Source of the DNA: Thermodesulfobacteriota bacterium
Lineage (GTDB): Bacteria; Desulfobacterota; Binatia; Bin18
Assembly (NCBI GenBank): GCA_964291405.2
Contig: OZ219926.1
Location: forward strand, 1,888,001-1,952,000
DNA length: 64,000 bases
Direction: 5' to 3'
The translations under genes were made by a program, and so were the position numbers. Below, in pieces: positions 1 through 64,000 of this stretch (positions are counted from its first letter, which is position 1; every line of letters begins with the position of its first letter). Under the pieces are notes generated by a model. It was not told the origin of the DNA. It saw nothing but the letters and a program-made list of their open reading frames with translations, and made no database searches.

Positions 1-235
1 GTAGCCCCTTGCGCCAAAGAAAGCCACCGTTATTCGTGACGTATAAGGCTCCGTCCGGTCCCCGGGCGGCCCCGTTCGGACCACCGCCCGGAGTGGCGAA
101 GGTGGAGAGTGTTCCGTCAGGCGCAATTTTCCGAACGCGGCCCCCACGGATTTCCACACAATACACACTGCCGTCCGGGGCACAGACTGGGCCTTCCGGG
201 AATGCCAAGCCGGTTGCAATAACGGTGTCACTCAT
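1..235 (-). CDS. SMP-30/gluconolactonase family protein (5' part; runs off the window)
   Basis: Manual translation from ATG at 235: MSDTVIATGLAFPEGPVCAPDGSVYCVEIRGGRV...GGGPNGAARGPDGALYVTNNGG. FPEGP and GPNG motifs are typical of the family. Not in the ORF track. Confidence 0.85.
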   Translation of the reverse strand, partial: MSDTVIATGLAFPEGPVCAPDGSVYCVEIRGGRVRKIAPDGTLSTFATPGGGPNGAARGPDGALYVTNNGGFLWRKGL

Positions 236-269
236 AAGGACGAGCGTACCCGGCGTGCGCTCAAAAATT

Positions 270-815
270 TCAGGCCGCTTGCTGCTCTTTATGTTTCAGC
301 AACTTGCCCGCAATCTGGTCAATAACCTGGTCGGCCAACACCCGGACCTCATCTTCGAGCTTGGGCTGAATAGGATGTGGGACCAGAATGGGCTCATACT
401 GAGGCATACCAAGGGCCGCACATTGGGCGTGCGCAGCGCTCAGAAACTCCGTTGTCGTGATATTTGCAGTCGGGACACCTTTTTCTTCGAGCGCAATGAC
501 ATCGTGCGAACTGCACGATATGCAGCCGCCTCAATCGCTGAGCGCTTCAATGACCGCGTCACACTTTTCTTGCAGCTCCCGCTGAATGGCTTCAGCCGCA
601 GGCCGACCCGGAGTCAGTTTCGTCCGCCGCAGCACTTCCTTGACGCCGTACTGCTCGCGCAGGATTTCCTCCAGGCGGTCCAGGAAGAATACGCCTTTTG
701 CTTTGTTAATATCCAAGAGACCAACCGTGGTACCCGACAGAGTGTCCAGCCGGGTCGCGAAGGCCTTGGGCGATTGGTCGGCCCGCGAGGTCGGGTCTAG
801 TAATACGGTTCCCAT
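270..815 (-). CDS. UGSC-family selenoprotein, 181 aa, in-frame UGA (Sec) at 531-533
   Basis: The 94-aa ORF ends ...EALSD-TGA, but the frame continues GGCISCSSHDVIALEEKGVPTANITTTEF...LGMPQYEPILVPHPIQ...QQAA to TGA at 270-272. A SECIS-like hairpin follows the UGA. RBS AAGGAG upstream. Confidence 0.85.
499..521 (-). promoter_or_regulatory. Bacterial SECIS-like hairpin
   Basis: Minus strand reads ATATCGTGC-AGTTC-GCACGATGT: 9-bp stem with one G-U pair. The loop follows an 18-nt spacer after the UGA and has G at its second position. Confidence 0.75.
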
Positions 816-830
816 ACACTTCTCCTTTAC

Positions 831-1919
831 TTATGCATGAATCTCTTTTGTGGTGATGGTACTCCCGGAGCTTCCCCGGACCAAGCCTGGCACGGCAGCA
901 GAAAAACGGCCTGCCGTGCCACCCGCGACCACAATAAGAATACTCTCCGGTGCGGGAAACTTCGGATAGAGGGTGTCATCAGTCGGCGGCTCGGCCTGGA
1001 CGTTGACGCCAGCCAACATACTCACTCCGGCTCCCTCTCCGCCGTTGACCCCAGGCCGGAGTTCACGTAGCGGGCGACGGATGTGTTCAAATAAAAATTG
1101 ACGAAGATCATTTTTAGACCATCCATCCTGGGCAAAGGTCTTGGCATGCTCCGGTCCGACAATCAGCGCCGTATCCGAGAACACCGGAAAATTCTTGTGA
1201 TTCCAGACCGAGGCCATAGTCCAGCCAAGCGAGAGAGCCAACTGCTCTGCGCTGCGACTGGCATGGTCATTGATCTGAAGCGGGGAGTGACCACCAAACA
1301 GGGTGACGGTACTCTGTTCTGGACGAAAACCTTTCTCTACGTGCAGCGGCTCCCACGGACTCTCCTCCTCGGCCTCGCCAATACAGAACGTGAATTGGGC
1401 TGGATGGCCCAGGGTTGCCTTGCAAATCTCTTGGGGCTTCGCGCCGCCAATGTTGAGAATAATCAGGCGCAGCGCCCGCCCGATCGTGGCATTCGCCCGA
1501 AATCCATGGCCCAGGGCATTATGCCCGCAATTCACCCCAATGGTATGGCGCATGGGACCGTTAATAATCGTCAGTGGGGTTGCCGAGAATGTGGTGACGT
1601 TAATAGCGTGGGCCGCAAACTGTTCTTCACACAAGGCTTCCACCGCAGCGACGACAACCGGAAAATATGACGCCTGACACCCCGCCATCACCGCATTAAT
1701 CGCAACTTTTTCCAGACTGGCCGGTCCATAGTTGGGTCCTACCGTCCCCAAGACCTCTTGTGGGTCGCGGTCCACTACGGCGAGCAGCGCCATAACGCGT
1801 TCTGCGGTTGGCGGAACAACCGGCAGCCCATCGGTGAGTCCACTTGAAAAGAGGGCTTCAAAAGGGTCGTTCTCCTGAATATCGATGGGTTGTGAATGGA
1901 ATGCGGCAGCGTCCGCCAT
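831..1919 (-). CDS. Conserved hypothetical protein, partner of UGSC (seleno)proteins
   Basis: GLTDGLPVVPPT, EKVAINAVMAGC, RANATIGRALRL and EESPWEPLHVEKG motifs. Lies immediately upstream of the UGSC gene. Confidence 0.8.
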   Translation of the reverse strand: MADAAAFHSQPIDIQENDPFEALFSSGLTDGLPVVPPTAERVMALLAVVDRDPQEVLGTVGPNYGPASLEKVAINAVMAGCQASYFPVVVAAVEALCEEQFAAHAINVTTFSATPLTIINGPMRHTIGVNCGHNALGHGFRANATIGRALRLIILNIGGAKPQEICKATLGHPAQFTFCIGEAEEESPWEPLHVEKGFRPEQSTVTLFGGHSPLQINDHASRSAEQLALSLGWTMASVWNHKNFPVFSDTALIVGPEHAKTFAQDGWSKNDLRQFLFEHIRRPLRELRPGVNGGEGAGVSMLAGVNVQAEPPTDDTLYPKFPAPESILIVVAGGTAGRFSAAVPGLVRGSSGSTITTKEIHA

Positions 1920-1988
1920 GTCTCCCCTCCAAGCCTGCCCAGCCTTTCATTCCTGGCATACGGCTGTCAACATTAGGTGCCGGTCGGC

Positions 1989-2543
1989 TCAGTCGAGCAA
2001 TCTTTCTTCGAACACATCGTCCGGACCATACTGCGCCTGAAACGCCTGAAGCGCACGATTGAAGGCCGGGTCTTCTTCCGCATCGAGCAGCGCGTCCGCC
2101 GCGGACGGACCGAGCCGGGCCACGGCTGCCTGCCAGAGCTCCAGTCGCGGCGGAGACAGGGGAACGGACACGGTGTAGTGCAGTTCGGTATCGTCACTGA
2201 GCAGGATAACCGTCAGCTTCTCCTGTCGGACGAGCTTCCGCAGAATGGCGGTGTCGCTCGCCTGTCTCGGGTTGAGATAGAACACGCCGCCCTTGCTCCC
2301 CCCAAACGTCGGGTGCAGTTGGTAGCCGATGGCCACCACCCATATCCCCTTTGGGCTCTGCCACGTACACAGACTCAGGCTGAGCGGCAGGGGCGCGTCA
2401 ATAAACCAGCCCAGGTCTTCGACCCGGCTGACAACGGCCAACTCTTGTGTGCCTTCACGGTCAATAAACCGGACGGAGTACAGGGGTTCTTCCATTAAAA
2501 GCAGCCAGCTTTCTCGGTTAATCACCACACCGATCGGTTGCAT
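1989..2543 (-). CDS. Hypothetical protein (184 aa)
   Basis: Part of ORF 1989..2756. The likely start MQPIG is preceded by GAGGAG. No family recognised. Confidence 0.6.
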   Translation of the reverse strand: MQPIGVVINRESWLLLMEEPLYSVRFIDREGTQELAVVSRVEDLGWFIDAPLPLSLSLCTWQSPKGIWVVAIGYQLHPTFGGSKGGVFYLNPRQASDTAILRKLVRQEKLTVILLSDDTELHYTVSVPLSPPRLELWQAAVARLGPSAADALLDAEEDPAFNRALQAFQAQYGPDDVFEERLLD

Positions 2544-2697
2544 TGGGGGCACTCCTCTCCTCACGCGCTTGACCCACAGGCACGCATCTATCATACATGG
2601 CACTCGCATGGCAGGTTCGACGCCGGAACGCCCAGGGGCCACAGCGGGGCGTTCGGTGCAAAGGGCGCAAACACCGGTCATCACAAAAGGAGGGACC

Positions 2698-3984
2698 ATG
2701 GCGAGGCCGGTCAGGTATAAGATCGTTGGACTGCTGTTCTCCGGAACCATCATCAACTACATCGACCGGGTGAATATCTCTGTTGCCGCGCCGGTTATCA
2801 TGGCCGATTCCGGCTGGAGTAAGAGCGAGTTCGGGATGGTCTTTTCCGCCTTCCTGGTTGGCTACGCCGTGCTTCAGTTACCGGGCGGCCTGGTGGCCGA
2901 TCGTTGGAGCGCACGGAAAGTGCTGGCCCTCGCCTTTTGTGGCTTCTCGCTTTTCACGGCCTTGACCCCGCCGGCCATTGCTGCCTTTTGGCTGCTGCTC
3001 AGCGCGCGCTTTCTGGTCGGCATGTTTGAGTCCGTGACCATTCCGGCGCTCACCTCTGTCAACGCCCGGTGGATTCCGCGGGCCGAGTTCGGCCGCGCGC
3101 AGACCCTGAGCGTGTCCGGCGTGACGGTCGGTCAAATGATTGCCTACCCGCTCACCACCTGGATTATTCTCAACTTCTCCTGGCAGCTCGTCTTCTATTT
3201 TAACGCCCTGCTCGGCTTTGTCTGGGCGGCGGTGTGGCTGTGGTCTTCCACAGACACGCCCGGTGAGCATCCAAAGATTGATGCAGCGGAACGCAGCTAT
3301 ATTGAATCAAACCTGCCCCCCCGTCCGGCCGTTCCGCTGCCGTTGTGGACCGTGTTTTCCAGCGCGTCGCTGCTGACCGTGACCCTGGCCTTTATGTGTT
3401 TTGCCTACGTGCTGTGGATGTTCCTGTTCTGGTTTCCGACCTATTTGGTGGAGGCGCGCGGCATGTCTCTGGGGGTCATGGGCACAGTCGGCATTTTTAT
3501 GCACGGCGCGTCGTTCCTCGGTGTTATTGGAGCTGGGATGCTGTCAGACTGGCTGCTGCGCAACGGCTGGAATGCGCAGTTCGCCCGCGTGCGCTTTGGT
3601 GCTTTCGGCCTCACCCTGGCCCTGCCCTGCCTGGTTCTGGCGGCTCAGACCTCCTCGCCGCTGATCTGTACCGTTTTTCTGGTTCTTTTTTACGGACTGT
3701 TCAGTATGGGCATCGGGGTGTTTACCACTGTTGCCCTGGAGTTTAATCCACATCAAGCCGGCGCTATCTTCGGCATGATGAATACGCTCGGGACCTTTGC
3801 CGGGGTTCTGGGTCCCTGGTCCGCCGGGCAGATGATTGAGTACAGCGGAGGAGATTGGACCATACCGCTGTTTGTCGCGACCGGGGTGGGAGCAGTCAGC
3901 GCCCTCATCCTATTTGTGGTCAAGATCAGGAAGATCGAAATAAAGGACGTTGCCTTGGCGGAGGCAGCGCAAAGCGGTTCATGA
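2698..3984 (+). CDS. MFS transporter (anion:cation symporter-like)
   Basis: INYIDRVNISVAAP motif, about 12 hydrophobic segments, RBS AGGAGG before ATG 2698. Confidence 0.9.
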   Translation: MARPVRYKIVGLLFSGTIINYIDRVNISVAAPVIMADSGWSKSEFGMVFSAFLVGYAVLQLPGGLVADRWSARKVLALAFCGFSLFTALTPPAIAAFWLLLSARFLVGMFESVTIPALTSVNARWIPRAEFGRAQTLSVSGVTVGQMIAYPLTTWIILNFSWQLVFYFNALLGFVWAAVWLWSSTDTPGEHPKIDAAERSYIESNLPPRPAVPLPLWTVFSSASLLTVTLAFMCFAYVLWMFLFWFPTYLVEARGMSLGVMGTVGIFMHGASFLGVIGAGMLSDWLLRNGWNAQFARVRFGAFGLTLALPCLVLAAQTSSPLICTVFLVLFYGLFSMGIGVFTTVALEFNPHQAGAIFGMMNTLGTFAGVLGPWSAGQMIEYSGGDWTIPLFVATGVGAVSALILFVVKIRKIEIKDVALAEAAQSGS

Positions 3985-4017
3985 GTATATGATAATAGTG
4001 ATGGAGAGGAGGACCCC

Positions 4018-4317
4018 ATGGCAGATCGACAGAAACTCTCGGATACGGACATTCAGGCCAGGCTGGGCAGTATGCCGGGCTGGAGCGTAGTCGACGGGAA
4101 GTTGCACCGGGAGTATAAGTTCCAGGACTTTGTCCACGCCTTTGGTTTTATGGCCAGTGCGGCCCTGGTGGCGGAATCCATGAATCACCATCCCGAGTGG
4201 TTCAACGTCTACAGCACGGTGAACGTTGACCTGGCCACCCATGACGCCGGAGGCATTACCGAGCTGGACTTTACCCTGGCCGACAAGATGGAAGAACTCG
4301 CCAGCGCAGACAGTTGA
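4018..4317 (+). CDS. phhB: Pterin-4-alpha-carbinolamine dehydratase
   Basis: AESMNHHPEWFNVYSTVNVDLATHDAGGITELD signature. Confidence 0.9.
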   Translation: MADRQKLSDTDIQARLGSMPGWSVVDGKLHREYKFQDFVHAFGFMASAALVAESMNHHPEWFNVYSTVNVDLATHDAGGITELDFTLADKMEELASADS

Positions 4318-4403
4318 AAACCGATTACCGTTTCCTCTCCCCTGGCGAGCTGAGGGCCTGACAGTTTGGCAGAGACTGGGAATCCGGGGGCAGGAAACAG
4401 CAA

Positions 4404-4474
4404 CTCCCCTCCTGGGAGGGCGGCTATCCTGGCCGCCATGCGGGCTGGAAGCCCTCACTCCTAAAGGAGGAGAG
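4404..4474. repeat. REP-like palindromic cluster
   Basis: Hairpins CTCCC...GGGAG, GGCGGCTA-TCC-TGGCCGCC and GGGCT-GGA-AGCCC, between convergent genes. Confidence 0.5.
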
Positions 4475-4556
4475 AGGCGCGCTACACAGCATCGTGATTT
4501 GCTCTAGGGTGAGGGGTTCCCAACGGGGAACAGCTTTCGGCTGTCCCGCTCCTGCG

Positions 4557-5753
4557 TCAGATAACGCCCGCTTGTTCGAGCTTTTGCAGCTTTTCTGCGG
4601 AGAGACCCAGTAGACCCTGGTAAACGTCGCTATTGTGCTGGCCGAGCAGCGGGGCGGGAGTGACTTCGACCGGGGAGTCGTCGAGTTGGACCGCGCAGCC
4701 GGGCATGGTGATGCTGCCGCGGGTTGGATGTTCGACGGTGGCGACCATGCCGCGTTCACGCAGCTGTGGGTGGGTGAAAATATCGTGTGAGTCAAAAACC
4801 GCCCCACACGGCACACCGGCCTTTCCAAATCGTTCCATAACCTCGAACTTGGTGTACCGGGTGGTCCAGGCGCAAATAATGTCATACACCTCGTCAAAGC
4901 GGGTGTTGCGCTCGGACGTGGCGGTATAGCGCGGATCGCCGATCAAATCTTCGCGCTCAATCGTGCGCAGTAAACTCTCCCACATCCGCGGCGTCGTGGA
5001 CATGAGATAGACGTAGTCGTTGGGTCCGCCCGGCGCGCAGGGATAGGTGTCTGTAGGAGCGGCATGGCTGAGGCGGTTGCCGCTACGCTGCACCACGGCA
5101 TCGGCCTGAAGATGGTGGCGCATGGGCACCCGCATGTAATTGACCACCGCGTCCTGCATGGACACTTCCACGTGCTGCCCCTTGCCCGTTTTACCCCGCT
5201 GCAACAGGGCGGCCAGAATGCCGACGGCGCAGTGGATACCCGTGCCGGTATCGCCGATAGTCGGGCCGGGTTTGAGCGGCGGCGAGTCGGGCAGGCCGGT
5301 AATGCTCAGGGCTCCGCCGGTTGACAGGGCAATCGAGTTGAAACTCTTATACTCGCTCCACGGCCCGGATGTGCCAAAGCCCTTGATGGTGGCATAGATC
5401 AGCCGCGGGTCGAGCTGCTGCAAGTCCGCATAGCCGAGGCCCAGCCGTTCCATGGTGCCCGGAGAGAAATTCTCCAACACGACGTCGACCTGCGGGATCA
5501 GGGAGCGGAAGAGATTACGGCCCGGCTCAGTCTTGAGATTGAGGGTAATGCTGCGTTTATTGGCGTTCAGCAGAATAAAGAAATGCGAATCGAGCCCCGG
5601 CTCGTTGGTCAGAAAGTTTCGCCCCGACTCGCCGGTGCGGGGTGGTTCGACCTTAATCACGTCCGCGCCCAGAAAGGCCAATAACTCCGTACACGACGGA
5701 CCGGCTTCAAAATGCGACAAATCGAGAATACGCACATGATCGAGAGCGAGCAT
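4557..5753 (-). CDS. Class III CoA-transferase (formyl-CoA transferase/CaiB-BaiF family)
   Basis: AGPSCTELLAFLGADVIKVEPP, NANKRSITLNLK, IGDTGTG (catalytic Asp), APLLGQH. Confidence 0.92.
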   Translation of the reverse strand: MLALDHVRILDLSHFEAGPSCTELLAFLGADVIKVEPPRTGESGRNFLTNEPGLDSHFFILLNANKRSITLNLKTEPGRNLFRSLIPQVDVVLENFSPGTMERLGLGYADLQQLDPRLIYATIKGFGTSGPWSEYKSFNSIALSTGGALSITGLPDSPPLKPGPTIGDTGTGIHCAVGILAALLQRGKTGKGQHVEVSMQDAVVNYMRVPMRHHLQADAVVQRSGNRLSHAAPTDTYPCAPGGPNDYVYLMSTTPRMWESLLRTIEREDLIGDPRYTATSERNTRFDEVYDIICAWTTRYTKFEVMERFGKAGVPCGAVFDSHDIFTHPQLRERGMVATVEHPTRGSITMPGCAVQLDDSPVEVTPAPLLGQHNSDVYQGLLGLSAEKLQKLEQAGVI

Positions 5754-5882
5754 CGATTTTCTCCTTTTTTCTCAGCGCCTGATACCCTACCACCTGGGTC
5801 GCGTCTCTGCCAAGCTTGTCAAATGGAGAACGGCAAGAGATAATCAGAACGCAGACTTTCAATCAGGGAGGGACAGCAGGCT

Positions 5883-6749
5883 ATGCAGAACAAGAAAACG
5901 TACGATCGTACCACGCAGGATGTCGGCAACATCATCGGGATGGAGCATGTGAATGTCACCGTGCCGGACCAGGCGATTGCTTCGACCTTCTATATCTCCG
6001 GCCTCGGGTTCACCCGCGACCCGTATATGATGGTCGGGCCGGGCAATATGTGGGTGAACGTCGGCCAGCAGCAGTTTCACCTCCCGGCGAGTGATCCCCA
6101 GGTGTTCAGAGGCCACATCGGGTTGGTGGTTCCGGACTTGAATACCTTGCAGACGCGACTTGAGCGGGTCCAAAAACGCCTCGCCGATACTGCCTTTCGC
6201 TGGTCAGCTAAAAAAAGCTATGTCGCAGTGACGTGCCCGTGGGGAAATCAGTTGCGCTGTTACGCGCCGAGTCCGCAGTTTGGCAGCATGACGCTGGGGC
6301 TGCCCTATGTTGAGATGCCGGTCGCACCCCGCACGGCCCGCGGGATTTGCCAATTCTATCAGGATGTGATGAACACGCCGGCGAGAGTCATCCAGGAGCG
6401 TGGCGCGGCGGTCGCTCAGGTCCAGGTCGGACGTTCCCAGGTCTTACGTTTTCGGGAAACCTCGAAAACCATCCCCACCTATGACGGCCATCATATCGCC
6501 GTCTATGTTGCCAACTTTTCCGCTCCGCACACGTTCCTGAAACGTCACAAGTTGATTACCCAGGAGAGCGACGATCATCAATATCGTTTTCAGGCCATCG
6601 TCAATCCCAAAACCGGCAAGCTGTTATGCGAGCTTGAGCACGAGGTCCGCAGCCTGTTTCACCCCATGTACGAACGGGAGTTAGTGAACCGCAACGCCGG
6701 CCAGAGCATTTTTGCCTATCAGAAGGGACAGGACGCGTTTGCCGCCTGA
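5883..6749 (+). CDS. VOC/glyoxalase-like protein
   Basis: EHVNVTVPD...FY..GLG, WVNVGQQQFHLP, HHIAVYV. Confidence 0.7.
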   Translation: MQNKKTYDRTTQDVGNIIGMEHVNVTVPDQAIASTFYISGLGFTRDPYMMVGPGNMWVNVGQQQFHLPASDPQVFRGHIGLVVPDLNTLQTRLERVQKRLADTAFRWSAKKSYVAVTCPWGNQLRCYAPSPQFGSMTLGLPYVEMPVAPRTARGICQFYQDVMNTPARVIQERGAAVAQVQVGRSQVLRFRETSKTIPTYDGHHIAVYVANFSAPHTFLKRHKLITQESDDHQYRFQAIVNPKTGKLLCELEHEVRSLFHPMYERELVNRNAGQSIFAYQKGQDAFAA

Positions 6750-6763
6750 GCGGTTTGCAAGCG

Positions 6764-6798
6764 AAACCCACCCCGGCCTACGGCCACCCCTCCGAGGA
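6764..6798. repeat. REP-like element, left part (split by IS1595)
   Basis: AACCCACCCCGGCCTACGGCCACCCCTCCGAGGA is identical to the start of the intact copy at 35564. Confidence 0.85.
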
Positions 6799-6899
6799 GG
6801 GAATTATATACGGTCTTACCCAACCCGACACAGGGAAACTTTGTGTCAGGAATTGCATTTCCCAACATGTTACGCTAATTCTAGCACAGGAGATGTACC

Positions 6900-7079
6900 A
6901 TGAAGTCTACAAAAAAGGCGAATCACAAGCGCACCCCTGCGTCTAATAAGGGCGGGCGTCCTGCCCGCCCTATGCCGGAGTTGATTCCTGATACGCCAGA
7001 GGGCATCGCTAAGGCGTGCATGCAAGGGCCGCCGAAGAAAGACAAAGACTGGCGGTATACGGCAGAGGGCCAATCCTGA
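6900..7079 (+). CDS. IS passenger small protein (59 aa)
   Basis: AGGAG RBS. MKSTKKANHKRTPASNKGGRPARPMPELIPDTPEGIAKACMQGPPKKDKDWRYTAEGQS. Below the ORF-track cutoff. Confidence 0.6.
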   Translation: MKSTKKANHKRTPASNKGGRPARPMPELIPDTPEGIAKACMQGPPKKDKDWRYTAEGQS

Positions 7080-7109
7080 TAGGTGGGGTAATACACCAAA
7101 GGGAGGACC

Positions 7110-7241
7110 ATGCCGGACCAGGCTCATTTTGATGAATATTTCAATTCTGTTGATCCTAGAAAACCTCCTGAAGAGTCAGGCGAAAATGTAGAGGACAGAA
7201 GACCAACGAGGCTGAGAGAAGAGATTAGCCATCGTTCTTAG
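7110..7241 (+). CDS. IS passenger small protein (43 aa)
   Basis: GGGAGG RBS. MPDQAHFDEYFNSVDPRKPPEESGENVEDRRPTRLREEISHRS. Stop is 9 nt before the next ATG. Confidence 0.4.
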   Translation: MPDQAHFDEYFNSVDPRKPPEESGENVEDRRPTRLREEISHRS

Positions 7242-7250
7242 GGGTGCCAT

Positions 7251-7565
7251 ATGAAACATATCACTCTTGATGTGTCGGACGAGTTTTTTGAGGCTCTTAG
7301 CGAGCTGTCAGGGATTACGGAACCGGATACAGAGGGAGATCGTATAGCAAGATTATTGACATCATCCATTCGCACCTATGAATGGCTGCTCTATCAGCAA
7401 TACCAAGGAAGGAAATTAGTTGTTCTCGATCCGAGTGACCTTGAATTTCTCCAGGGGAAACTGCACGAATTGCGCGAGTACGGCAAGAAGCCTGACTCCG
7501 TATCTACACTTTTCCCAGAAGACAGAAAACCTCAGCTTGAAGAGTATTTTCACAAAGCTGCTTAG
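7251..7565 (+). CDS. IS passenger protein, possible ribbon-helix-helix DNA-binding protein
   Basis: N-terminal HITLDVSDEFFEALSEL...IARLLTSSIRTY has an RHH-like beta-alpha-alpha pattern. Confidence 0.55.
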   Translation: MKHITLDVSDEFFEALSELSGITEPDTEGDRIARLLTSSIRTYEWLLYQQYQGRKLVVLDPSDLEFLQGKLHELREYGKKPDSVSTLFPEDRKPQLEEYFHKAA

Positions 7566-7567
7566 TG

Positions 7568-7921
7568 ATGAGTGCTCCCGAGTTGGGAGGAGCGCCCTCT
7601 AGGTTTTCATCTTCTGACTTAAAAGAAACCCCGGAAAGCCGAATCTCCCGTATAGAGGGGAAGATAGATTCTTTTGCCACTAAGGAAGATATCCAAAAGC
7701 TTAAAGTGTGGATTCTGGGCGGTATGGCAGTGATAGGTGGAGCAGTTCTTCTGTCTATTTTTACAGCATTTGCTAGGGTATTTTTCAGTCAAACTCAAAT
7801 TTTTACTCCGCAATCAAATCCGAGTAGCGCAACCGCTTATTCGTCATCCCCCGTGCCATCTGTTCCATCTGAACAGCAGTATCAAGCGGGCGTTGGTTGT
7901 GACGACCAGCAAACTCCTTGA
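7568..7921 (+). CDS. IS passenger coiled-coil/transmembrane protein
   Basis: RISRIEGKIDSFATKEDIQKL followed by hydrophobic VWILGGMAVIGGAVLLSIFTAF. The 3' end overlaps the transposase convergently. Confidence 0.55.
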   Translation: MSAPELGGAPSRFSSSDLKETPESRISRIEGKIDSFATKEDIQKLKVWILGGMAVIGGAVLLSIFTAFARVFFSQTQIFTPQSNPSSATAYSSSPVPSVPSEQQYQAGVGCDDQQTP

Positions 7922-8738
7922 CATAGCGGTCCAAGTGTTTCTCACTCATCTTGTGATAGGTGCCGTAGTATCCGCGTTTGAGCATCGACCAGAAGGACTC
8001 TATGCCGTTTGTATGGGCTTGCCCGTTGACGTACTCCCCAACGCTATGCTTGACCGCTTCGTGATTGTCTAAGCCGATATAACCACCGTGCTCGTCCGTG
8101 TAGACCTTCGCTCCGTCTTCTTTCCGGGTATTCACAAACTCTTGTAGCGTCTCTTGATTAGTCCGCTCGACCACAGAGGCTTTCACGGCATTGGAGTCCC
8201 GGTCCTTCATACCGACCACAGCGGTCTTGCCGATTGTTCCGTTGGCGTTCGGGATTTTCTTGTCAGCATGTTTGTTCGCGTTCTTGCCACCCATGTAGGT
8301 CTCGTCTACTTCGACCGGCCCAGCAAAGGATGGCGTGTTATCTGCCCACGTTTCCCGGATACGGTGTGCCAAGTGCCAGGCTGTCTTTTGCGTGATGCCT
8401 AAGTCCCGGTGCAGCTTCATGCTCGACGTGCCCTTGATGCCAGTAGACATCAGGTAGAACGCCAGCGCCCATACTCGGTATCCCAGGTTTGAGCCTTGCA
8501 TCAGAGTTCCCGTCTTGACGGAAAAGTCTTTCCGGCACTCACGGCAACGGTAGGGCTGAGGCTTCCGGCTCTTGCGCTCTTGCACGTTGTCAGAATCGCA
8601 AGCTGGGCAATGCACCCCATCCGGCCAGCGTGTGTCGATAAACCATTGCTCAGCAGTCGCATCATCAGGAAACTTGTCCTGCAACTGTATGAGCGTCATG
8701 CCTTTTCTGTAGTGTTTGCCGGGTGCGTTCTGTGCCAT
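7803..8738 (-). CDS. IS1595-family transposase
   Basis: Zn ribbon CPAC...CREC, HTH (KLHRDLGITQKTAW), DDE motifs VEVDETY / VYTDE / HTNGIESFW, and the C-terminal HLDRYVKEF. Confidence 0.95.
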   Translation of the reverse strand: MAQNAPGKHYRKGMTLIQLQDKFPDDATAEQWFIDTRWPDGVHCPACDSDNVQERKSRKPQPYRCRECRKDFSVKTGTLMQGSNLGYRVWALAFYLMSTGIKGTSSMKLHRDLGITQKTAWHLAHRIRETWADNTPSFAGPVEVDETYMGGKNANKHADKKIPNANGTIGKTAVVGMKDRDSNAVKASVVERTNQETLQEFVNTRKEDGAKVYTDEHGGYIGLDNHEAVKHSVGEYVNGQAHTNGIESFWSMLKRGYYGTYHKMSEKHLDRYVKEFAGRHNQRPLDTAVQMEQMARGMTNKRLRYSDLIAE

Positions 8739-8763
8739 CTCGTTCCCTCCAAGTTATGGAAGA

Positions 8764-8792
8764 ATTTTACCCAAAAACGACACAAAAGTCAA
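8764..8792 (-). promoter_or_regulatory. sigma70-type promoter of the transposase
   Basis: Minus strand TTGACT-17 nt-TAAAAT, about 25 nt upstream of the ATG. GGAGG RBS. Confidence 0.7.
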
Positions 8793-8952
8793 GTGTTTTT
8801 AAGGGGTTTTCTATAAGAAATTTATGAATGTGCAACTTAGGATTATCCTATTCCTCATTATGCTGGGGATTGAGGGGCTCAGCCCCTTGACATGTGATAT
8901 ATATGAAGGCTAGGAGAGGCTTAGGGGAACCGTGGTGGAGCCTCTATTAGGA

Positions 8953-9058
8953 AGGCGGTGACCGGAGTCGAACCGGCTTCGACGCGAATGCCCTGGAAAG
9001 CTCTCGCGCCGAACCAAGGGTTGCCAGCCCTGTGCCTTAACCGTTCAGCCACACCGCC
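8953..9058 (-). tRNA. Non-canonical tRNA-like gene: anticodon GGC, U73, ~38-nt variable arm, no encoded CCA
   Basis: Acceptor GGCGGTG/CACCGCC. D-arm GCTGAACGGTTAAGGC. Anticodon arm (C)AGGG-CTGGCAA-CCCT(T). Variable stem TTCGGCGCGA...TCGCGTCGAA. T-arm GCCGG-TTCGACT-CCGGT. Confidence 0.8.
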
Positions 9059-9066
9059 TAACACTG

Positions 9067-9099
9067 AAGCAGCCCTGGGGATGTATCCCAGGGCTGCTT
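9067..9099. terminator. Perfect 13-bp hairpin next to the tRNA-like gene
   Basis: AAGCAGCCCTGGG-GATGTAT-CCCAGGGCTGCTT followed by TATTT on the plus strand. Confidence 0.55.
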
Positions 9100-9236
9100 T
9101 ATTTGTGCTATGTTATTTCTTGTGTGTCAAGCGACAGTGACCACAATATATAGTATGTACTCTATCCGCGTGATCTCGCTTGATTATTAGCTTGTCTGTC
9201 AATCATATTATTTGGGTAACATTGTATATAATTCCC

Positions 9237-9299
9237 TCCGAGGAGGGGAGCTTTTTTATCCCCTCTTGGGAGGGGTGCCGCGCAGCGGCGGGGTGGGTT
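9237..9299. repeat. REP-like element, right part
   Basis: TCCGAGGAGGGGAGC...ATCCCCTCTTGGGAGGGGTGCCGCG...GGGGTGGGTT matches 35590-35653. Confidence 0.85.
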
Positions 9300-9322
9300 C
9301 TTTAACCCCTAACCCCCAACTC

Positions 9323-10318
9323 CTAATACCCCCCGCGCTTGTCCACGACATTGTCCATGGGCTCGCCGCGCAGGTACTGGCCCAGAATCGGTTGGAACAG
9401 GGCCACCGCATGCTCCCAATAGTGAGAGCGAATGCCGGAATAATGCGGGGTGAGAATAACATTCGGCAGGTGGAATAACTCGCTGTCCGCCTCCGGTGGC
9501 TCGGGGTCGGTGACGTCCAACCCGGCCCCGCCGAGACGGTCTTCTTTGAGGGCCTGGATGAGAGCCGCTTCCTGAATAATCGCGCCGCGACCGACGTTCA
9601 GGATAAAAGCCCCAGGCTTCATCAACCGCAGTTCGGGCTCTCCGATCAGGCCCCTGGTTTCCGGCGTCAGCGGGGCGGCAACCACCACATAGTCCGACTG
9701 GGCCAAGAGCTGGGGCAGGCCGTCCAGCCCGAGCAATTCATCCACACAGGCCGGCTTGTCGCCACCCCGTCGTTTGTTGGCAACCACCCGCATGCCAAGC
9801 GCCTGACAGCGTTCGGCCACGGCCAGGCCAATACTGCCCAGCCCGATAATGCCGACGGTCCGACCGTGCAGCTCGGCAATCAGCGAAAACCGGCTGATCA
9901 TTTCCTGGCGCGCCCACTTGCCTTCCCCCTGGAGGCGGTACGCCTCGTGCAGGCGGCGCGCAAACATGAGCATCATGCCCAGCACGTGCTCGGCAATCGG
10001 AATGCCGTACAGGCCACGCGAGTTGGTGACAATGACCTCGCTCTCGACCAGCTCCGGAAACAAGACGTGCGTGGCTCCGGCCGAGGTGAGGTGCAGCCAT
10101 TTGAGCTGGGTGGCGACAGCCAAGTCCTTTTTGCTGAATCGGACGGCGCACAGCACCTCGGTATCGGCCAGTTCGGCCAGCCGCCGGTCCGGGTCCTGGA
10201 TCAGATTGATGTATGCCTGCGGAAATTCGTCTTGCAGTTGCCGGACGAGCGCCAGGGGAAAATCCGGCCAGCCGGCCAGCCCGGCCGCGCCGGCAAACGA
10301 AATACTCACCTTGGTCAT
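9323..10318 (-). CDS. D-2-hydroxyacid dehydrogenase
   Basis: GIIGLGSIG, PLTPETRGLI, LNVGRG, GAGLDV, LTPHYSG. Start MTKVS at 10318 with RBS AGAGGA. Confidence 0.92.
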   Translation of the reverse strand: MTKVSISFAGAAGLAGWPDFPLALVRQLQDEFPQAYINLIQDPDRRLAELADTEVLCAVRFSKKDLAVATQLKWLHLTSAGATHVLFPELVESEVIVTNSRGLYGIPIAEHVLGMMLMFARRLHEAYRLQGEGKWARQEMISRFSLIAELHGRTVGIIGLGSIGLAVAERCQALGMRVVANKRRGGDKPACVDELLGLDGLPQLLAQSDYVVVAAPLTPETRGLIGEPELRLMKPGAFILNVGRGAIIQEAALIQALKEDRLGGAGLDVTDPEPPEADSELFHLPNVILTPHYSGIRSHYWEHAVALFQPILGQYLRGEPMDNVVDKRGGY

Positions 10319-10337
10319 AGTGGTCCTCTTGACGGGC

Positions 10338-10874
10338 CTATCCGCTACCTTCCATTTGCGTGTCTCGCCAATAGCTCCACGGCACGGGATAGTGCACCAG
10401 TTCCAATTTGATGCCGTCCGGGTCGGCAAAGAACACGGCGTAATAATGCGGCCCATATTCGGGATAGTCCGCCGGCGGATCGAGGACGGTGATACCCTCG
10501 GCCAGCAGAAAATCGTGAAAGCGGTCCACATCGGCCTTCTGCCTGACCTTGAGGGCCAGATGGTGCAGGCCGGGGCGAAAGCGGTTATGGCCGAGCGCTT
10601 TTTCTTCGTCCGCGGCTTCCTTGATGCCGATAATCAGGTGGGCGTTATGGAAACCATTGTAATGCGGATGGACGAGCTTGCGAAATCCGAGCGCGCCCAG
10701 AATTTTTTCATAAAAGGGCAGCGAACGGCTCAAATCCGTGACCGTCAGGTCCAGATGATCAACGCCCAGAACCTCAAAGGTCTCGAAATCAGGACCGATC
10801 GTTTCCAGCGGAACCGAGCCCGGAATGACCGCGCTTTTCAGATGGTCGGCGTGAAAGAGTTCGGATGGAGACAT
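10338..10874 (-). CDS. VOC family protein
   Basis: DHLDLTVTDLSRSLPFY, GLHHLAL, YYAVFFADPDGIKLELV. Confidence 0.88.
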   Translation of the reverse strand: MSPSELFHADHLKSAVIPGSVPLETIGPDFETFEVLGVDHLDLTVTDLSRSLPFYEKILGALGFRKLVHPHYNGFHNAHLIIGIKEAADEEKALGHNRFRPGLHHLALKVRQKADVDRFHDFLLAEGITVLDPPADYPEYGPHYYAVFFADPDGIKLELVHYPVPWSYWRDTQMEGSG

Positions 10875-11000
10875 CGCAATCCTCCTTTGCCTGAGCAGAC
10901 TGCGTACAGGTGCCCCCAGGCCCGGGAGCGTTCACCCGGTGTCGTCCCGTCTATGGGAGCGGCACCCTGGGTGAGCGCTCTCGGAGCCCTGGAATGGCTC

Positions 11001-13403
11001 CTAATCCAGCACCTTCTCTTCTTTGAGCCGCGCAATCTCTTCCGACGCATAGCCTAGCACGTCCCGCATGATCTCGTCCGTATGCTGGCCGAGCAGCGGC
11101 GCGGGCGCGCGAACGCCGTTGGGCGATTCGGCCAGTAACCAGGGGATGCCCATATGCAGCCGGGAGCCGACTTCCGGATGCGGCAGGCGCGAAAACGCCC
11201 CACGCGCCTCCAACTGCTTGTCCTCTGCCAGGTCAGACGCACTTAGCGCCGGAAAGGCGGCCACACCCGCCTCCTGGAGCAGCTGCGTTATTGCCCAGCG
11301 GTCGCGCTGGCCGGTCCACGCGGTCAGCAGTTTTTCCAGCTCGTCTTCGTTCGCTTTCCGATCAGAAGCGGTATCAAAGCGCGGGTCACTCGCCAGTTGA
11401 GGCTCGCCCATAGCCTGACACAGGGCCTGCCATTCTTCGTCCGAGCCACACGCGATCGAGACCCAGGCGTCTTCGCCCGCGCAACGAAAACAGTTGTGCG
11501 GGGCCATGACGGGATCGTGGTTGCCATCGCGCTGGGGCTGGGTGCCGTTCATGACGTAGTCCATCCAGCCTTCGGACACCAGGGCCGCCACCGCGTCAAA
11601 CAGCGACACATCAATATACTGGCCCTGGCCGGTGCGTTTCCGGGCGACCAGCGCGGCACAGACTGCCGCAGCGGCGTGAATGCCGCTGTTCGGGTCGCCG
11701 TACGAAATTCCGACCTCTTGCGGCGAGCCGCCCTTATAGCCGCTCAGGGAAGATAAACCGCTGACCGGAGCCATGGCCGGGCCATAGCCCATATATTTTT
11801 TCCGCGGGCCGGAATGGCCGAAGCCCGATATCGAAGCCACGATGATATCCGGCTTGATCTGCTTGAGCTCGTCGTAGCTGAGCCCCAGGTTGTCCATCAC
11901 GCCGGTCGCAAAATTATCCACCACCACATCGCTCTGCCTGATGAGCTCTTTGATAATCTCCATCCCCTTTGGTTTGGCGACGTTGAGCAGCAGACTTTTC
12001 TTGCCCATGCTCCACTCGTTGAAAATACCGGAGCGATTCACCCCGGCTTCCATACCCTTCGGGTAGATCGGCAGCCGACGGGTAATATCCACCCGCGCGT
12101 TGGATTCGATCTTAATCACCTCAGCCCCCAGGTGGGCCAGATGCATGGTGCCAAACGGCCCGGCCCAAACCCAGGTAAAATCCGTTACCCGCACGCCTGC
12201 CAGGGGCAGACGGGAGTTGGGGGTTGAGGATTGGGGGTTGGAGGGACGTGACGGGCTTGGCAGTTCGGCGAAGACTTCGGCAGTATGCTCTCCCTGTTGT
12301 GGGGCAGGCCGGCGAACCTGCCACCACGGCTCGCGCAGTCGGTAGGGTGCGCCGAGCTGGGTCAGCTTGCCCGCTTTGGGATGTTCCACATCCACGAAAA
12401 ACCCGCGCGCGCGGAGATGCTCGTCTTCGGCAAGCTGGGCCATGGTCTGCACCGGAGCAAAACAGATCCTCCGCTCCTGGCCCATCCGAAACAGTTCATG
12501 CACCTTCTGCTGCTGGAACCACTCATCCAGATACATTTTAAGCACGTCCTGGTTCTTGGCCCGCTCTATCCCGCCCTGAAAGATCTCCCAGCTCCCCCAC
12601 TCGGGATTCCCCATGAGGTCAACCAGGCGTTCCCACTGGTCTTCTTCCGCAACGACCAGGAAGATCAGGCCGTCCTGACACTCATAAATACCCCACGGGT
12701 ACAACAGCCGTTTGCCCAGGCGCGAGGCGACCCGCTCGCTATACGTATAATGGACGAAGCTCTGTTCCATAAAAGAGGACACATAGGCTTGAGTGCTGAG
12801 ATCAATATGTTCTCCACGCCCGGTTTCCAGCGCCCTATAATAGGCGCCAAGCGTTGCGACCGTGGCGGCTAGCCCGCCTTGGAATCCCGTCTGATGGCCA
12901 TACGCCTTGAGGGGCGGCAGATCCGGATAGTCTGACGCTCCGGGGCTCAACCACGCCCAGCCACCAGCGTTGGCGACGGTGAGGTCGTACGCCTTGTAGT
13001 CTTTATATGGCCCGGTCAGACCAAATGGCGTAATCGAACACATCACCAGCCGTGGGTTGAGAGCACGAAAGGCCGGATAATCGATACCCAGTTCCGCCAT
13101 ACGTGGCGGTGCATAATCATGAACCAGGATGTCGGCCCACTGCACAAGGTGAGAGAGGCGGTCTTGCTCCTGCGTCACGTCAAGCGTGACGCTACGCTTA
13201 TTGGTATTGAGGGATAAAAAGAGTCCGCTCTGCTCGGGGTCTGCTTTACCGTCAGGAAAAGGCCCGCGCCAACGGGACTGGTCGCCGCCCGGCTCTTCGG
13301 CCTTGACGACATTCGCGCCAAGGTCGGCCATGAGTTTTGTCGCGTAGGCTGCCGAAGCAAGATGGCCGAGTTCCAGTACTTTGACACCTTCAAGACCCTG
13401 CAT
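11001..13403 (-). CDS. Tandem two-domain class III CoA-transferase
   Basis: Two CaiB/BaiF repeats: LEGVKVLEL...NTNKRSVTLD and LAGVRVTDF...YGDPNSG...APLLGQHT. Confidence 0.92.
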   Translation of the reverse strand: MQGLEGVKVLELGHLASAAYATKLMADLGANVVKAEEPGGDQSRWRGPFPDGKADPEQSGLFLSLNTNKRSVTLDVTQEQDRLSHLVQWADILVHDYAPPRMAELGIDYPAFRALNPRLVMCSITPFGLTGPYKDYKAYDLTVANAGGWAWLSPGASDYPDLPPLKAYGHQTGFQGGLAATVATLGAYYRALETGRGEHIDLSTQAYVSSFMEQSFVHYTYSERVASRLGKRLLYPWGIYECQDGLIFLVVAEEDQWERLVDLMGNPEWGSWEIFQGGIERAKNQDVLKMYLDEWFQQQKVHELFRMGQERRICFAPVQTMAQLAEDEHLRARGFFVDVEHPKAGKLTQLGAPYRLREPWWQVRRPAPQQGEHTAEVFAELPSPSRPSNPQSSTPNSRLPLAGVRVTDFTWVWAGPFGTMHLAHLGAEVIKIESNARVDITRRLPIYPKGMEAGVNRSGIFNEWSMGKKSLLLNVAKPKGMEIIKELIRQSDVVVDNFATGVMDNLGLSYDELKQIKPDIIVASISGFGHSGPRKKYMGYGPAMAPVSGLSSLSGYKGGSPQEVGISYGDPNSGIHAAAAVCAALVARKRTGQGQYIDVSLFDAVAALVSEGWMDYVMNGTQPQRDGNHDPVMAPHNCFRCAGEDAWVSIACGSDEEWQALCQAMGEPQLASDPRFDTASDRKANEDELEKLLTAWTGQRDRWAITQLLQEAGVAAFPALSASDLAEDKQLEARGAFSRLPHPEVGSRLHMGIPWLLAESPNGVRAPAPLLGQHTDEIMRDVLGYASEEIARLKEEKVLD

Positions 13404-13681
13404 AAACTCCCTCCTTTACCGGAGCGGATCAGACACTCCGACGTTTGGCCCAGTATCGATTAGCGCAAACGTTTCTAACACTCATCGAACGAATTGCCTA
13501 ATGTTTTTCTTGGTTCTATCCTGACTCGCGATTTGCTCTCTTGCTAGGACCTGGGGTAGTATTCCTGTCCACGGATTGAAAGAGTAAACATGTCCTTCCC
13601 TGATTCCAAGCTGTTGTACACGTTTACTCTTTGAGGTCAATCCGGAAGGGACACTTCGTGGCAGAGAGCTGGAGCAGTCAT

Positions 13682-14149
13682 ATGAGTCGGATACGCCGTC
13701 ATCTCTTCTTGGGAATCAGTCTGTTGGGCATCGGTCTGCTGGCCGGCATTGGAGGGGAGCCTGTCCGGGCAGACGACCTGGCTGATATCCAACAGGCATA
13801 TGAGGCGGATATCCGATTGTTCAACGGACAAGACCCAACGACGTTCACGGCCACAGCCCACGAAAATGTTGTCTTATTCGGCACCCTGTCTCCCTTTGCC
13901 GTCGAAGGGAAAGCCGCCATTCAACAACTCGTGCAGGAGTATTTTACGAACCACGATTACGTCAAATGGCGGTCGGCAAACGCGAAATTCCTGGTGATTG
14001 AAACGAGCGGGCTGGCGTGGGGCCATTATACCGTGCGAGAGCAGCCGCGGGTTGGACCGCGGCGGATACTGCATGGCCGCTATACCTTTACCTATGCCAA
14101 GGAGGGGGACAAATGGTTGGTCGTTGCCTTGGACTTCTCTCCACTGTAA
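13682..14149 (+). CDS. Exported NTF2/SnoaL-like protein
   Basis: Signal-peptide-like N-terminus, GKAAIQ, GRYTFTYAKEGDKWLVVALDFS. Confidence 0.8.
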   Translation: MSRIRRHLFLGISLLGIGLLAGIGGEPVRADDLADIQQAYEADIRLFNGQDPTTFTATAHENVVLFGTLSPFAVEGKAAIQQLVQEYFTNHDYVKWRSANAKFLVIETSGLAWGHYTVREQPRVGPRRILHGRYTFTYAKEGDKWLVVALDFSPL

Positions 14150-14205
14150 TGCGGACAAGCCGCAGCCGACAAAGCGGGAACGCGATGAGAATACGGTGAG
14201 GGAAG

Positions 14206-14664
14206 ATGACGCTGCTACGAATCTACCTTGTGTGCGCCTGGGTCCTCGTGCTGGGTGGGCTGTCTCCGGCCCTCGGGCAATCGGAACGCGAGGCCCTCAT
14301 TGCTGCTTTCAACGCCGAGATTGAAGCCCTCAATACTGGAGACCTGAACGCGGCAGTTGTCGCTGTCCACGACAAAATCGTCCTGTATGGACTGTACTCG
14401 CCGTTTCCCATCGAGGGGAAGGAGGCGTTCCAACAGGCTGTTCAGGAATACTTCGATGAACAGGAACACGCCACACTCGAAATCGTCCATCCGAGATATC
14501 GCCTGACCGGGGCAACCGGGGTGGCGTGGGGCCACTACCAGCTCACACGAAAACTCAAGGGTGAGCCGGTCGATATCACGCCCGGCCAGTATATGCTGAC
14601 CTATGTGCAGATCGACGGCGCCTGGCTGGTTATGAGCATGCACTTTGCGCCCTTACCGCAATAA
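14206..14664 (+). CDS. Exported NTF2/SnoaL-like protein (paralog of the previous gene)
   Basis: SPFPIEGKEAFQQAVQEYF, AWGHY, YVQIDGAWLVMSMHF. Confidence 0.8.
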   Translation: MTLLRIYLVCAWVLVLGGLSPALGQSEREALIAAFNAEIEALNTGDLNAAVVAVHDKIVLYGLYSPFPIEGKEAFQQAVQEYFDEQEHATLEIVHPRYRLTGATGVAWGHYQLTRKLKGEPVDITPGQYMLTYVQIDGAWLVMSMHFAPLPQ

Positions 14665-14728
14665 ACGCCGTTGGCTGACGGTCGGGGTGAAGAGACATGT
14701 CGGGCGCATCCGCTGCACCCGATATAAA

Positions 14729-15838
14729 CTAGTTCAGCCCATAAAACTGCTTCGCGCTCTCCGCTAAGACCTTGTGCTTGTTCTCGTCCGAGAGCTTTTC
14801 GGCAATCATTTGCGGAGCCCCAGGGAAGAAGCCGTCCGGGTGCGGATAATCGGTGGCCCACAGAATCTTTTCCGCGCCAACATAGTCCACCAGGTGGGCT
14901 AAGCTGCCCTCAACCGGTTCGTACGAAATCCAGCACTGGCGCTTGAAATACTCGCTCGGGAGCAGCGTGAGAGGTGAGTCCGTAAACACCCCATGGTCGT
15001 CGCAGTGGCGGTCCATGCGATCCAGCCAGGGCGCAATCCAGCCGCCTCCCGACTCCAAAAACGCAATGCGCAACTTCGGAAAACGCTCGCACACGCCGTC
15101 CCAGATGATACTCAAACTCGCCAGCATCATTTCCACGGTATGCGAAACAATATGACGCGGGGCCAGCTCCTCAAAGCGGTCGGCTCCCGCCGCCGGCATC
15201 CCACCCGTCCCCTCGTGAACGCCGATGGCAAAGTCGAGCTCTTGGGCTTCGGCCCAGAAGACGTCGTAATCGCGATGCCCTAGCATACGATCATTATACG
15301 GGTTCGGGCGCAGAAAACCGCTCCGCATCCCCAGTTCATTCCGAGCGTAGCGCATTTCTTCGATAGCCAGCTCGATGGATTGCATGGGCAGCATGGCCAC
15401 ACCGAACAGCCGGTCAGGATAGGGCTTGCAGTAATCGGCCAGCCAACGGTTATACGCTCGGCAGGTGGCCGCGGCGAGTTGAGGGTCTTCTATGGCGCCG
15501 GAAAAAAGGCCCAGGGTGGGATACAGAAAAACGGCGTCTATGCCGTCCAGTTCCATATCCGGCATCCGTGCGTGCGGGTCAAAACCGCCCTTCCGGCCTT
15601 CGGTGTATTTAATATCGGTCGAAGCCCTGCCATCCCGCGCGCCAATGGCACCGGCAAATCCTAGCCCTTTTTGTCCGCCCAAGACGCGGCCTTCAATCCG
15701 CAGGCGCTCTTTGCCATCCGTATCGACTATCAGTTCGGGCACCCGGTCCCGGTAGGCCGGATCAATATAGTCGGCCCAAAAATCGGGTGGTTCCAAGACG
15801 TGGCCGTCCGAATCAATAACATTATAAGTACGACTCAT
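14729..15838 (-). CDS. Amidohydrolase_2 family protein
   Basis: IDSDGHVLEP, RAYNRWLADYC, ERFPKLRIAFLESG, WATDYPHPD. Confidence 0.92.
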   Translation of the reverse strand: MSRTYNVIDSDGHVLEPPDFWADYIDPAYRDRVPELIVDTDGKERLRIEGRVLGGQKGLGFAGAIGARDGRASTDIKYTEGRKGGFDPHARMPDMELDGIDAVFLYPTLGLFSGAIEDPQLAAATCRAYNRWLADYCKPYPDRLFGVAMLPMQSIELAIEEMRYARNELGMRSGFLRPNPYNDRMLGHRDYDVFWAEAQELDFAIGVHEGTGGMPAAGADRFEELAPRHIVSHTVEMMLASLSIIWDGVCERFPKLRIAFLESGGGWIAPWLDRMDRHCDDHGVFTDSPLTLLPSEYFKRQCWISYEPVEGSLAHLVDYVGAEKILWATDYPHPDGFFPGAPQMIAEKLSDENKHKVLAESAKQFYGLN

Positions 15839-16009
15839 TGGCGTTCCCTCCCTGCTCATCGCAACGCGTTGCCTTGCCTCCTACCACCTTCTCCGGAGGG
15901 GTACAAGCTTTGCCCGCCCGTGTCGGTATGCCCGTACGACTTGAAACCTACCGGGGCAAGACATATGCTCCCGGTAACAATTTTCCTATCTCTAAAGGAG
16001 GAACGACGC

Positions 16010-16750
16010 ATGAGACCACCAGAAGTTCAATCCAGTATGATGCAGTATCCCGGCCAGGGAGATACGCCGGTCAACGCCTACCTGAGCCAGCCCACCACCG
16101 ATGGTCCGCATCCCGGCGTGATCGTCATCATGGAGGCCTTTGGCTTAAACGATCATATCAAAGACGTGGCCGACCGGTTTGCCCGCGAAGGCTATATTGC
16201 GCTGGCACCGGATATGTATACGCGCGAGGGCAACCCCGACCCCACCGATATCAACGATGTCATCAAAGTGATGTTCTCCGTCCCGGACTCTCAGGCCATG
16301 GCCGACCTGGACGCCGCGGCCCAGTATATCAAGGGTCAGGCGGGCTCCAACGGGAAAGTGGGCGCCATCGGCTTTTGTTCCGGTGGACGCTACACCCTGA
16401 TGTTTGGCTGCACGAGTCAAAACCTGGATGCCGCGGTAGATTCGGCCGGCGGTTTCATCATTCAGGACGATTTTCCGCCGACCCGCCCGACCTCGCCTAT
16501 TGATCTGGTCAAGGACCTGTCCTGTCCCTTGCTTGGCTTATTTGGCGAAGAGGACCCCAATCCTTCACCTGAACACGCCGACCGCCTCAAAGAGGAGCTC
16601 GACAAGCACGGCAAGACGTATGAGATGCGCATGTATCCCAACGCCGGCCACGCCTTTTTCGCTGACTATCGGGATAGCTACCGTCCGGTAGCCGCCCAGG
16701 ATATGTGGCATCGCGTGCTGCTGTTCTATGGCAAACATCTCAGCAACTAG
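16010..16750 (+). CDS. Dienelactone hydrolase family protein
   Basis: EAFGLN, GFCSGG nucleophile, FGEED, AGHAF. RBS AGGAGG. Confidence 0.92.
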   Translation: MRPPEVQSSMMQYPGQGDTPVNAYLSQPTTDGPHPGVIVIMEAFGLNDHIKDVADRFAREGYIALAPDMYTREGNPDPTDINDVIKVMFSVPDSQAMADLDAAAQYIKGQAGSNGKVGAIGFCSGGRYTLMFGCTSQNLDAAVDSAGGFIIQDDFPPTRPTSPIDLVKDLSCPLLGLFGEEDPNPSPEHADRLKEELDKHGKTYEMRMYPNAGHAFFADYRDSYRPVAAQDMWHRVLLFYGKHLSN

Positions 16751-16759
16751 CCTAATCTT

Positions 16760-16809
16760 CCTCTGGGAGAGGGCCGGGGTGAGGTGGCCTGTGTGGGCCG
16801 GCCTCACCC
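16760..16809. repeat. REP-like palindrome
   Basis: GGGTGAGG...CCTCACCC with inner GGCC hairpin, plus CCTCTGGGAGAGGG. Confidence 0.45.
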
Positions 16810-16837
16810 ATCAATAACCATAGAAGGAGAGATCCCC

Positions 16838-17332
16838 ATGGCAGTAGAAAAATTTCCCGTCGAGGCGAGCCATATCCTCATGTTTGCTCGTTCCGTGGGC
16901 GACTATAACGAGATTTATGCCGACGAAGAGTACGCCAAGACCACCGAGCCTGGGTCCGTTATTGCCCCACCGACCTTTGTTCAGGCGAGTGCCCAGTTTG
17001 ATCCCGATTATTTTCTGCGGCCCAAACCGGGCAAGCCCTGGTTCGGCTCGGGCAAAGAACCCACAGGCGTGAAAAAAGAAGACAGCGGCGGGGGTGGAGG
17101 CGGCGGGGGTGGCCTGCATGCCGAGCAGCACTATATCTACCACCGGCATCCCAAACCGGGCGATGTCCTGACCGCCACGGTAAAACCGGGTAAGAAATGG
17201 GAAAAACAGGGCAAGCGTTCAGGCAAGTTGCTCTTTTCCGAGACCATTACCGAGTATCGCGATCAGAGCGGTGAACTGGTTGTCACCGCCCGGAGCGTTG
17301 GCGTTCAAACCGAGCGTCCCGTCGATCAGTAG
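16838..17332 (+). CDS. MaoC-like dehydratase, N-terminal-type subunit
   Basis: FARSVGDYNEIY, APPTF, LHAEQHY. Confidence 0.85.
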   Translation: MAVEKFPVEASHILMFARSVGDYNEIYADEEYAKTTEPGSVIAPPTFVQASAQFDPDYFLRPKPGKPWFGSGKEPTGVKKEDSGGGGGGGGGLHAEQHYIYHRHPKPGDVLTATVKPGKKWEKQGKRSGKLLFSETITEYRDQSGELVVTARSVGVQTERPVDQ

Positions 17333-17342
17333 GAGGGAAAAC

Positions 17343-17765
17343 ATGTCATTATCAGCAAGCAAACTCACAGTCGGAGATACCTACGAAGAACAAGTAGTCG
17401 AAGACCTCAAACGCACCCAACTCGTCCAATACGCCGGAGCATCGGGCGACTATAATCCGGTTCATACCGATGAAATTTTTGTCACCAAGGTGGCCGGCTA
17501 TCCTTCCGTTTTTGCCCACGGCATGCTGTCCATGGGTATGACCGGCAAGATGTTGACCAATTACGTCGGCGACGGCCGCCTCACCCAATACGGCGTACGC
17601 TTTACCCGCCAGGTCTGGCCCGGCGACTCCCTGACCGCCAAAGCCACGGTGAAAGCCATCCGTCAAGAAGAAGGCGGTCACATCGTCGATCTGGACGTCT
17701 CGACCGTCAATCAAGACGGGGTCGAGGTCGTCAGCGGCTACGCCTCGGCGCGGGTTGATCCGTAG
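17343..17765 (+). CDS. MaoC-family (R)-specific enoyl-CoA hydratase
   Basis: YAGASGDYNPVHTD and AHGML motifs. Confidence 0.9.
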   Translation: MSLSASKLTVGDTYEEQVVEDLKRTQLVQYAGASGDYNPVHTDEIFVTKVAGYPSVFAHGMLSMGMTGKMLTNYVGDGRLTQYGVRFTRQVWPGDSLTAKATVKAIRQEEGGHIVDLDVSTVNQDGVEVVSGYASARVDP

Positions 17766-17834
17766 GTTTCTGCAACAAGACTTTCCATCTGCCCTCTCCC
17801 GCTGAGCCTGTTGGGAGAGGGCGTACACAACTAT

Positions 17835-18425
17835 ATGTGGAGATACGTAGTGGAAGAGCTAACAGAAATCATAGAGGAAGCGACCACTAGAGTTAGTGAG
17901 GAATATTTCCGCCTCAAAATCGACGGTGGTTATCCCATATATCGCGAACTAGTCTATTGCTACGAGCTCTATCATCAAATGCGCTGCTGGTGGCCAACAA
18001 ACACGCCGTTCTATCTCAATGGTGAGGTCGATAAACGTGCTCATCCGATTCTGAAAAAATTAGAAGTGGACAATGTGAGACCTGATTTGCTCGTTCATCG
18101 GCCCGGCTGCATGGAGTACAATCATGCAATCATTGAAGTAAAACCTTCCAAAGTCAATAAAAACGGAAGCATAGAGAAGAAAACAAAATGTAATATACAT
18201 AAGGACTTAAAGACCTTATCAAGATTCAGGAGCGAAGCCGGCTATCAACGTGCCATCTATCTAGTCTACGGATGCGAGGCTGCTGACTTTGCAGCGCACG
18301 TGAAAAAAATTGCAGGTGAGTTTGAAGGGTTGAAGCCCATTGAGTTATGGCTACACGAGGAGCCTGGGAAACCAGCCGCGTGTCACACTATGCTCCCACG
18401 ACCTAACACAAGCGGTGGCTGCTAA
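17835..18425 (+). CDS. Hypothetical protein with PD-(D/E)xK-like motif
   Basis: YRELVYCYELYHQMR, GEVDK, RPDLLVH...IIEVK. AT-richer than neighbours. Start uncertain (17835 or 17850). Confidence 0.6.
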   Translation: MWRYVVEELTEIIEEATTRVSEEYFRLKIDGGYPIYRELVYCYELYHQMRCWWPTNTPFYLNGEVDKRAHPILKKLEVDNVRPDLLVHRPGCMEYNHAIIEVKPSKVNKNGSIEKKTKCNIHKDLKTLSRFRSEAGYQRAIYLVYGCEAADFAAHVKKIAGEFEGLKPIELWLHEEPGKPAACHTMLPRPNTSGGC

Positions 18426-18545
18426 GCTTCGACCTCCGATTCCAAAGTGCTGGCCCCTGGATGAAGCGGAGCGTAATTCAGGATGGGCGGTATGTCTCGG
18501 ATTGTCATCCTACTTCTCCCTTGTAAACCGTGATACAGAAAGAAC

Positions 18546-18800
18546 GTGGAACATACAGTCCTCAATCGTTTTCTGAGGCCGTTCGTTGAATGTCTGACGC
18601 CAGAAGTCGCTCAGCACATCGTGGACATCGAACTCGACCCGCACTCCCAAGCGCGGCTCGACGAACTCGCTACTAAAGCCAATGAGGGACATTTGGCCGA
18701 CGATGAGCGGCAGGAGTATGAGGAGTTTGTCGAAGGCATTGACCTGATGGGTATTCTCAAGGCCCAGGCACGAACTGTCCTGGTGAAACACGCGTCATAA
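18546..18800 (+). CDS. Small antitoxin-like hypothetical protein
   Basis: ARLDELATKANEGHLADDERQEYEEFV...LKAQAR pattern. Confidence 0.65.
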   Translation: MEHTVLNRFLRPFVECLTPEVAQHIVDIELDPHSQARLDELATKANEGHLADDERQEYEEFVEGIDLMGILKAQARTVLVKHAS

Positions 18801-18835
18801 TGGATGCCGCCCGCCACCTGGTATGCCGGCTCTGC

Positions 18836-19138
18836 TTATGCAGCATCCTTTTCTGAAGTCGTAAAAGTCACACTGATCCCAATGGCTCTGAGGATGGAAA
18901 GAAGACTCGCCAGCCTTGGGTTTCCATCTTCGGAGAGCATCTTGTACATGCTTTGCCGATTGAGCTGTGTTATTGCGGATAAGACCCCAAGTCCGCCGTG
19001 GGCTTCGGCGACATTTCGGAGAGCAATGAGAAACTCGTCCACCGCGCCATCTTCTATTGCCGCAGAGAGATAGGCCGCCGCGGTCTCCGGGTCTCGGAGT
19101 TCTTCGAGCAGGAATGTATCGTAGTCTTTAGTTGGCAT
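18836..19138 (-). CDS. Addiction-module antidote HTH protein (HI1420-like), apparently orphan
   Basis: LRDPETAAAYL, ALRNVAEAHGG, LNRQSMYKMLSEDGNPRL. Confidence 0.88.
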   Translation of the reverse strand: MPTKDYDTFLLEELRDPETAAAYLSAAIEDGAVDEFLIALRNVAEAHGGLGVLSAITQLNRQSMYKMLSEDGNPRLASLLSILRAIGISVTFTTSEKDAA

Positions 19139-19166
19139 TGTGCTGAAACTCCTTCCAATCGTAACG

Positions 19167-20342
19167 CTACCCTTCCAGACTGCGCGTGAGGTTTGTCATC
19201 ATACGCCACGGCAGGGCAGGCCCGACTTCGCGGGTCTGATATTGGTCCCCGCCATAGACGAGATAGGACTGTCGCACCTGCTCTTTTGCCAGGTGTTGAT
19301 AGTATTCGAGCCCCTGAAAAAAATCGGCGTTCAGAGTAGCACCGGATTTGATTTCGAGCGCGGTCACCTGATCGCCCCAATCGACGAGCACATCGACCTC
19401 CCTGCCCTTGTGATCCTGCCAGAAATGGAGCGGCAACCGCTTGCGGTGGTGGGCGTTCCATTTGTACAGCTCGCCGACGACCCAGCACTCAAACAGGTTG
19501 CCCCGGAGGGAGTGCAGGCGCAATTCATCCGCTGAACGAATACCGAGCAATCGGCTCGCGAGTCCGGTATCGTAGAAATAGAGCTTTGGTCGCTTGACCA
19601 AGCGTTTAGAGAAATTGCGGTGGTGAGGAGTGAGGCGGTAGGCGATATAGCTCGCTTCCAGAACGGAAAGCCAGGCGCTGGCGGTATTATGGGTGATTCC
19701 GGCGTCGTTCGCGAGCCCGCTCAGGTCGAGTACCTGCCCGATTCGTCCGGCACAAAGCCGCACAAAGGTTTGAAAAACATGGAGATTCTGGACAGCCGTA
19801 ATCTGACGGACATCCCGTTCGACATAGGTGCGGATGTAGTCGCCGTACCAGTCGAGCGGGTCAAGGTTGCGGTCGAACAGGGGGGGATATTGTCCGGTGA
19901 AGAGCAGGTGATCGAGCGACGGAATCTGGATGTCTGCTGTTTGCAACTCGGCAAAGGAAAAGGGCAGGAGGTCGAACAGCGCCACTCGCCCAGCCAGCGT
20001 TTGCGAAATCCCATCAAGAAAACCAAAGTGCCGAGAGCCTGTGAGGACGAAGAATCCCGGCTCTTGACGTTCATCCACAATCCCCTGGATATAGGAGAAA
20101 AGGTCGGGCGCCCTTTGGACCTCGTCGATAATAGCGCCCCTGGGAAATCCTCCGAGAAATCGTCTGGGGTCAGACAGGGCAAAGTCCAACTGGTCCGGGT
20201 CTTCCAGGCTGACGTAGGCTTTGTCTGGAAAAATCGCACGCGACAACGTTGTTTTCCCAGACTGGCGAGGCCCGGTTATGGCGATGACAGGATAGCCCTG
20301 CGCGGCTTGACGTAGAGCCGGAGCCATTTCTCTTTCGATCAT
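19167..20342 (-). CDS. AAA_14 ATPase with DUF4143 domain
   Basis: GPRQSGKT, IIDEVQR, LTGS, LAGR, KRPKLYFYDTGL, EVD...EIKSG. Confidence 0.92.
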   Translation of the reverse strand: MIEREMAPALRQAAQGYPVIAITGPRQSGKTTLSRAIFPDKAYVSLEDPDQLDFALSDPRRFLGGFPRGAIIDEVQRAPDLFSYIQGIVDERQEPGFFVLTGSRHFGFLDGISQTLAGRVALFDLLPFSFAELQTADIQIPSLDHLLFTGQYPPLFDRNLDPLDWYGDYIRTYVERDVRQITAVQNLHVFQTFVRLCAGRIGQVLDLSGLANDAGITHNTASAWLSVLEASYIAYRLTPHHRNFSKRLVKRPKLYFYDTGLASRLLGIRSADELRLHSLRGNLFECWVVGELYKWNAHHRKRLPLHFWQDHKGREVDVLVDWGDQVTALEIKSGATLNADFFQGLEYYQHLAKEQVRQSYLVYGGDQYQTREVGPALPWRMMTNLTRSLEG

Positions 20343-20529
20343 AAGTATAGATAATAGAATGATAAGTACAATATTTCAATCATTTTGACAAAAATATATC
20401 CAAACTAGAACCATAAAATTGTCATAACAGGCGGAAGAGAGGACTGGAGGCCAAGATTCCGGCTGGTCTTTATGCGAAGGTCGTCGTATGGTGAGAATAT
20501 CTTGTCATACGAATGTTGCGAGGAGCACT

Positions 20530-21261
20530 ATGGATACCGAAGCCATTCGCCAAGCACGCATTGATCTCACCGCCATACTGCGCTGGGCAGACCGGCTCGG
20601 CCTGAGTGAGGGCATCTGTAATCACTTCAGCTTGGTCGTCCCAGGCACGACGGACCGCTTTCTGATCAACCCTCAGGGCCTCCATTGGTCTGAGATGCAG
20701 ACAAGCGACCTGGTCGTCGTCGACCCGGACGGGAACGTGATCGAAGGCAAGTGGCAGGTCGAGCCCACGGCCTTCTTTATCCATTCCCAGATTCACCGCG
20801 GTAACCCGTCTGCCCAGTGCGTGCTCCACACCCATATGCCGTATGCGACCACCCTGTGCGCAATCGATGGTGGTCGTCTCGAATGGATCAGCCAGAATGC
20901 GCTGCGCTTCTATCAGCGGGTTGCGTACGAAGAGGCGTATAACGGTCTGGCCCTGGACGAGGCGGAAGGGCAGCGGCTCAGGGAAAAGCTGATCGAGGGG
21001 AAGGTTGCCTTTCTCGCCAACCACGGCGTGATTGTGATTGGGCCGGACGTGGCAACCGCGTTCGACGACTTATACTACCTGGAGCGGGCGTGCATGGTTC
21101 AGGTGCTGGCCCACTCAACAGGCTTGCCGCTCAAACGTATCTCCGCTCAAGTGAGTCGTTACACGAGTGAGCAGTTCGAAACGGCACGCCAACAAGCCGC
21201 CCTCCATCTGGAGGCGATCAAACGGATGCTGAAACGTGAGGCTCCCGAATTCCTGGAATAA
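20530..21261 (+). CDS. Class II aldolase/adducin family protein
   Basis: EGICNHFS, FFIHSQIH, LHTHMPYAT, LANHGVI. Confidence 0.9.
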   Translation: MDTEAIRQARIDLTAILRWADRLGLSEGICNHFSLVVPGTTDRFLINPQGLHWSEMQTSDLVVVDPDGNVIEGKWQVEPTAFFIHSQIHRGNPSAQCVLHTHMPYATTLCAIDGGRLEWISQNALRFYQRVAYEEAYNGLALDEAEGQRLREKLIEGKVAFLANHGVIVIGPDVATAFDDLYYLERACMVQVLAHSTGLPLKRISAQVSRYTSEQFETARQQAALHLEAIKRMLKREAPEFLE

Positions 21262-21274
21262 GTTCAATGCGAAA

Positions 21275-21296
21275 AGGGGGGCCTCCCGGCCCCCCT
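21275..21296. terminator. Probable bidirectional intrinsic terminator
   Basis: AGGGGGGCC-TCCC-GGCCCCCCT flanked by an A run and a T run, between convergent genes. Confidence 0.65.
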
Positions 21297-21350
21297 GCTT
21301 TGATCAGGATTGTCTTGATAATCCTGTAATCCCTTAATCCTGATTGGTCT

Positions 21351-22238
21351 TTAGACGTCCAGACGATAGCCAGCACCGTCTCGGACCAGCTTGCCGGCGG
21401 TCGGCCCAGCAAAGTGGGTGCCGATAATCAGCGTCGGCGTATCCGCAAACTGCTCAAAGGTTCGCCAGCGGGTGGCCAGCGCCATGTTGTTATCGATATC
21501 GAACGGCGTGCAGATATTCGGGTCGTGGAACTGGATCGGGTGATGAATAAAGTCCCCGGTAATCATGGCCGCCTCACCATTGGACTCAACCACGACTGAG
21601 CAGTGTCCGGGCGTATGGCCCGGCGTCGGAATCAGCCGCACCCCTTCGCAAATCGTCGTCGGCGCGTCGATCGACTTGGCCAGACCGGCGTCAAAGACCG
21701 GCTGCATGGAGTCCTCAAACACGCGGCGTTGAATATTGAAGAAGTCCACCGCATCGGCCGGCAGGTTGGCGATCATGTCGTCGTCAATCTTGCCAAACAG
21801 TTCCAGATCTTTCTGATCCATCAGATAGGACGCGTTCGGAAAGGTCGGGACCCATTTGCCGTCAACCAACTTCGTGTTCCAGCCCACATGGTCAAGATGC
21901 AGGTGGGTGCACATGACGTAGTCGATGCCGTCCGGGTCGTAACCGGCCGCCTTCATGTCGTCCAAGAAGGAGGTTGAAAGATTGCTCATGATGTCCAGGG
22001 GGGCGCGGTTGCGACCGTTGCCGATGCAGGTGTCCACCACCACGGTCGCACCGGGCGTGTCCACGATCAGCGCATGAATGCTCAGGGAGAGCATGCCTTC
22101 GGGCGTAACAAAGTGAGGAAAGAGCCACTCGACCTGTTTCACCACCTCGGGTGTTGCGGTCGGCAGCACATCCGAAAATTCCGGATACACGATCTCCTCA
22201 ATCTTCGTGATTTTGGTATCACCTATCTGCCAATGCAT
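21351..22238 (-). CDS. MBL-fold metallo-hydrolase
   Basis: THLHLDHVGWN, PGHTPGH, GDFIHH, GTHF. Confidence 0.92.
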   Translation of the reverse strand: MHWQIGDTKITKIEEIVYPEFSDVLPTATPEVVKQVEWLFPHFVTPEGMLSLSIHALIVDTPGATVVVDTCIGNGRNRAPLDIMSNLSTSFLDDMKAAGYDPDGIDYVMCTHLHLDHVGWNTKLVDGKWVPTFPNASYLMDQKDLELFGKIDDDMIANLPADAVDFFNIQRRVFEDSMQPVFDAGLAKSIDAPTTICEGVRLIPTPGHTPGHCSVVVESNGEAAMITGDFIHHPIQFHDPNICTPFDIDNNMALATRWRTFEQFADTPTLIIGTHFAGPTAGKLVRDGAGYRLDV

Positions 22239-22338
22239 AATATCCTCCTGTTCTCTGCATTGTTCTGGCGTTTTTGTTGCTTGGTGTTGGGCCTTTTTTC
22301 CTCTCCCACTGGGGGAGCGGGCTTGCTTTGCAACTGGT

Positions 22339-22863
22339 CTATAGCGGTCCCGGTCGAACGGGGTCCTTGCCGTCCCAATTTTTTGCTGCGTCCTCAACTA
22401 GCATAAACAAATCCTTGAAGACAGCATTATTGTCCCACAGCTCGGTATAATGACCGATGGTGCTGACCGTGTCAAAATACACCAGTTCGGCATTGCCGAC
22501 CGTACACTCAAACGCGGCCTCATGGCCCAGCTCTTGATACTGGGCATAGGCGGCTTTGTAGTCTTCGGGCATGAGGCCGAAATGATGGACGCCGACCCGA
22601 CCGGCATCCAGAAACTCCTTGTATACGGATGGCTCATCGTTATGTTGAAAGATAAGTTCGATCTGGAGGGCGCCGCTATTGCCCAGGGCTAAGGTCACAT
22701 CCACGTTCGAGGGATTGCCCCGGTAGCGCTGATTTCTGAGCGGACAGTGTTCAAACAAATAGAACGGCCCCACCTTTAGCACATCCACCCAGTATTTGAG
22801 TGCGGCGTCCATGTCTCTGACCACATAGGCCAACTGACGAACGGTATGCAGCGGTTGTGTCAT
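22339..22863 (-). CDS. VOC family protein (methylmalonyl-CoA epimerase-like fold)
   Basis: RQLAYVVRD, QIELI, GVHHFG, YFDT. Confidence 0.85.
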   Translation of the reverse strand: MTQPLHTVRQLAYVVRDMDAALKYWVDVLKVGPFYLFEHCPLRNQRYRGNPSNVDVTLALGNSGALQIELIFQHNDEPSVYKEFLDAGRVGVHHFGLMPEDYKAAYAQYQELGHEAAFECTVGNAELVYFDTVSTIGHYTELWDNNAVFKDLFMLVEDAAKNWDGKDPVRPGPL

Positions 22864-23048
22864 CTGATTCCCCCCTTGTGTAAACATTCGATCGCGGTCA
22901 GGATCAAGCAGTTGAGCCAACCGGACTGTTAGCGTCTTAGCTTACATCGGAGTGATCGACAAGGATAAGTGTCTACCGGTGTGGGCGTACGGACCACGAA
23001 CCCGGCTGACCTGCCTGGAGCGGGTGTATACGTTAGGAGGAGGCTTCC

Positions 23049-23297
23049 TTGGACTCGCCAAAAATTGAGTATCCGTGCACCTGGTCGTTCAAGATCATTG
23101 GTTCCGATGCCGCCCAGATCACGGATGCTATAGTCGCTATGCTTGAGGCGTTCGAATATCAGCTCAGCGAATCGCGCCACAGTCGGACGGGGAAGTACAC
23201 GTCGTTTAATCTCTCCGTTCACGTCAAGAGCGAACAAGAGCGGCTGGCCATATTCAGCGGCCTCAAGCGTATTCCGAGTGTCAAAGTAATCCTGTAA
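23049..23297 (+). CDS. DUF493/YbeD family protein
   Basis: IEYPCTWSFKIIG and SRTGKYTS. TTG start with AGGAGG RBS. Confidence 0.85.
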   Translation: MDSPKIEYPCTWSFKIIGSDAAQITDAIVAMLEAFEYQLSESRHSRTGKYTSFNLSVHVKSEQERLAIFSGLKRIPSVKVIL

Positions 23298-23331
23298 GTA
23301 AGAAGACACCCGTCAGGAAGGAGATTTCGTA

Positions 23332-24561
23332 ATGAAGTTCATGTATTTTTGTCTGCCGTCCATTCCCGCCACTCCCCAAGAGCGGAAGGACCTCCGACCC
23401 ATTGCCCACCACACCGAGCGCTGGCAAAAAATGTTCGACGAGGTTGCCGAGATTGCACGTATGGTGGAAGACCTGGGCTTCACCGGCGTCGGCTTCCCCG
23501 AGCACCATCTGCATACCGAAGGCATGGAGATCGGCAGCCTGCCCCTTCTGACCCAATACGTCATTCACCAGACCTCAACGCTCAAGGTCGGCCCCATCGG
23601 CTACGTCCTGCCAGGCTGGAACCCGCTGCGGCTCGCCCTGGAAATTGCCTGGCTCGACCAGCTCACCAAAGGGCGCACGCATGTCGGGTTCGCCCGCGGC
23701 TATCAATCCCGCTGGCTCAGTCCCATGGCGCAGAAGATTCACATCGGCGCGACGGCCAGCGATCAGAGCGACGTCGACATGCGTAATCGCGAGGCGTTTG
23801 AGGAGGTGTTTCAGATTCTGAAACTGGCCTGGAAGGATGAACCCTTTCGGTTCAAGGGCAAACACTATGAGTATCCGTATCCCTATGAGGAGGGTACGCC
23901 CTGGCAGGCCCACGAATGGACGCGCGAACACGGCTCTCCGGGCGAGGTCGATGACAACGGTCGGGTCCAGATGATCGATGTCGTACCCAAGCCGTATCAG
24001 AAGCCCCACCCCACCCTCTTCCAGGCATTCTCCATGAGCGAGGCTACCGTCCGCTGGTGTGCCAGAGAGAACATCGTGCCGACCCTGTTCATCTCCGATC
24101 ACGACCAGGTGCGTTTTTTTGCCGAGACCCACGTCGAAGAAGCCAAGACCGCCGGCCGTGCACTCGAGTTTGGTGAATCGCTCGGTGTGCTGCGCGCCAT
24201 TTATCCCGGAGACACCCAGGAGGCCGCCAGAAAAATGCTGACGGCTGGCTTCTGTGGCTATGGCTTTCAGAATTTCTTCTACCATTTCGGCTTTCTGGAG
24301 GCCTTCCGCACCGAAGCCGACAACAAAAAATACGGCGAGGGGCCAATGCCCGCCTCCGAAGCCACCCCCGAGCGGATGATCGGCTCGAATTTTGCCCTGG
24401 CCGGAACAACGAGTGATATCCGTCGCGCTATGGATCAGTTGATCGAAGCGGGAAATCCAGAGTGGTTTATCTGGCAGGGCGACCAGGGCCTCCTGCCGAT
24501 TGAAGAAGTCAAACGCGCCATCCGGAAAGTCGGCGAGGAAGTCCTGCCGCACTATATGTAG
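23332..24561 (+). CDS. LLM-class flavin-dependent oxidoreductase
   Basis: FPEHH, NPLRLA, LDQLTKGR...GFARGYQ, PKPYQKPHP. Confidence 0.9.
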   Translation: MKFMYFCLPSIPATPQERKDLRPIAHHTERWQKMFDEVAEIARMVEDLGFTGVGFPEHHLHTEGMEIGSLPLLTQYVIHQTSTLKVGPIGYVLPGWNPLRLALEIAWLDQLTKGRTHVGFARGYQSRWLSPMAQKIHIGATASDQSDVDMRNREAFEEVFQILKLAWKDEPFRFKGKHYEYPYPYEEGTPWQAHEWTREHGSPGEVDDNGRVQMIDVVPKPYQKPHPTLFQAFSMSEATVRWCARENIVPTLFISDHDQVRFFAETHVEEAKTAGRALEFGESLGVLRAIYPGDTQEAARKMLTAGFCGYGFQNFFYHFGFLEAFRTEADNKKYGEGPMPASEATPERMIGSNFALAGTTSDIRRAMDQLIEAGNPEWFIWQGDQGLLPIEEVKRAIRKVGEEVLPHYM

Positions 24562-24674
24562 GGCGTTCGTAATGACATGAAAGGATGTATGAGCTGCTGG
24601 AGAAGCGCACGCAGGCAAAGGCGTCGCTCGGACCGATTCATGTTGGGCCAAGGTCCTCCTAACAGAGGAATTCT

Positions 24675-25814
24675 ATGAAGTTTGGAATCTTTCTCCCAAA
24701 TGGCAGCAACGGCTATATCCTAAGCAAGGCGATTCCACCGTATATGCCAACGTGGGAGCTGAACAGAGATATTACCCTTGAAGCCGAGCGTCTCGGATTC
24801 GATTTCGTCCTATCGATGATGAAATTTCGTGGGTTTGGGGGCGAGACCGGATATTGGGACGGGTGCCTGGAGTCGTTTTCACTGACCTCAGCCCTCGCCA
24901 CCGTAACGCAGCGGATCGGCTTGATTCCGACCGCCTCTCTCCTGGCGCTTCACCCGGCTTATGTCGCCCGTACCATGGCAACCCTGGACGACATCAGCGG
25001 TGGTCGGGTCGGGCTCAATATTGTCACCGGCTGGAATAAGCCGGAGTACGCTCAGATGGGTCTCTGGCGCGGGGATGCGTATTACGAGCAACGCTATGCG
25101 TATGCGCTCGACTACGTCCACGTGCTGCGGACCTTGTGGAGAGACGGGACCATCACCCACCACAGCGCCTACTTTGATCTGGACGACTGTCAGTGTTTCC
25201 CCACTCCCACCCACGAGATTCCCCTGGTCTCCGCAGGGCAGTCGAGCGCTGGACAAGATTTTGTCTCCCAGATCGGTGGGCACAGTTTTGCGATGGTCGC
25301 CCCCGAACGGCTGCACACTATCGCCTCCGGCCTCAAGCAAGCTGGAGCACAGTACGGGACGCGGGTGGGCACCTACGGCTTGTTTCAAATTGTCGCAGCA
25401 GAAACCGAAGACCTGGCCTGGCAAACCACCTCGGATATTGTGGCTGGGGGCGATATAGAGGCCATCAAGTCGCTGGTCTACTCGGCGAGTCTGGACACGG
25501 TCAAGGGCGGAACATCGGGCCAGTTCCGGAATGAAGATGCCGGCGCTGATGCGGACTTACTGGCCGGGGACGTTGAGAGCGGGAATATGGTGTTTATGAA
25601 TGTGCCCGTCCTGGTCGGTTCGTATGAAACGGTCGCTCGAAAGATCGACCGCATTGCTGAGGACCGCAATATCGAAGGCATGTTGTTCTGCTGGCCAGAC
25701 TGGGTCGCAGGGATTCGGACCTTTGGCGAGCGGGTATTACCACTGATCGACTGTCGGAAAAATTGGGATGGGGAGACTATGGGGGACCTACGGACACTCC
25801 GGGCTGACTGCTGA
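24675..25814 (+). CDS. LLM-class monooxygenase, RutA-like
   Basis: PPYMPTWELN, FVLSMMKFRGFGGETGYWD..LESF and LVGSYETVA resemble pyrimidine monooxygenase RutA. Confidence 0.85.
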   Translation: MKFGIFLPNGSNGYILSKAIPPYMPTWELNRDITLEAERLGFDFVLSMMKFRGFGGETGYWDGCLESFSLTSALATVTQRIGLIPTASLLALHPAYVARTMATLDDISGGRVGLNIVTGWNKPEYAQMGLWRGDAYYEQRYAYALDYVHVLRTLWRDGTITHHSAYFDLDDCQCFPTPTHEIPLVSAGQSSAGQDFVSQIGGHSFAMVAPERLHTIASGLKQAGAQYGTRVGTYGLFQIVAAETEDLAWQTTSDIVAGGDIEAIKSLVYSASLDTVKGGTSGQFRNEDAGADADLLAGDVESGNMVFMNVPVLVGSYETVARKIDRIAEDRNIEGMLFCWPDWVAGIRTFGERVLPLIDCRKNWDGETMGDLRTLRADC

Positions 25815-25855
25815 ACCACTATTCTCTCCACTCATCGATTCAGGAGGAGAAATCG

Positions 25856-27457
25856 ATGCAAAAAGCAACACACATGCCGCAGGAGACCGGCAACGGCTCA
25901 GTGTCCTACCAGCCCGATACCTCACAACAACAAGTCGTACGCGAGCCGCCAACGGGTCAGGAATTTCTCGAAGGACTCCGTGACGGACGGGTCATCTATT
26001 TCGATGGTGAATTGGTCAAAGATGTCACCACCCACCCCGCCTTTGCCACCAGCGCCCGCTCGTATGCCCGCATGTACGATACGCTCCACGACCCGGAGAA
26101 GCACGACCTCTTGACCTACGTGACGGAGCGGGGGGCTCGTTCACACAAGTTCTACAAACTCCCCCGTACCCCTCAAGACCTCCTCGAGGCTCGTGATGCC
26201 ATCGCCGAGTGGGCGCGCTTGAGTTGGGGTACGCTCTCTCGCGGCCCCGATTATAAGGCCGCGTTGGTCGGAACGCTGGCCGGGGATGTCGACTTTTATG
26301 GTGAGTATGCCCCGAACGTGCAGCGTTGGTATGAGAAGATCGCCGACGAGGTGATGTTCGTCAATCTGAGCTTGGTCAATCCGGCCGGCGATCGCTCAAA
26401 GCCGCCGGCCGAGCAGCGCGATGTGTATATGCACGTCGTCAAAGAGCGTGATGATGGCATTGTTGTTCGTGGGGCGCGCATGGTCTCTACCGGGGCCGCC
26501 TTCAGCCATGTCACCTACATGAGTCAGTATATCCAGCCGACCGGGCTGGCTGAGGGCGAAGAGGACTTCGCCGTTGGCTTCTTCGTGCCCTTCAATGCCC
26601 CAGGCCTCACCTTCATGGGTCGCTACTCTTACGAACACCTGGCGAAAAAAATCGGCTCCCCCTTCGACTATCCTCTCTCCAGCCGTTTCGACGAGTCTGA
26701 TCTGAGTATCGTACTCGACGACGTGTTTATCCCCTGGGAAGACGTGACGGTCTACCGCAACCCAGCCGTTGTCAACGGCCTCTTCCCACGCGGCTTTGCC
26801 CAGCGGTTTGCCTTTCACGCCGCGGCGCGAACCGCGGTCAAGCTTGATTTTATTTGCGGCTTACTCCTCCGGGCGACAGAAATGCAGCAGAAGACCGGCT
26901 TCCGCGAGGTACAAGCGAGGATTGGCGAGTTGCTCGGCATGCGGCATAACCTCTGGGCACTGTCCACAGCAATGGCAGCCGAGGCCGAACCTGGGCCAGG
27001 GGGCTATCTCCTGCCAAAGACCGAGTACGCGCTTCAGTGGCGCAATATCTACGGCGATATCTTCAGTACGGCTCGGACGATATTCCACAATCTCCTCTCC
27101 GGCAACTTGATCCAGATCCCCTCCTCGGCCAAGGATTTTAAGAACCCGGCCACCCGTCCGTTGCTCGACCGCTACTGGAAAGGGGCCACCGCTCCGGCAG
27201 AAGAACGAGTGAAGCTGTTACGCGTCATCTGGGACTTGTTTCTCACCGAGTTCGCCGGCCGCACAGAGGCCCACGAGCGCAACTTCGCCGGTGGTTATGA
27301 ACCGAATCGGGTCGAGACCTATCAGGCGGCCGAGCATTCGGGTCTGAACGCCTCAATGAAAGCCATGGTCGACGAGTGCATGAGCCACTACGATCTGGAT
27401 GGCTGGACAGATTCTACGTGGGCAGACGTGCCTTGGTCACTCCCGGATTCAGAGTAG
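25856..27457 (+). CDS. 4-hydroxyphenylacetate 3-hydroxylase (HpaB-like) oxygenase
   Basis: LRDGRVIYFDGE, DVTTHPAF, SRGPDYKA, FDYPLSSRFDESD, VFIPWE. Confidence 0.9.
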   Translation: MQKATHMPQETGNGSVSYQPDTSQQQVVREPPTGQEFLEGLRDGRVIYFDGELVKDVTTHPAFATSARSYARMYDTLHDPEKHDLLTYVTERGARSHKFYKLPRTPQDLLEARDAIAEWARLSWGTLSRGPDYKAALVGTLAGDVDFYGEYAPNVQRWYEKIADEVMFVNLSLVNPAGDRSKPPAEQRDVYMHVVKERDDGIVVRGARMVSTGAAFSHVTYMSQYIQPTGLAEGEEDFAVGFFVPFNAPGLTFMGRYSYEHLAKKIGSPFDYPLSSRFDESDLSIVLDDVFIPWEDVTVYRNPAVVNGLFPRGFAQRFAFHAAARTAVKLDFICGLLLRATEMQQKTGFREVQARIGELLGMRHNLWALSTAMAAEAEPGPGGYLLPKTEYALQWRNIYGDIFSTARTIFHNLLSGNLIQIPSSAKDFKNPATRPLLDRYWKGATAPAEERVKLLRVIWDLFLTEFAGRTEAHERNFAGGYEPNRVETYQAAEHSGLNASMKAMVDECMSHYDLDGWTDSTWADVPWSLPDSE

Positions 27458-27498
27458 GCCACGAAGCTTGGTGTCGCGATGAATGAAGGAGGAGAACA

Positions 27499-28773
27499 AT
27501 GAATGAATCGAACAGAGTGGCTACCGAAGCCAGGCCTATGCACGGCTCGGAGCGAGGCATGCCGATCGATCCCCCCGAGCCGAACCTCACGCCCGAAGCG
27601 ATGGTGGCTCGAGCTCGCGAGCTCGTACCGCGCCTCCGTGAGCGGGCGGAGGCGGCGGACCGTCTGCGCACGCTCCCGCCCGAGACCTACAAGGACTTTT
27701 TGGACGCGGGCTTCTACCGGATCCTGCAGCCGCGCCGCTTCGGTGGCTACGAGTTCGATCTGCGGACCTTCTGCGACGTCATGATCGAGATCACGCGGGG
27801 CTGCGGCTCATCGGGCTGGGTGCTCTGCCTGACGGCGGCCCACGTCTTCCACATGGCCGGGGTACCCGAAGAGGGGCAGATCGAGATGTACGGGGACGAC
27901 GGAGACTTCCGCTCGCCGATGACCTTCGCACCGCAGGGGACGGCCACCCCCGTCGACGGGGGATACCGTATCAATGGCCGCTGGAACTACAACTCCGGCG
28001 GCGACTACGCGAACTGGCTCGGCGTCTCCGCGGTCGTTCCCGGCGATACGGCGGGCGGGCCTCCCCAGGACACGATCCTCGCGTACCTCCGGCAGGAGGA
28101 ATGCGAGGTCTTCGACAACTGGTTCGTCATGGGCCTGCGCGGAACCGGCTCGAAGCAGGCGATCATCGAGGACGTCTTCGTCCCCGAGCGGCGCGTGCTC
28201 TCCCAGCTTCCCTGGTTCGCGGGTCGGGCCCCGGGTTACGGCGTCCACGAGAATCCCTTCTACCGGACGTCGCCGTTCGACGTCTTCCTCGCCGAGCTGG
28301 CGTGCATCTGCGTGGGCCTCGCAGAGGCAGCGATCGACGCCTTTTACGAGCGGGCGATGACGAAGGTCAATAGCTATCCGCCGTTTACGCCCGTAAAGAA
28401 CGAGCGATCGGTACAGCGCCTCATCGGTCTCGCGCGCGCCAAGACCGACGCCGCCCAGGCGGTGCTCCAACGCATCATCGATGATCAGAAGCGTCGCATG
28501 GAGCAGATCGCGCAGAGCGGTCCCGTCGACGTGACCGAGGAAGAGACGCGACGTACCTTCATGCTCGCCCACCAGACGCTCCACCTCGCCCGCGAGGCCG
28601 TGGAGCCGCTCTTCGACGCAAGCGGCACGAGCGCCGCTCTGACCGGTCAGCCTATGGAACGGATCTTCCGGGACCTCAACATGGTTCGAACCCACTACAT
28701 GATGAACGGCGACCGGACCGCCGAGAACTGGGGGGCCACGTTCTTTGGGCAGGAGGCGTACAGCCTGTTCTAG
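27499..28773 (+). CDS. Acyl-CoA-dehydrogenase-fold flavin monooxygenase (HsaA/C2-HpaH-like)
   Basis: ILQPRRFGGYE, RGCGSSGW, WFVMGLRGTGS, DVFVPERR, RIFRD. Confidence 0.9.
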   Translation: MNESNRVATEARPMHGSERGMPIDPPEPNLTPEAMVARARELVPRLRERAEAADRLRTLPPETYKDFLDAGFYRILQPRRFGGYEFDLRTFCDVMIEITRGCGSSGWVLCLTAAHVFHMAGVPEEGQIEMYGDDGDFRSPMTFAPQGTATPVDGGYRINGRWNYNSGGDYANWLGVSAVVPGDTAGGPPQDTILAYLRQEECEVFDNWFVMGLRGTGSKQAIIEDVFVPERRVLSQLPWFAGRAPGYGVHENPFYRTSPFDVFLAELACICVGLAEAAIDAFYERAMTKVNSYPPFTPVKNERSVQRLIGLARAKTDAAQAVLQRIIDDQKRRMEQIAQSGPVDVTEEETRRTFMLAHQTLHLAREAVEPLFDASGTSAALTGQPMERIFRDLNMVRTHYMMNGDRTAENWGATFFGQEAYSLF

Positions 28774-28821
28774 GGCAGCGGCAACGATTCGGGGGTAGGC
28801 GGCGAACCGTTTCGCACCTTC

Positions 28822-29916
28822 TCACCAGCTGCCTTTGCGCTGAGAACCGCCCGGTCCGCTATAGGAGGAGGTAAAGCCGGGCTCTTGTTGGAACAAATCT
28901 TTCGGCATCGACTGAATGGCTCGCTTCCAGGCAGCGACCAAGCGATCCTCGGCCGCATAGTCAAACGGGTCTTGCAGCATCACTTCCTCCCGCCCCCCAT
29001 ATGCCAATGGATGGTCGCGTAACCAGACCGCCGCCTGTTTGATGCCCTCAACCGGCGAGACAATATCCCGATAGCCAAGCTCTGATTTGATTTTGGTGAG
29101 ATCAAACATCCGGTGGGTCGTCCAGGGTTGTGAGATTAACGGTCTGGCGCTGACGGCCAGATCGTACGGCATCGAGATCATCTCCCACTCGTGACCGAGC
29201 GCTTCGGCACACAGCTGCACGACCTGCTTGAGGGTCAAGACATGATCGTCGCCACAGTTATACACCTGCCCGGCGGCAACCTCGGGTTGATCCACGGCCA
29301 ACAGCAGGGCGTGCGCGGCGTTGGCAGCAGCGCCGGAGTGATTGAGCGATAAGCCGTCGTCCGGGAGGACGATGAAAGGCCGCCTGTCCAGGATACGGCG
29401 AACAATGGACCATTCGCGTGGAACGACTTGATAGGCGCCATAGATTTGGGGATACCGAAAATGCGTGGCGTTCGGGTGGTGTGCGAAAACCACCTCTTCC
29501 GAGCGATACACCCGGTAGCCTTTGCCATCTTCCGCTTCGCTCGTCGTCTTGACCGCGTCCTCCCCAGTGGGCACAGGCAGTCCCGGAGGGTGGACCATAT
29601 CCGCGTTCATAAAGCCCCGGTAGGCAGGCCCTCCCCCGACCGAGATAAACCGTTCCGTCCGGCCAACCATAATCTCGGCCACCCGCCGTAAGCGGCCGTA
29701 CATGGCGAGGGTTATATCAAAATGGGAATCATCGAGGGCGTCAATCAACGCCTGCTCATCAAACGGATTGGTATGAATATGGATCACGGATTCGGGAATC
29801 TCAGCCACTTCGTGGTTACCCGTGTGTAGAATAGCTACATCGTATCCTCGCTCAAGCAATCCGTTGACAATAAAGTGACCGGTCGGTCCGGTCCCGCCGA
29901 TAACCAAGGCTCGCAT
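28822..29916 (-). CDS. NAD-dependent epimerase/dehydratase family protein
   Basis: LVIGGTGPTG Rossmann motif, YNCGD, ELGYRD. Confidence 0.85.
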   Translation of the reverse strand: MRALVIGGTGPTGHFIVNGLLERGYDVAILHTGNHEVAEIPESVIHIHTNPFDEQALIDALDDSHFDITLAMYGRLRRVAEIMVGRTERFISVGGGPAYRGFMNADMVHPPGLPVPTGEDAVKTTSEAEDGKGYRVYRSEEVVFAHHPNATHFRYPQIYGAYQVVPREWSIVRRILDRRPFIVLPDDGLSLNHSGAAANAAHALLLAVDQPEVAAGQVYNCGDDHVLTLKQVVQLCAEALGHEWEMISMPYDLAVSARPLISQPWTTHRMFDLTKIKSELGYRDIVSPVEGIKQAAVWLRDHPLAYGGREEVMLQDPFDYAAEDRLVAAWKRAIQSMPKDLFQQEPGFTSSYSGPGGSQRKGSW

Positions 29917-29970
29917 GGTTAGTGCACTCCAGTAGGCTTTTCACGCATTCGTTTCGCGCTCTCCGGTTTT

Positions 29971-31764
29971 CTATCTGGGAATCACCGGCAGCAGGACGTA
30001 GGACGCTCGGTCTTCCTGGTGAAACACGGTCTGCTGAGCGGATACTCCCTGCGTGCCCTCGCCAAACGGCTCGCCCGTGTTCAGGTTGCGGTCAAACTCC
30101 GGGAAATGGCTGGAGCTGACTTCCAGGCGGAGGCGGTGCCCCGGCAGGAAGACGCTGCTCGTCGCCCATAGATCAATAGTAAACTGATACGGCTTGTTCG
30201 CTTCCATCAATGCGGGCGTAGACGCAGAGTCCCGATAGCGGGCGCGGATAATGCCATTGAGCAGGTTCTGCGCATAGCCGTCCGGATGGACGTCAACAAG
30301 TTTGGCCGTAAAATCCGTATCAACGGCTGAGGACGAGGCCCACAACGTCACCGACACCGGTCCGGTGATTTCCAGCGCTTGGGTGAACGGATCGGAGGTA
30401 TAGACCAGGATATCATTACGTTCCTCGACCGGGCGTTGATCCTGCACGCCCATATCAACGGCCAGATTATTGCCGCCCAGGGACGGCACCGGATTGTCGG
30501 GATCATAGACATAGGTGTCTACCTGCTCTTGGCCGGGCGGGACGGTTGAGAGGGTCCCATTCCCATTGAGGGTGTTCGCCTCGCCGCCACTATGCAGAAA
30601 ATAGCGCATCTGACGCATGTTGGGCGGTGGCCAATCGGACAAGTGCTGCCAACGTTTTTCACCAAGAGTGAAGACGCTGACTGGCGGCTCGTCCATAATC
30701 CCGTTGGCTACATCTTTGAGCCAATAATCGAACCAGCGCAGCAAGGTTTCATTGAGGTCGATCAAGGCACTTGGACCAAAATCGATATCACCCGCACCGC
30801 GTGAAGCCGGCGTCGTATACGGCAACAAATGGCCCCACGGACCAATGATCAGCCGTTGACCGGTGCGGGCGACTGCAAACTGACTTTTCCGAGTGATGCT
30901 CTGATACGCGGCCGGCCCACCCTCGGCAAACGTATCGTACCACGAGGTCACATGGAGCATCGGCGTCCGAATAGTCTCGGCAAAGCGATTCACATTGGCC
31001 CGGTACCAGTACTCTCCATCGTCGGCATGGGCGATGTGATCGGCCATGTATGGCGCGGTTTCTTTGAGCAATTCACCCCAATCCTTGATGGGCAGGTGGC
31101 GATACCACTCGTCGGTCAGGGGGGTGAAGGCGTTTAAGCCCCAGCGGGTCGTCCGTACGCCGGCTAGCTCGCCGCCTTCGACATACTCCTTCATCTTCTC
31201 CATGAGGTCTCTGCGACCTTGGCGCTTGAGCGTATTGAGGCCCTTAAAGATGGCATACGGCACCATCCAGCCCCACTTTGACACCCCGCCGGTCTGATAG
31301 ATCCAACTGGCATGATAGTCGGCCGAAGCGGAAACCGGCGCCATACACTGGAGGGACGGCGGCATGGGATCGTTACAAGCGATTAGATACTGTGTCAGCC
31401 CCATATAGGACTGGCCGGTCGTCCCCACCCGGCCATTCGACCACGGCAACCGGGCGGCCCATTCGACGGCATCATAGCCGTCGGCAGCTTCCTGAAAGAT
31501 GGTGTCGTATTCTCCTTCAGACTCGAAACGGCCGCGGCAGTCCTGGGTAATAAGAACATAACCATACTGGGCGTACGAGGCATTGAGGCCATTTGGGTCG
31601 GCGGAGCCCGTTTTGCCATACGGAGTGCGGATCAGCAGGACGGGAAAACGTTCGGCGGAGTCTGGCCGGACCACGTCGGCGTACAGCGTGATCCCATCCC
31701 GGGTTTTCATCGGGACACTCTCTTCAGAGGTGACTTTGTACTGTTTGCGCGCTTGGACGATCAT
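29971..31764 (-). CDS. CocE/NonD family hydrolase
   Basis: RDGITLYAD, RTPYGK, QDCRGRFESEG, GQSYMG nucleophile, GPWGH, C-terminal PepX-like domain. Confidence 0.93.
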   Translation of the reverse strand: MIVQARKQYKVTSEESVPMKTRDGITLYADVVRPDSAERFPVLLIRTPYGKTGSADPNGLNASYAQYGYVLITQDCRGRFESEGEYDTIFQEAADGYDAVEWAARLPWSNGRVGTTGQSYMGLTQYLIACNDPMPPSLQCMAPVSASADYHASWIYQTGGVSKWGWMVPYAIFKGLNTLKRQGRRDLMEKMKEYVEGGELAGVRTTRWGLNAFTPLTDEWYRHLPIKDWGELLKETAPYMADHIAHADDGEYWYRANVNRFAETIRTPMLHVTSWYDTFAEGGPAAYQSITRKSQFAVARTGQRLIIGPWGHLLPYTTPASRGAGDIDFGPSALIDLNETLLRWFDYWLKDVANGIMDEPPVSVFTLGEKRWQHLSDWPPPNMRQMRYFLHSGGEANTLNGNGTLSTVPPGQEQVDTYVYDPDNPVPSLGGNNLAVDMGVQDQRPVEERNDILVYTSDPFTQALEITGPVSVTLWASSSAVDTDFTAKLVDVHPDGYAQNLLNGIIRARYRDSASTPALMEANKPYQFTIDLWATSSVFLPGHRLRLEVSSSHFPEFDRNLNTGEPFGEGTQGVSAQQTVFHQEDRASYVLLPVIPR

Positions 31765-31933
31765 GGCTCCCTCCTTGGCATGCGTCATACCACCTCAGCT
31801 ACACGCGCGATATATTAGCGAGAAGATTGACCCCATAGCAACGGAACCTTTATGAGGGAGTGAGCTGGAGGAGCTTGCGCAAGCCGTTCTTACGCATTGA
31901 TGACAAAATCGAGATGACACTGGAGGGACACCA

Positions 31934-32683
31934 ATGGCAGAGCCCGATACCCTGTGCGGCTGGGGAGACCAGGACAAAGTTGACTATTTTGTACAGCGGA
32001 GCGCATTCTTGATTCCGAAGCGCCTAGAGCAACTCAATACCCTGCTCGACCTCTTCCCTTGGTCGGCTGATGAACCGATTCGCGTGCTCGATTTAGGCGC
32101 GGGCTATGGTGCGGTCACGGAGACGATTCTCTCCCGTTATCCACACGCAACAGTCACCTGGGTTGACGGCTCGACCGCCATGCACGAGCATGCTGAGCCC
32201 CGCCTCAACAAATATGGCTCGCACGTCGAATTTTTTCTGCGCGACCTGGCTGATCTCACCTGGCATGTCGGTCTGCCCGGACCGTTTCATGCTGCAGTCT
32301 CGGCCATTGCGCTGCATCACCTGACTGACAGTCGTAAAGGACAATTATGTGCTGAGGTGTTCAACCTGCTCCAACCTGGCGGTCTGTTTCTCAACAATGA
32401 TGTCGTTGCCGGCGACCCGGCGTTACGCGACCAGTTTACGCCCTTGGCTGATCGAGTGATTCAGCAGCAGGTCCAGGAACAGACTGGAGAGCTCCACTCA
32501 CTCGAAGACATTCGCCAAGCGCGGACCGCCCTGCCGCGTCCCGAGGGGCAGCGCAGCCACATCGCTCCGCTGGAGCCTCAACTCAATTGGTGGCGAGAGG
32601 CCGGCTTTACGATTGTGGACTGCTATTGGAAGTTTCTGAATTTTGCGATTTTTGGTGGCTTCAAGCCCCAAGCCGAGAGCTGA
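31934..32683 (+). CDS. Class I SAM-dependent methyltransferase
   Basis: VLDLGAGYG, SAIALHHL, LQPGGLFLN. Confidence 0.88.
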   Translation: MAEPDTLCGWGDQDKVDYFVQRSAFLIPKRLEQLNTLLDLFPWSADEPIRVLDLGAGYGAVTETILSRYPHATVTWVDGSTAMHEHAEPRLNKYGSHVEFFLRDLADLTWHVGLPGPFHAAVSAIALHHLTDSRKGQLCAEVFNLLQPGGLFLNNDVVAGDPALRDQFTPLADRVIQQQVQEQTGELHSLEDIRQARTALPRPEGQRSHIAPLEPQLNWWREAGFTIVDCYWKFLNFAIFGGFKPQAES

Positions 32684-32695
32684 GGGGAGCACGCG

Positions 32696-34093
32696 TCAGT
32701 TCGATGTCAGACTCGTCTTGACGAGTTCATGCTCTTCTCCAAAAACAATCTGCCCAGCCGCATCTTGGGCGCGAATACGCGCTTCGATTGCAGAGGACAA
32801 CTGCAAGTTTCGCTCCTCAGGAAACTTGTCCTTGTATAAGTGCGGGCGTAAAAAAAATTCTTCCGGAGTTCTGATTATCGCTTGAGTTTTTAAAGGTGCA
32901 GGGAACCAACCGCGCCGCATGAAGTCGGGCGAGAAGAACACGTCCACGTCTTTCTGCGACCATTCTTTGACCTGCATGGCATCATGCACCGTGTAGCCAT
33001 AATAGTCTTCCTGGGCATCCCACCAGACCGCAATCAGGTTGTGATAGCCGCGATCCCCGAGGTTCGGATTCATCATTTTGGTAATCCGCTCCTCAACAAA
33101 GATGAGCTCATCCTGCCGTCCGTACACCTCCATCCGAAGCGGATAAAAATAGTGTTGCTCTAGCCAGTACACCACCTTGCTGGCGTAATAATCCGGCAGC
33201 CAGTCCGACTTTGGGCGAGCTTCAAGGACGTAGGTACGCACGCCGCCGCTCGGCTGATAATGTGGATATTCGTCTCCCATGATTTTCAGGTCCTGGACGG
33301 GCACATCGGTAAAGGACCCCTCTGGCGTCGCCAGAGTCATCACCGGTCGCGTTTTCGGAAAGCGAACCGTCTCGGTCAGGATATCGGTTCCCAATACGCG
33401 CCACGAAAACTCCCAGGCGTCGCGCCCGAGCGAGTCATCAAACGTCATCGGCCAGGTGGCCATTTTGTCTTCCCGCTGGGGTTGCGGGAAACGGCGGACC
33501 CGACGGATGGCCGGCGAATAGCCAAACAGGTCGGCCTTGGTGCGCTTCTCCCGATCGGTCCGGTAGGTAATGAAGAGCATTTGGTTGCCGTAATTTTCAG
33601 GCGGAGAGAGATCCTGCGTCAGCCAGTGAGCCAACAGTTCTCCCGGTTGTGCTGTCAGGTGACCCATCAGGCCCTCGGGTTTCCGATAATGAACCAGGAC
33701 GAGAATTTGTGCACTGGACAGAGAGCCGCTAGGAGTCAGCAGCCCCATGTCTTCGACCTGGACGCAGTTCCAGCGCGGCATATGCGGGAATTCCATGGCC
33801 CGAAAGCCCATTTCCTCAGCCGTGTACGGAGCGCGGAACGGATAGGCTTCGGCCGGCAGATACGGGATGGTCGCATCGCGCGGCGTGTCCTGTGCCATGT
33901 CGATCGCGGTCCGCTCCTCTTCAGAGAGTTCGACCAGCGTCTTCCAGGTTTTCTCCGGTCGCCCGTTCTGGTCTTCCGCGGCCCAGAGGGGCTGCACGTA
34001 AAAAATAAGGCTGAAACCAATCAGGCAGATGAGTCCTGCGCTCAGGCCGATCAGATATTCAAGCTGGTTGAGATGTCCGGGCTCGCTCCGCAT
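32696..34093 (-). CDS. Exported protein, DUF1329/outer-membrane lipoprotein-sorting-like
   Basis: N-terminal hydrophobic segment, YSPAIRRVRR motif, YVLEARPK...YYASKVVYW. Confidence 0.65.
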   Translation of the reverse strand: MRSEPGHLNQLEYLIGLSAGLICLIGFSLIFYVQPLWAAEDQNGRPEKTWKTLVELSEEERTAIDMAQDTPRDATIPYLPAEAYPFRAPYTAEEMGFRAMEFPHMPRWNCVQVEDMGLLTPSGSLSSAQILVLVHYRKPEGLMGHLTAQPGELLAHWLTQDLSPPENYGNQMLFITYRTDREKRTKADLFGYSPAIRRVRRFPQPQREDKMATWPMTFDDSLGRDAWEFSWRVLGTDILTETVRFPKTRPVMTLATPEGSFTDVPVQDLKIMGDEYPHYQPSGGVRTYVLEARPKSDWLPDYYASKVVYWLEQHYFYPLRMEVYGRQDELIFVEERITKMMNPNLGDRGYHNLIAVWWDAQEDYYGYTVHDAMQVKEWSQKDVDVFFSPDFMRRGWFPAPLKTQAIIRTPEEFFLRPHLYKDKFPEERNLQLSSAIEARIRAQDAAGQIVFGEEHELVKTSLTSN

Positions 34094-34128
34094 CCAGTCT
34101 CTCCTTTCGCTTTCGTCACGCTCATGAC

Positions 34129-34896
34129 CTATTGGGCGGCATATCCCCCGTCAACCGTGAACACCGAACCAGTGACCCATGACGACTCATCCGAGGCCAG
34201 AAAGAGTCCCATGGACGCCACATCTTCTGGCGTGCCCACACGACCGAGGGGATGGCTCTTGGCCACGCGTTCCAGGCGTTTGGGATTGGAACCATGCAGC
34301 ACGTGGGCCATCATCGGCGTATCCACAGCGCCGGGACAGATAGCGTTGCAGCGGATGTTCTTGGCAGCATAGGCCGTCGCAATCGCTTTGGTGAGCGAAA
34401 CAACGCCCCCTTTGGCCGCCGTATAAGCGTGGACATTACCAACGCCTAAGATCCCGGCCAACGAAGAAACGTTGATAATCGATCCGCCTCCGACCTTGGT
34501 CATTTCTGGAATCGCGTATTTACAGCCCAAGTAAACGCTCTTGAGATTCACATTCAGAACGAAATCCCACATCTCCTCTTCAAGGTTGGTGACGGTCGTG
34601 TCGTGCTTATGCAGGACAGCCGCGTTGTTATACATGATGTGTAAACCACCGTACGCCTCGACCGCCCGGTCAACTGCCGTTTTGATATCGGCTGCATTTG
34701 AGACGTCCGTCTCTTGAAACACCGCCTCTCCCCCGGCCGCCTTGACCAACTCTACCGTCTCGTTGCCGCCCTCGACTTTAATGTCAGTGACAACGACTTT
34801 TGCGCCTTCTTGGGCGAACATCACTGCGGCGGCCCGTCCCTGTCCACCGCCGGAACCGGTAATTAATGCGACCTTGTCCGCTAATCGTCCTGGCAT
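34129..34896 (-). CDS. Short-chain dehydrogenase/reductase
   Basis: TGSGGGQG, NNAA, YTAAK, VDGG. Confidence 0.93.
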   Translation of the reverse strand: MPGRLADKVALITGSGGGQGRAAAVMFAQEGAKVVVTDIKVEGGNETVELVKAAGGEAVFQETDVSNAADIKTAVDRAVEAYGGLHIMYNNAAVLHKHDTTVTNLEEEMWDFVLNVNLKSVYLGCKYAIPEMTKVGGGSIINVSSLAGILGVGNVHAYTAAKGGVVSLTKAIATAYAAKNIRCNAICPGAVDTPMMAHVLHGSNPKRLERVAKSHPLGRVGTPEDVASMGLFLASDESSWVTGSVFTVDGGYAAQ

Positions 34897-35044
34897 AAGC
34901 ATCTCCCCTCATTCGACCTCTACGCAAACGCGACTGCAATGTGCTCTAACAGAACACGGCCAGAAGCACTATACGCGGCTGCGCCTTGGCCTTCATCTTC
35001 TGACCGATTACGATGAGTTCGCTATCCGTTACTGGACGAAAAAG

Positions 35045-35410
35045 ATGAAAAAGTCGCTTGGCTGGGTGTACCTCTTCTTTGCTTTGAGTCTTTTTGGCCT
35101 CTTTGGCTTGCATACGATCTACTTGGGAAAGCCGCTGAAGGGAGTCCTTTTTCTGCTGGCGACCTGGGCAGGACTCTGGGCCCTCACACAAGTGCTCATT
35201 CTTCCTTCGCCGAGTATCCCCCTTGTCATTGGCCTGGCGCTCCCAAAGCTCTATCAGAATTTTGTACTCACCATCCCCTCCCCGAGCCTGCCCCTGGTGA
35301 TCGGGCTGCTGATGCTGCCGGTTCTTGGAGTATGGTGGTGGGTTGATCTCTTGACCCTGCCCCGGCAGACACGAAAAGCAAACGAGAAGGTTGAAGCAAT
35401 ACTGCCGTAA
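35045..35410 (+). CDS. TM2/NINE-domain membrane protein
   Basis: GLFGLHTIYLGK and WWWVDLLTLP. Confidence 0.75.
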   Translation: MKKSLGWVYLFFALSLFGLFGLHTIYLGKPLKGVLFLLATWAGLWALTQVLILPSPSIPLVIGLALPKLYQNFVLTIPSPSLPLVIGLLMLPVLGVWWWVDLLTLPRQTRKANEKVEAILP

Positions 35411-35563
35411 TCACCGCGGGCAATGGAAAGTACAGTATTTTCAGGAGGATCGCGCGCGTCACACCAGAGCGGAGCCGATTACTGGTCCGTCTGGGAATCA
35501 TCGACATCTGCCCAAACTTCCAGTACAGTGCGCGCTAAGACTCGGACAGGTGATGCAAAAAGG

Positions 35564-35653
35564 AACCCACCCCGGCCTACGGCCACCCCTCCGAGGAGGG
35601 GAGCAGCCTCATCCCCTCTTGGGAGGGGTGCCGCGACAGCGGTGGGGTGGGTT
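35564..35653. repeat. REP-like element (intact copy)
   Basis: AACCCACCCC...CCCCTCCGAGGAGGGG...CCCCTCTTGGGAGGGG...GGGGTGGGTT: an inverted pair of hairpin units. Confidence 0.85.
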
Positions 35654-35731
35654 ATTCCCGGCTCGGCAGTCCTCGCATGTCTGGCGAGCGCGAGTTCCTG
35701 GGAATGTGCATCGCACGTAAAAGAGGTGCGT

Positions 35732-36523
35732 ATGGATGCCGAAATCATTCAAACCGATATCAGAGACTATATTGCCACGGTCACGATTGATCGCCCCCCC
35801 GTCAATGCCATGAATCGGCAGATGTTTGATGAGATTCAAGCCTCCTTTGACGCTCTGAATAATCGGACCGATGTCCGGGTGGCCATCTTTACTGGGGCGG
35901 GGAAATGTTTTTGCGCGGGCGCAGACATGAAAGCGCGTTCGCGTTCACTGGATGACGGCGCGCAACAACCGCGTCACGGGGCCATGTGGGCCCACTCGCG
36001 GGCGGCACGCGAGGCTTTTCATTCCATTCTGGAATGTTCTGTCCCCGTCATCGGTGCGATCAATGGCCCAGCTCTCGGCGGAGGGCTCGCCCTGGTGGCA
36101 TCCTGCGATATGCTGATTGCGTCAGAAAAGGCCCTACTGGGCCTCCCTGAGATCGATGTTGGCCTGTTGGGCGGTGGCCGCCATACCCAACGCCTGTTTG
36201 GTATCTATAAGGCCCGCAAGATGATGTACACGGGCGAACGGATCGGCGCAGAAGAGTTATACCGTCGGGGCATTGTTGAAAAAGTTGTTCCGCCGGAGCA
36301 ACTCATGGACGAAGCCTTGGCTCAGGCCCAAGTGATTGCCGCCAAAAGTCCGCTGGCCATCCGGCTTGCCAAAAACGCCATGAATGCGATTGAGTTTATG
36401 GATCTGCGCGATGGGTATCGCTTTGAGCAAAATATGACGCACGAGCTGACGGGGAGCGAGGATGCCAAGGAGGCAGCCCGGGCGTTTGTGGAAAAACGGG
36501 AGCCGGTATTTACCGGACGATAA
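35732..36523 (+). CDS. Enoyl-CoA hydratase/isomerase family protein
   Basis: DRPPVNA, FCAGAD, AINGPALGGG, LPEIDVG, FVEKREPVF. Confidence 0.93.
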   Translation: MDAEIIQTDIRDYIATVTIDRPPVNAMNRQMFDEIQASFDALNNRTDVRVAIFTGAGKCFCAGADMKARSRSLDDGAQQPRHGAMWAHSRAAREAFHSILECSVPVIGAINGPALGGGLALVASCDMLIASEKALLGLPEIDVGLLGGGRHTQRLFGIYKARKMMYTGERIGAEELYRRGIVEKVVPPEQLMDEALAQAQVIAAKSPLAIRLAKNAMNAIEFMDLRDGYRFEQNMTHELTGSEDAKEAARAFVEKREPVFTGR

Positions 36524-36547
36524 ACACGGCGAAAAGGAGAGACGGGT

Positions 36548-37891
36548 ATGCTGTTTGGCTATTTTACTGAGCGGCCGTATCGGTGGGTCAACGAAGACGA
36601 GGTGCTTGAGCACCGGGGTTTCTTTGCCCTGCCCAACTCACGCTTTGACCGCGAAAAGGCGGCCGATGACTATAACTTCTTCCTGGACGAATACTGCTAT
36701 GCCGAAGAAGTCGGTTTCGATGCGCTCATGTTGAACGAGCACCACGGCAATCCCTTCTGCATGGGCAGCGTCATGAATGTCGAAGCTTCCATCCTGGCGC
36801 GGATTACCAGCAAGGCCAAGATCGTCCTGATCGGTAACCCACTGCCCGTGCTGAAGCACCCGCTACGCATGGCCGAAGAGCTGGCCGAGATTGATCTGAT
36901 CTCGCGCGGTCGTCTCGTCACCGGCTGGGTACGCGGGGCGGGCAGCGAGCAGTTCTTTAATAATGCCAACCCGGCCTATAACCGGGAGATGTTCAACGAA
37001 GCCCACGATTTCATTATCCAGGCCTGGACCAAGCCCGGTCCGTGGCGTTACGAGGGCAAGCATTTCCACTATCGGCACGTCAATCCGTGGGCGCTTCCCT
37101 ACCAAAAACCGCATCCGCAAATGTGGATTCCTGGGGTGTTGAGTCCGGAGACGGTTCACTGGGCGGCCCAGCATAACTATCCTTATCTGGCCTTGGTGAC
37201 CGCCCTGAGTCCGACCTGCGACCTGCTGGACTATTACGCCGATACCGCGGCTGAAAATGGCTATCAGGCCGGTACGGAAAATTTTGCCTATTTGATTGGG
37301 GTGTTCTGCGCGGACACGGATGAAAAAGCGCAAGAGTTGGGCAAAGGGTTTGTGTGGGGCGGCGGAGCGAGTGCGTTCTCCAGACCGGAACATACCCTCC
37401 CGCCGGGTTATAATTCCAAAAACGCCATTCGCCTGCTTGCCCAGCGTCCGAGCGGCGGCTGGGTCGGCGTTGATTCGGACCGACTCAAGGAGGCCCAGCA
37501 GGGCCGGAGGAAAAAGAAGAGCACGGACCTGGGTGAGGTTCGCCAAAAGCTGGAGAAATCGTATAAGCGCGCCCAGGACGACTACCTGATGATCGTCGGC
37601 TCGCCCAAGACGGTCATTGAGAAGATCAAGACCATGATTCGCGTGCTGCGGCCAGGGACGTTCGCCTGCTTCCAGGTTCAGGGGCCAGTCGGCAACGAAG
37701 ACCGGATGAACAGCATCCGTCTGATGGGCCAGGAGGTCATTCCCGCGGTCAAAGAATACGCCAAGGAAATCGACCTGGTCGATCAGTTCACCCGCGTACC
37801 GGGTTCGGTCAAACTCACGCCAGGGACCCGACGCCTGCCGGTCGTGGACCGCACGCCATTGAAGGACCTTGGCATGCAGTCGAAGGCGTAG
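36548..37891 (+). CDS. LLM-class flavin-dependent oxidoreductase
   Basis: LNEHH, HPLRMAEELA, ISRGRL, PYQKPHP. Confidence 0.9.
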   Translation: MLFGYFTERPYRWVNEDEVLEHRGFFALPNSRFDREKAADDYNFFLDEYCYAEEVGFDALMLNEHHGNPFCMGSVMNVEASILARITSKAKIVLIGNPLPVLKHPLRMAEELAEIDLISRGRLVTGWVRGAGSEQFFNNANPAYNREMFNEAHDFIIQAWTKPGPWRYEGKHFHYRHVNPWALPYQKPHPQMWIPGVLSPETVHWAAQHNYPYLALVTALSPTCDLLDYYADTAAENGYQAGTENFAYLIGVFCADTDEKAQELGKGFVWGGGASAFSRPEHTLPPGYNSKNAIRLLAQRPSGGWVGVDSDRLKEAQQGRRKKKSTDLGEVRQKLEKSYKRAQDDYLMIVGSPKTVIEKIKTMIRVLRPGTFACFQVQGPVGNEDRMNSIRLMGQEVIPAVKEYAKEIDLVDQFTRVPGSVKLTPGTRRLPVVDRTPLKDLGMQSKA

Positions 37892-37968
37892 GAGGTGGGA
37901 TGGGAGCGTGAATGAGCGAAGTAACTCCCTCCAGGGAGGGGATAAAACACCCTGTTAGAGAGGTGAGA

Positions 37969-38178
37969 ATGGCTATTGATGATCCGCATGTCCGGGAGCT
38001 GATTGAGAAAATCCGGCTCCTACCACCGGCCAAAGTCTCCGAGGTTGAAGACTTTGTCGATTTTCTCTGTCAGCGTAACGCCGACCGTTGCCTGAGCCAG
38101 GCGGCGACCAAGTTGTCCGAGTCAGCCTTTGCTCGGGTCTGGGACAATCCGGACGATGCCGACTATGACCAGCTATGA
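37969..38178 (+). CDS. DUF2281-like antitoxin
   Basis: LIEKIRLLPP...EVEDFVDFL...VWDNPDDADYD. Overlaps the downstream toxin gene. Confidence 0.8.
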   Translation: MAIDDPHVRELIEKIRLLPPAKVSEVEDFVDFLCQRNADRCLSQAATKLSESAFARVWDNPDDADYDQL

Positions 38179-38506
38179 GTTTGGAGACATCGTCCTCGCG
38201 CCATTTCCTTTTACGGACCAAACCACAAGTAAACAGCGCCCGGCAGCGGTGGTGAGTTCATCCGCTTATAACCAAGATCGACCTGATCTCATCATTATTG
38301 CAATCACCAGTCAGGTCAGACCAACGTCCACGCTGGGAGAGGCCCACATTGTGAGCTGGAAAGCAGCCGGCCTTTTGAAACCGTCCATCATCAAACCAGT
38401 ACTGGCCACTCTCGAAAAAACGCTTATTCTCAAGAGGCTGGGCCGCTTAGGGGAACAGGATCAAAGGACTCTCCAAGAGATATTGAATGATATTCTTGGG
38501 AGCTAA
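38165..38506 (+). CDS. PemK/MazF family toxin
   Basis: FGDIVLAPFPFTD, KQRPAAVVS, AITS, GLLKPS. Confidence 0.9.
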   Translation: MTSYEFGDIVLAPFPFTDQTTSKQRPAAVVSSSAYNQDRPDLIIIAITSQVRPTSTLGEAHIVSWKAAGLLKPSIIKPVLATLEKTLILKRLGRLGEQDQRTLQEILNDILGS

Positions 38507-38530
38507 GCCTGGGCCGCCACCATCCCTACT

Positions 38531-39685
38531 CTACACCGGGGCCTCGTGCATCCGCCACGACTTTTTCCCCGCGGGTAGATTGAACAGCTTGGCGGCATTC
38601 TCCCGCATGATGTCCTGGCGTTGCTCTTCCGTGATATGGGCCGCGTGGTCGGCCAGTAATTGCTGGGAGCGCGGCCAAGTGGAATCCGTATGCGGAAAAT
38701 CACTCGCCCACAGCAACTGCTGGTGCGGCATGATATCGACCGCATGAAACGCGGTCGGGTCGTCCTGGAAAGTCATCCAGACATTGCTCTTGATATATTC
38801 GCTGGGCAGCTTTGACAGGCCGTCAATGATCCCGCCCTCGGCATTAATCCTGGCGGCGTGGTCCATGCGATACATATAGTGCGGCATCCAGCCAGCGTCG
38901 CCCTCTGCACACACGAGTTTCAGACGCGGATGGCGCTCGAAGACACCACCCAAAACCATGAGACCGACAACATCCTGGACGGCCCGGATAATGCCCAGAA
39001 AATTATTCATCTCATGGCCGCGGTGCGGCATGTTCAGGCTACCGTCCCGCGAGGTCAGAATATGAAAACAGATGGGCAACTCCAGGTCGGTTGCACACTC
39101 CCACAGGGCGTCGTAGTCAGCGTGGTCATAGTCTTCGTAGATGGGCCGACCGGGCATCATCATGCCGACCATGCCCATGTCCTTGGCGCGCCGGAAATCC
39201 TCAATCGCGCTGTCCACGCTCAATACCGCAGTCTGTGCCAGACCCAGGACGCGGTTCGGCGCTTCGCTGCACGTAGCCTGCAACCAGCGGTTATAGGCCA
39301 ACATGCAGGCGTTCTTATAGTCCGGGTCACGGTGCATGCACAGGCCCATGCCGATAGAGGCGTAAATGACCTCAGCCGCAATCCCATCCTGGTCCATATA
39401 CGAAATCCGCGCATGGCCGCCATAAGCTCCCTCGCGGATATCCGGGAATCTGATTTTTGCCGCCCGGTTGTTACGTTCCGTGACCGTAAAGCCGGCACCG
39501 TCAATGAATCCCAATTGAATCGGACGCTTCATGCCGTGGACGACAAAGGCGTCCGTGCCATCCGGTTGTTCGACGATACGCGGCGCGACGTCGCGGTATT
39601 TTGGTTCGATATAGTCGATGTAACAATTGGCCGGCTCACACACATGGCCGTCGGCTGAAATGATCCCTGCCGGTATCTCTTGCAT
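38531..39685 (-). CDS. Amidohydrolase_2 family protein
   Basis: ISADGHVCEP, AYNRWL, FERHPRLKLVCAE, WASDFPHTDSTWP. Confidence 0.92.
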   Translation of the reverse strand: MQEIPAGIISADGHVCEPANCYIDYIEPKYRDVAPRIVEQPDGTDAFVVHGMKRPIQLGFIDGAGFTVTERNNRAAKIRFPDIREGAYGGHARISYMDQDGIAAEVIYASIGMGLCMHRDPDYKNACMLAYNRWLQATCSEAPNRVLGLAQTAVLSVDSAIEDFRRAKDMGMVGMMMPGRPIYEDYDHADYDALWECATDLELPICFHILTSRDGSLNMPHRGHEMNNFLGIIRAVQDVVGLMVLGGVFERHPRLKLVCAEGDAGWMPHYMYRMDHAARINAEGGIIDGLSKLPSEYIKSNVWMTFQDDPTAFHAVDIMPHQQLLWASDFPHTDSTWPRSQQLLADHAAHITEEQRQDIMRENAAKLFNLPAGKKSWRMHEAPV

Positions 39686-39832
39686 CTTGTTCTCCGTTCC
39701 GGATTGGTCCTGACATACAAACGCTTGCGGCCCAGAGTACGGAAAGCGCGCCCTCTTTTCAAGAAAGTAGGAGAAACAGTGATTTCTACAGGGACTTATG
39801 GTAGGGGGGACACAACGTCAGAGGAGGGGGCC

Positions 39833-41110
39833 ATGCCAGCAACAACCAGCATACTCACCCAAGGACTCCGCGTCGGCATCATCGGGGGGTCGATTGCCGG
39901 CTGTACCGCGGCGGTCGAACTGCTGCGCTTAGGCTGCGAGGTGACGCTTTTAGAGCGCACGGGCGACACCCTGAAAGACAGGGGCGCGGGCATCGGCGTT
40001 CCACCCTCAGTCATGGACACCTTCATCGAACGCGACCTGGTCGATGCTGACACCCCCTTCTTCGCCGGGCATGCGTTCACACGCATCTGGCGAACAGAAA
40101 AAGAGCACCGTTACGGCTATCTTGCCTGGGACCAGCCCGCAAATTTGGCTCTGCTCAACTGGGGTGGGTTGTACCGAAACCTTCGCAAACGCGTTCCGGA
40201 TAGAGTATATCGCTCAGGGCAGCGAGCCGTGGCATTACACGAGCGACCCGATGGAACGGTTCAGGTGGAGTTGGCCGATGGGTCCACATCTGTATTTGAT
40301 CTGGTCGTCTGTGCTGATGGCTACACCTCGCTCGGGCGACGGACTCTCTTCCCCGATAGCGCCCTGAGGTATGCCGGCTATGTCTTGTGGCGGGGCTTCC
40401 TGTTTGAAGAGGAACTTGAAGAATCACAGCCGCTCGAAAGCGGTGTCCGCTGTTTAGGCTATCCGGGCGGACACGGTATTTTTTACTTTGTGCCAGGCTT
40501 GGACGGAGCGGTTGCGCCGGGTCAGCGTCTGGTGAATTGGGGCATATATGTCCCGATTGCCGCCTCCGCGCTGACCGATTTTCTGACAGACAAAGACGGC
40601 AACGCGCACTCGGGCTCGCTCCCCCCCGGCGGTATGCCCCTGGTCACTGAAGCTGAGCTGAAACGGCGCGCCCACGAACGGCTGCCCGACTATTACGCCG
40701 AGATCGTCGACAAATGCCAGGACACATTTGCCTACGCCATTTATGATTGTGAAGTCCCGGCCTACCGCAGAGGCCGGATCTGTCTGGTGGGCGACGCCGG
40801 GGCCTTCGCCCGTCCACACACGGCAGCCGGCGCGCTCAAAGGGATTAACGATGCCATCGCGCTGGGCGAAGCACTCACGACTCACAGTTCATTGGAGGCG
40901 GCGCTCAGCCAGTGGGACACAACCCGGACCGACACGAACAACGACTTGGTGAGATTTGGCAACCAGCTCGGGCGGGCGCTCGTCCTGGAAATTCCCGACT
41001 GGTCGCAGATGGACGCTCGGAGCATGGAGCAGTGGTTCACATCGATCGTGACGATCAAAACCGAAGTCCTCGATCCCGACCTGCAGAGCGCAGATGCCGC
41101 GCGGTTGTGA
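39833..41110 (+). CDS. FAD-dependent monooxygenase (2,6-dihydroxypyridine 3-hydroxylase-like)
   Basis: IIGGSIAG, RGAGI, CADG, YAGYVLWRG, LVGDA..ARPHTAAG. Confidence 0.88.
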   Translation: MPATTSILTQGLRVGIIGGSIAGCTAAVELLRLGCEVTLLERTGDTLKDRGAGIGVPPSVMDTFIERDLVDADTPFFAGHAFTRIWRTEKEHRYGYLAWDQPANLALLNWGGLYRNLRKRVPDRVYRSGQRAVALHERPDGTVQVELADGSTSVFDLVVCADGYTSLGRRTLFPDSALRYAGYVLWRGFLFEEELEESQPLESGVRCLGYPGGHGIFYFVPGLDGAVAPGQRLVNWGIYVPIAASALTDFLTDKDGNAHSGSLPPGGMPLVTEAELKRRAHERLPDYYAEIVDKCQDTFAYAIYDCEVPAYRRGRICLVGDAGAFARPHTAAGALKGINDAIALGEALTTHSSLEAALSQWDTTRTDTNNDLVRFGNQLGRALVLEIPDWSQMDARSMEQWFTSIVTIKTEVLDPDLQSADAARL

Positions 41111-41199
41111 CAAAATTCACACGAAAGCGTTGATTTCCGGTATTGAGAAGGAGTAGAGAGGAAAGAAGAGACTGCAAGAGTTGGGTAAAGGAGGGTTTT

Positions 41200-41322
41200 A
41201 TGCTCACCATCCTTGCGATAACAGTTTCTTTTCTGGTCTTTTTGGTTCTCGTCGGCCTACTGGCCCAACGGGCAGACCGAATACGAGACGAAGACGCTCA
41301 GGGGGAAGCAGACAGTCCCTAG
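41200..41322 (+). CDS. Small single-TM protein (40 aa)
   Basis: AAGGAGG RBS. MLTILAITVSFLVFLVLVGLLAQRADRIRDEDAQGEADSP. Confidence 0.55.
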   Translation: MLTILAITVSFLVFLVLVGLLAQRADRIRDEDAQGEADSP

Positions 41323-41602
41323 TCGCTACCGTAGCCTGCTGCACGTCGGGTGAGAGATCAGGGATTCACTGCGGGGCACAACCTTCCCTTCAGCATCAGG
41401 CGTGTGGAAAATCACGGCTGGCGGTTCTGATCCCAGCGCTTTCGTGCGGGTGCTGAAGACTACGGGTCTGTAGGTTGGCCGTCGTAAAACAGCAGACCAA
41501 AGATATTTGGACGCTTGACTCTTTCCTTGAGAAAAGCGGATAACAACAAAGAGCCAAACCGGCAGTAAGGTGTGTCAGTCAGAGATAAAGGGGGAACAAT
41601 CC

Positions 41603-42763
41603 ATGCCAGCGACTGCAGAACGTACACCAGAGGCACAGCGCATTTTTCAACAGGCCGTGGAAACCACGCTCCGGGAGAACGGTGAGATCGGGATGCAGGT
41701 CGCCGTGTATCTCGATGGCGAGCAAGTCGTAGATGTCTGGGGAGGCATTGCCGACGAGACCACTGGACGGGCAGTCGATGGGGATACGCTCTTCCCCTCC
41801 TTCTCCGTCATCAAGGCGACCACGGCCACCGCGCTCCATCTCCAGGCCGAACGTGGCTTGATTGAGTATGATGCGCCTATTGCGCACTACTGGCCCGAGT
41901 TCGCGGCGCACGGCAAGGACACCGCAACCGTCCGGGATGCGCTGAGCCACCGCCTGGGAATTCCGTATATGCCCGAGGGTGTCACACCGGAACTCATGAG
42001 TAATTATGACTGGATGGTCGAGCAACTGGCAAATATGAAGCCTATCTTTACGGGTGGCACTCAGAATGCCTATATGTGCTACACTTTCGGCTGGGTCATT
42101 GCCGAGTGCGTGCGCCGGACCGATCCCAAACACCGGCCCTACAGCACTTTCGTACAGGAAGAAATATGTGCGCCCCTTGATATTACGGATCTCTGGATCG
42201 GGATTCCTGAAGAAGCCGAACCACGCGTGGCGCGGCTGAAGAACGCGCCTCCACTGCCATTACCGGCAGATGCTCCGATCTTGCGTGCCATGCCGCCTCA
42301 GGTCGGAGCGACTGAGGAGGTCTTCGGCCGTTCCGATATGCGACGCGGCTGCATTCCGGGTGCACACGGCATTATGAACGCCCGCAGCTCGGCCCGGCTG
42401 TTTGCCATGCTGGCCAATGGTGGAAAACTGAACGGCGTTCGCTTACTGTCCGAAGAGCGGGTGAAGACATTTAGCACTCCGCGTCCTGATACGGATCAGC
42501 CGGACTCCGTGCTGGGTATGGCGATCCGCATGGGTACCGCCGGGCTGTGGGTCGGTGGAGTAAAAGATCCCAAATACCCGTTCCGCCTGGCCGGTTTGAA
42601 TCCACGTACGGTGTTCCATCCGGGCGCCGGCGGAGCGATTGCGTGGGCCGACCCGGACGCACGCCTGGCGGTTGCGATCTGTCACAATCGCATGGTCCAT
42701 AATCCCACGGTGACCTTCAAGCCCGTTCAGACTGCGGTCGAGCAGGTCTTTGGGGTCGTGTAA
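41603..42763 (+). CDS. Serine hydrolase, beta-lactamase/EstA family
   Basis: SVIK (SxxK), YWPEF, LSHR.G, HPGAGG, WADPD. Confidence 0.9.
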   Translation: MPATAERTPEAQRIFQQAVETTLRENGEIGMQVAVYLDGEQVVDVWGGIADETTGRAVDGDTLFPSFSVIKATTATALHLQAERGLIEYDAPIAHYWPEFAAHGKDTATVRDALSHRLGIPYMPEGVTPELMSNYDWMVEQLANMKPIFTGGTQNAYMCYTFGWVIAECVRRTDPKHRPYSTFVQEEICAPLDITDLWIGIPEEAEPRVARLKNAPPLPLPADAPILRAMPPQVGATEEVFGRSDMRRGCIPGAHGIMNARSSARLFAMLANGGKLNGVRLLSEERVKTFSTPRPDTDQPDSVLGMAIRMGTAGLWVGGVKDPKYPFRLAGLNPRTVFHPGAGGAIAWADPDARLAVAICHNRMVHNPTVTFKPVQTAVEQVFGVV

Positions 42764-42773
42764 GGAGAACGGG

Positions 42774-43268
42774 ATGACGCTGCCTGATTCTGCAATCGTA
42801 CTTCAGCGGGGAGAGGGCGACTCTGTCGCCATTGGGACCGGCACCCGGTGTACATTTAAGGTGAGGGGAAAAGACACCGAGGGTCATTTCGGCCTGTTCG
42901 AGTATATAATGGAACCTGGGACTGAGGGACCGCGCCGCCATATTCACCGTCAGATGGCGGAAATATTCTACGTTGTCGAGGGTGCAATCGAACTCCTCGT
43001 CGGGGACGAGAAGATGACGGCCCAGGCTGGAACGACCGCCCTCGTCCCCAAGGAAGCGATACACGCCTTTTCCAACCCAGGCGCACAGCGCTCCGTATTG
43101 TTGATCATGTTTTGCCCGGCCGACTCACGCGAGAAATACTTCGAGGGCCTGGCCGAACTCACCAAAGGCGGAAAACCGCCGGACCAACGCGCCCTCCTTG
43201 AGTTAATGCGCAAGTATGACACGGAGCCAGTGGCGGAACCGCTCTATGGAGAAGTAGAGACGCGGTAG
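42774..43268 (+). CDS. Cupin domain protein
   Basis: GPRRHIHR..EIFYVVEG...PKEAIHAF. Confidence 0.85.
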   Translation: MTLPDSAIVLQRGEGDSVAIGTGTRCTFKVRGKDTEGHFGLFEYIMEPGTEGPRRHIHRQMAEIFYVVEGAIELLVGDEKMTAQAGTTALVPKEAIHAFSNPGAQRSVLLIMFCPADSREKYFEGLAELTKGGKPPDQRALLELMRKYDTEPVAEPLYGEVETR

Positions 43269-43318
43269 ACGAGAGAACACGCCTTGAGCGCTCCCCCACG
43301 CTGGGCTAACGTGTCGGC

Positions 43319-44938
43319 ATGAACGCCCAACAGGAATACCCGCCGCAAGAGACGCTCACCTTCGATAATCGCTTTACGCGGGAACTGCCTGCCGACCCTG
43401 AAACCGGCAACACTCGGCGTCAGGTCACGCGGGCGTGTTATTCCCGTGTCCAGCCGACACAAGTCGCTCAGCCCCAGTTGGTTGCCTATGCCTGGGAAGT
43501 GGCCGAGGAATTGGGCTTTTCTCGCGCGTTTTGTGAGTCGGACGATTTCCCCCACATCTTCTCTGGGAACCGGGTGCTGGACGGCATGGACCCCTACGCG
43601 ATGTGTTATGGTGGCCATCAGTTCGGCAACTGGGCCGGGCAACTCGGGGACGGCCGGGCCATTAATCTGGGCGAACTCATCGGTCCGACCGGAAAACACT
43701 GGGTGGTCCAACTCAAGGGGGCTGGCCTGACGCCCTATTCGCGCAGCGCGGATGGACTGGCCGTCCTGCGCTCGTCCATCCGTGAGTTCTTATGCAGCGA
43801 AGCCATGTACCACCTCGGTGTCCCGACCACCCGCGCGCTCAGCCTGGTCTCGACGGGTGAACACGTCATCCGCGATATGTTTTATGATGGTAACCCCAAA
43901 CCCGAGCCGGGAGCCGTGGTGTGTCGGGTCGCGCCGTCTTTTGTGCGCTTTGGGAATTTTCAGATCTTTGCCGCCCGCGGAGAAATCGACGTCTTACAAC
44001 AGTTGGTGGACTACACCATCCGCACCGACTTTCCTCACCTGGGCGAGCCGTCCCGGGCGACCTATCTGGCCTGGTTCGAGGAAGTCTGCCGGACAACCGC
44101 CCAGATGATCGTACACTGGCTGCGGGTCGGCTTTGTCCACGGGGTGATGAACACGGATAATATGTCCATCCTGGGGTTGACGATTGACTACGGCCCGTAC
44201 GGCTGGCTGGAAAACTATGACCCCAACTGGACGCCCAATACTACCGATGCCGCGAGTCATCGCTATGCCTTTGGCAAACAACCCCAGATCGCCCATTGGA
44301 ACCTGGTCCAGCTTGCCAACGCCCTCCACCCCCTGATTGAGCAGACGGAACCGCTGGTAGAGGCGCTGAACAGCTATGGGCAGGAATTTGAGTCGTTCTG
44401 GCAATCCACGATGGCCCACAAATTGGGCCTTCAAGCCTTCAAGCCCGACCTGGACGATGGCCTGATCACCGGTCTGCTGAAAATCTTGCAACTGGCCGAG
44501 ACGGACATGACCATCTTCTATCGACGGCTGGCAAGCCTTGATCTCGACACTCAACCTGGAGACCGGATCGACGACGCCACCTTGATAGAGCCGCTACTGG
44601 ACGCCTACTACGTCCCGGAACAGCTAACCCCGGAGACAACGGCCCGTATCGCTGCCTGGCTGCGCCGCTATCACGACCGGGTGAGCGAAGACGGGACGGA
44701 TAACGAGACACGTCGGAAACGGATGAATACGGTCAACCCGAAATATGTGCTGCGCAACTATCTCGCCCAGCTCGCTATCGACAAGGCTGAGCAGGGCGAC
44801 CCCTCCATGGTGCACGACTTGCTGGAACTCCTCCGCCACCCCTATGATGAACAGCCGGACAAAGAAGCCTACGCCCAAAAACGGCCCGACTGGGCCCGCC
44901 AGCGTCCCGGCTGTTCCATGCTGTCGTGCAGTTCGTGA
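43319..44938 (+). CDS. selO: Protein adenylyltransferase SelO/YdiU (Cys-type C-terminus)
   Basis: YGGHQFG..AGQLGDGRA, QLKGAG.TPYSR.ADG, GFVHGVMNTDN, IDYGPY, C-terminal CSMLSCSS. Confidence 0.95.
   Translation: MNAQQEYPPQETLTFDNRFTRELPADPETGNTRRQVTRACYSRVQPTQVAQPQLVAYAWEVAEELGFSRAFCESDDFPHIFSGNRVLDGMDPYAMCYGGHQFGNWAGQLGDGRAINLGELIGPTGKHWVVQLKGAGLTPYSRSADGLAVLRSSIREFLCSEAMYHLGVPTTRALSLVSTGEHVIRDMFYDGNPKPEPGAVVCRVAPSFVRFGNFQIFAARGEIDVLQQLVDYTIRTDFPHLGEPSRATYLAWFEEVCRTTAQMIVHWLRVGFVHGVMNTDNMSILGLTIDYGPYGWLENYDPNWTPNTTDAASHRYAFGKQPQIAHWNLVQLANALHPLIEQTEPLVEALNSYGQEFESFWQSTMAHKLGLQAFKPDLDDGLITGLLKILQLAETDMTIFYRRLASLDLDTQPGDRIDDATLIEPLLDAYYVPEQLTPETTARIAAWLRRYHDRVSEDGTDNETRRKRMNTVNPKYVLRNYLAQLAIDKAEQGDPSMVHDLLELLRHPYDEQPDKEAYAQKRPDWARQRPGCSMLSCSS
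44909..44938 (+). repeat. 30-bp direct repeat, copy 1 (selO 3' end)
   Basis: GGCTGTTCCATGCTGTCGTGCAGTTCGTGA. Confidence 0.9.
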
Positions 44939-45050
44939 GCTTCGGCTAAATCCGAACAACGCATCGTAAACCATTTGGAAACGATTGATAGACAACAGGG
45001 ATATAAAACGCAGAAACACAACACGTTCACCATTGAGCGAAAGCAGCGGT

Positions 45051-45380
45051 ATGTCCCTTCCAAACGCGGAGCGTGCTGTAGTGGATATTCGTAAACTCCG
45101 TAACTACTGCTTGAGTCCCTTACACGACGAGGGGAAGCATAAAGCGCGGTTGTTTGCTGCTCTGAGCCTCAATGCTAACGACGCCGAGGCATTACGCGGC
45201 ATCTTACTCCAGGTAGTCAAAACCCACGAAGCGCGGTTAGGACGCCGCGACGCGTATGGACAACGGTATATTGTAGATTTCTTTCTTGTGTGGCGTGGCA
45301 AACGAGCCTTGGTCCGAAGTGGGTGGATTATCGAGCATGGGAGAGATATCCCTAGGCTCGCGACGTGCTATCCTCTCTGA
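45051..45380 (+). CDS. DUF6883-like putative toxin
   Basis: LPNAERAVVDIRKLRNYCL...GKHKARLF...YGQRY...SGWI...PRLATCY. Confidence 0.75.
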   Translation: MSLPNAERAVVDIRKLRNYCLSPLHDEGKHKARLFAALSLNANDAEALRGILLQVVKTHEARLGRRDAYGQRYIVDFFLVWRGKRALVRSGWIIEHGRDIPRLATCYPL

Positions 45381-45396
45381 GAAAAAGAGGTGGACG

Positions 45397-45642
45397 ATGA
45401 CAATCCCAATAAAACTGTTAGACGTAGTGGCCCTCACGGTTGACTTGCCTGACTATCAGCTGTGGCGTGGGCAGGTTGGGACGGTCGTAGAAATTCTGGC
45501 GGATGGCGAAGCGTTTGAAGTCGAATTTTGTGACCGAGAGGGCCGGACATACGAGTCGGTGGGTCTCCGACCGGATCAGATCATGGTGTTGCACTATGAG
45601 CCTTGGGTATCTCAACCGCCATCTGCTCCGGAGACTGCCTAG
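45397..45642 (+). CDS. DUF4926 domain protein (putative antitoxin/immunity protein)
   Basis: LLDVVALTVDLP..L.RGQVGTVVE....FEVEF....GRTY. Confidence 0.85.
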   Translation: MTIPIKLLDVVALTVDLPDYQLWRGQVGTVVEILADGEAFEVEFCDREGRTYESVGLRPDQIMVLHYEPWVSQPPSAPETA

Positions 45643-45670
45643 AAGCTTGAATATACTCCCGGACTGCCTT

Positions 45671-45700
45671 GGCTGTTCCATGCTGTCGTGCGGTTCGTGA
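45671..45700 (+). repeat. 30-bp direct repeat, copy 2
   Basis: GGCTGTTCCATGCTGTCGTGCGGTTCGTGA; 29/30 identical to 44909-44938. Confidence 0.9.
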
Positions 45701-45721
45701 TGATGCGTCAGGAGGGAGAGA

Positions 45722-46131
45722 ATGGCACAACTGACCATGCTTCCGGCTGAGAGCCCAGGCGCACAGTGGATTACGGACGCGATAGAGGAATTAGAACACA
45801 TAGACGGCGAGGTGGCAGAGGATGCCCTGCCGGAAATTCATGCGGATACCAGGAAACATGCTCGGCGAATGATTCTCGTGCCGCTTCCAAAAACCAGCCT
45901 ATCGCCCCGACCGTCTACCCCACGACGGACGGTGAGATCGCTCTGTATTTTAAGTCACCGAGCGCGGCGTCTTCCGTTCTGATCCTGGTAGGAAACGATA
46001 GGCAGGCTGCGTGTTTCTCGTACATCAACGGAAAAAATCGGCGCGCCCGGTACAACAATGTGGCTGACCTCCCGGACGCATTTGTGAAGGCGCAGGTACG
46101 GGCGCTTCAGGAAGCAGCGTTTGGAGAATAA
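45722..46131 (+). pseudogene. Probable frameshifted hypothetical gene
   Basis: RBS-led ORF 45722..45982 looks protein-like up to about RRMIL. The overlapping frame 45766..46131 becomes protein-like from about 45878 (PIAPTVYPTTDGEIALYF...). Confidence 0.55.
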
Positions 46132-46199
46132 TACGTGAACATACGACTTCTGGATTTGTAGGAATCCAAGATCAGGAGATCGTTTAGAAGGAGAGAATC

Positions 46200-47096
46200 A
46201 TGGCACATCTGACAACCCTCCCGGCAACGGCAGACACCGCGGATATCCTCCCGATCATTGAAAAGGACGGGGCGGTTATCCTGAAGGATATGCTCCTCCC
46301 TGCCGAGGTCGATCGGGTGCTGAGCGAAACCGGACCGTATATCGAAGCCACGCGCAACGGCCAGGACCCGTTCGTCGGTCTCCGGACGACACGCACGGGC
46401 GCGCTGGTGGCCCGCTCGCCGGCGTGTCGAGATCTGGTGACCAATCGGTCGGTGCTCGGAGCCGCCCAGACCTTTCTGGCTCCCTACTGCTCACGCATTC
46501 AACTCCATCTCGGCCAGATTATTCGCATCCGACCCGGCCAGCCCAAGCAGGCAATCCACCGTGACCGCTGGGCCTGGGGAACCTATCTGAAAGACATCGA
46601 GCCCCAGTTCAACACCATGTGGGCGCTGACCGATTTTACCCGTGAAAACGGAGCCACGCGGGTTATTCCGGGCAGTCCGGACTGGCCGGATGGACGCCGG
46701 GCGGATAAGGACGAAATTGCCCAGGCCGAGATGACGCGCGGCTCGGTGCTGCTGTATACCGGCTCGGTCTTGCACGCCGCAGGCGCGAATGACTCGGCCG
46801 ACGACCGGATCGGCCTGAATATCACCTACTCGCTGGCTTGGCTGCGCCAGGAGGAAAACCAGTACCTGTCCTGTCCACCCGAGATTGCAAAAACCTTATC
46901 AACCGAATTGCAGGATCTGCTCGGCTATACGCTGGGGAGTTACGCCCTGGGCTATTACACGCCACCACTGCCACCGGGAGAAGGCCCCGAGTCCATCGGG
47001 CCGCAATACGCCCTGGGCCGAGAGCAAGACGGAGAAGGCCTGGGCAGTGCGGAACTGCGCCGGGAAATCCAAACCGCAACCTATAGTAAGATCTGA
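46200..47096 (+). CDS. Phytanoyl-CoA dioxygenase family (Fe/2OG)
   Basis: QAIHRD, WALTDFTRENGATRVIPGS, HAAGAN, WLRQEENQYL. Confidence 0.92.
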   Translation: MAHLTTLPATADTADILPIIEKDGAVILKDMLLPAEVDRVLSETGPYIEATRNGQDPFVGLRTTRTGALVARSPACRDLVTNRSVLGAAQTFLAPYCSRIQLHLGQIIRIRPGQPKQAIHRDRWAWGTYLKDIEPQFNTMWALTDFTRENGATRVIPGSPDWPDGRRADKDEIAQAEMTRGSVLLYTGSVLHAAGANDSADDRIGLNITYSLAWLRQEENQYLSCPPEIAKTLSTELQDLLGYTLGSYALGYYTPPLPPGEGPESIGPQYALGREQDGEGLGSAELRREIQTATYSKI

Positions 47097-47160
47097 TTGA
47101 TTTGCCAGTTACAGCAAACGAATCCTTTTATACTGGCTTATCAACCTTGAGGAGCGACGC

Positions 47161-48114
47161 ATGATCAATCGCAACTTTGAAATGATTCAAACAAACGGAG
47201 TCAGGCTACGCACCGTTGTAGAGGGCGACGGACCGCTGGTGATTCTGCTCCACGGCTGGCCGCAGTGCTGGTACCTGTGGCGACACCAGATTGACCCGCT
47301 CGTGGCCGCGGGCTATCGCGTCGCCGTGCCCGACCAACGCGGCTATGGCGGCAGTGAGTGTCCGCCCAACGTCTCGGATTATAATATTCGCACGCTGGCC
47401 GCCGATGTGGCCGGTATCGCCCCGGCCCTGGGCTATGATGAATTCACCCTCATCGGTCATGACTGGGGCTGTGTGGTGGCCTGGAATACCGCCCTGCTCC
47501 ACGAGGAAAGCTGTACCGCCGTGATGGGCCTGTCCGTTCCCTTTTGGCGCATGACGGACGCCGCGGTGAATCCGCCGGGCATGGACGACCAGTTCTGGTA
47601 TATGCGCTACTTTCAGGAAGAAGGCCGGGTTGAAGCCGAGCTTGAAAAAGACCTGGAACGCAGCCTGCGCATCCTGTACTACGGGCTGTGCGCCGACGCG
47701 CCGGCGCAGAGTTGGATGAAGCAACTGGAGCACCCCAGGTCGAGCGGTCTGCTGGACGCGCTGCCCGAGCCGGAGCAGTTGCCAAGCTGGCTCACCCAGG
47801 AAGACCTTGACTATTACGTCGAGCAGTACCGGACGAGCGGTTTCCGAGGACCGGTAAACTGGTACCGCAACATCCCGACGAATAATGGCATTACACCCGA
47901 GCTCGAAGGCAAGAAATTCTCTCAGCCCGCGGCCTTTGTGGCCGGGGCGGCAGACGATGTCCTGCTCTACGATCCCAACTGGCGCGCCACGTTTCCGGAC
48001 GCGTTTGAAGACCTGCGCTTTCTCGAAATCATTGACGGCGCCGGTCATTGGGTGCAGGCGGAAAAGCCGCAGGAAACAACCGAGTGCATCCTGCGCTTTT
48101 TACGCGGCCTGTAA
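47161..48114 (+). CDS. Epoxide hydrolase (alpha/beta hydrolase)
   Basis: LHGWP, PDQRGYG, GHDWG, NWYRN, GAGHWVQ. Confidence 0.9.
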   Translation: MINRNFEMIQTNGVRLRTVVEGDGPLVILLHGWPQCWYLWRHQIDPLVAAGYRVAVPDQRGYGGSECPPNVSDYNIRTLAADVAGIAPALGYDEFTLIGHDWGCVVAWNTALLHEESCTAVMGLSVPFWRMTDAAVNPPGMDDQFWYMRYFQEEGRVEAELEKDLERSLRILYYGLCADAPAQSWMKQLEHPRSSGLLDALPEPEQLPSWLTQEDLDYYVEQYRTSGFRGPVNWYRNIPTNNGITPELEGKKFSQPAAFVAGAADDVLLYDPNWRATFPDAFEDLRFLEIIDGAGHWVQAEKPQETTECILRFLRGL

Positions 48115-48146
48115 AACGGAGCGCCTGCGGCGCGGTCTCCGTCAGT

Positions 48147-48761
48147 CTACTTGCCCACCGCCTTGGCCCGCTCAAGCGAGGGCCGGGCATAACACGCCTC
48201 TGCCCAGCGCTGCACGTTGGTGTAGGCCGAAGAATCGAATTTTACCATCGATAGCAGCATCATCACCCCGGATACGTTGAGATCGGCGATGCTAAAGGCA
48301 TCACCAACCAGCCAGTCTTTATTGGCCAAGGTGTCGTCAAGCACCTTCAGGGGTCGGGCCAGCGTTTTCTCGGCGGCAGCGAGAACCGCCGCACTCCGCT
48401 TTTCCTCGGGCGTAAAAAACTTTTGGACCACGATGTCCATCTGGGGTGGCTCGATCTCGGTCATGACCCACACACTCCATTGCCAGACCAGGGCTTCATT
48501 GGCAGGATTGCTAGGGTAGAGATCGCCACCGTAGGTTTTGGCCAAATAGAGATTGATCGCCATGGACTCAAACAGGGTCACATCGCCATCTTGCAAGGCG
48601 GGAATACGACCGTTGGGATTCACCGCCAGATACTCCGGCGTTTTCGACTCGTCCATGAAGTTGACCGAGACGTGCTCATACTCAACGCCCACTTCCTCAA
48701 TCGCCCAGAGCGAACGTATCGCCCGCGAGCCAGGAATCCCGTACAGCTTAGGTTTTGCCAT
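48147..48761 (-). CDS. Glutathione S-transferase
   Basis: SRA, NPNGRIPAL, ESMAINLYL, FSIADL. Confidence 0.93.
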   Translation of the reverse strand: MAKPKLYGIPGSRAIRSLWAIEEVGVEYEHVSVNFMDESKTPEYLAVNPNGRIPALQDGDVTLFESMAINLYLAKTYGGDLYPSNPANEALVWQWSVWVMTEIEPPQMDIVVQKFFTPEEKRSAAVLAAAEKTLARPLKVLDDTLANKDWLVGDAFSIADLNVSGVMMLLSMVKFDSSAYTNVQRWAEACYARPSLERAKAVGK

Positions 48762-48902
48762 GTTTGCGTTCCTTTCCGTTGCTTTTTACCGAGACGTATC
48801 ATTTTATCCGGTCAACGTCTGCCCGGTGGCACGCCCATACGCGGACCTACGACAGCGACTCGATAATCTGGTATATCGATATGTCAGTAAAGGAGACGCC
48901 CG

Positions 48903-49484
48903 ATGAGTCAGATCCGAGATGAAGTCCTCGCAGCCAACGCCGCCTACGCCAAGGATTTTGGCAAGAAAGCCGAATTACCAGCCCCGCCCGGCAGACGTTT
49001 TGCCATTCTGACCTGTATGGATGCCCGGCTCGATCCGGCAAAATACGCCGGCCTGGCGGAGGGCGACGCGCATGTGATCCGCAACGCGGGGGGACGGGCG
49101 AGTGACGACGCCATCCGCTCCTTCGTGATCTCGTATAAACTCCTGGGAACGCGGGAGTGGTTCGTCATTCATCATACGCAGTGTGGTATGGCGACCTTCA
49201 CCGATGAGGTGATGCGCAGTCTCCTCGCCAGCAGCCTCCAGACCGCAACGATGGGCGCTTCGGGCTGGCAGGATTCCGGTCAGGGCCCCGGTTCGACAGA
49301 GGGGAGCTATATCGATTGGCTGACGATCTCCGGTAGCACAAAAAGTCTGGTCGAAGATGTCACGCGCATCCGCAATCACCCCTTGGTTCCCGGCGACATT
49401 CCCATTTACGGCTATATCTACGACGTCAAAACGGGCAGGCTTGAAGAGGCGCCTGAGGCAACGGAAGCAGGGACAGTGCGGTAA
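48903..49484 (+). CDS. Beta-class carbonic anhydrase, clade D-like (COS/CS2 hydrolase-related)
   Basis: [34 protein letters not shown]. Confidence 0.9.
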
Positions 49485-51662
49485 ATGGACGATCCCAAGA
49501 ACACAAAGGCCAGTACCGGCTACTGTGAACCCCTCTCACTCCGCGCCGGGGAAACAATCCGCTGTATGGCCTCCAGCCACACGCCCGGTCCTGCCCGACT
49601 CGATCTCGTCCGTATTATCTGTGGCGACCCAACCCGGAGCGGACCCGGCTTCAAAGAAATAGAAGTCCCGAGCAATCTGCCCACCGAGGTCACACTTACT
49701 GAGCAGGGTTTACAGCCCGGCTCTTACGGCGAAGTCGACTTGTCGGGTTTCTCGGTCACACGACAGACGAAATTTAAGATTCACCTCTTTGCGACGCGAC
49801 CAGACCAAGATCAGACCCTGTTTTCTGTCATCGGTGAATCTGGACCGCTGCTGGTGCTGACACTGGCGAAGAGGCGTCTTGTGACTCGTATTGGGGAAAC
49901 CGAGTTGACCCTGCGCGAGCAACCACTCCAGGCCAAGCGCTGGTACCAGGTCGAAATCGCCGCAGACCTGAAGGACGGCACTGTCACGGGAACACTCACC
50001 CCGCAGCCAAGTCGTTCACCTGGCCAAGACGTCTTTGAGCGATTCGAGCCTCATACCGTAAGCACCGTCATGAGCGCAGAACCAACGGGGTCGCCCCAAT
50101 GCTGTTTGTTCGCGGCTTCATCCGAGGGTGCTCACTTCGACGGTCGCCTTGCCAGACCCGTACTGACACTTGATGCGACGACCCTGGAATGGGACTTCTC
50201 CAAAGACATGGGAGGGAGGCAGATCGTTGACGTCAGTGGCAATGAACGCCACGGTCTCCTCCACCAGCTTCCCGCGCGAGCGGTCACGGGTCCCGATTGG
50301 GACGGCAGCCATCACGCCTGGACCGCTATGCCCTCGCATTATGACGCCATTCATTTTCATAGTGACGATATATATGACGCCGCCTGGCCGGTCACAGCAG
50401 AACTGACTGTACCGGCCGATCTTGCCAGCGGCATCTATGCCTTCCGCCTCCGAACCGCTCATGGCCAGGATCGGATACCGTTTTTCGTTCGTCCCGCCCA
50501 GCATGCGCCAACGGCCGATGTCGCCCTGCTCATGTCCTCATTCACCTATATGGCCTACGCGAATCATCGGATGCTGTTCGAAGGCGCAGACTTTATCGCC
50601 ACGCGATCCCGACTGCGGCCTGAGCATGAATACCTGCGCCACCATCCCGAAGTTGGTCGATCTACATACGAGAAACACACGGATGGCAGTGGCGTCATGT
50701 TCAGTTCTCGACGCCGCCCGGTTCTCCAACTCCGGCCTGGGGCGGACGGTTGGAATTTCACCCCGGATACGGATATTAACGCCTTCCTCGACCATCTCCA
50801 GGTTGGTCACGATATCCTCGCTGACGAAGATGTCCATGCCGAAGGGATTGACGCGCTGACTCCGTACCGGGTCATTGTGACCGGGACTCATCCGGAGTAT
50901 TGGTCAACCCGGACGCTCGACACTCTTGAAGAATGGCTGCGGCGTGGCGGGCGGTTGATGTATCTCGGAGGCAACGGATTTTATTGGCGGGTCGCGCTGA
51001 GCGACGCCTGGCCTGGGGCAGTCGAATTACGGCGGGCTGAGGATGGCGTGCGTAACTGGCAAACCGAACCAGGAGAGTCTTACCACGCCTTTACGGGTGA
51101 GTACGGCGGCTTGTGGCGGCGTTTAGGCCGGGCGCCGAATACCCTCGTAGGGGTGGGATTTGCCGCTCAGGGATTTAAACGGGCCATCGGCTATAGGCGG
51201 AGTCCAGAGAGCTATACCTCTCGTGCCGCGTGGATCTTTGAAGGTGTGACGGATGAAGAGATTGGTACCTCAGGGCTCGGCGGCGGTGCTGCCGGTCAGG
51301 AGGTTGACCGCTATAGCCAAACGCTCGGTTCCCCCGTCCACGCCGTTATCCTTGCTTCCGCAACCGAGTTTGGGCCTGACATGACCCGGACCAAAGAAGA
51401 GCTACAGGCCTCGACCATCGTGCCCTCCCCCGATCCGGTCGTCCGGGCAGATTTGGTGTTTTTTGAAACACCGGCCGGCGGGGCCGTGTTTTCAGTTGGT
51501 TCGATTTCATGGTTTGGCGCGCTTGCTCGCGACGGCTATGACAACGATATCGCTCAGATCACTGCCAATGTAGTGCACCGCTTTGCCGATCCGACCCCCT
51601 TCGCTCTACCGGAATCCGGGCCGTCTGAGCAGAGAGAAGCTCCTGAGTCGTTGCCCCAATAA
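49485..51662 (+). CDS. N,N-dimethylformamidase large (beta) subunit family protein
   Basis: RIICGDP, AIHFHSDD, TYMAYAN, STYEKHTDGSGV, GTHPEYWS, YLGGNGFYW, GAVFSVGSI. Confidence 0.9.
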   Translation: MDDPKNTKASTGYCEPLSLRAGETIRCMASSHTPGPARLDLVRIICGDPTRSGPGFKEIEVPSNLPTEVTLTEQGLQPGSYGEVDLSGFSVTRQTKFKIHLFATRPDQDQTLFSVIGESGPLLVLTLAKRRLVTRIGETELTLREQPLQAKRWYQVEIAADLKDGTVTGTLTPQPSRSPGQDVFERFEPHTVSTVMSAEPTGSPQCCLFAASSEGAHFDGRLARPVLTLDATTLEWDFSKDMGGRQIVDVSGNERHGLLHQLPARAVTGPDWDGSHHAWTAMPSHYDAIHFHSDDIYDAAWPVTAELTVPADLASGIYAFRLRTAHGQDRIPFFVRPAQHAPTADVALLMSSFTYMAYANHRMLFEGADFIATRSRLRPEHEYLRHHPEVGRSTYEKHTDGSGVMFSSRRRPVLQLRPGADGWNFTPDTDINAFLDHLQVGHDILADEDVHAEGIDALTPYRVIVTGTHPEYWSTRTLDTLEEWLRRGGRLMYLGGNGFYWRVALSDAWPGAVELRRAEDGVRNWQTEPGESYHAFTGEYGGLWRRLGRAPNTLVGVGFAAQGFKRAIGYRRSPESYTSRAAWIFEGVTDEEIGTSGLGGGAAGQEVDRYSQTLGSPVHAVILASATEFGPDMTRTKEELQASTIVPSPDPVVRADLVFFETPAGGAVFSVGSISWFGALARDGYDNDIAQITANVVHRFADPTPFALPESGPSEQREAPESLPQ

Positions 51663-51674
51663 AGGAGGAAGCAG

Positions 51675-53741
51675 ATGAGCACGTCGGCACAGCAATCACA
51701 AAGTCCCGATCTGTCACGCGTGTGGGAGCCGCTGAAGCTCGGCAATCTCACGCTGCGGAATCGGATTCTGCAACCCGCCCATAGCTCGCAGCACGGTGAC
51801 CCGCGCGACCATGTTTTCTCTGACCGACAGATCGCGTATTTTCGCGAGCGCGCCAAAGGTGGCGTTGCGCTGTGCATTACCGAAACCGTTGCGGCCGCCC
51901 GGAGTGCGCTAGGCTCGTTTTTCCATATTGTTGATGTCTGGAGCGAGAGTTGTATTCCGTCCATGAGCAAGTTGGCCGACGCCGTGCATCAGCAGGGTGC
52001 CAGCATCTTTGTCCAGCTCGCCTCAATGGGCGTCCATGATCGCGGCCGGATGTTCATCGACCGCAACAAACCCATCTGGGGCGCGTCGCGGATCCCCTCG
52101 GTCGTACACAATGAAATCCCCCTTGTGATGGGGCCTGACGAGATCGCGGAATTAACGCGTGACTTTGGGCAGTCGGCGGCAAACGTCAAGCGCGCCGGGC
52201 TTGATGGAGTCGAGTTGCACGGGGCGCATAGTTACGGCCTGGGCCAGTTTATGAGTCCGACCTATAATAAGCGCGACGACGCGTACGGCGGGACGCCGGC
52301 CAAGCGCTGTCAACTGCTCATCGAATGCGCCGAGCAAGTGCGTAAGCGGGTTGGGACTGATTTTGTAGTGGGGGTCCGGCTGTCGTGGGATGAATTCCTT
52401 GGCCCCGAAGGCGGGATTACCCCGGAGCAGGCAGAAGAACAGGTCGAGGTGCTGGCGGCGACCGGCTTGTTTGACTTCTTCAACATCTCGGCCGGGGGCT
52501 ATCACACGCTCCATCTGGCGCTGCCCAGTATGGAAGGGGACGAGCCGGATGGCTGGCTGGCGCCGTTCAGCAAACGCGCCAAAGAAATCGTTGGCGACCG
52601 TGGCAAGGTCTTTGTTGTGGGCAAGGTCCGGGATCTCCGGACGGCTGAGGCGATATTGGAAAGCGACGCGGCAGACATGGTCGCGATGGCCAGACAGCTT
52701 CTGACTGACCCCTTTACGGTGAAAAAGACGCGCGAAGGCCGCGAACACGAAATCATCCGCTGTAACCGGTGTAATGAGTGCGGCGCGCGGCTGTTTGAAC
52801 ACCGCGAACTCATCTGCACCCTGAATCCGGTCAGCGGCAGAGAAGCCTACTGGGGAGAGGGTTCACTGCAGAGCGTCTCGGAGGCAGACCAAAAGCATAT
52901 TGTAGTCATCGGTGGCGGGCCCGCCGGGATGAAAGCCGCCGCAGTTGCCGCCAAGCGCGGTCACGCGGTCACCTTGCTTGAACGCGCTGACCGGTTAGGC
53001 GGCCATTTACGTGTGCTTGAACAACTGCCGGGCCTGACCGCCTGGTCGATTGCGATCGACAACCTGGAGCGGGAGGTCGAAAATACAGGGGTCGAGGTCC
53101 AGTGTGGCGTTGAGGTCACACCCCAATCACTGCGGAATATCGAGGCATCGAGCATTGTGGTTGCAACCGGCGCCTCTTACGAACGCACCGGCGAGAGCCT
53201 CTATCGTCCTGAGCGCCAAGCCATTCCCGGAACTGATCTCTCCCACGTGCTTGATGTTGGTACGGCAACCAAGCGGGTCCTCGAAGACACCCAGGCGCTC
53301 GGCTCACGCGTGCTCATCCTGGATGAAACGGGCAGCCATTTGCCTTTTGCCCTGGCCCAGGTGCTGGCCAAAGCAGGAGTCGGGGTCGAGGTCCTCAGCC
53401 CGCGTATGTTTGCCGGCGAACGCCTCTTTCGCAACCTGGATATCATGTATATCTTCCCGAGACTAAAGAAGCTGGGCATTCGGATTACCCAGCAATATTT
53501 TGTCGAAGCGATCCGTCCTGGCGAAGTCGATGTGTATGATATCTGGGTCGGGCCGGAAGTGCTGGAAACCCGTGAGCGGATCGATAGCGTGGTGATGTCG
53601 ATTCTTCGCGCGCCAAACGATCAACTCTATGTTGCGGCCAAAGACTCTTTCCCGGAAGTCGTCAGAATCGGCGATGTGGCTGCCCCACGAGATGTGACGG
53701 CTGCCATTTTTGATGGCGAGCAATGTGGGCGCGAACTATAG
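51675..53741 (+). CDS. OYE-family FMN/4Fe-4S/nucleotide-binding oxidoreductase (TMADH/DCR-like)
   Basis: ERAKGG, DGVELHGAHSY, NKRDDAYGG, CNRCNEC-x11-C, IGGGPAG, IGD..AP. Confidence 0.9.
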   Translation: MSTSAQQSQSPDLSRVWEPLKLGNLTLRNRILQPAHSSQHGDPRDHVFSDRQIAYFRERAKGGVALCITETVAAARSALGSFFHIVDVWSESCIPSMSKLADAVHQQGASIFVQLASMGVHDRGRMFIDRNKPIWGASRIPSVVHNEIPLVMGPDEIAELTRDFGQSAANVKRAGLDGVELHGAHSYGLGQFMSPTYNKRDDAYGGTPAKRCQLLIECAEQVRKRVGTDFVVGVRLSWDEFLGPEGGITPEQAEEQVEVLAATGLFDFFNISAGGYHTLHLALPSMEGDEPDGWLAPFSKRAKEIVGDRGKVFVVGKVRDLRTAEAILESDAADMVAMARQLLTDPFTVKKTREGREHEIIRCNRCNECGARLFEHRELICTLNPVSGREAYWGEGSLQSVSEADQKHIVVIGGGPAGMKAAAVAAKRGHAVTLLERADRLGGHLRVLEQLPGLTAWSIAIDNLEREVENTGVEVQCGVEVTPQSLRNIEASSIVVATGASYERTGESLYRPERQAIPGTDLSHVLDVGTATKRVLEDTQALGSRVLILDETGSHLPFALAQVLAKAGVGVEVLSPRMFAGERLFRNLDIMYIFPRLKKLGIRITQQYFVEAIRPGEVDVYDIWVGPEVLETRERIDSVVMSILRAPNDQLYVAAKDSFPEVVRIGDVAAPRDVTAAIFDGEQCGREL

Positions 53742-53817
53742 GAGTCGCAGGCTTGCCAAAACGGAAGAATTCGACATCAAGCCTAAGAGAGAACCAAGAG
53801 TAAAGGAAGATTACACT

Positions 53818-55908
53818 ATGAGTCATTCGGTTACCTATACCAAAGAGGACGGCATCGGCATCATTACCGTCAACAATCCACCCGTGAACGCGCTGAGCCA
53901 GCATGTTCGCCAGGGCCTGTTGGAGAGCTTTACTGAAGCCGGTAAAGACGACACCATCGCGACGGTTCTCATTTGCGCCGGTCGGACTTTTATCGCCGGT
54001 GCGGACATTACCGAATTCGGTAAACCGCTCCAGCCGCCGAATTTTCTCGATACCATGGAGATTATTGAGAATCTCTCCAAGCCGGTCGTGGCGGCCATTC
54101 ACGGCACGGCCCTGGGCGGCGGCTTCGAAACCGCGCTATGCTGCCATTATCGCGTTGCGCTGCCCTCCGCGCGGGTTGGGCTGCCTGAGGTCACCCTCGG
54201 ATTGTTACCCGGTGGCGGCGGGACCCAGCGCCTGCCGCGTCTGATCGGTCCCGAGGCCGCCCTTGAGGTCATCACCTCAGGCGCGCCGATGCGGGCCGGC
54301 CAGGCGCAAAGTGTTGGTGTGATTGACGAAATCGTTGACGAGGGCAGTCTGCTCGACGGGGCAAAAGCCTTTGCCCGCAAGCTCGTCGCGGACGGGGCCG
54401 CACTCAAAAAAGTGCGAGACCTGAGCGACAAGGTCACTGGCGTTGACCTGGCCATCTTTGACGCCGCCCGCAAACAGGCCGGCAAGACGCGGCGCGGCTT
54501 TGAGGCACCCCAGCGCTGTATCGATTGTGTCGAGGCGGCCTGCACCCTGCCGTTTGATGAAGGTCTAGCCAAAGAGCAGGAACTCTTCCGCCAGGTCCTG
54601 ACCAGCCAGCAGTCGGCCGCTCAACGCCATATTTTCTTTGCCGAGCGGGCCGCAGCGAAAGTCGGCGACATGCCGAAAGGCACCCCGACCCGTACCATTC
54701 AAAAAGTTGGGATCGTTGGGGCCGGCACGATGGGCGGCGGCATTGCCATGAACTTTGCCAATGCGGGTATCCCGGTCACCATCCTCGAAACCGGCCAGGA
54801 ATTTCTGGACAAAGGTTTAGCAGTAGTACGCAGCAACTATGAACGCAGCGCCAAGCGAGGCCGCTTCACGCCGGAACAGGTCGAGGAGCGCATGGGGCTC
54901 ATTACGCCGACTCTGGACTCCGCGGCCCTCCGCGAGGTGGACATGGTTGTGGAAGCCGTGTTCGAGAACATGGAGGTCAAAAAGCAAGTCTTCGCTCAAT
55001 TGGATACAGCCACCAAGCCCGAGTGTATCCTGGCGACCAATACGTCTACACTCAACGTCGATGAAATTGCTTCGGTGACTACGCGCCCGGACAAGGTTAT
55101 CGGTACGCATTTCTTCAGCCCGGCCAATGTCATGCGCCTGCTCGAAATCGTCCGCGGCGACAAGACGAGCTTTGAGACCCTGGCCACGACCCAGGCGGTC
55201 GGTAAGGCCATTCAAAAAACCGGCGTGGTGGTTGGGGTGTGTGACGGCTTTGTCGGCAACCGCATGCTGCACAAATACAGCGCGCAGGCCCAGTACCTGC
55301 TGGAAGAGGGGAGCTTGCCCCAAGATGTGGATGGCGCGGTCTACGACCTGGGTCTGGCCATGGGGCCGTTTGCCATGGGCGACCTGGCCGGTCTCGATGT
55401 GGGCTGGCGCATTCGACAGGGGAAAGGCCTGCCGGACAGCCTGCCCGCAGGCGAGCGCTACTGCGCGATCCCCGACCGCATCTGTGAGCAGGGACGCTAC
55501 GGTCAAAAGACCGGCGCCGGGTATTACACCTACGCACCTGGTGATCGCACCCCCCGGCCCGACCCGGCCATTGAGGAGTTGATTGTCAACTACTCCAAAG
55601 AAAAAGGGATGACGCGGCGGCCCATCAGTCGTGAGGAAATCGTCGAGCGATTAATGTACGCCCTGGTGAACGAGGGAGCCAAGATTCTGGAAGAAGGCAT
55701 TGCCCAGCGCGCCAGCGATATCGATGTCATCTACGTCTATGGCTATGGCTTCCCGGCCTATCTTGGTGGTCCCATGTTTTACGCTGACACTATCGGTCTC
55801 AAAAAGGTGTATGAACGCGTCTGCGCCTTTGCCGAACATGACCCCTCGTCCTGGCAACCGGCGCCACTGCTCCAGAAACTGGCCGAAGAGGGCGGAACGT
55901 TTCATTAA
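53818..55908 (+). CDS. Bifunctional enoyl-CoA hydratase/3-hydroxyacyl-CoA dehydrogenase (FadB-like)
   Basis: [47 protein letters not shown]. Confidence 0.95.
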
Positions 55909-55932
55909 AAAAGGGCGACGCCAGCGTCGCCC
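55907..55932 (-). terminator. Intrinsic terminator
   Basis: AAAAAA-GGGCGACG-CCAG-CGTCGCCC; the U-tract falls on the minus strand, between convergent genes. Confidence 0.7.
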
Positions 55933-56133
55933 CTACCGTGCCGAGGAGTTCTTCTTCTTCGACGTGGGCCAGAGCATCACGACCCAATAACACACAACGC
56001 CGAGCACTACCGTTGCCCCGAGCGGCAGGCCCAACTCCGCCGGTCCGAAGCCCCTATGGGCATAGGCCCAAGACGGCATCAGATACGGCAGTATAAGCGC
56101 CCACGCGATCAATATCAGTGTGATGCCGTGCAT
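55933..56133 (-). CDS. Small membrane protein (66 aa)
   Basis: GGAGG RBS. Signal-like segment ending AYA-H, a second TM, and a basic tail. Confidence 0.55.
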   Translation of the reverse strand: MHGITLILIAWALILPYLMPSWAYAHRGFGPAELGLPLGATVVLGVVCYWVVMLWPTSKKKNSSAR

Positions 56134-56244
56134 ATCAGCCTCCCCGCGTACCGTTCTCTTCTCGGAGCCGTGGCTCGGATTGAACGCTTCGTGGTATTGG
56201 AGAATCGTACCTATCGATATATCTGGCAAGGAGCGTAGGGAGCA

Positions 56245-57534
56245 ATGGATCAACACCAGTTCAACCAAGCTCTGACCGAATTCTTAGCAGCATCACCAAC
56301 CCCGTTCCACGCGGTCGCCCAGATGGCCGCACGGCTGTCGAGTGCAGGCTTTGAGCGCCTGGACGAGTCCGAGGCGTGGCAGCTCGTTCCAGGGGGTCGC
56401 TATTGGCTCAGCCGTAACGACTCGTCCATTATTGCCTGGAGGATGCCGACGCGCTGTGCCTTGTCCGAGAGTGGCTTTCGCATGGTCGGCGCCCACACGG
56501 ATTCCCCATGCCTGAAGGTCAAGCCCCAGCCCGAACTGCATCGCCACGGCTATGTGCAACTCGGGGTCGAGGTGTATGGCGGCGCATTGCTCAACCCCTG
56601 GTTTGATCGTGATTTATCGATTGCCGGGCGAGTCAGCTATCTGAGTCAGCGGAACGAGGTGGCTCACGCGCTGCTCGACTTCACCCAAGCGGTAGCCGTC
56701 ATTCCCAGCCTGGCCATTCATCTCGACCGAGAGGCAAATAAGAGCCGCTCCATCAACGCCCAGACCTATCTGCCGCCCATTCTCGGCCAGACTGACGAAA
56801 AGCCGGATTTCAAAGCGCTCCTGCACAAACGGCTCGAAGCGGACGGCGTCACCGACATGCGTCAGGTATTGGACTACGAACTGTTTTTCTATGACACCCA
56901 GCCGCCGCAGCTTGTCGGCCTGGCAAACGAGTTCATCACCTCGGCCCGCCTGGACAACCTGTTGAGCTGTTTTGTCGGTCTCCAGGCCCTGACGACAAGC
57001 GCGACCGAGCACGGCGCACTGCTAGTATGTAACGATCACGAAGAGGTCGGCAGTACGTCGGCGTCCGGTGCGTGTGGACCCATGCTGAAACACATGCTGG
57101 AGCGTGTCATGCCGGATGCGGAAGAACGCGGACGCGCCCTGGCCCGCTCCATGCTGATCTCGACCGACAATGCCCACGGTGTGCACCCAAACTTTTCCGA
57201 CCGGCACGACGACAACCACGGCCCCCGCCTCAACCACGGCGTAGTCATTAAACTCAACGCCAACCAGCGCTATGCGAGCAATAGCGAGACCAGCGCCATC
57301 CTGCACAAACTGGCCGCGGACACGGATGTACCGGTCCAGGCATTTGTCGTACGCAGCGACATGGCCTGCGGCAGCACCATCGGACCACTGACCGCGGCCG
57401 AGATTGGAGTACGAACCATAGATGTCGGCGTCCCGCAGTGGGCGATGCATTCCATTCGGGAAGTCGCGGGGACCGCCGACGCGTTTCATCTGCACCGGAT
57501 ATTGCAGCGCTTTTTCGATACGGAGCGGATCTGA
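56245..57534 (+). CDS. M18 family aminopeptidase (aspartyl aminopeptidase)
   Basis: SPTPFHAV, GAHTDSP, EVYGG, WFDRDL, RLDNL, DHEEVGS, CGSTIGP, MHSIRE. Confidence 0.95.
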   Translation: MDQHQFNQALTEFLAASPTPFHAVAQMAARLSSAGFERLDESEAWQLVPGGRYWLSRNDSSIIAWRMPTRCALSESGFRMVGAHTDSPCLKVKPQPELHRHGYVQLGVEVYGGALLNPWFDRDLSIAGRVSYLSQRNEVAHALLDFTQAVAVIPSLAIHLDREANKSRSINAQTYLPPILGQTDEKPDFKALLHKRLEADGVTDMRQVLDYELFFYDTQPPQLVGLANEFITSARLDNLLSCFVGLQALTTSATEHGALLVCNDHEEVGSTSASGACGPMLKHMLERVMPDAEERGRALARSMLISTDNAHGVHPNFSDRHDDNHGPRLNHGVVIKLNANQRYASNSETSAILHKLAADTDVPVQAFVVRSDMACGSTIGPLTAAEIGVRTIDVGVPQWAMHSIREVAGTADAFHLHRILQRFFDTERI

Positions 57535-57537
57535 GCC

Positions 57538-57568
57538 TAGGGACATTTTTACTTGACCATGTCCCTAT
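57538..57568. promoter_or_regulatory. Inverted-repeat operator upstream of the TA operon
   Basis: TAGGGACAT...ATGTCCCTA around TTGACC, with repeated TGACCAT. Confidence 0.5.
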
Positions 57569-57612
57569 GACCATAGTAATGTTTTGGGTCCCGAAAAGAG
57601 CGCGAGGAAAAT

Positions 57613-57849
57613 ATGACTGAAACAGCAAAAAACGTATCCGCTTCGTATTTCAAAGCGCATTGCCTGGCGATTCTTGACGAGGTTGCGGAGACAGGCCTGC
57701 CGCTGATTGTGACCAAACGAGGGAAACCGCTTGCGAAGCTTGTTCCGCTCGATTCCGTTGAGCCGCCAAACCTGCTTGGCAGTGTGCGCTATCGGCGCGA
57801 GGCAGACCTCCTCTCTCCGGTTGAGGAATCCTGGGAAGTCGATTCGTGA
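57613..57849 (+). CDS. Phd/YefM antitoxin
   Basis: SASYFKAHCLAILDEV...IVTKRGKPLAKLVP. Confidence 0.9.
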   Translation: MTETAKNVSASYFKAHCLAILDEVAETGLPLIVTKRGKPLAKLVPLDSVEPPNLLGSVRYRREADLLSPVEESWEVDS

Positions 57850-58235
57850 TCGTCCTCGATACCCACGCCTGGATATGGTGGGTGAGCGATCCGGCGAAGC
57901 TATCACACAAAGCCCAGGCTGCCCTGCACTATGCAACGAGCATAGGCATCTGCCCGATCAGTTGCTGGGAGATTGCCACAAAAGTGGCACAAGGCAAGTT
58001 GACGCTTGACCGAGAAACCCGGGTCTGGATGCGACAAGCCCTGGCGCGTCCGGGCGTTGCGCTGATACCGATCTCCCCCGATATTGCCATTACCGCTGGG
58101 CAATTGGGTCAACAGGGATTCCACGGAGACCCCGCTGACCGACTCATTGTAGCCAGTGCGCTTCAGCACGGCGCTGAACTCATCACAAAGGACAGAAACA
58201 TCCGAACGTTTCCGCTTGTCCGGACCGTCTGGTGA
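57846..58235 (+). CDS. vapC: VapC PIN-domain toxin
   Basis: IVLDTHAWIW, ISCWEI, HGDPADRLIVA, LITKD. GTGA overlap with the antitoxin. Confidence 0.92.
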   Translation: MIVLDTHAWIWWVSDPAKLSHKAQAALHYATSIGICPISCWEIATKVAQGKLTLDRETRVWMRQALARPGVALIPISPDIAITAGQLGQQGFHGDPADRLIVASALQHGAELITKDRNIRTFPLVRTVW

Positions 58236-58275
58236 TCTCTCACAAACGGACGAACGGCTCGGAACCGCTCGCCCC

Positions 58276-59769
58276 CTACCCCGTCAACTCGGGAACGTGG
58301 ACGGAGGGTTTGCGATGCCGAGTGAGCTGTTCATACGCGTAGGCCAACGAAAGGAGTTCCGCCTCACGATACGGCAGGCCAACGATCTCCAAACCCACGG
58401 GTAGGCCGTTCGGGGTAAAACCCGCTGGCACGCTCACGGCCGGCATCCAGGTCTGGGCGGCGATAAGCGTATTGGTCGGAAAGTCCATCGTGGGCCATTT
58501 GTCGGCGTCAAGCTCGGCCCGTGAGGGCGAGGGCACTTGCGAGGTGGGAAAGACGAGCGCGGTTGCCCCCACCTTGGCCATGGCATTGATGACCGTCCGC
58601 TGGAACTGCTCGCGCGCGGTATAGCGTTGATGGTGCTCGGGGTCGGCGGTGGGGTCCTCGGGACCTTCGACCAGCGCGACCAGGAGATCCAGCTTGGAAT
58701 GATATTTTTTCGCCCCGATGATTTCCTTGAGGTTTTTCATCGGCAAACCGGGACGCCCGGCCAGGAAGCGGTCGATATCGTAACGCGAACGGGCGATATA
58801 GAGCGAAGACCGTTCAATATAGTACTGGAGATCGGGCAGGGTGATATCAACCAGGGTCGCACCTGCCGAGGCGAACGTCGCCAGGGCGTCTTCGATCAGA
58901 TCGTTGACCGTGGCGGCCTGCGGGTCGGCGTTGTCGCCGAAGACTTCCCGTACCACGCCGACCCGCACACCCGAGAGGGCTGTCCGGTCAAGCAGCGCCG
59001 CATACTTGGTCTCGCCCGCTATAGCGGCGGTCGCGGTATAAGGGTCGGCCGGGTCAAACCCAACCAGCACCTCAAGCAGTTTGGCGGCATCCGTGACCGT
59101 GCGACACATGGGTCCGGCAGAGTCCTGAAAGACCACCAGCGGCGACATGCCCGCCCGACTGATGAGGCCGGGCGTGACCTTGAGGCCGACCAGATTATCG
59201 AACGAGGACGGCAAGCGAATAGAGCCGCCCGTGTCCGACCCCAGACCAATAGCACCCAGGTTGGCCGCTACCGCCGCGCCGGTGCCACCGCTGGAGCCGC
59301 CCGGATCGTGCCCTAAATCATACGGGTTCTTGGTCGTGCCGGACTTGGACGAGTAGCCGAACCAGGAGGTGGCAAAGTCCGGCAGGGTGGTCTTGGCCAG
59401 AATAATCGCGCCCGCCGCCCGGAGCTTGGTAATGACCGTGGCATCCGTCTCGGGCAGATAGCCGTCCAGGGCAATCGAGCCGAAGGTGGTCATAAGCCCG
59501 GCCGTTTCAACCTGGTCCTTGACCACAATGGGAACACCGTGGAGTGGCCCGGACAATCGGCCGGAGGCGGCGAACTCAGCATCGAGCCGGGCGGCCTCGT
59601 CCCGAGCCTGCGGATTGACGGTTACGATAGAATTGATCGTCGGACCGCTCCGGTCGTAGGCCTCAATCCGCGCCAGATAGCCCTCCACGAGGCCCACGCA
59701 GGTGACCTCGCCAGTGCGTAAAACATTATGAATCTTTGCAATGGTCGTTTCTTCCAGCTTGAATGACAT
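58276..59769 (-). CDS. Amidase signature family protein
   Basis: GVPIVVKD, GGSSGGTG, GSDTGGSIRLPS. Confidence 0.93.
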   Translation of the reverse strand: MSFKLEETTIAKIHNVLRTGEVTCVGLVEGYLARIEAYDRSGPTINSIVTVNPQARDEAARLDAEFAASGRLSGPLHGVPIVVKDQVETAGLMTTFGSIALDGYLPETDATVITKLRAAGAIILAKTTLPDFATSWFGYSSKSGTTKNPYDLGHDPGGSSGGTGAAVAANLGAIGLGSDTGGSIRLPSSFDNLVGLKVTPGLISRAGMSPLVVFQDSAGPMCRTVTDAAKLLEVLVGFDPADPYTATAAIAGETKYAALLDRTALSGVRVGVVREVFGDNADPQAATVNDLIEDALATFASAGATLVDITLPDLQYYIERSSLYIARSRYDIDRFLAGRPGLPMKNLKEIIGAKKYHSKLDLLVALVEGPEDPTADPEHHQRYTAREQFQRTVINAMAKVGATALVFPTSQVPSPSRAELDADKWPTMDFPTNTLIAAQTWMPAVSVPAGFTPNGLPVGLEIVGLPYREAELLSLAYAYEQLTRHRKPSVHVPELTG

Positions 59770-59789
59770 GGCCTGCCTCTCCTCCATCT

Positions 59790-59833
59790 CTCCCCTCCTT
59801 GGAGGGGTGGCCCGTCCGGGCCGGGGTGGGTTT
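59790..59833. repeat. REP-like element (single unit)
   Basis: CTCCCCTCCTTGGAGGGGTGGCCCGTCCGGGCCGGGGTGGGTTT; same family as 35564-35653. Confidence 0.75.
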
Positions 59834-60270
59834 CAGTCCTCCGGTCTTTTTGCGCCATAGCACGTGTACTGTCCGGTGAGTAGGGGCAGATTTTCAATCC
59901 ACCCTCCCATAGCGACCGTCACCCCAGCTTGGGCTTCGTGACCTTCACCGCCGCCCACAACGCGACCAGAAAAAAACTCGTCAGGAAAATGAAATCCTGA
60001 GCGACGAGGGTAAAGCCCAAGAAACACTGGGATTATGAGGCACGGACAGGCCGAAAACGCACCCGCTCAGGCGGCTGATTTTGGTACACACGTATATAAT
60101 TCCCAAGCACTTCAATATGCAAACGGCCAAAAAACAACGGGAAGAAGGGCAACCTGTTGTCTATGTGAGCATCAAACGACTTGCCTTTGATAGAGCCTCT
60201 CGACTGGTCGGAACAAAGATCGAGCGCATTGAGCACGCGGCGTGGGATCAACGGAGAGAGGCTCACTGCG

Positions 60271-60828
60271 TTAGCTCTGCTCCGGTTGCTCTCTCGTGCC
60301 GTCGATCAGCACAAACGCAATCCGACACGACCGGTCCGAGCGATTGCTCCAGGCATGATTGGTACCACGCTGGACAATGACATCACCAGCTGTGACCAGC
60401 ACCTCCGAGTCGTCCAGAACCATATGGCATTCGCCCGAAAGCACAATCGCGTAATCAATCGTCTCGGTCTTGTGCATGAGTGGATGCCGTGGCTGCTCGG
60501 AGTCGTCCAGTGCCTGCTCCGCTCCGAATGAGGCGAAGCTTTCCCGGGCGGCCTTGCGGTCTATCTGATCTATCCAGTCCTTTTCCGGCGAAAACTCGAC
60601 AATCCGAAAGACCGTACCGTTGGCGGGAGGAATCAGAGCAACCGGACCCTGTGTCCGGTCGGTTGCGTCGGTCAAACTCGCGGGCGTCCCGGTTGTGGCC
60701 CACAGATTGGTGACCTCAACACCCGGCCTGTTCTTTGGGTGGAAGACTGGCGCTGAGGTGTCGGAGAGGACTGTTGCCTGCCCGTTTGTGTCGTGTCCGG
60801 TCACGATGCGTCGTGTGTTGTTCGGCAT
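60271..60828 (-). CDS. Cupin domain protein
   Basis: RRIVTGHD, MHKTETIDYAIVLSGE, GDVIVQRGTNHAWSN. Confidence 0.9.
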   Translation of the reverse strand: MPNNTRRIVTGHDTNGQATVLSDTSAPVFHPKNRPGVEVTNLWATTGTPASLTDATDRTQGPVALIPPANGTVFRIVEFSPEKDWIDQIDRKAARESFASFGAEQALDDSEQPRHPLMHKTETIDYAIVLSGECHMVLDDSEVLVTAGDVIVQRGTNHAWSNRSDRSCRIAFVLIDGTREQPEQS

Positions 60829-60981
60829 GGTGGCTCCCTTCTATGATTCGAGCGCGACTCTCCGCCCACATAAGACAGCGAGAAATTGATCGATACTCTT
60901 TTCTTTGAAATGAGAGTTGGTGTAGCCTGCACCTACCTCGATAGCCCACTCCCTCAATATGACTCTGGCGGAGGAAGAGCA

Positions 60982-62025
60982 ATGCAAGGCAAAGTAATGA
61001 CCGTTCTTGGCCCAATTGAGCCCGATACTCTGGGGATTACCCTGACGCATGAGCACCTGCTCATCGATCTCCGGGTATGGTGTGAGGAGCCCGAAGAAGA
61101 GGAACAGAAGGCGTTCGTGCACGCGCCGGTCGAAATGGAAACGCTCGGCGCGATTCGCCGTGAACCATTCGGTAATCTGGATAACTGCGTCCTCGATGAC
61201 ACGGCCCTGGCTATTGAGGAGTTGCGCCGGTTTAAGACCGCCGGCGGCAGCAGCGTGGTGGACTGTACGAATAACGGCCTGGGACGCACGCCGCTGGCCT
61301 TGGCAGAAATTGCCCAGGCGACCGAGATCAATATCGTCATGGGTTCAGGCTATTATATCGGCCGTTCTCATCCCTACGACATGGTCGATCGGTCCGTTGG
61401 GATGATCGCCGATGAGATTGAATCCGATCTCATGCAGGGCGTTGCCGATACCGGGGTACGCTCCGGCCTCATCGGCGAGATCGGCACCAGCTTCAAGGTG
61501 CGCGAGAACGAACAAAAGGTCTTGCGCGCCGCCGCCCGCGCGCAGCGGCGAACCGGAGCACCGATCAGTGTCCATCTGCTGCCGTGGCAGAAAAACGGAG
61601 TCGAAGTCCTCGATATTCTTGAAGGCGAAGGCGCAAATCCGCATCAGGTCATATTATGTCATCTCAGCCCCACCAGTGATGACCTGGAATATCATACCAC
61701 TCTGGCCAAACGCGGCGCTTACGTCGAGTATGACTTCTTCGGCATGGAATTCTACGTGGACAGTGTTGGCCGCTATACGGGCTCGGACGCCGGGAGTGTC
61801 ACCGCGCTGAAACGCCTGATCGACGCAGGCTGCTTGGAGCGGCTGCTCCTGTCCCACGATATTGCGATGAAGGTCCAACTCACCCGTTACGGCGGCTGGG
61901 GCTACGCTCACCTGGTCAAGAACGTGGTGCCCATGCTGAGTCGCAGCGGACTCAGCGCCGAACAGATCGATACTTTGATCGTGGCGAACCCTCGGCGCGT
62001 GCTGACCTGGAGCGCGCCGGTGTAG
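60982..62025 (+). CDS. Phosphotriesterase-family metallohydrolase
   Basis: TLTHEHL, VDCT...LGR, GLIGEIG, ISVH, LCH, LLSHD. Confidence 0.92.
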   Translation: MQGKVMTVLGPIEPDTLGITLTHEHLLIDLRVWCEEPEEEEQKAFVHAPVEMETLGAIRREPFGNLDNCVLDDTALAIEELRRFKTAGGSSVVDCTNNGLGRTPLALAEIAQATEINIVMGSGYYIGRSHPYDMVDRSVGMIADEIESDLMQGVADTGVRSGLIGEIGTSFKVRENEQKVLRAAARAQRRTGAPISVHLLPWQKNGVEVLDILEGEGANPHQVILCHLSPTSDDLEYHTTLAKRGAYVEYDFFGMEFYVDSVGRYTGSDAGSVTALKRLIDAGCLERLLLSHDIAMKVQLTRYGGWGYAHLVKNVVPMLSRSGLSAEQIDTLIVANPRRVLTWSAPV

Positions 62026-62103
62026 ATAGACATCTCTCAGACAACTCACCTGTTCTTCCAGTTCTTCCCTCCACAAGATAAGTTTTATAGCTATAATGTA
62101 GCT

Positions 62104-62475
62104 ATGCAGCTTGCTGACGACCCTGACATGGCGGCGTGGCTTTTCCAGTTTGGAGGACAACCGGACGAGTTTGATTGGGACGCTGGTAATCTCACCAAAC
62201 ATCGTAAACATCAGGTCGAGCCTGACGATGTGGAATCCTTATTTCATTATCCATACATATTTGCGGGCCGGATCACTGAACCTGAGCATGATGAGGCCCG
62301 TTGGCTTGTCCTGGGACAAAATCGACAGGAACGGCGGTTGACGTTGATATTCACTCAACGCGGCAGGAAGCTCCGACCCATCAGTTGTCGTGCAATGCGG
62401 AAAAACGAAAGGAAACTCTATGAAGAAATCTTCCAAGAGCCGGACACCCCGCCAGCGGCAGGACGCACAACTTGA
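62104..62475 (+). CDS. BrnT family toxin
   Basis: FDWDAGNLTKH.KH, EARWLVLG, IFTQRG..LRPISCRAM...ERKLY. Palindrome TATAGCTATA just upstream. Confidence 0.88.
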   Translation: MQLADDPDMAAWLFQFGGQPDEFDWDAGNLTKHRKHQVEPDDVESLFHYPYIFAGRITEPEHDEARWLVLGQNRQERRLTLIFTQRGRKLRPISCRAMRKNERKLYEEIFQEPDTPPAAGRTT

Positions 62476-62677
62476 GGAATTTGAAACTCAGGATCTGGGT
62501 AAAGACATTCGGACTTCTGGCGTGAGACCGGTTATAGTCCAGCCAAAAACCCGACCGACCTCAATTCTGCTTGATGTGGAGCTTATTCAGCAGCTCCGTG
62601 TCAAGGCAGCCAAGCGAGGGATCGGCTATCAGACCATGTTGAAGATGATCGTGCGGGAACATCTTCACGAATATTGA
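62420..62677 (+). CDS. BrnA/CopG-like antitoxin
   Basis: TSILLD...LRVKAAKRGIGYQTMLKMIV. Confidence 0.85.
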   Translation: MKKSSKSRTPRQRQDAQLEEFETQDLGKDIRTSGVRPVIVQPKTRPTSILLDVELIQQLRVKAAKRGIGYQTMLKMIVREHLHEY

Positions 62678-62869
62678 GGCAAAGAGTCGTCGTCTGATTT
62701 CCTCGTGGGCTATGCTCATCTCAAGCCGCGGCGTCAGTAAGCTCCTGCGAGAACATCTTGCACTGTCATTCCGCCCAGTCCTATACTTCCCGTACCTAAT
62801 TAGCCGGTTCGTTTCTTTGATGACGTTCTGAGTCATACACAACCCGCCTTTCATGAAAGGAGGCCCTAC

Positions 62870-63640
62870 ATGGCCGGTAGACTGACGGATAAGATCGCTC
62901 TTGTGACCGGTGGCGCTTCAGGGATTGGGCGGGCGACAGTGCTCCGCTTTGCCGAAGAGGGGGCGGCGGTCGTGGCCGCCGACCGGAACCCGGGCGGTCT
63001 GGAGCAGACCAAAAGCCTGGTGCAAGAAACCAGCCCGGATATCGAGACCGTGACCGTCGATGTCTCCAAGCTGGACCAGGTCGAGCGTATGGTTGACACG
63101 GCGGTTGAACGTTTCGGTCGTCTGGACGTCCTGGTCAACGCGGCCGGAGTCCTGATTCTGACGCCACCGCTGGCCGAAGTCGACGAACGGCACTGGGACC
63201 TCATGATGTCCACCAACCTCAAGGGACTCTTCTTTTGCTGCAAAGCCGCCATCCCGGCCATGCTGAAAAACGGCGGCGGCTCCATCGTCAACATTGCCTC
63301 CATGGCCGGTGTCCAGGCATACAGCCAGTCTCTGCCCTACGCGGTCAGTAAGGCCGGCATCATCCATCTCAACTCGGTTGCCGCCAGCCAATACACCTCC
63401 CAGGGCATTCGGATGAACTGCATTGCCCCTGGTTTCGTAGACACCCCGCAGGCGCGCGGCAGCACCCAGAGCACCGAAGCCATAGAGAAAGCGGCCCGCT
63501 ATCATCCCCTGGGACGGATTGGCCAGCCCGAGGAGATTGCGAACACGATTCTCTTTCTGGCCTCGGACGAATCTTCCTATATCAGCGGCTCGACCTTTGT
63601 CGTGGACGGGGGTTCCTGGTCGGTTGCCAGCCGGCTCTAA
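62870..63640 (+). CDS. Short-chain dehydrogenase/reductase
   Basis: TGGASGIG, NAAG, YAVSK, VDGG. Confidence 0.93.
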   Translation: MAGRLTDKIALVTGGASGIGRATVLRFAEEGAAVVAADRNPGGLEQTKSLVQETSPDIETVTVDVSKLDQVERMVDTAVERFGRLDVLVNAAGVLILTPPLAEVDERHWDLMMSTNLKGLFFCCKAAIPAMLKNGGGSIVNIASMAGVQAYSQSLPYAVSKAGIIHLNSVAASQYTSQGIRMNCIAPGFVDTPQARGSTQSTEAIEKAARYHPLGRIGQPEEIANTILFLASDESSYISGSTFVVDGGSWSVASRL

Positions 63641-63649
63641 GGGGGGAGT

Positions 63650-63886
63650 ATGGAAAAGCTCATCGAGATTACCAATAAGGCCGTAGCCGATTACGGCTTT
63701 CGGCAGATCGTCCAGTGGAGCCCCGAGGACATCGTTGCCCAGTGGCAGCTCTCGACCCGCGAGACCGATATCCTCACCGGCGTTATCAAAGACGAGCTGG
63801 ACCGTTTGCCCATCCCGGTCGAACCTTCAGATGTGCCGCAAGAACAGGAGCGGGTGGCCGGTATCATCAGGCAGGCATTGGGTTAG
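63650..63886 (+). CDS. Hypothetical protein (78 aa)
   Basis: GGGGGAG RBS right after the SDR stop; helical composition. Confidence 0.65.
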   Translation: MEKLIEITNKAVADYGFRQIVQWSPEDIVAQWQLSTRETDILTGVIKDELDRLPIPVEPSDVPQEQERVAGIIRQALG

Positions 63887-63945
63887 GGTGTCCCGGCCTC
63901 ACCGCTCCGGACCGGCAACCTGAGACGGGACGGACAGGCCGGCGT

Positions 63946-64000
63946 ATGACAAACACTATTCGTTGCAATCCGGGGCTGCGCCAGATCGGCGACCCGGCCA
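63946..64000 (+). CDS. Possible start of the next gene (partial)
   Basis: ATG-initiated open frame MTNTIRCNPGLRQIGDPA running to the window edge. Confidence 0.3.
   Translation, partial: MTNTIRCNPGLRQIGDPA

What the first reader, a model, noticed from the sequence alone, without database searches (positions are those of the whole stretch)
8953..9058. Non-canonical tRNA-like RNA carried inside an IS1595 element, upstream of and co-oriented with the transposase
Seen: the minus strand reads GGCGGTG TG GCTGAACGGTTAAGGC A CAGGG CTGGCAA CCCTT GG TTCGGCGCGA-GAGCTTTCCAGGGCAT-TCGCGTCGAA GCCGG TTCGACT CCGGT CACCGCC T. This is a full cloverleaf with a perfect 7-bp acceptor stem, a GG D-loop and a TTCGA T-loop. 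The identity signals conflict. The anticodon is GGC (Ala), but the acceptor has C3:G70 rather than the AlaRS determinant G3:U70. U73, the G1-G2-C3 start and the D-arm look like tRNA-Cys, and the loop CUGGCAA is Cys CUGCAAA with GCA shifted by one. The variable arm is a ~38-nt hairpin (10-bp stem plus an inner stem), far longer than in typical Ser/Leu/Sec tRNAs. An extra A(-1):U pair would give an 8/5 Sec-like acceptor/T fold followed by U-C-C. CCA is not encoded. Established: long variable arms are SerRS determinants, and IS1595 members can carry passenger genes. Inference: intact stems suggest a conserved RNA rather than decay. It could be a mistranslating tRNA, a decoy for anticodon nucleases or VapC-type toxins (abundant in this window), or a structured RNA acting in transposition control or targeting. 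I do not know of an IS family described as carrying such an RNA.
Basis: partly seen in the sequence, partly recalled or inferred. Interest (0 to 1): 0.9.

Follow-up and report, generated by a model that had tools for sequence, protein, structure and literature searches.

The report
Odd alanine-reading tRNA carried by IS1595
A jumping gene in a sponge-associated bacterium carries a well-formed but rule-breaking transfer RNA gene that reads alanine codons yet lacks the alanine identity marks, and relatives of it sit beside another jumping gene, so mobile DNA may be spreading code-bending tRNAs.

Summary
Window 8953-9058 (-) is a 106-nt tRNA-shaped sequence (Rfam tRNA, 47.5 bits; ARAGORN misses it). 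It lies inside an IS1595-family element (6799-9236) with inverted ends and an 8-bp target duplication; a same-genus genome has the empty site. It is not a conserved IS1595 RNA: none of 80 related loci has it, and the stretch between the IS end and the transposase promoter varies from 64 to 1190 nt. It is also not a one-off wreck. A related Binatia genome holds two homologues flanking an IS1-family transposase. All three share a GGC...GCC-U73 acceptor end, a Ser-type D arm, a long variable arm (24-38 nt) and alanine anticodons (GGC, UGC, CGC), with compensatory stem changes and canonical tRNA loops. Four other delimited IS1595 relatives carry different tRNAs whose anticodon does not fit the body. 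Best reading: mobile cargo, a dual-identity (missense) tRNA or tRNA mimic. Unexplained: all five long-arm IS-borne tRNA-likes have an intrinsic terminator on the opposite strand abutting their 5' end (0 of 51 host tRNAs do), and the window copy has no recognisable sense promoter. No RNA data exist, so expression, charging and function are inferred.

The parts
8953..9058 (-). tRNA-like gene: 7/5 cloverleaf, anticodon GGC (Ala), C3:G70, U73, 38-nt variable region, no encoded CCA
   Evidence: Rfam RF00005 47.5 bits. Sequence read. Own model R1 134.1 bits on itself, next best in the genome tRNA-Cys 51.9 bits. Family model R2 95.1 bits.
9065..9101 (+). Intrinsic-terminator-like hairpin (16 pairs, then a T-rich tail) on the strand opposite to the tRNA-like, starting 7 nt from its 5' end
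   Evidence: Terminator scan. Own rule: 5 of 5 long-arm IS-borne tRNA-likes have one, 0 of 51 canonical tRNAs of the genome.
8887..8892 (+). TTGACA box on the opposite strand beyond the tRNA-like 3' end. No properly spaced -10 by my rule.
   Evidence: Sequence. Alignment with the two homologues, which have TTGACA-17-TATGTT and TTGACA-17-TATAGA at the matching side.
8805..9210 (.). About 406-nt cargo segment in the variable slot between the IS end and the transposase promoter. It holds the tRNA-like and its flanking hairpins.
   Evidence: Leaders of related IS range from 64 to 1190 nt. One contig of run X1 joins 8804 to 9211 and carries 4 variant letters at 8739-8773 (what lies between is not known).
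9212..9236 (-). Inverted end of the IS next to the tRNA-like (GGGAATTATATAC...TTACCCAA)
   Evidence: Inverted repeat I1. Sequence. Same end type in related loci.
6799..6823 (+). Other inverted end of the IS
6791..6798 (.). Target-site duplication TCCGAGGA, left copy, the core of a REP-like palindrome
   Evidence: Sequence. Empty site with one palindrome in a same-genus genome.
9237..9244 (.). Target-site duplication TCCGAGGA, right copy
   Evidence: Sequence..
7803..8738 (-). IS1595-family transposase, 311 aa
   Evidence: Pfam. NCBIfam. 425 relatives found in genome contigs.
8764..8792 (-). Promoter-like site of the transposase (TTGACT-17-TAAAAT), downstream of the tRNA-like
   Evidence: Conserved in L011 and L014 leaders.
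7251..7921 (+). Two small cargo ORFs (104 and 118 aa), convergent with the transposase, no family match
   Evidence: No Pfam or NCBIfam hit. Similar pair read in L014.

Best explanation
The sequence is a real, selectively maintained tRNA-shaped gene. It belongs to a small family (3 copies in 2 Binatia genomes) of class-II, 7/5 tRNA-likes. They combine a tRNA-Cys/Gly-type acceptor end (G1 G2 C3 ... U73), a tRNA-Ser-type D arm, an over-long variable arm and alanine anticodons (GGC here, UGC and CGC in the relatives). It is cargo. It sits in a variable slot of an IS1595-family element that inserted recently, with an 8-bp duplication, into a REP-like palindrome. It is not part of the conserved transposition machinery. 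Inferred mechanism: the RNA folds as an L-shaped tRNA and is matured by RNase P and CCA addition. It is charged by a synthetase that ignores the anticodon (SerRS through the long arm is the likeliest; not AlaRS, because G3:U70 is missing). It then reads GCN alanine codons as a missense tRNA. Alternatively it acts as a tRNA mimic without entering translation. A convergent transcription unit on the opposite strand, whose terminator abuts the tRNA 5' end, probably controls it. Shown: structure, family, covariation, IS boundaries, cargo status. Inferred: expression, processing, charging, decoding.
For: Rfam tRNA hits on the sense strand for all three copies: 47.5, 55.4 and 42.3 bits. Nothing comparable is on the other strand. 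On the model-fitted alignment 95.4% of cells pair, 10 of 33 pairs change on both sides, 0 of 500 shuffles reach this, and slid controls pair at 34.6-51.2%. The positions that vary and those that do not follow tRNA rules: U8, A14, G18 G19, A21, U33, A37, T54 T55 C56 and A58 are invariant, and 15 and 57 stay purine. The three anticodons keep G35 C36 and vary only at the wobble base, as an isoacceptor set would. The family model scores at least 95 bits only in G000 and one other genome. Next come canonical tRNA-Ser(UGA) at 60.9 bits or less and tRNA-Cys, so it is a Ser/Cys hybrid and not a copy of a host tRNA. IS status rests on the inverted ends, the 8-bp duplication and the empty site. Cargo status rests on absence from 80 related loci and variable leaders. 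Four other TIR-delimited IS1595 relatives carry intact tRNAs whose anticodon does not fit the body: L073 Leu-like/CGC, L062 Leu-like/GGA, L040 Arg-like/GAC with C33, L072 Arg-like/GCU. Three of these encode CCA. Precedent in passages read: long-arm tRNAs with G73 or U73 and non-Ser anticodons were serylated and active in E. coli, and were linked to transposable elements or toxin-antitoxin loci (PMC5389517). Natural dual-identity Pro tRNAs mistranslate in bacteria (PMC10404621, abstract).
Against: No recognisable sigma-70-type promoter lies on the sense strand within 150 nt for the window copy, L093a or L062 (16 of 51 canonical tRNAs have one by the same rule). No terminator follows the sense 3' end. 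The only clear signals are on the opposite strand: a terminator in 5 of 5, and a 10/12 promoter in the two G064 copies. CCA is not encoded, though many canonical tRNAs of this genome lack it too. The copy is single and the family is rare: 2 of 55 genomes of the taxonomic family, and 0 of 150 other genomes sampled from the phylum. The minimum-free-energy fold is not the cloverleaf. U73 is not the usual bacterial tRNA-Ser discriminator, and the geometry at the base of the variable arm differs from the host's tRNA-Ser (my reading). The covariation rests on 3 sequences, two of them paralogues, on an alignment fitted to the structure.
Confidence: 0.45

Rival explanations
1. Neutral hitch-hiker. A tRNA gene picked up by a mobile element from flanking DNA, now free to drift, with a mutated anticodon and an expanded variable arm. 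It has no function for host or element.
For: Single copy. Absent from the closest IS relatives. No sense promoter found. No encoded CCA. A related IS lies 55 nt from a canonical tRNA-Ser gene (L016), which shows how capture could start. L015 carries a degenerate tRNA-like that Rfam no longer detects.
Against: Three diverged copies keep every stem through compensatory changes and keep the tRNA-specific loop bases. All three have Ala anticodons that differ only at the wobble base. No host tRNA is a near copy.
Confidence: 0.2
2. The functional product is the opposite-strand small RNA: promoter, reverse complement of the tRNA-like, then an intrinsic terminator. The tRNA likeness is ancestral, or serves pairing with tRNAs.
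For: A terminator-like hairpin with a T tail on the opposite strand abuts the tRNA 5' end in 5 of 5 long-arm IS-borne tRNA-likes and in 0 of 51 canonical tRNAs. Near-consensus promoters lie 12-14 nt before the reverse complement in L093a and L093b. This is the layout of an ordinary small-RNA gene.
Against: Conservation follows tRNA tertiary-structure rules on the sense strand, which an antisense function would not require. Rfam finds nothing significant on that strand. In the mirror fold the long arm would lie between the first arm and the anticodon-like arm, which is not a tRNA layout (my reading). The window copy, L062 and L073 lack a promoter by my rule.
Confidence: 0.15
3. Decoy or spare tRNA against tRNA-cutting toxins (anticodon nucleases, VapC-type PIN toxins). 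It soaks up or replaces the target, to the benefit of the mobile element or host.
For: tRNA cargo on mobile DNA as counter-defence is an established idea; one search listing calls mycobacterial tRNA arrays a putative anti-defence system (PMC12803027, listing only). That some VapC toxins cut Cys, Ser, Leu and Ala tRNAs in the anticodon loop is recalled, not checked here.
Against: No nuclease or PIN gene lies within the IS. A spare tRNA should keep a cognate identity, and these do not. Nothing here tests cleavage.
Confidence: 0.1
4. IS-encoded structured RNA that guides or regulates transposition, in the manner of IS110 bridge RNA or IS200/605 omega RNA.
For: It lies between the IS end and the transposase, co-oriented with it.
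Against: 0 of 80 related IS1595 loci have it. The slot holds unrelated DNA in L011, L012 and L013, and nothing in minimal elements with 64-149-nt leaders. Homologues flank a transposase of another family. Other cargo tRNAs lie on either side of the transposase in either orientation.
Confidence: 0.03

Closest known systems
allo-tRNAs and 'irregular' tRNAs of Mukai et al. 2017 (PMC5389517; passages read)
   Same: Long variable arm. Discriminator G73 or U73. Anticodons that do not match the body (35 codons reported). Found near transposon-related genes and toxin-antitoxin loci. Some are active as missense or nonsense suppressors in E. coli, others inactive or toxic.
   Different: allo-tRNAs are defined by an 8/4 or 9/3 acceptor/T branch, whereas this family is 7/5. 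The predominant allo-tRNA anticodons reported are UAU, GCG and GUC, not Ala. They were found mainly in Acidobacteria, Clostridia, Proteobacteria and phages. No antisense unit is described in the passages I read. Their supplementary figures, which I could not open, may hold closer forms.
Canonical tRNA-Ser(UGA) and tRNA-Cys(GCA)
   Same: These are the best non-family matches to the family model, at 60.9 bits or less and 59.5 bits or less. The D arm and long arm are Ser-like. The acceptor end GGC...GCC-U73 and the CCGG T stem are like the host tRNA-Cys.
   Different: The anticodon is Ala. U73 replaces the usual Ser G73. The variable region is 24-38 nt, against about 13-21 nt in host class-II tRNAs (my estimate from the tRNA lengths) and a short loop in tRNA-Cys.
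Dual-identity mistranslating tRNAs (tRNA-ProX of Streptomyces/Kitasatospora; PMC10404621, abstract read)
   Same: Natural bacterial tRNAs that join the body of one identity to the anticodon of another. They are toxic or beneficial depending on conditions.
   Different: Those are class-I Pro tRNAs encoded next to a dedicated ProRS isoform. Here no synthetase gene is nearby, the body is class II, and the genes ride on insertion sequences.
IS-encoded non-coding RNAs (IS110 bridge RNA, IS200/605 omega RNA; recalled, one review title seen in the listing)
   Same: A structured RNA gene inside an insertion sequence, next to the transposase.
   Different: Those RNAs are conserved in position and sequence across their IS family and are needed for its action. 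This one is absent from related IS1595 copies, is tRNA-shaped, and recurs with another IS family.
IS1595-family insertion sequences with passenger genes
   Same: DDE_Tnp_IS1595 and zinc-ribbon transposase, inverted ends, 8-bp duplication, cargo beyond the transposase.
   Different: My searches listed no paper on tRNA cargo in this family. This subgroup targets a REP-like palindrome.

Membership tests
tRNA (Rfam RF00005, general cloverleaf) | Score above the curated gathering threshold, full-length match | tested here: met
   47.5 bits against 29, model positions 1-71.
tRNA (functional, translating) | Transcribed, 5'/3' processed, CCA-tailed, aminoacylated | not testable with these tools
   No RNA run is listed among the holders. 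No sense promoter by my rule. CCA not encoded.
tRNA-Ala | G3:U70 wobble pair in the acceptor stem (established AlaRS determinant), A73 | tested here: not met
   C3:G70 and U73 in all three family members.
tRNA-Ala | Anticodon NGC | tested here: met
   GGC, UGC, CGC.
tRNA-Cys | U73 and anticodon GCA at 34-36, short variable loop | tested here: not met
   U73 is present, but the anticodon is GGC and the variable region is 38 nt. The host tRNA-Cys scores only 51.9 bits on R1.
tRNA-Ser | Long variable arm, Ser anticodon, G73 | tested here: not met
   The long arm is present. The anticodon is Ala and the discriminator is U. SerRS charging itself was not tested.
tRNA-Sec | 13-bp acceptor/T branch (8/5 in bacteria), UCA anticodon, extended D stem | tested here: not met
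   7/5 by Rfam. The A(-1):U73 pair is not kept in the homologues. The anticodon is GGC and the D stem has 3 pairs. The genome has its own tRNA-Sec.
allo-tRNA | 8/4 or 9/3 acceptor/T branch of 12 bp | tested here: not met
   An eighth acceptor pair would be U8 opposite U65 in the window copy and in L093a (my reading). The T stem has 5 pairs in 3 of 3 copies.
IS1595 family element | DDE_Tnp_IS1595 transposase with N-terminal zinc ribbon | tested here: met
   Pfam 5.6e-38 and 1.7e-08. NCBIfam 181.9 bits against 75.
IS1595 family element | Terminal inverted repeats and 8-bp target duplication (the family value is recalled) | tested here: met
   Ends at 6799-6823 and 9212-9236. TCCGAGGA is duplicated. 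Empty site in G004.
IS-intrinsic guide or regulatory RNA | Conserved presence and position in related copies of the same IS family | tested here: not met
   0 of 80 related loci by blastn and by model R1. Leaders are variable.
Type I toxin-antitoxin-like sense/antisense pair | Convergent overlapping transcripts, toxic sense product, antisense RNA that neutralises it | tested here: inconclusive
   Opposite-strand terminator in 5 of 5 and strong opposite-strand promoters in 2 of 5. Toxicity and transcripts were not testable.

The most novel reading that the evidence does not exclude
Insertion sequences of sponge symbionts spread self-contained 'code-bending' modules. Each holds a class-II tRNA whose anticodon was switched to another amino acid's codons (here Ala codons read by a Ser- or Cys-chargeable body). 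It is paired with a convergent antisense RNA that keeps it in check. This would be a tRNA-based addiction or conditional-mistranslation module, in which the toxin is a missense tRNA and the antitoxin its antisense RNA.
Probability: 0.12. Interest if true: 0.9.

Novelty: new variant of a known kind. Interest (0 to 1): 0.66.

Why it matters
If these RNAs are charged and used, then small transposable elements, and not only phages and plasmids, move tRNAs that change the meaning of very common codons. Alanine codons are presumably among the most used in a GC-rich genome such as this one (not measured here). That would make insertion sequences vectors of regulated mistranslation or of a new kind of selfish toxicity. 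It would also give a natural, compact 7/5 long-arm scaffold with a free anticodon, of interest for genetic-code engineering. If they are not used in translation, the opposite-strand terminator found in five of five cases (two unrelated tRNA bodies, in MAGs labelled Binatia, Arenicellales and Ca. Rariloculus) points to an undescribed sense/antisense RNA module built on a tRNA fold. Either way, standard tRNA finders miss them: ARAGORN found 0 in the window, so such genes are probably under-counted.

Tried and rejected
Near-identical copies elsewhere. An exact 30-mer gave 0 hits in viral contigs. An anticodon-arm plus T-arm pattern gave 0 hits in metagenome contigs. A family-derived degenerate pattern gave 0 hits in metagenome contigs and 0 in viral contigs. 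blastn of the whole element against PLSDB plasmids gave no match.

BLAST of the 106 nt against 60 relatives gave only 21-25-nt T-arm matches, in 6 of the 60.

Expression. The look-up of sequencing runs listed no RNA holder. The stretch is held complete by two runs of two studies and in part by a 2015 sponge metagenome. The laid contigs are identical over the tRNA-like. These show presence of the DNA only.

Sec-like 8/5 fold: rejected, because the -1 base is not conserved.

'Cys anticodon shifted by one': rejected as a separate signal, since NGC followed by A37 always gives GCA at positions 35-37.

Two 311-aa ORFs near the G064 copies are not IS1595 transposases. No aminoacyl-tRNA synthetase gene lies near either locus. 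Three other IS1-like copies in G064 and one in G000 have no tRNA-like beside them.

An attempt to build a general tRNA model from R1 hits gave a noisy alignment (A2), which I dropped. ARAGORN at 85% thresholds gave mostly noise, and I used only its default-threshold calls.

Supplementary files of PMC5389517 could not be opened and may show related irregular 7/5 tRNAs.

Not in print, as far as my searches go. Searches listed no paper describing tRNA genes as IS1595 cargo, or long-arm tRNAs with Ala anticodons. I judged this from titles and abstract starts only.

G182 is flagged unpublished. It enters only as one of the 150 genomes without a family match.
Full report
OBSERVATION

Rfam's tRNA model matches these exact coordinates full length at 47.5 bits (gathering 29, E 4.8e-07). 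It is the only Rfam match in the window. ARAGORN reports 0 tRNAs in the window. From the sequence and the Rfam alignment:
- The acceptor is GGCGGUG/CACCGCC, with C3:G70 and discriminator U73.
- The D stem has 3 pairs plus G13:A22, and the D loop has GG.
- The anticodon loop is CUGGCAA (GGC), over a 4-bp stem plus C27:U43.
- The variable region is 38 nt, the T stem has 5 bp and the T loop is UUCGACU.
- UCC follows instead of CCA.
The variable-arm hairpin (10 bp plus an inner 4 bp) is part of the minimum-free-energy fold, but the whole MFE is not the cloverleaf (z = -2.76).

THE MOBILE ELEMENT

The ORF at 7803-8738 (-) is an IS1595-family transposase. It matches Pfam DDE_Tnp_IS1595 at 5.6e-38 and Zn_ribbon_IS1595 at 1.7e-08, and NCBIfam at 181.9 bits against a cut-off of 75. 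Inverted ends lie at 6799-6823 and 9212-9236. They are flanked by a direct repeat TCCGAGGA at 6791-6798 and 9237-9244. This repeat is the core of the palindrome CCCCTCCGAGGAGGGG, which has 11 further exact copies in the genome.

A same-genus genome (G004) has the two flanks abutting on a single copy of that palindrome. So the element (6799-9236, 2438 bp) is a recent insertion, and the tRNA-like came in with it. The tRNA-like lies 215 nt upstream of the transposase start and is co-oriented with it. It sits upstream of the transposase's own promoter-like site at 8764-8792.

Contigs of two public runs from two studies cover the element without a difference. A 2015 sponge metagenome holds parts of it. 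This shows presence of the DNA only.

NOT A CONSERVED IS1595 RNA

The search for related loci found 425 relatives of the transposase and kept the best 80. Most are MAGs labelled Binatia, Latescibacterota, Dehalococcoidia, Acidobacteriota, Arenicellales and the like. None of the 80 holds the tRNA-like, by blastn or by a covariance model of it (R1).

I could delimit the inverted ends (GGG[A/G]ATTATATA type) in 44 of the 80 loci: 42, and L015 and L072. The distance from the end to the transposase start ranges from 64 to 1190 nt, and the inserts are unrelated. The closest relative (L011, 93% identical transposase) has a 1.1-kb insert with an ORF in this slot. One contig of run X1 joins window 8804 to 9211 and carries four variant letters in 8739-8773. 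It looks like a sister copy without this 406-nt segment, though what lies between is not known. The tRNA-like is therefore cargo in a variable slot.

NOT A ONE-OFF EITHER

In its own genome the tRNA-like is unique. The best other match to R1 is the canonical tRNA-Cys (51.9 bits), then tRNA-Gly(GCC) at 41.7 bits. The genome has a full set of 51 ARAGORN tRNAs, including Ala GGC/UGC/CGC, Cys and Sec.

I searched the 50 genomes behind the IS loci with R1. One Binatia genome (G064, the same assembly as G125) gave two hits above every tRNA-Cys:
- L093 1501-1592 (+), 63.3 bits, 92 nt, anticodon UGC.
- L093 382-474 (-), 56.1 bits, 93 nt, anticodon CGC.
Rfam scores them 55.4 and 42.3 bits as tRNA.

All three copies share G1 G2 C3 ... 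G70 C71 C72 U73, the D arm GGCUGA..GG..A.AGC, a CCGG T stem and a long variable arm. In all three the anticodon loop reads C-U-N-G-C-A-N. On the model-fitted alignment 95.4% of cells pair and 10 of 33 pairs change on both sides. No shuffle out of 500 reaches this, and sliding the partners drops pairing to 34.6-51.2%. Caveat: there are only three sequences, two of them paralogues, and the alignment was fitted to the structure. The invariant loop positions are those that tRNA tertiary structure needs: U8, A14, G18 G19, A21, U33, A37, T54 T55 C56, A58. Positions 15 and 57 stay purine.

A model of the three (R2) scores at least 95 bits only in G000 and G125 among 150 relatives. The next hits, at 60.9 bits or less, are canonical tRNA-Ser(UGA), then tRNA-Cys and tRNA-Leu. 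Counts of genomes holding the family:
- 2 of 55 genomes of the taxonomic family.
- 0 of 150 other genomes sampled across the phylum.
- 0 hits for degenerate patterns in the JGI metagenome and IMG/VR collections.
G182, flagged unpublished, is one of the negatives.

The two G064 copies flank, pointing outward, a 277-aa transposase with a weak IS1-family match (Pfam DDE_Tnp_IS1, 27.2 bits against 24.1). Other IS1-like copies in G064 and G000 have no such neighbours.

A WIDER PATTERN IN THIS IS1595 SUBGROUP

Rfam scans of all 80 loci gave 9 tRNA hits in 7 loci.
- Two are canonical chromosomal genes just outside an IS (L016; the IS end lies 55 nt from tRNA-Ser).
- Four lie inside delimited elements: L073 4959-5058 (-), L062 1617-1714 (-), L040 3527-3599 (+) and L072 4572-4644 (-).
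- Three lie near transposases whose IS ends I could not define (L030, two hits; L034, one hit).
- L015 holds a degenerate tRNA-like in its leader that only ARAGORN calls.

The four internal ones are intact cloverleaves (51.6-67.9 bits), and in each the anticodon does not fit the body:
- L073 and L062 resemble tRNA-Leu but carry CGC (Ala) and GGA (Ser), with variable regions of about 30 nt.
- L040 and L072 resemble tRNA-Arg but carry GAC (with C33) and GCU.
L040, L062 and L073 encode CCA. Many of the 80 loci are copies of one element within one genome, so these numbers are not frequencies.

AN UNEXPLAINED SHARED FEATURE

In all five long-arm IS-borne tRNA-likes (window, L093a, L093b, L062, L073) a strong hairpin lies 1-14 nt from the tRNA 5' end. 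It is preceded by an A run, which makes it an intrinsic-terminator-like site on the opposite strand. By one fixed rule this holds for 5 of 5, and also for L015. It holds for 0 of 51 canonical tRNAs of G000, and for none of L040, L072, L034, L030a and the two L016 tRNAs.

The two G064 copies also have near-consensus promoters on that strand, 12-14 nt before the reverse complement: TTGACA-17-TATGTT and TTGACA-17-TATAGA. The window copy and L062 have a TTGACA box there but no good -10, and L073 has neither. 3 of 51 canonical tRNAs reach 9/12 by the same rule.

On the sense strand I found no promoter for the window copy, L093a or L062. By the same rule 16 of 51 canonical tRNAs have one. So the clearest transcription signals belong to the opposite strand, while the conservation pattern belongs to a sense-strand tRNA. 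I cannot resolve this without RNA data, and no RNA run is listed.

MECHANISM

What is shown: a conserved tRNA fold, a small family with Ala anticodons, and carriage on insertion sequences as cargo.

What is inferred: AlaRS should not charge it, because it lacks G3:U70 (established determinant). CysRS needs GCA at positions 34-36. Synthetases that ignore the anticodon are the candidates. A long arm with G73 or U73 is what Mukai et al. take as SerRS identity in allo-tRNAs, several of which inserted Ser at non-Ser codons in E. coli (PMC5389517, passages). The nearest canonical relatives are tRNA-Ser(UGA), one base away from UGC. I therefore favour a missense (Ala codon to Ser, less likely Cys) tRNA or a tRNA mimic, under antisense control, at 0.45.

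Rivals: a neutral captured relic (0.2), the opposite-strand small RNA as the real product (0.15), a decoy for tRNA-cutting toxins (0.1), and a transposition guide or regulator (0.03).

COMPARISON AND NOVELTY

The closest described things are the allo-tRNAs and irregular tRNAs linked to transposable elements and toxin-antitoxin loci (PMC5389517; review PMC7609411, passages), and the dual-identity tRNA-ProX (PMC10404621, abstract). This family fails the allo-tRNA definition, being 7/5 and not 8/4 or 9/3. It has no adjacent synthetase. It differs in riding on IS1595 and IS1 elements and in the opposite-strand terminator. My four literature searches listed nothing on tRNA cargo of IS1595 or on long-arm Ala-anticodon tRNAs (titles and abstract starts only). 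I rate it a new variant of a known kind, interest 0.66. The boldest reading the data allow is a tRNA-toxin/antisense-antitoxin or conditional-mistranslation module spread by insertion sequences (probability about 0.12).

Noticed in passing
L073:4959-5058 (-), inside IS 2406-5157: 100-nt tRNA with a tRNA-Leu-like body, A73 and encoded CCA, but anticodon CGC (Ala) and a variable region of about 30 nt. It lies between a methyltransferase-HNH-like ORF (my reading of the translation, not tested) and the IS end. An opposite-strand terminator lies 14 nt from its 5' end.
   Followed up: partly
L062:1617-1714 (-), inside IS 843-4900: 98-nt tRNA-Leu-like body with anticodon GGA (Ser), a long variable arm and encoded CCA. 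An opposite-strand terminator at 1716-1741 abuts its 5' end.
   Followed up: partly
L040:3527-3599 (+) and L072:4572-4644 (-): Class-I, tRNA-Arg-like cargo tRNAs inside IS1595 relatives. L040 has the loop CCGACGA (C33, GAC) and L072 has anticodon GCU. L034 4270-4343 (GCU) and L030 5248-5433 (ACC plus a 6-nt loop) are similar oddities near transposases whose IS ends I could not define.
   Followed up: partly
window 6787-6802, 9234-9249, 9260-9275 and 11 other genome sites: REP-like palindrome CCCCTCCGAGGAGGGG, often followed about 27 nt later by a second hairpin CCCCTC..GAGGGG. The IS1595 subgroup inserts in its centre, here and in L011-L013.
   Followed up: partly
window 7251-7565 (+) and 7565-7921 (+): Two overlapping small ORFs (104 and 118 aa; the second looks membrane-anchored) inside the IS, convergent with the transposase. 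A similar pair is in L014 (3677-3988 and 3339-3674, -). No Pfam or NCBIfam match.
   Followed up: partly
window 60092-60104; G000:C3:3971354: Solitary 13-mers identical to the IS ends (GTATATAATTCCC / GGGAATTATATAC), possibly remnants of other copies.
   Followed up: no
G000:C1:15798-15897 and G000:C3:4095579-4095661: ARAGORN calls a 100-nt 'tRNA-Val(cac)' and an 83-nt 'tRNA-Gln(ctg)' with poor-looking stems. They may be false calls or further odd tRNA-likes.
   Followed up: no
L175:1497-1579 (G101): ARAGORN calls an 83-nt tRNA-Leu-like sequence with a long arm and anticodon GUC (Asp) in the genome that also holds L062. No IS1595 transposase lies within 1.5 kb.
   Followed up: partly
L049, L052, L073 tails (about 1.6-1.7 kb after the transposase): Many elements of this IS1595 subgroup carry ORFs with DNA-methyltransferase-like motifs (DPPF / DPPW, read from translations, not tested against Pfam). 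So orphan methylases seem to be common cargo.
   Followed up: no
L016:1128-1215 and IS end at 1270: A related IS1595 element lies 55 nt from a canonical tRNA-Ser(GCU) gene. This is the kind of neighbourhood from which a tRNA could be captured.
   Followed up: no
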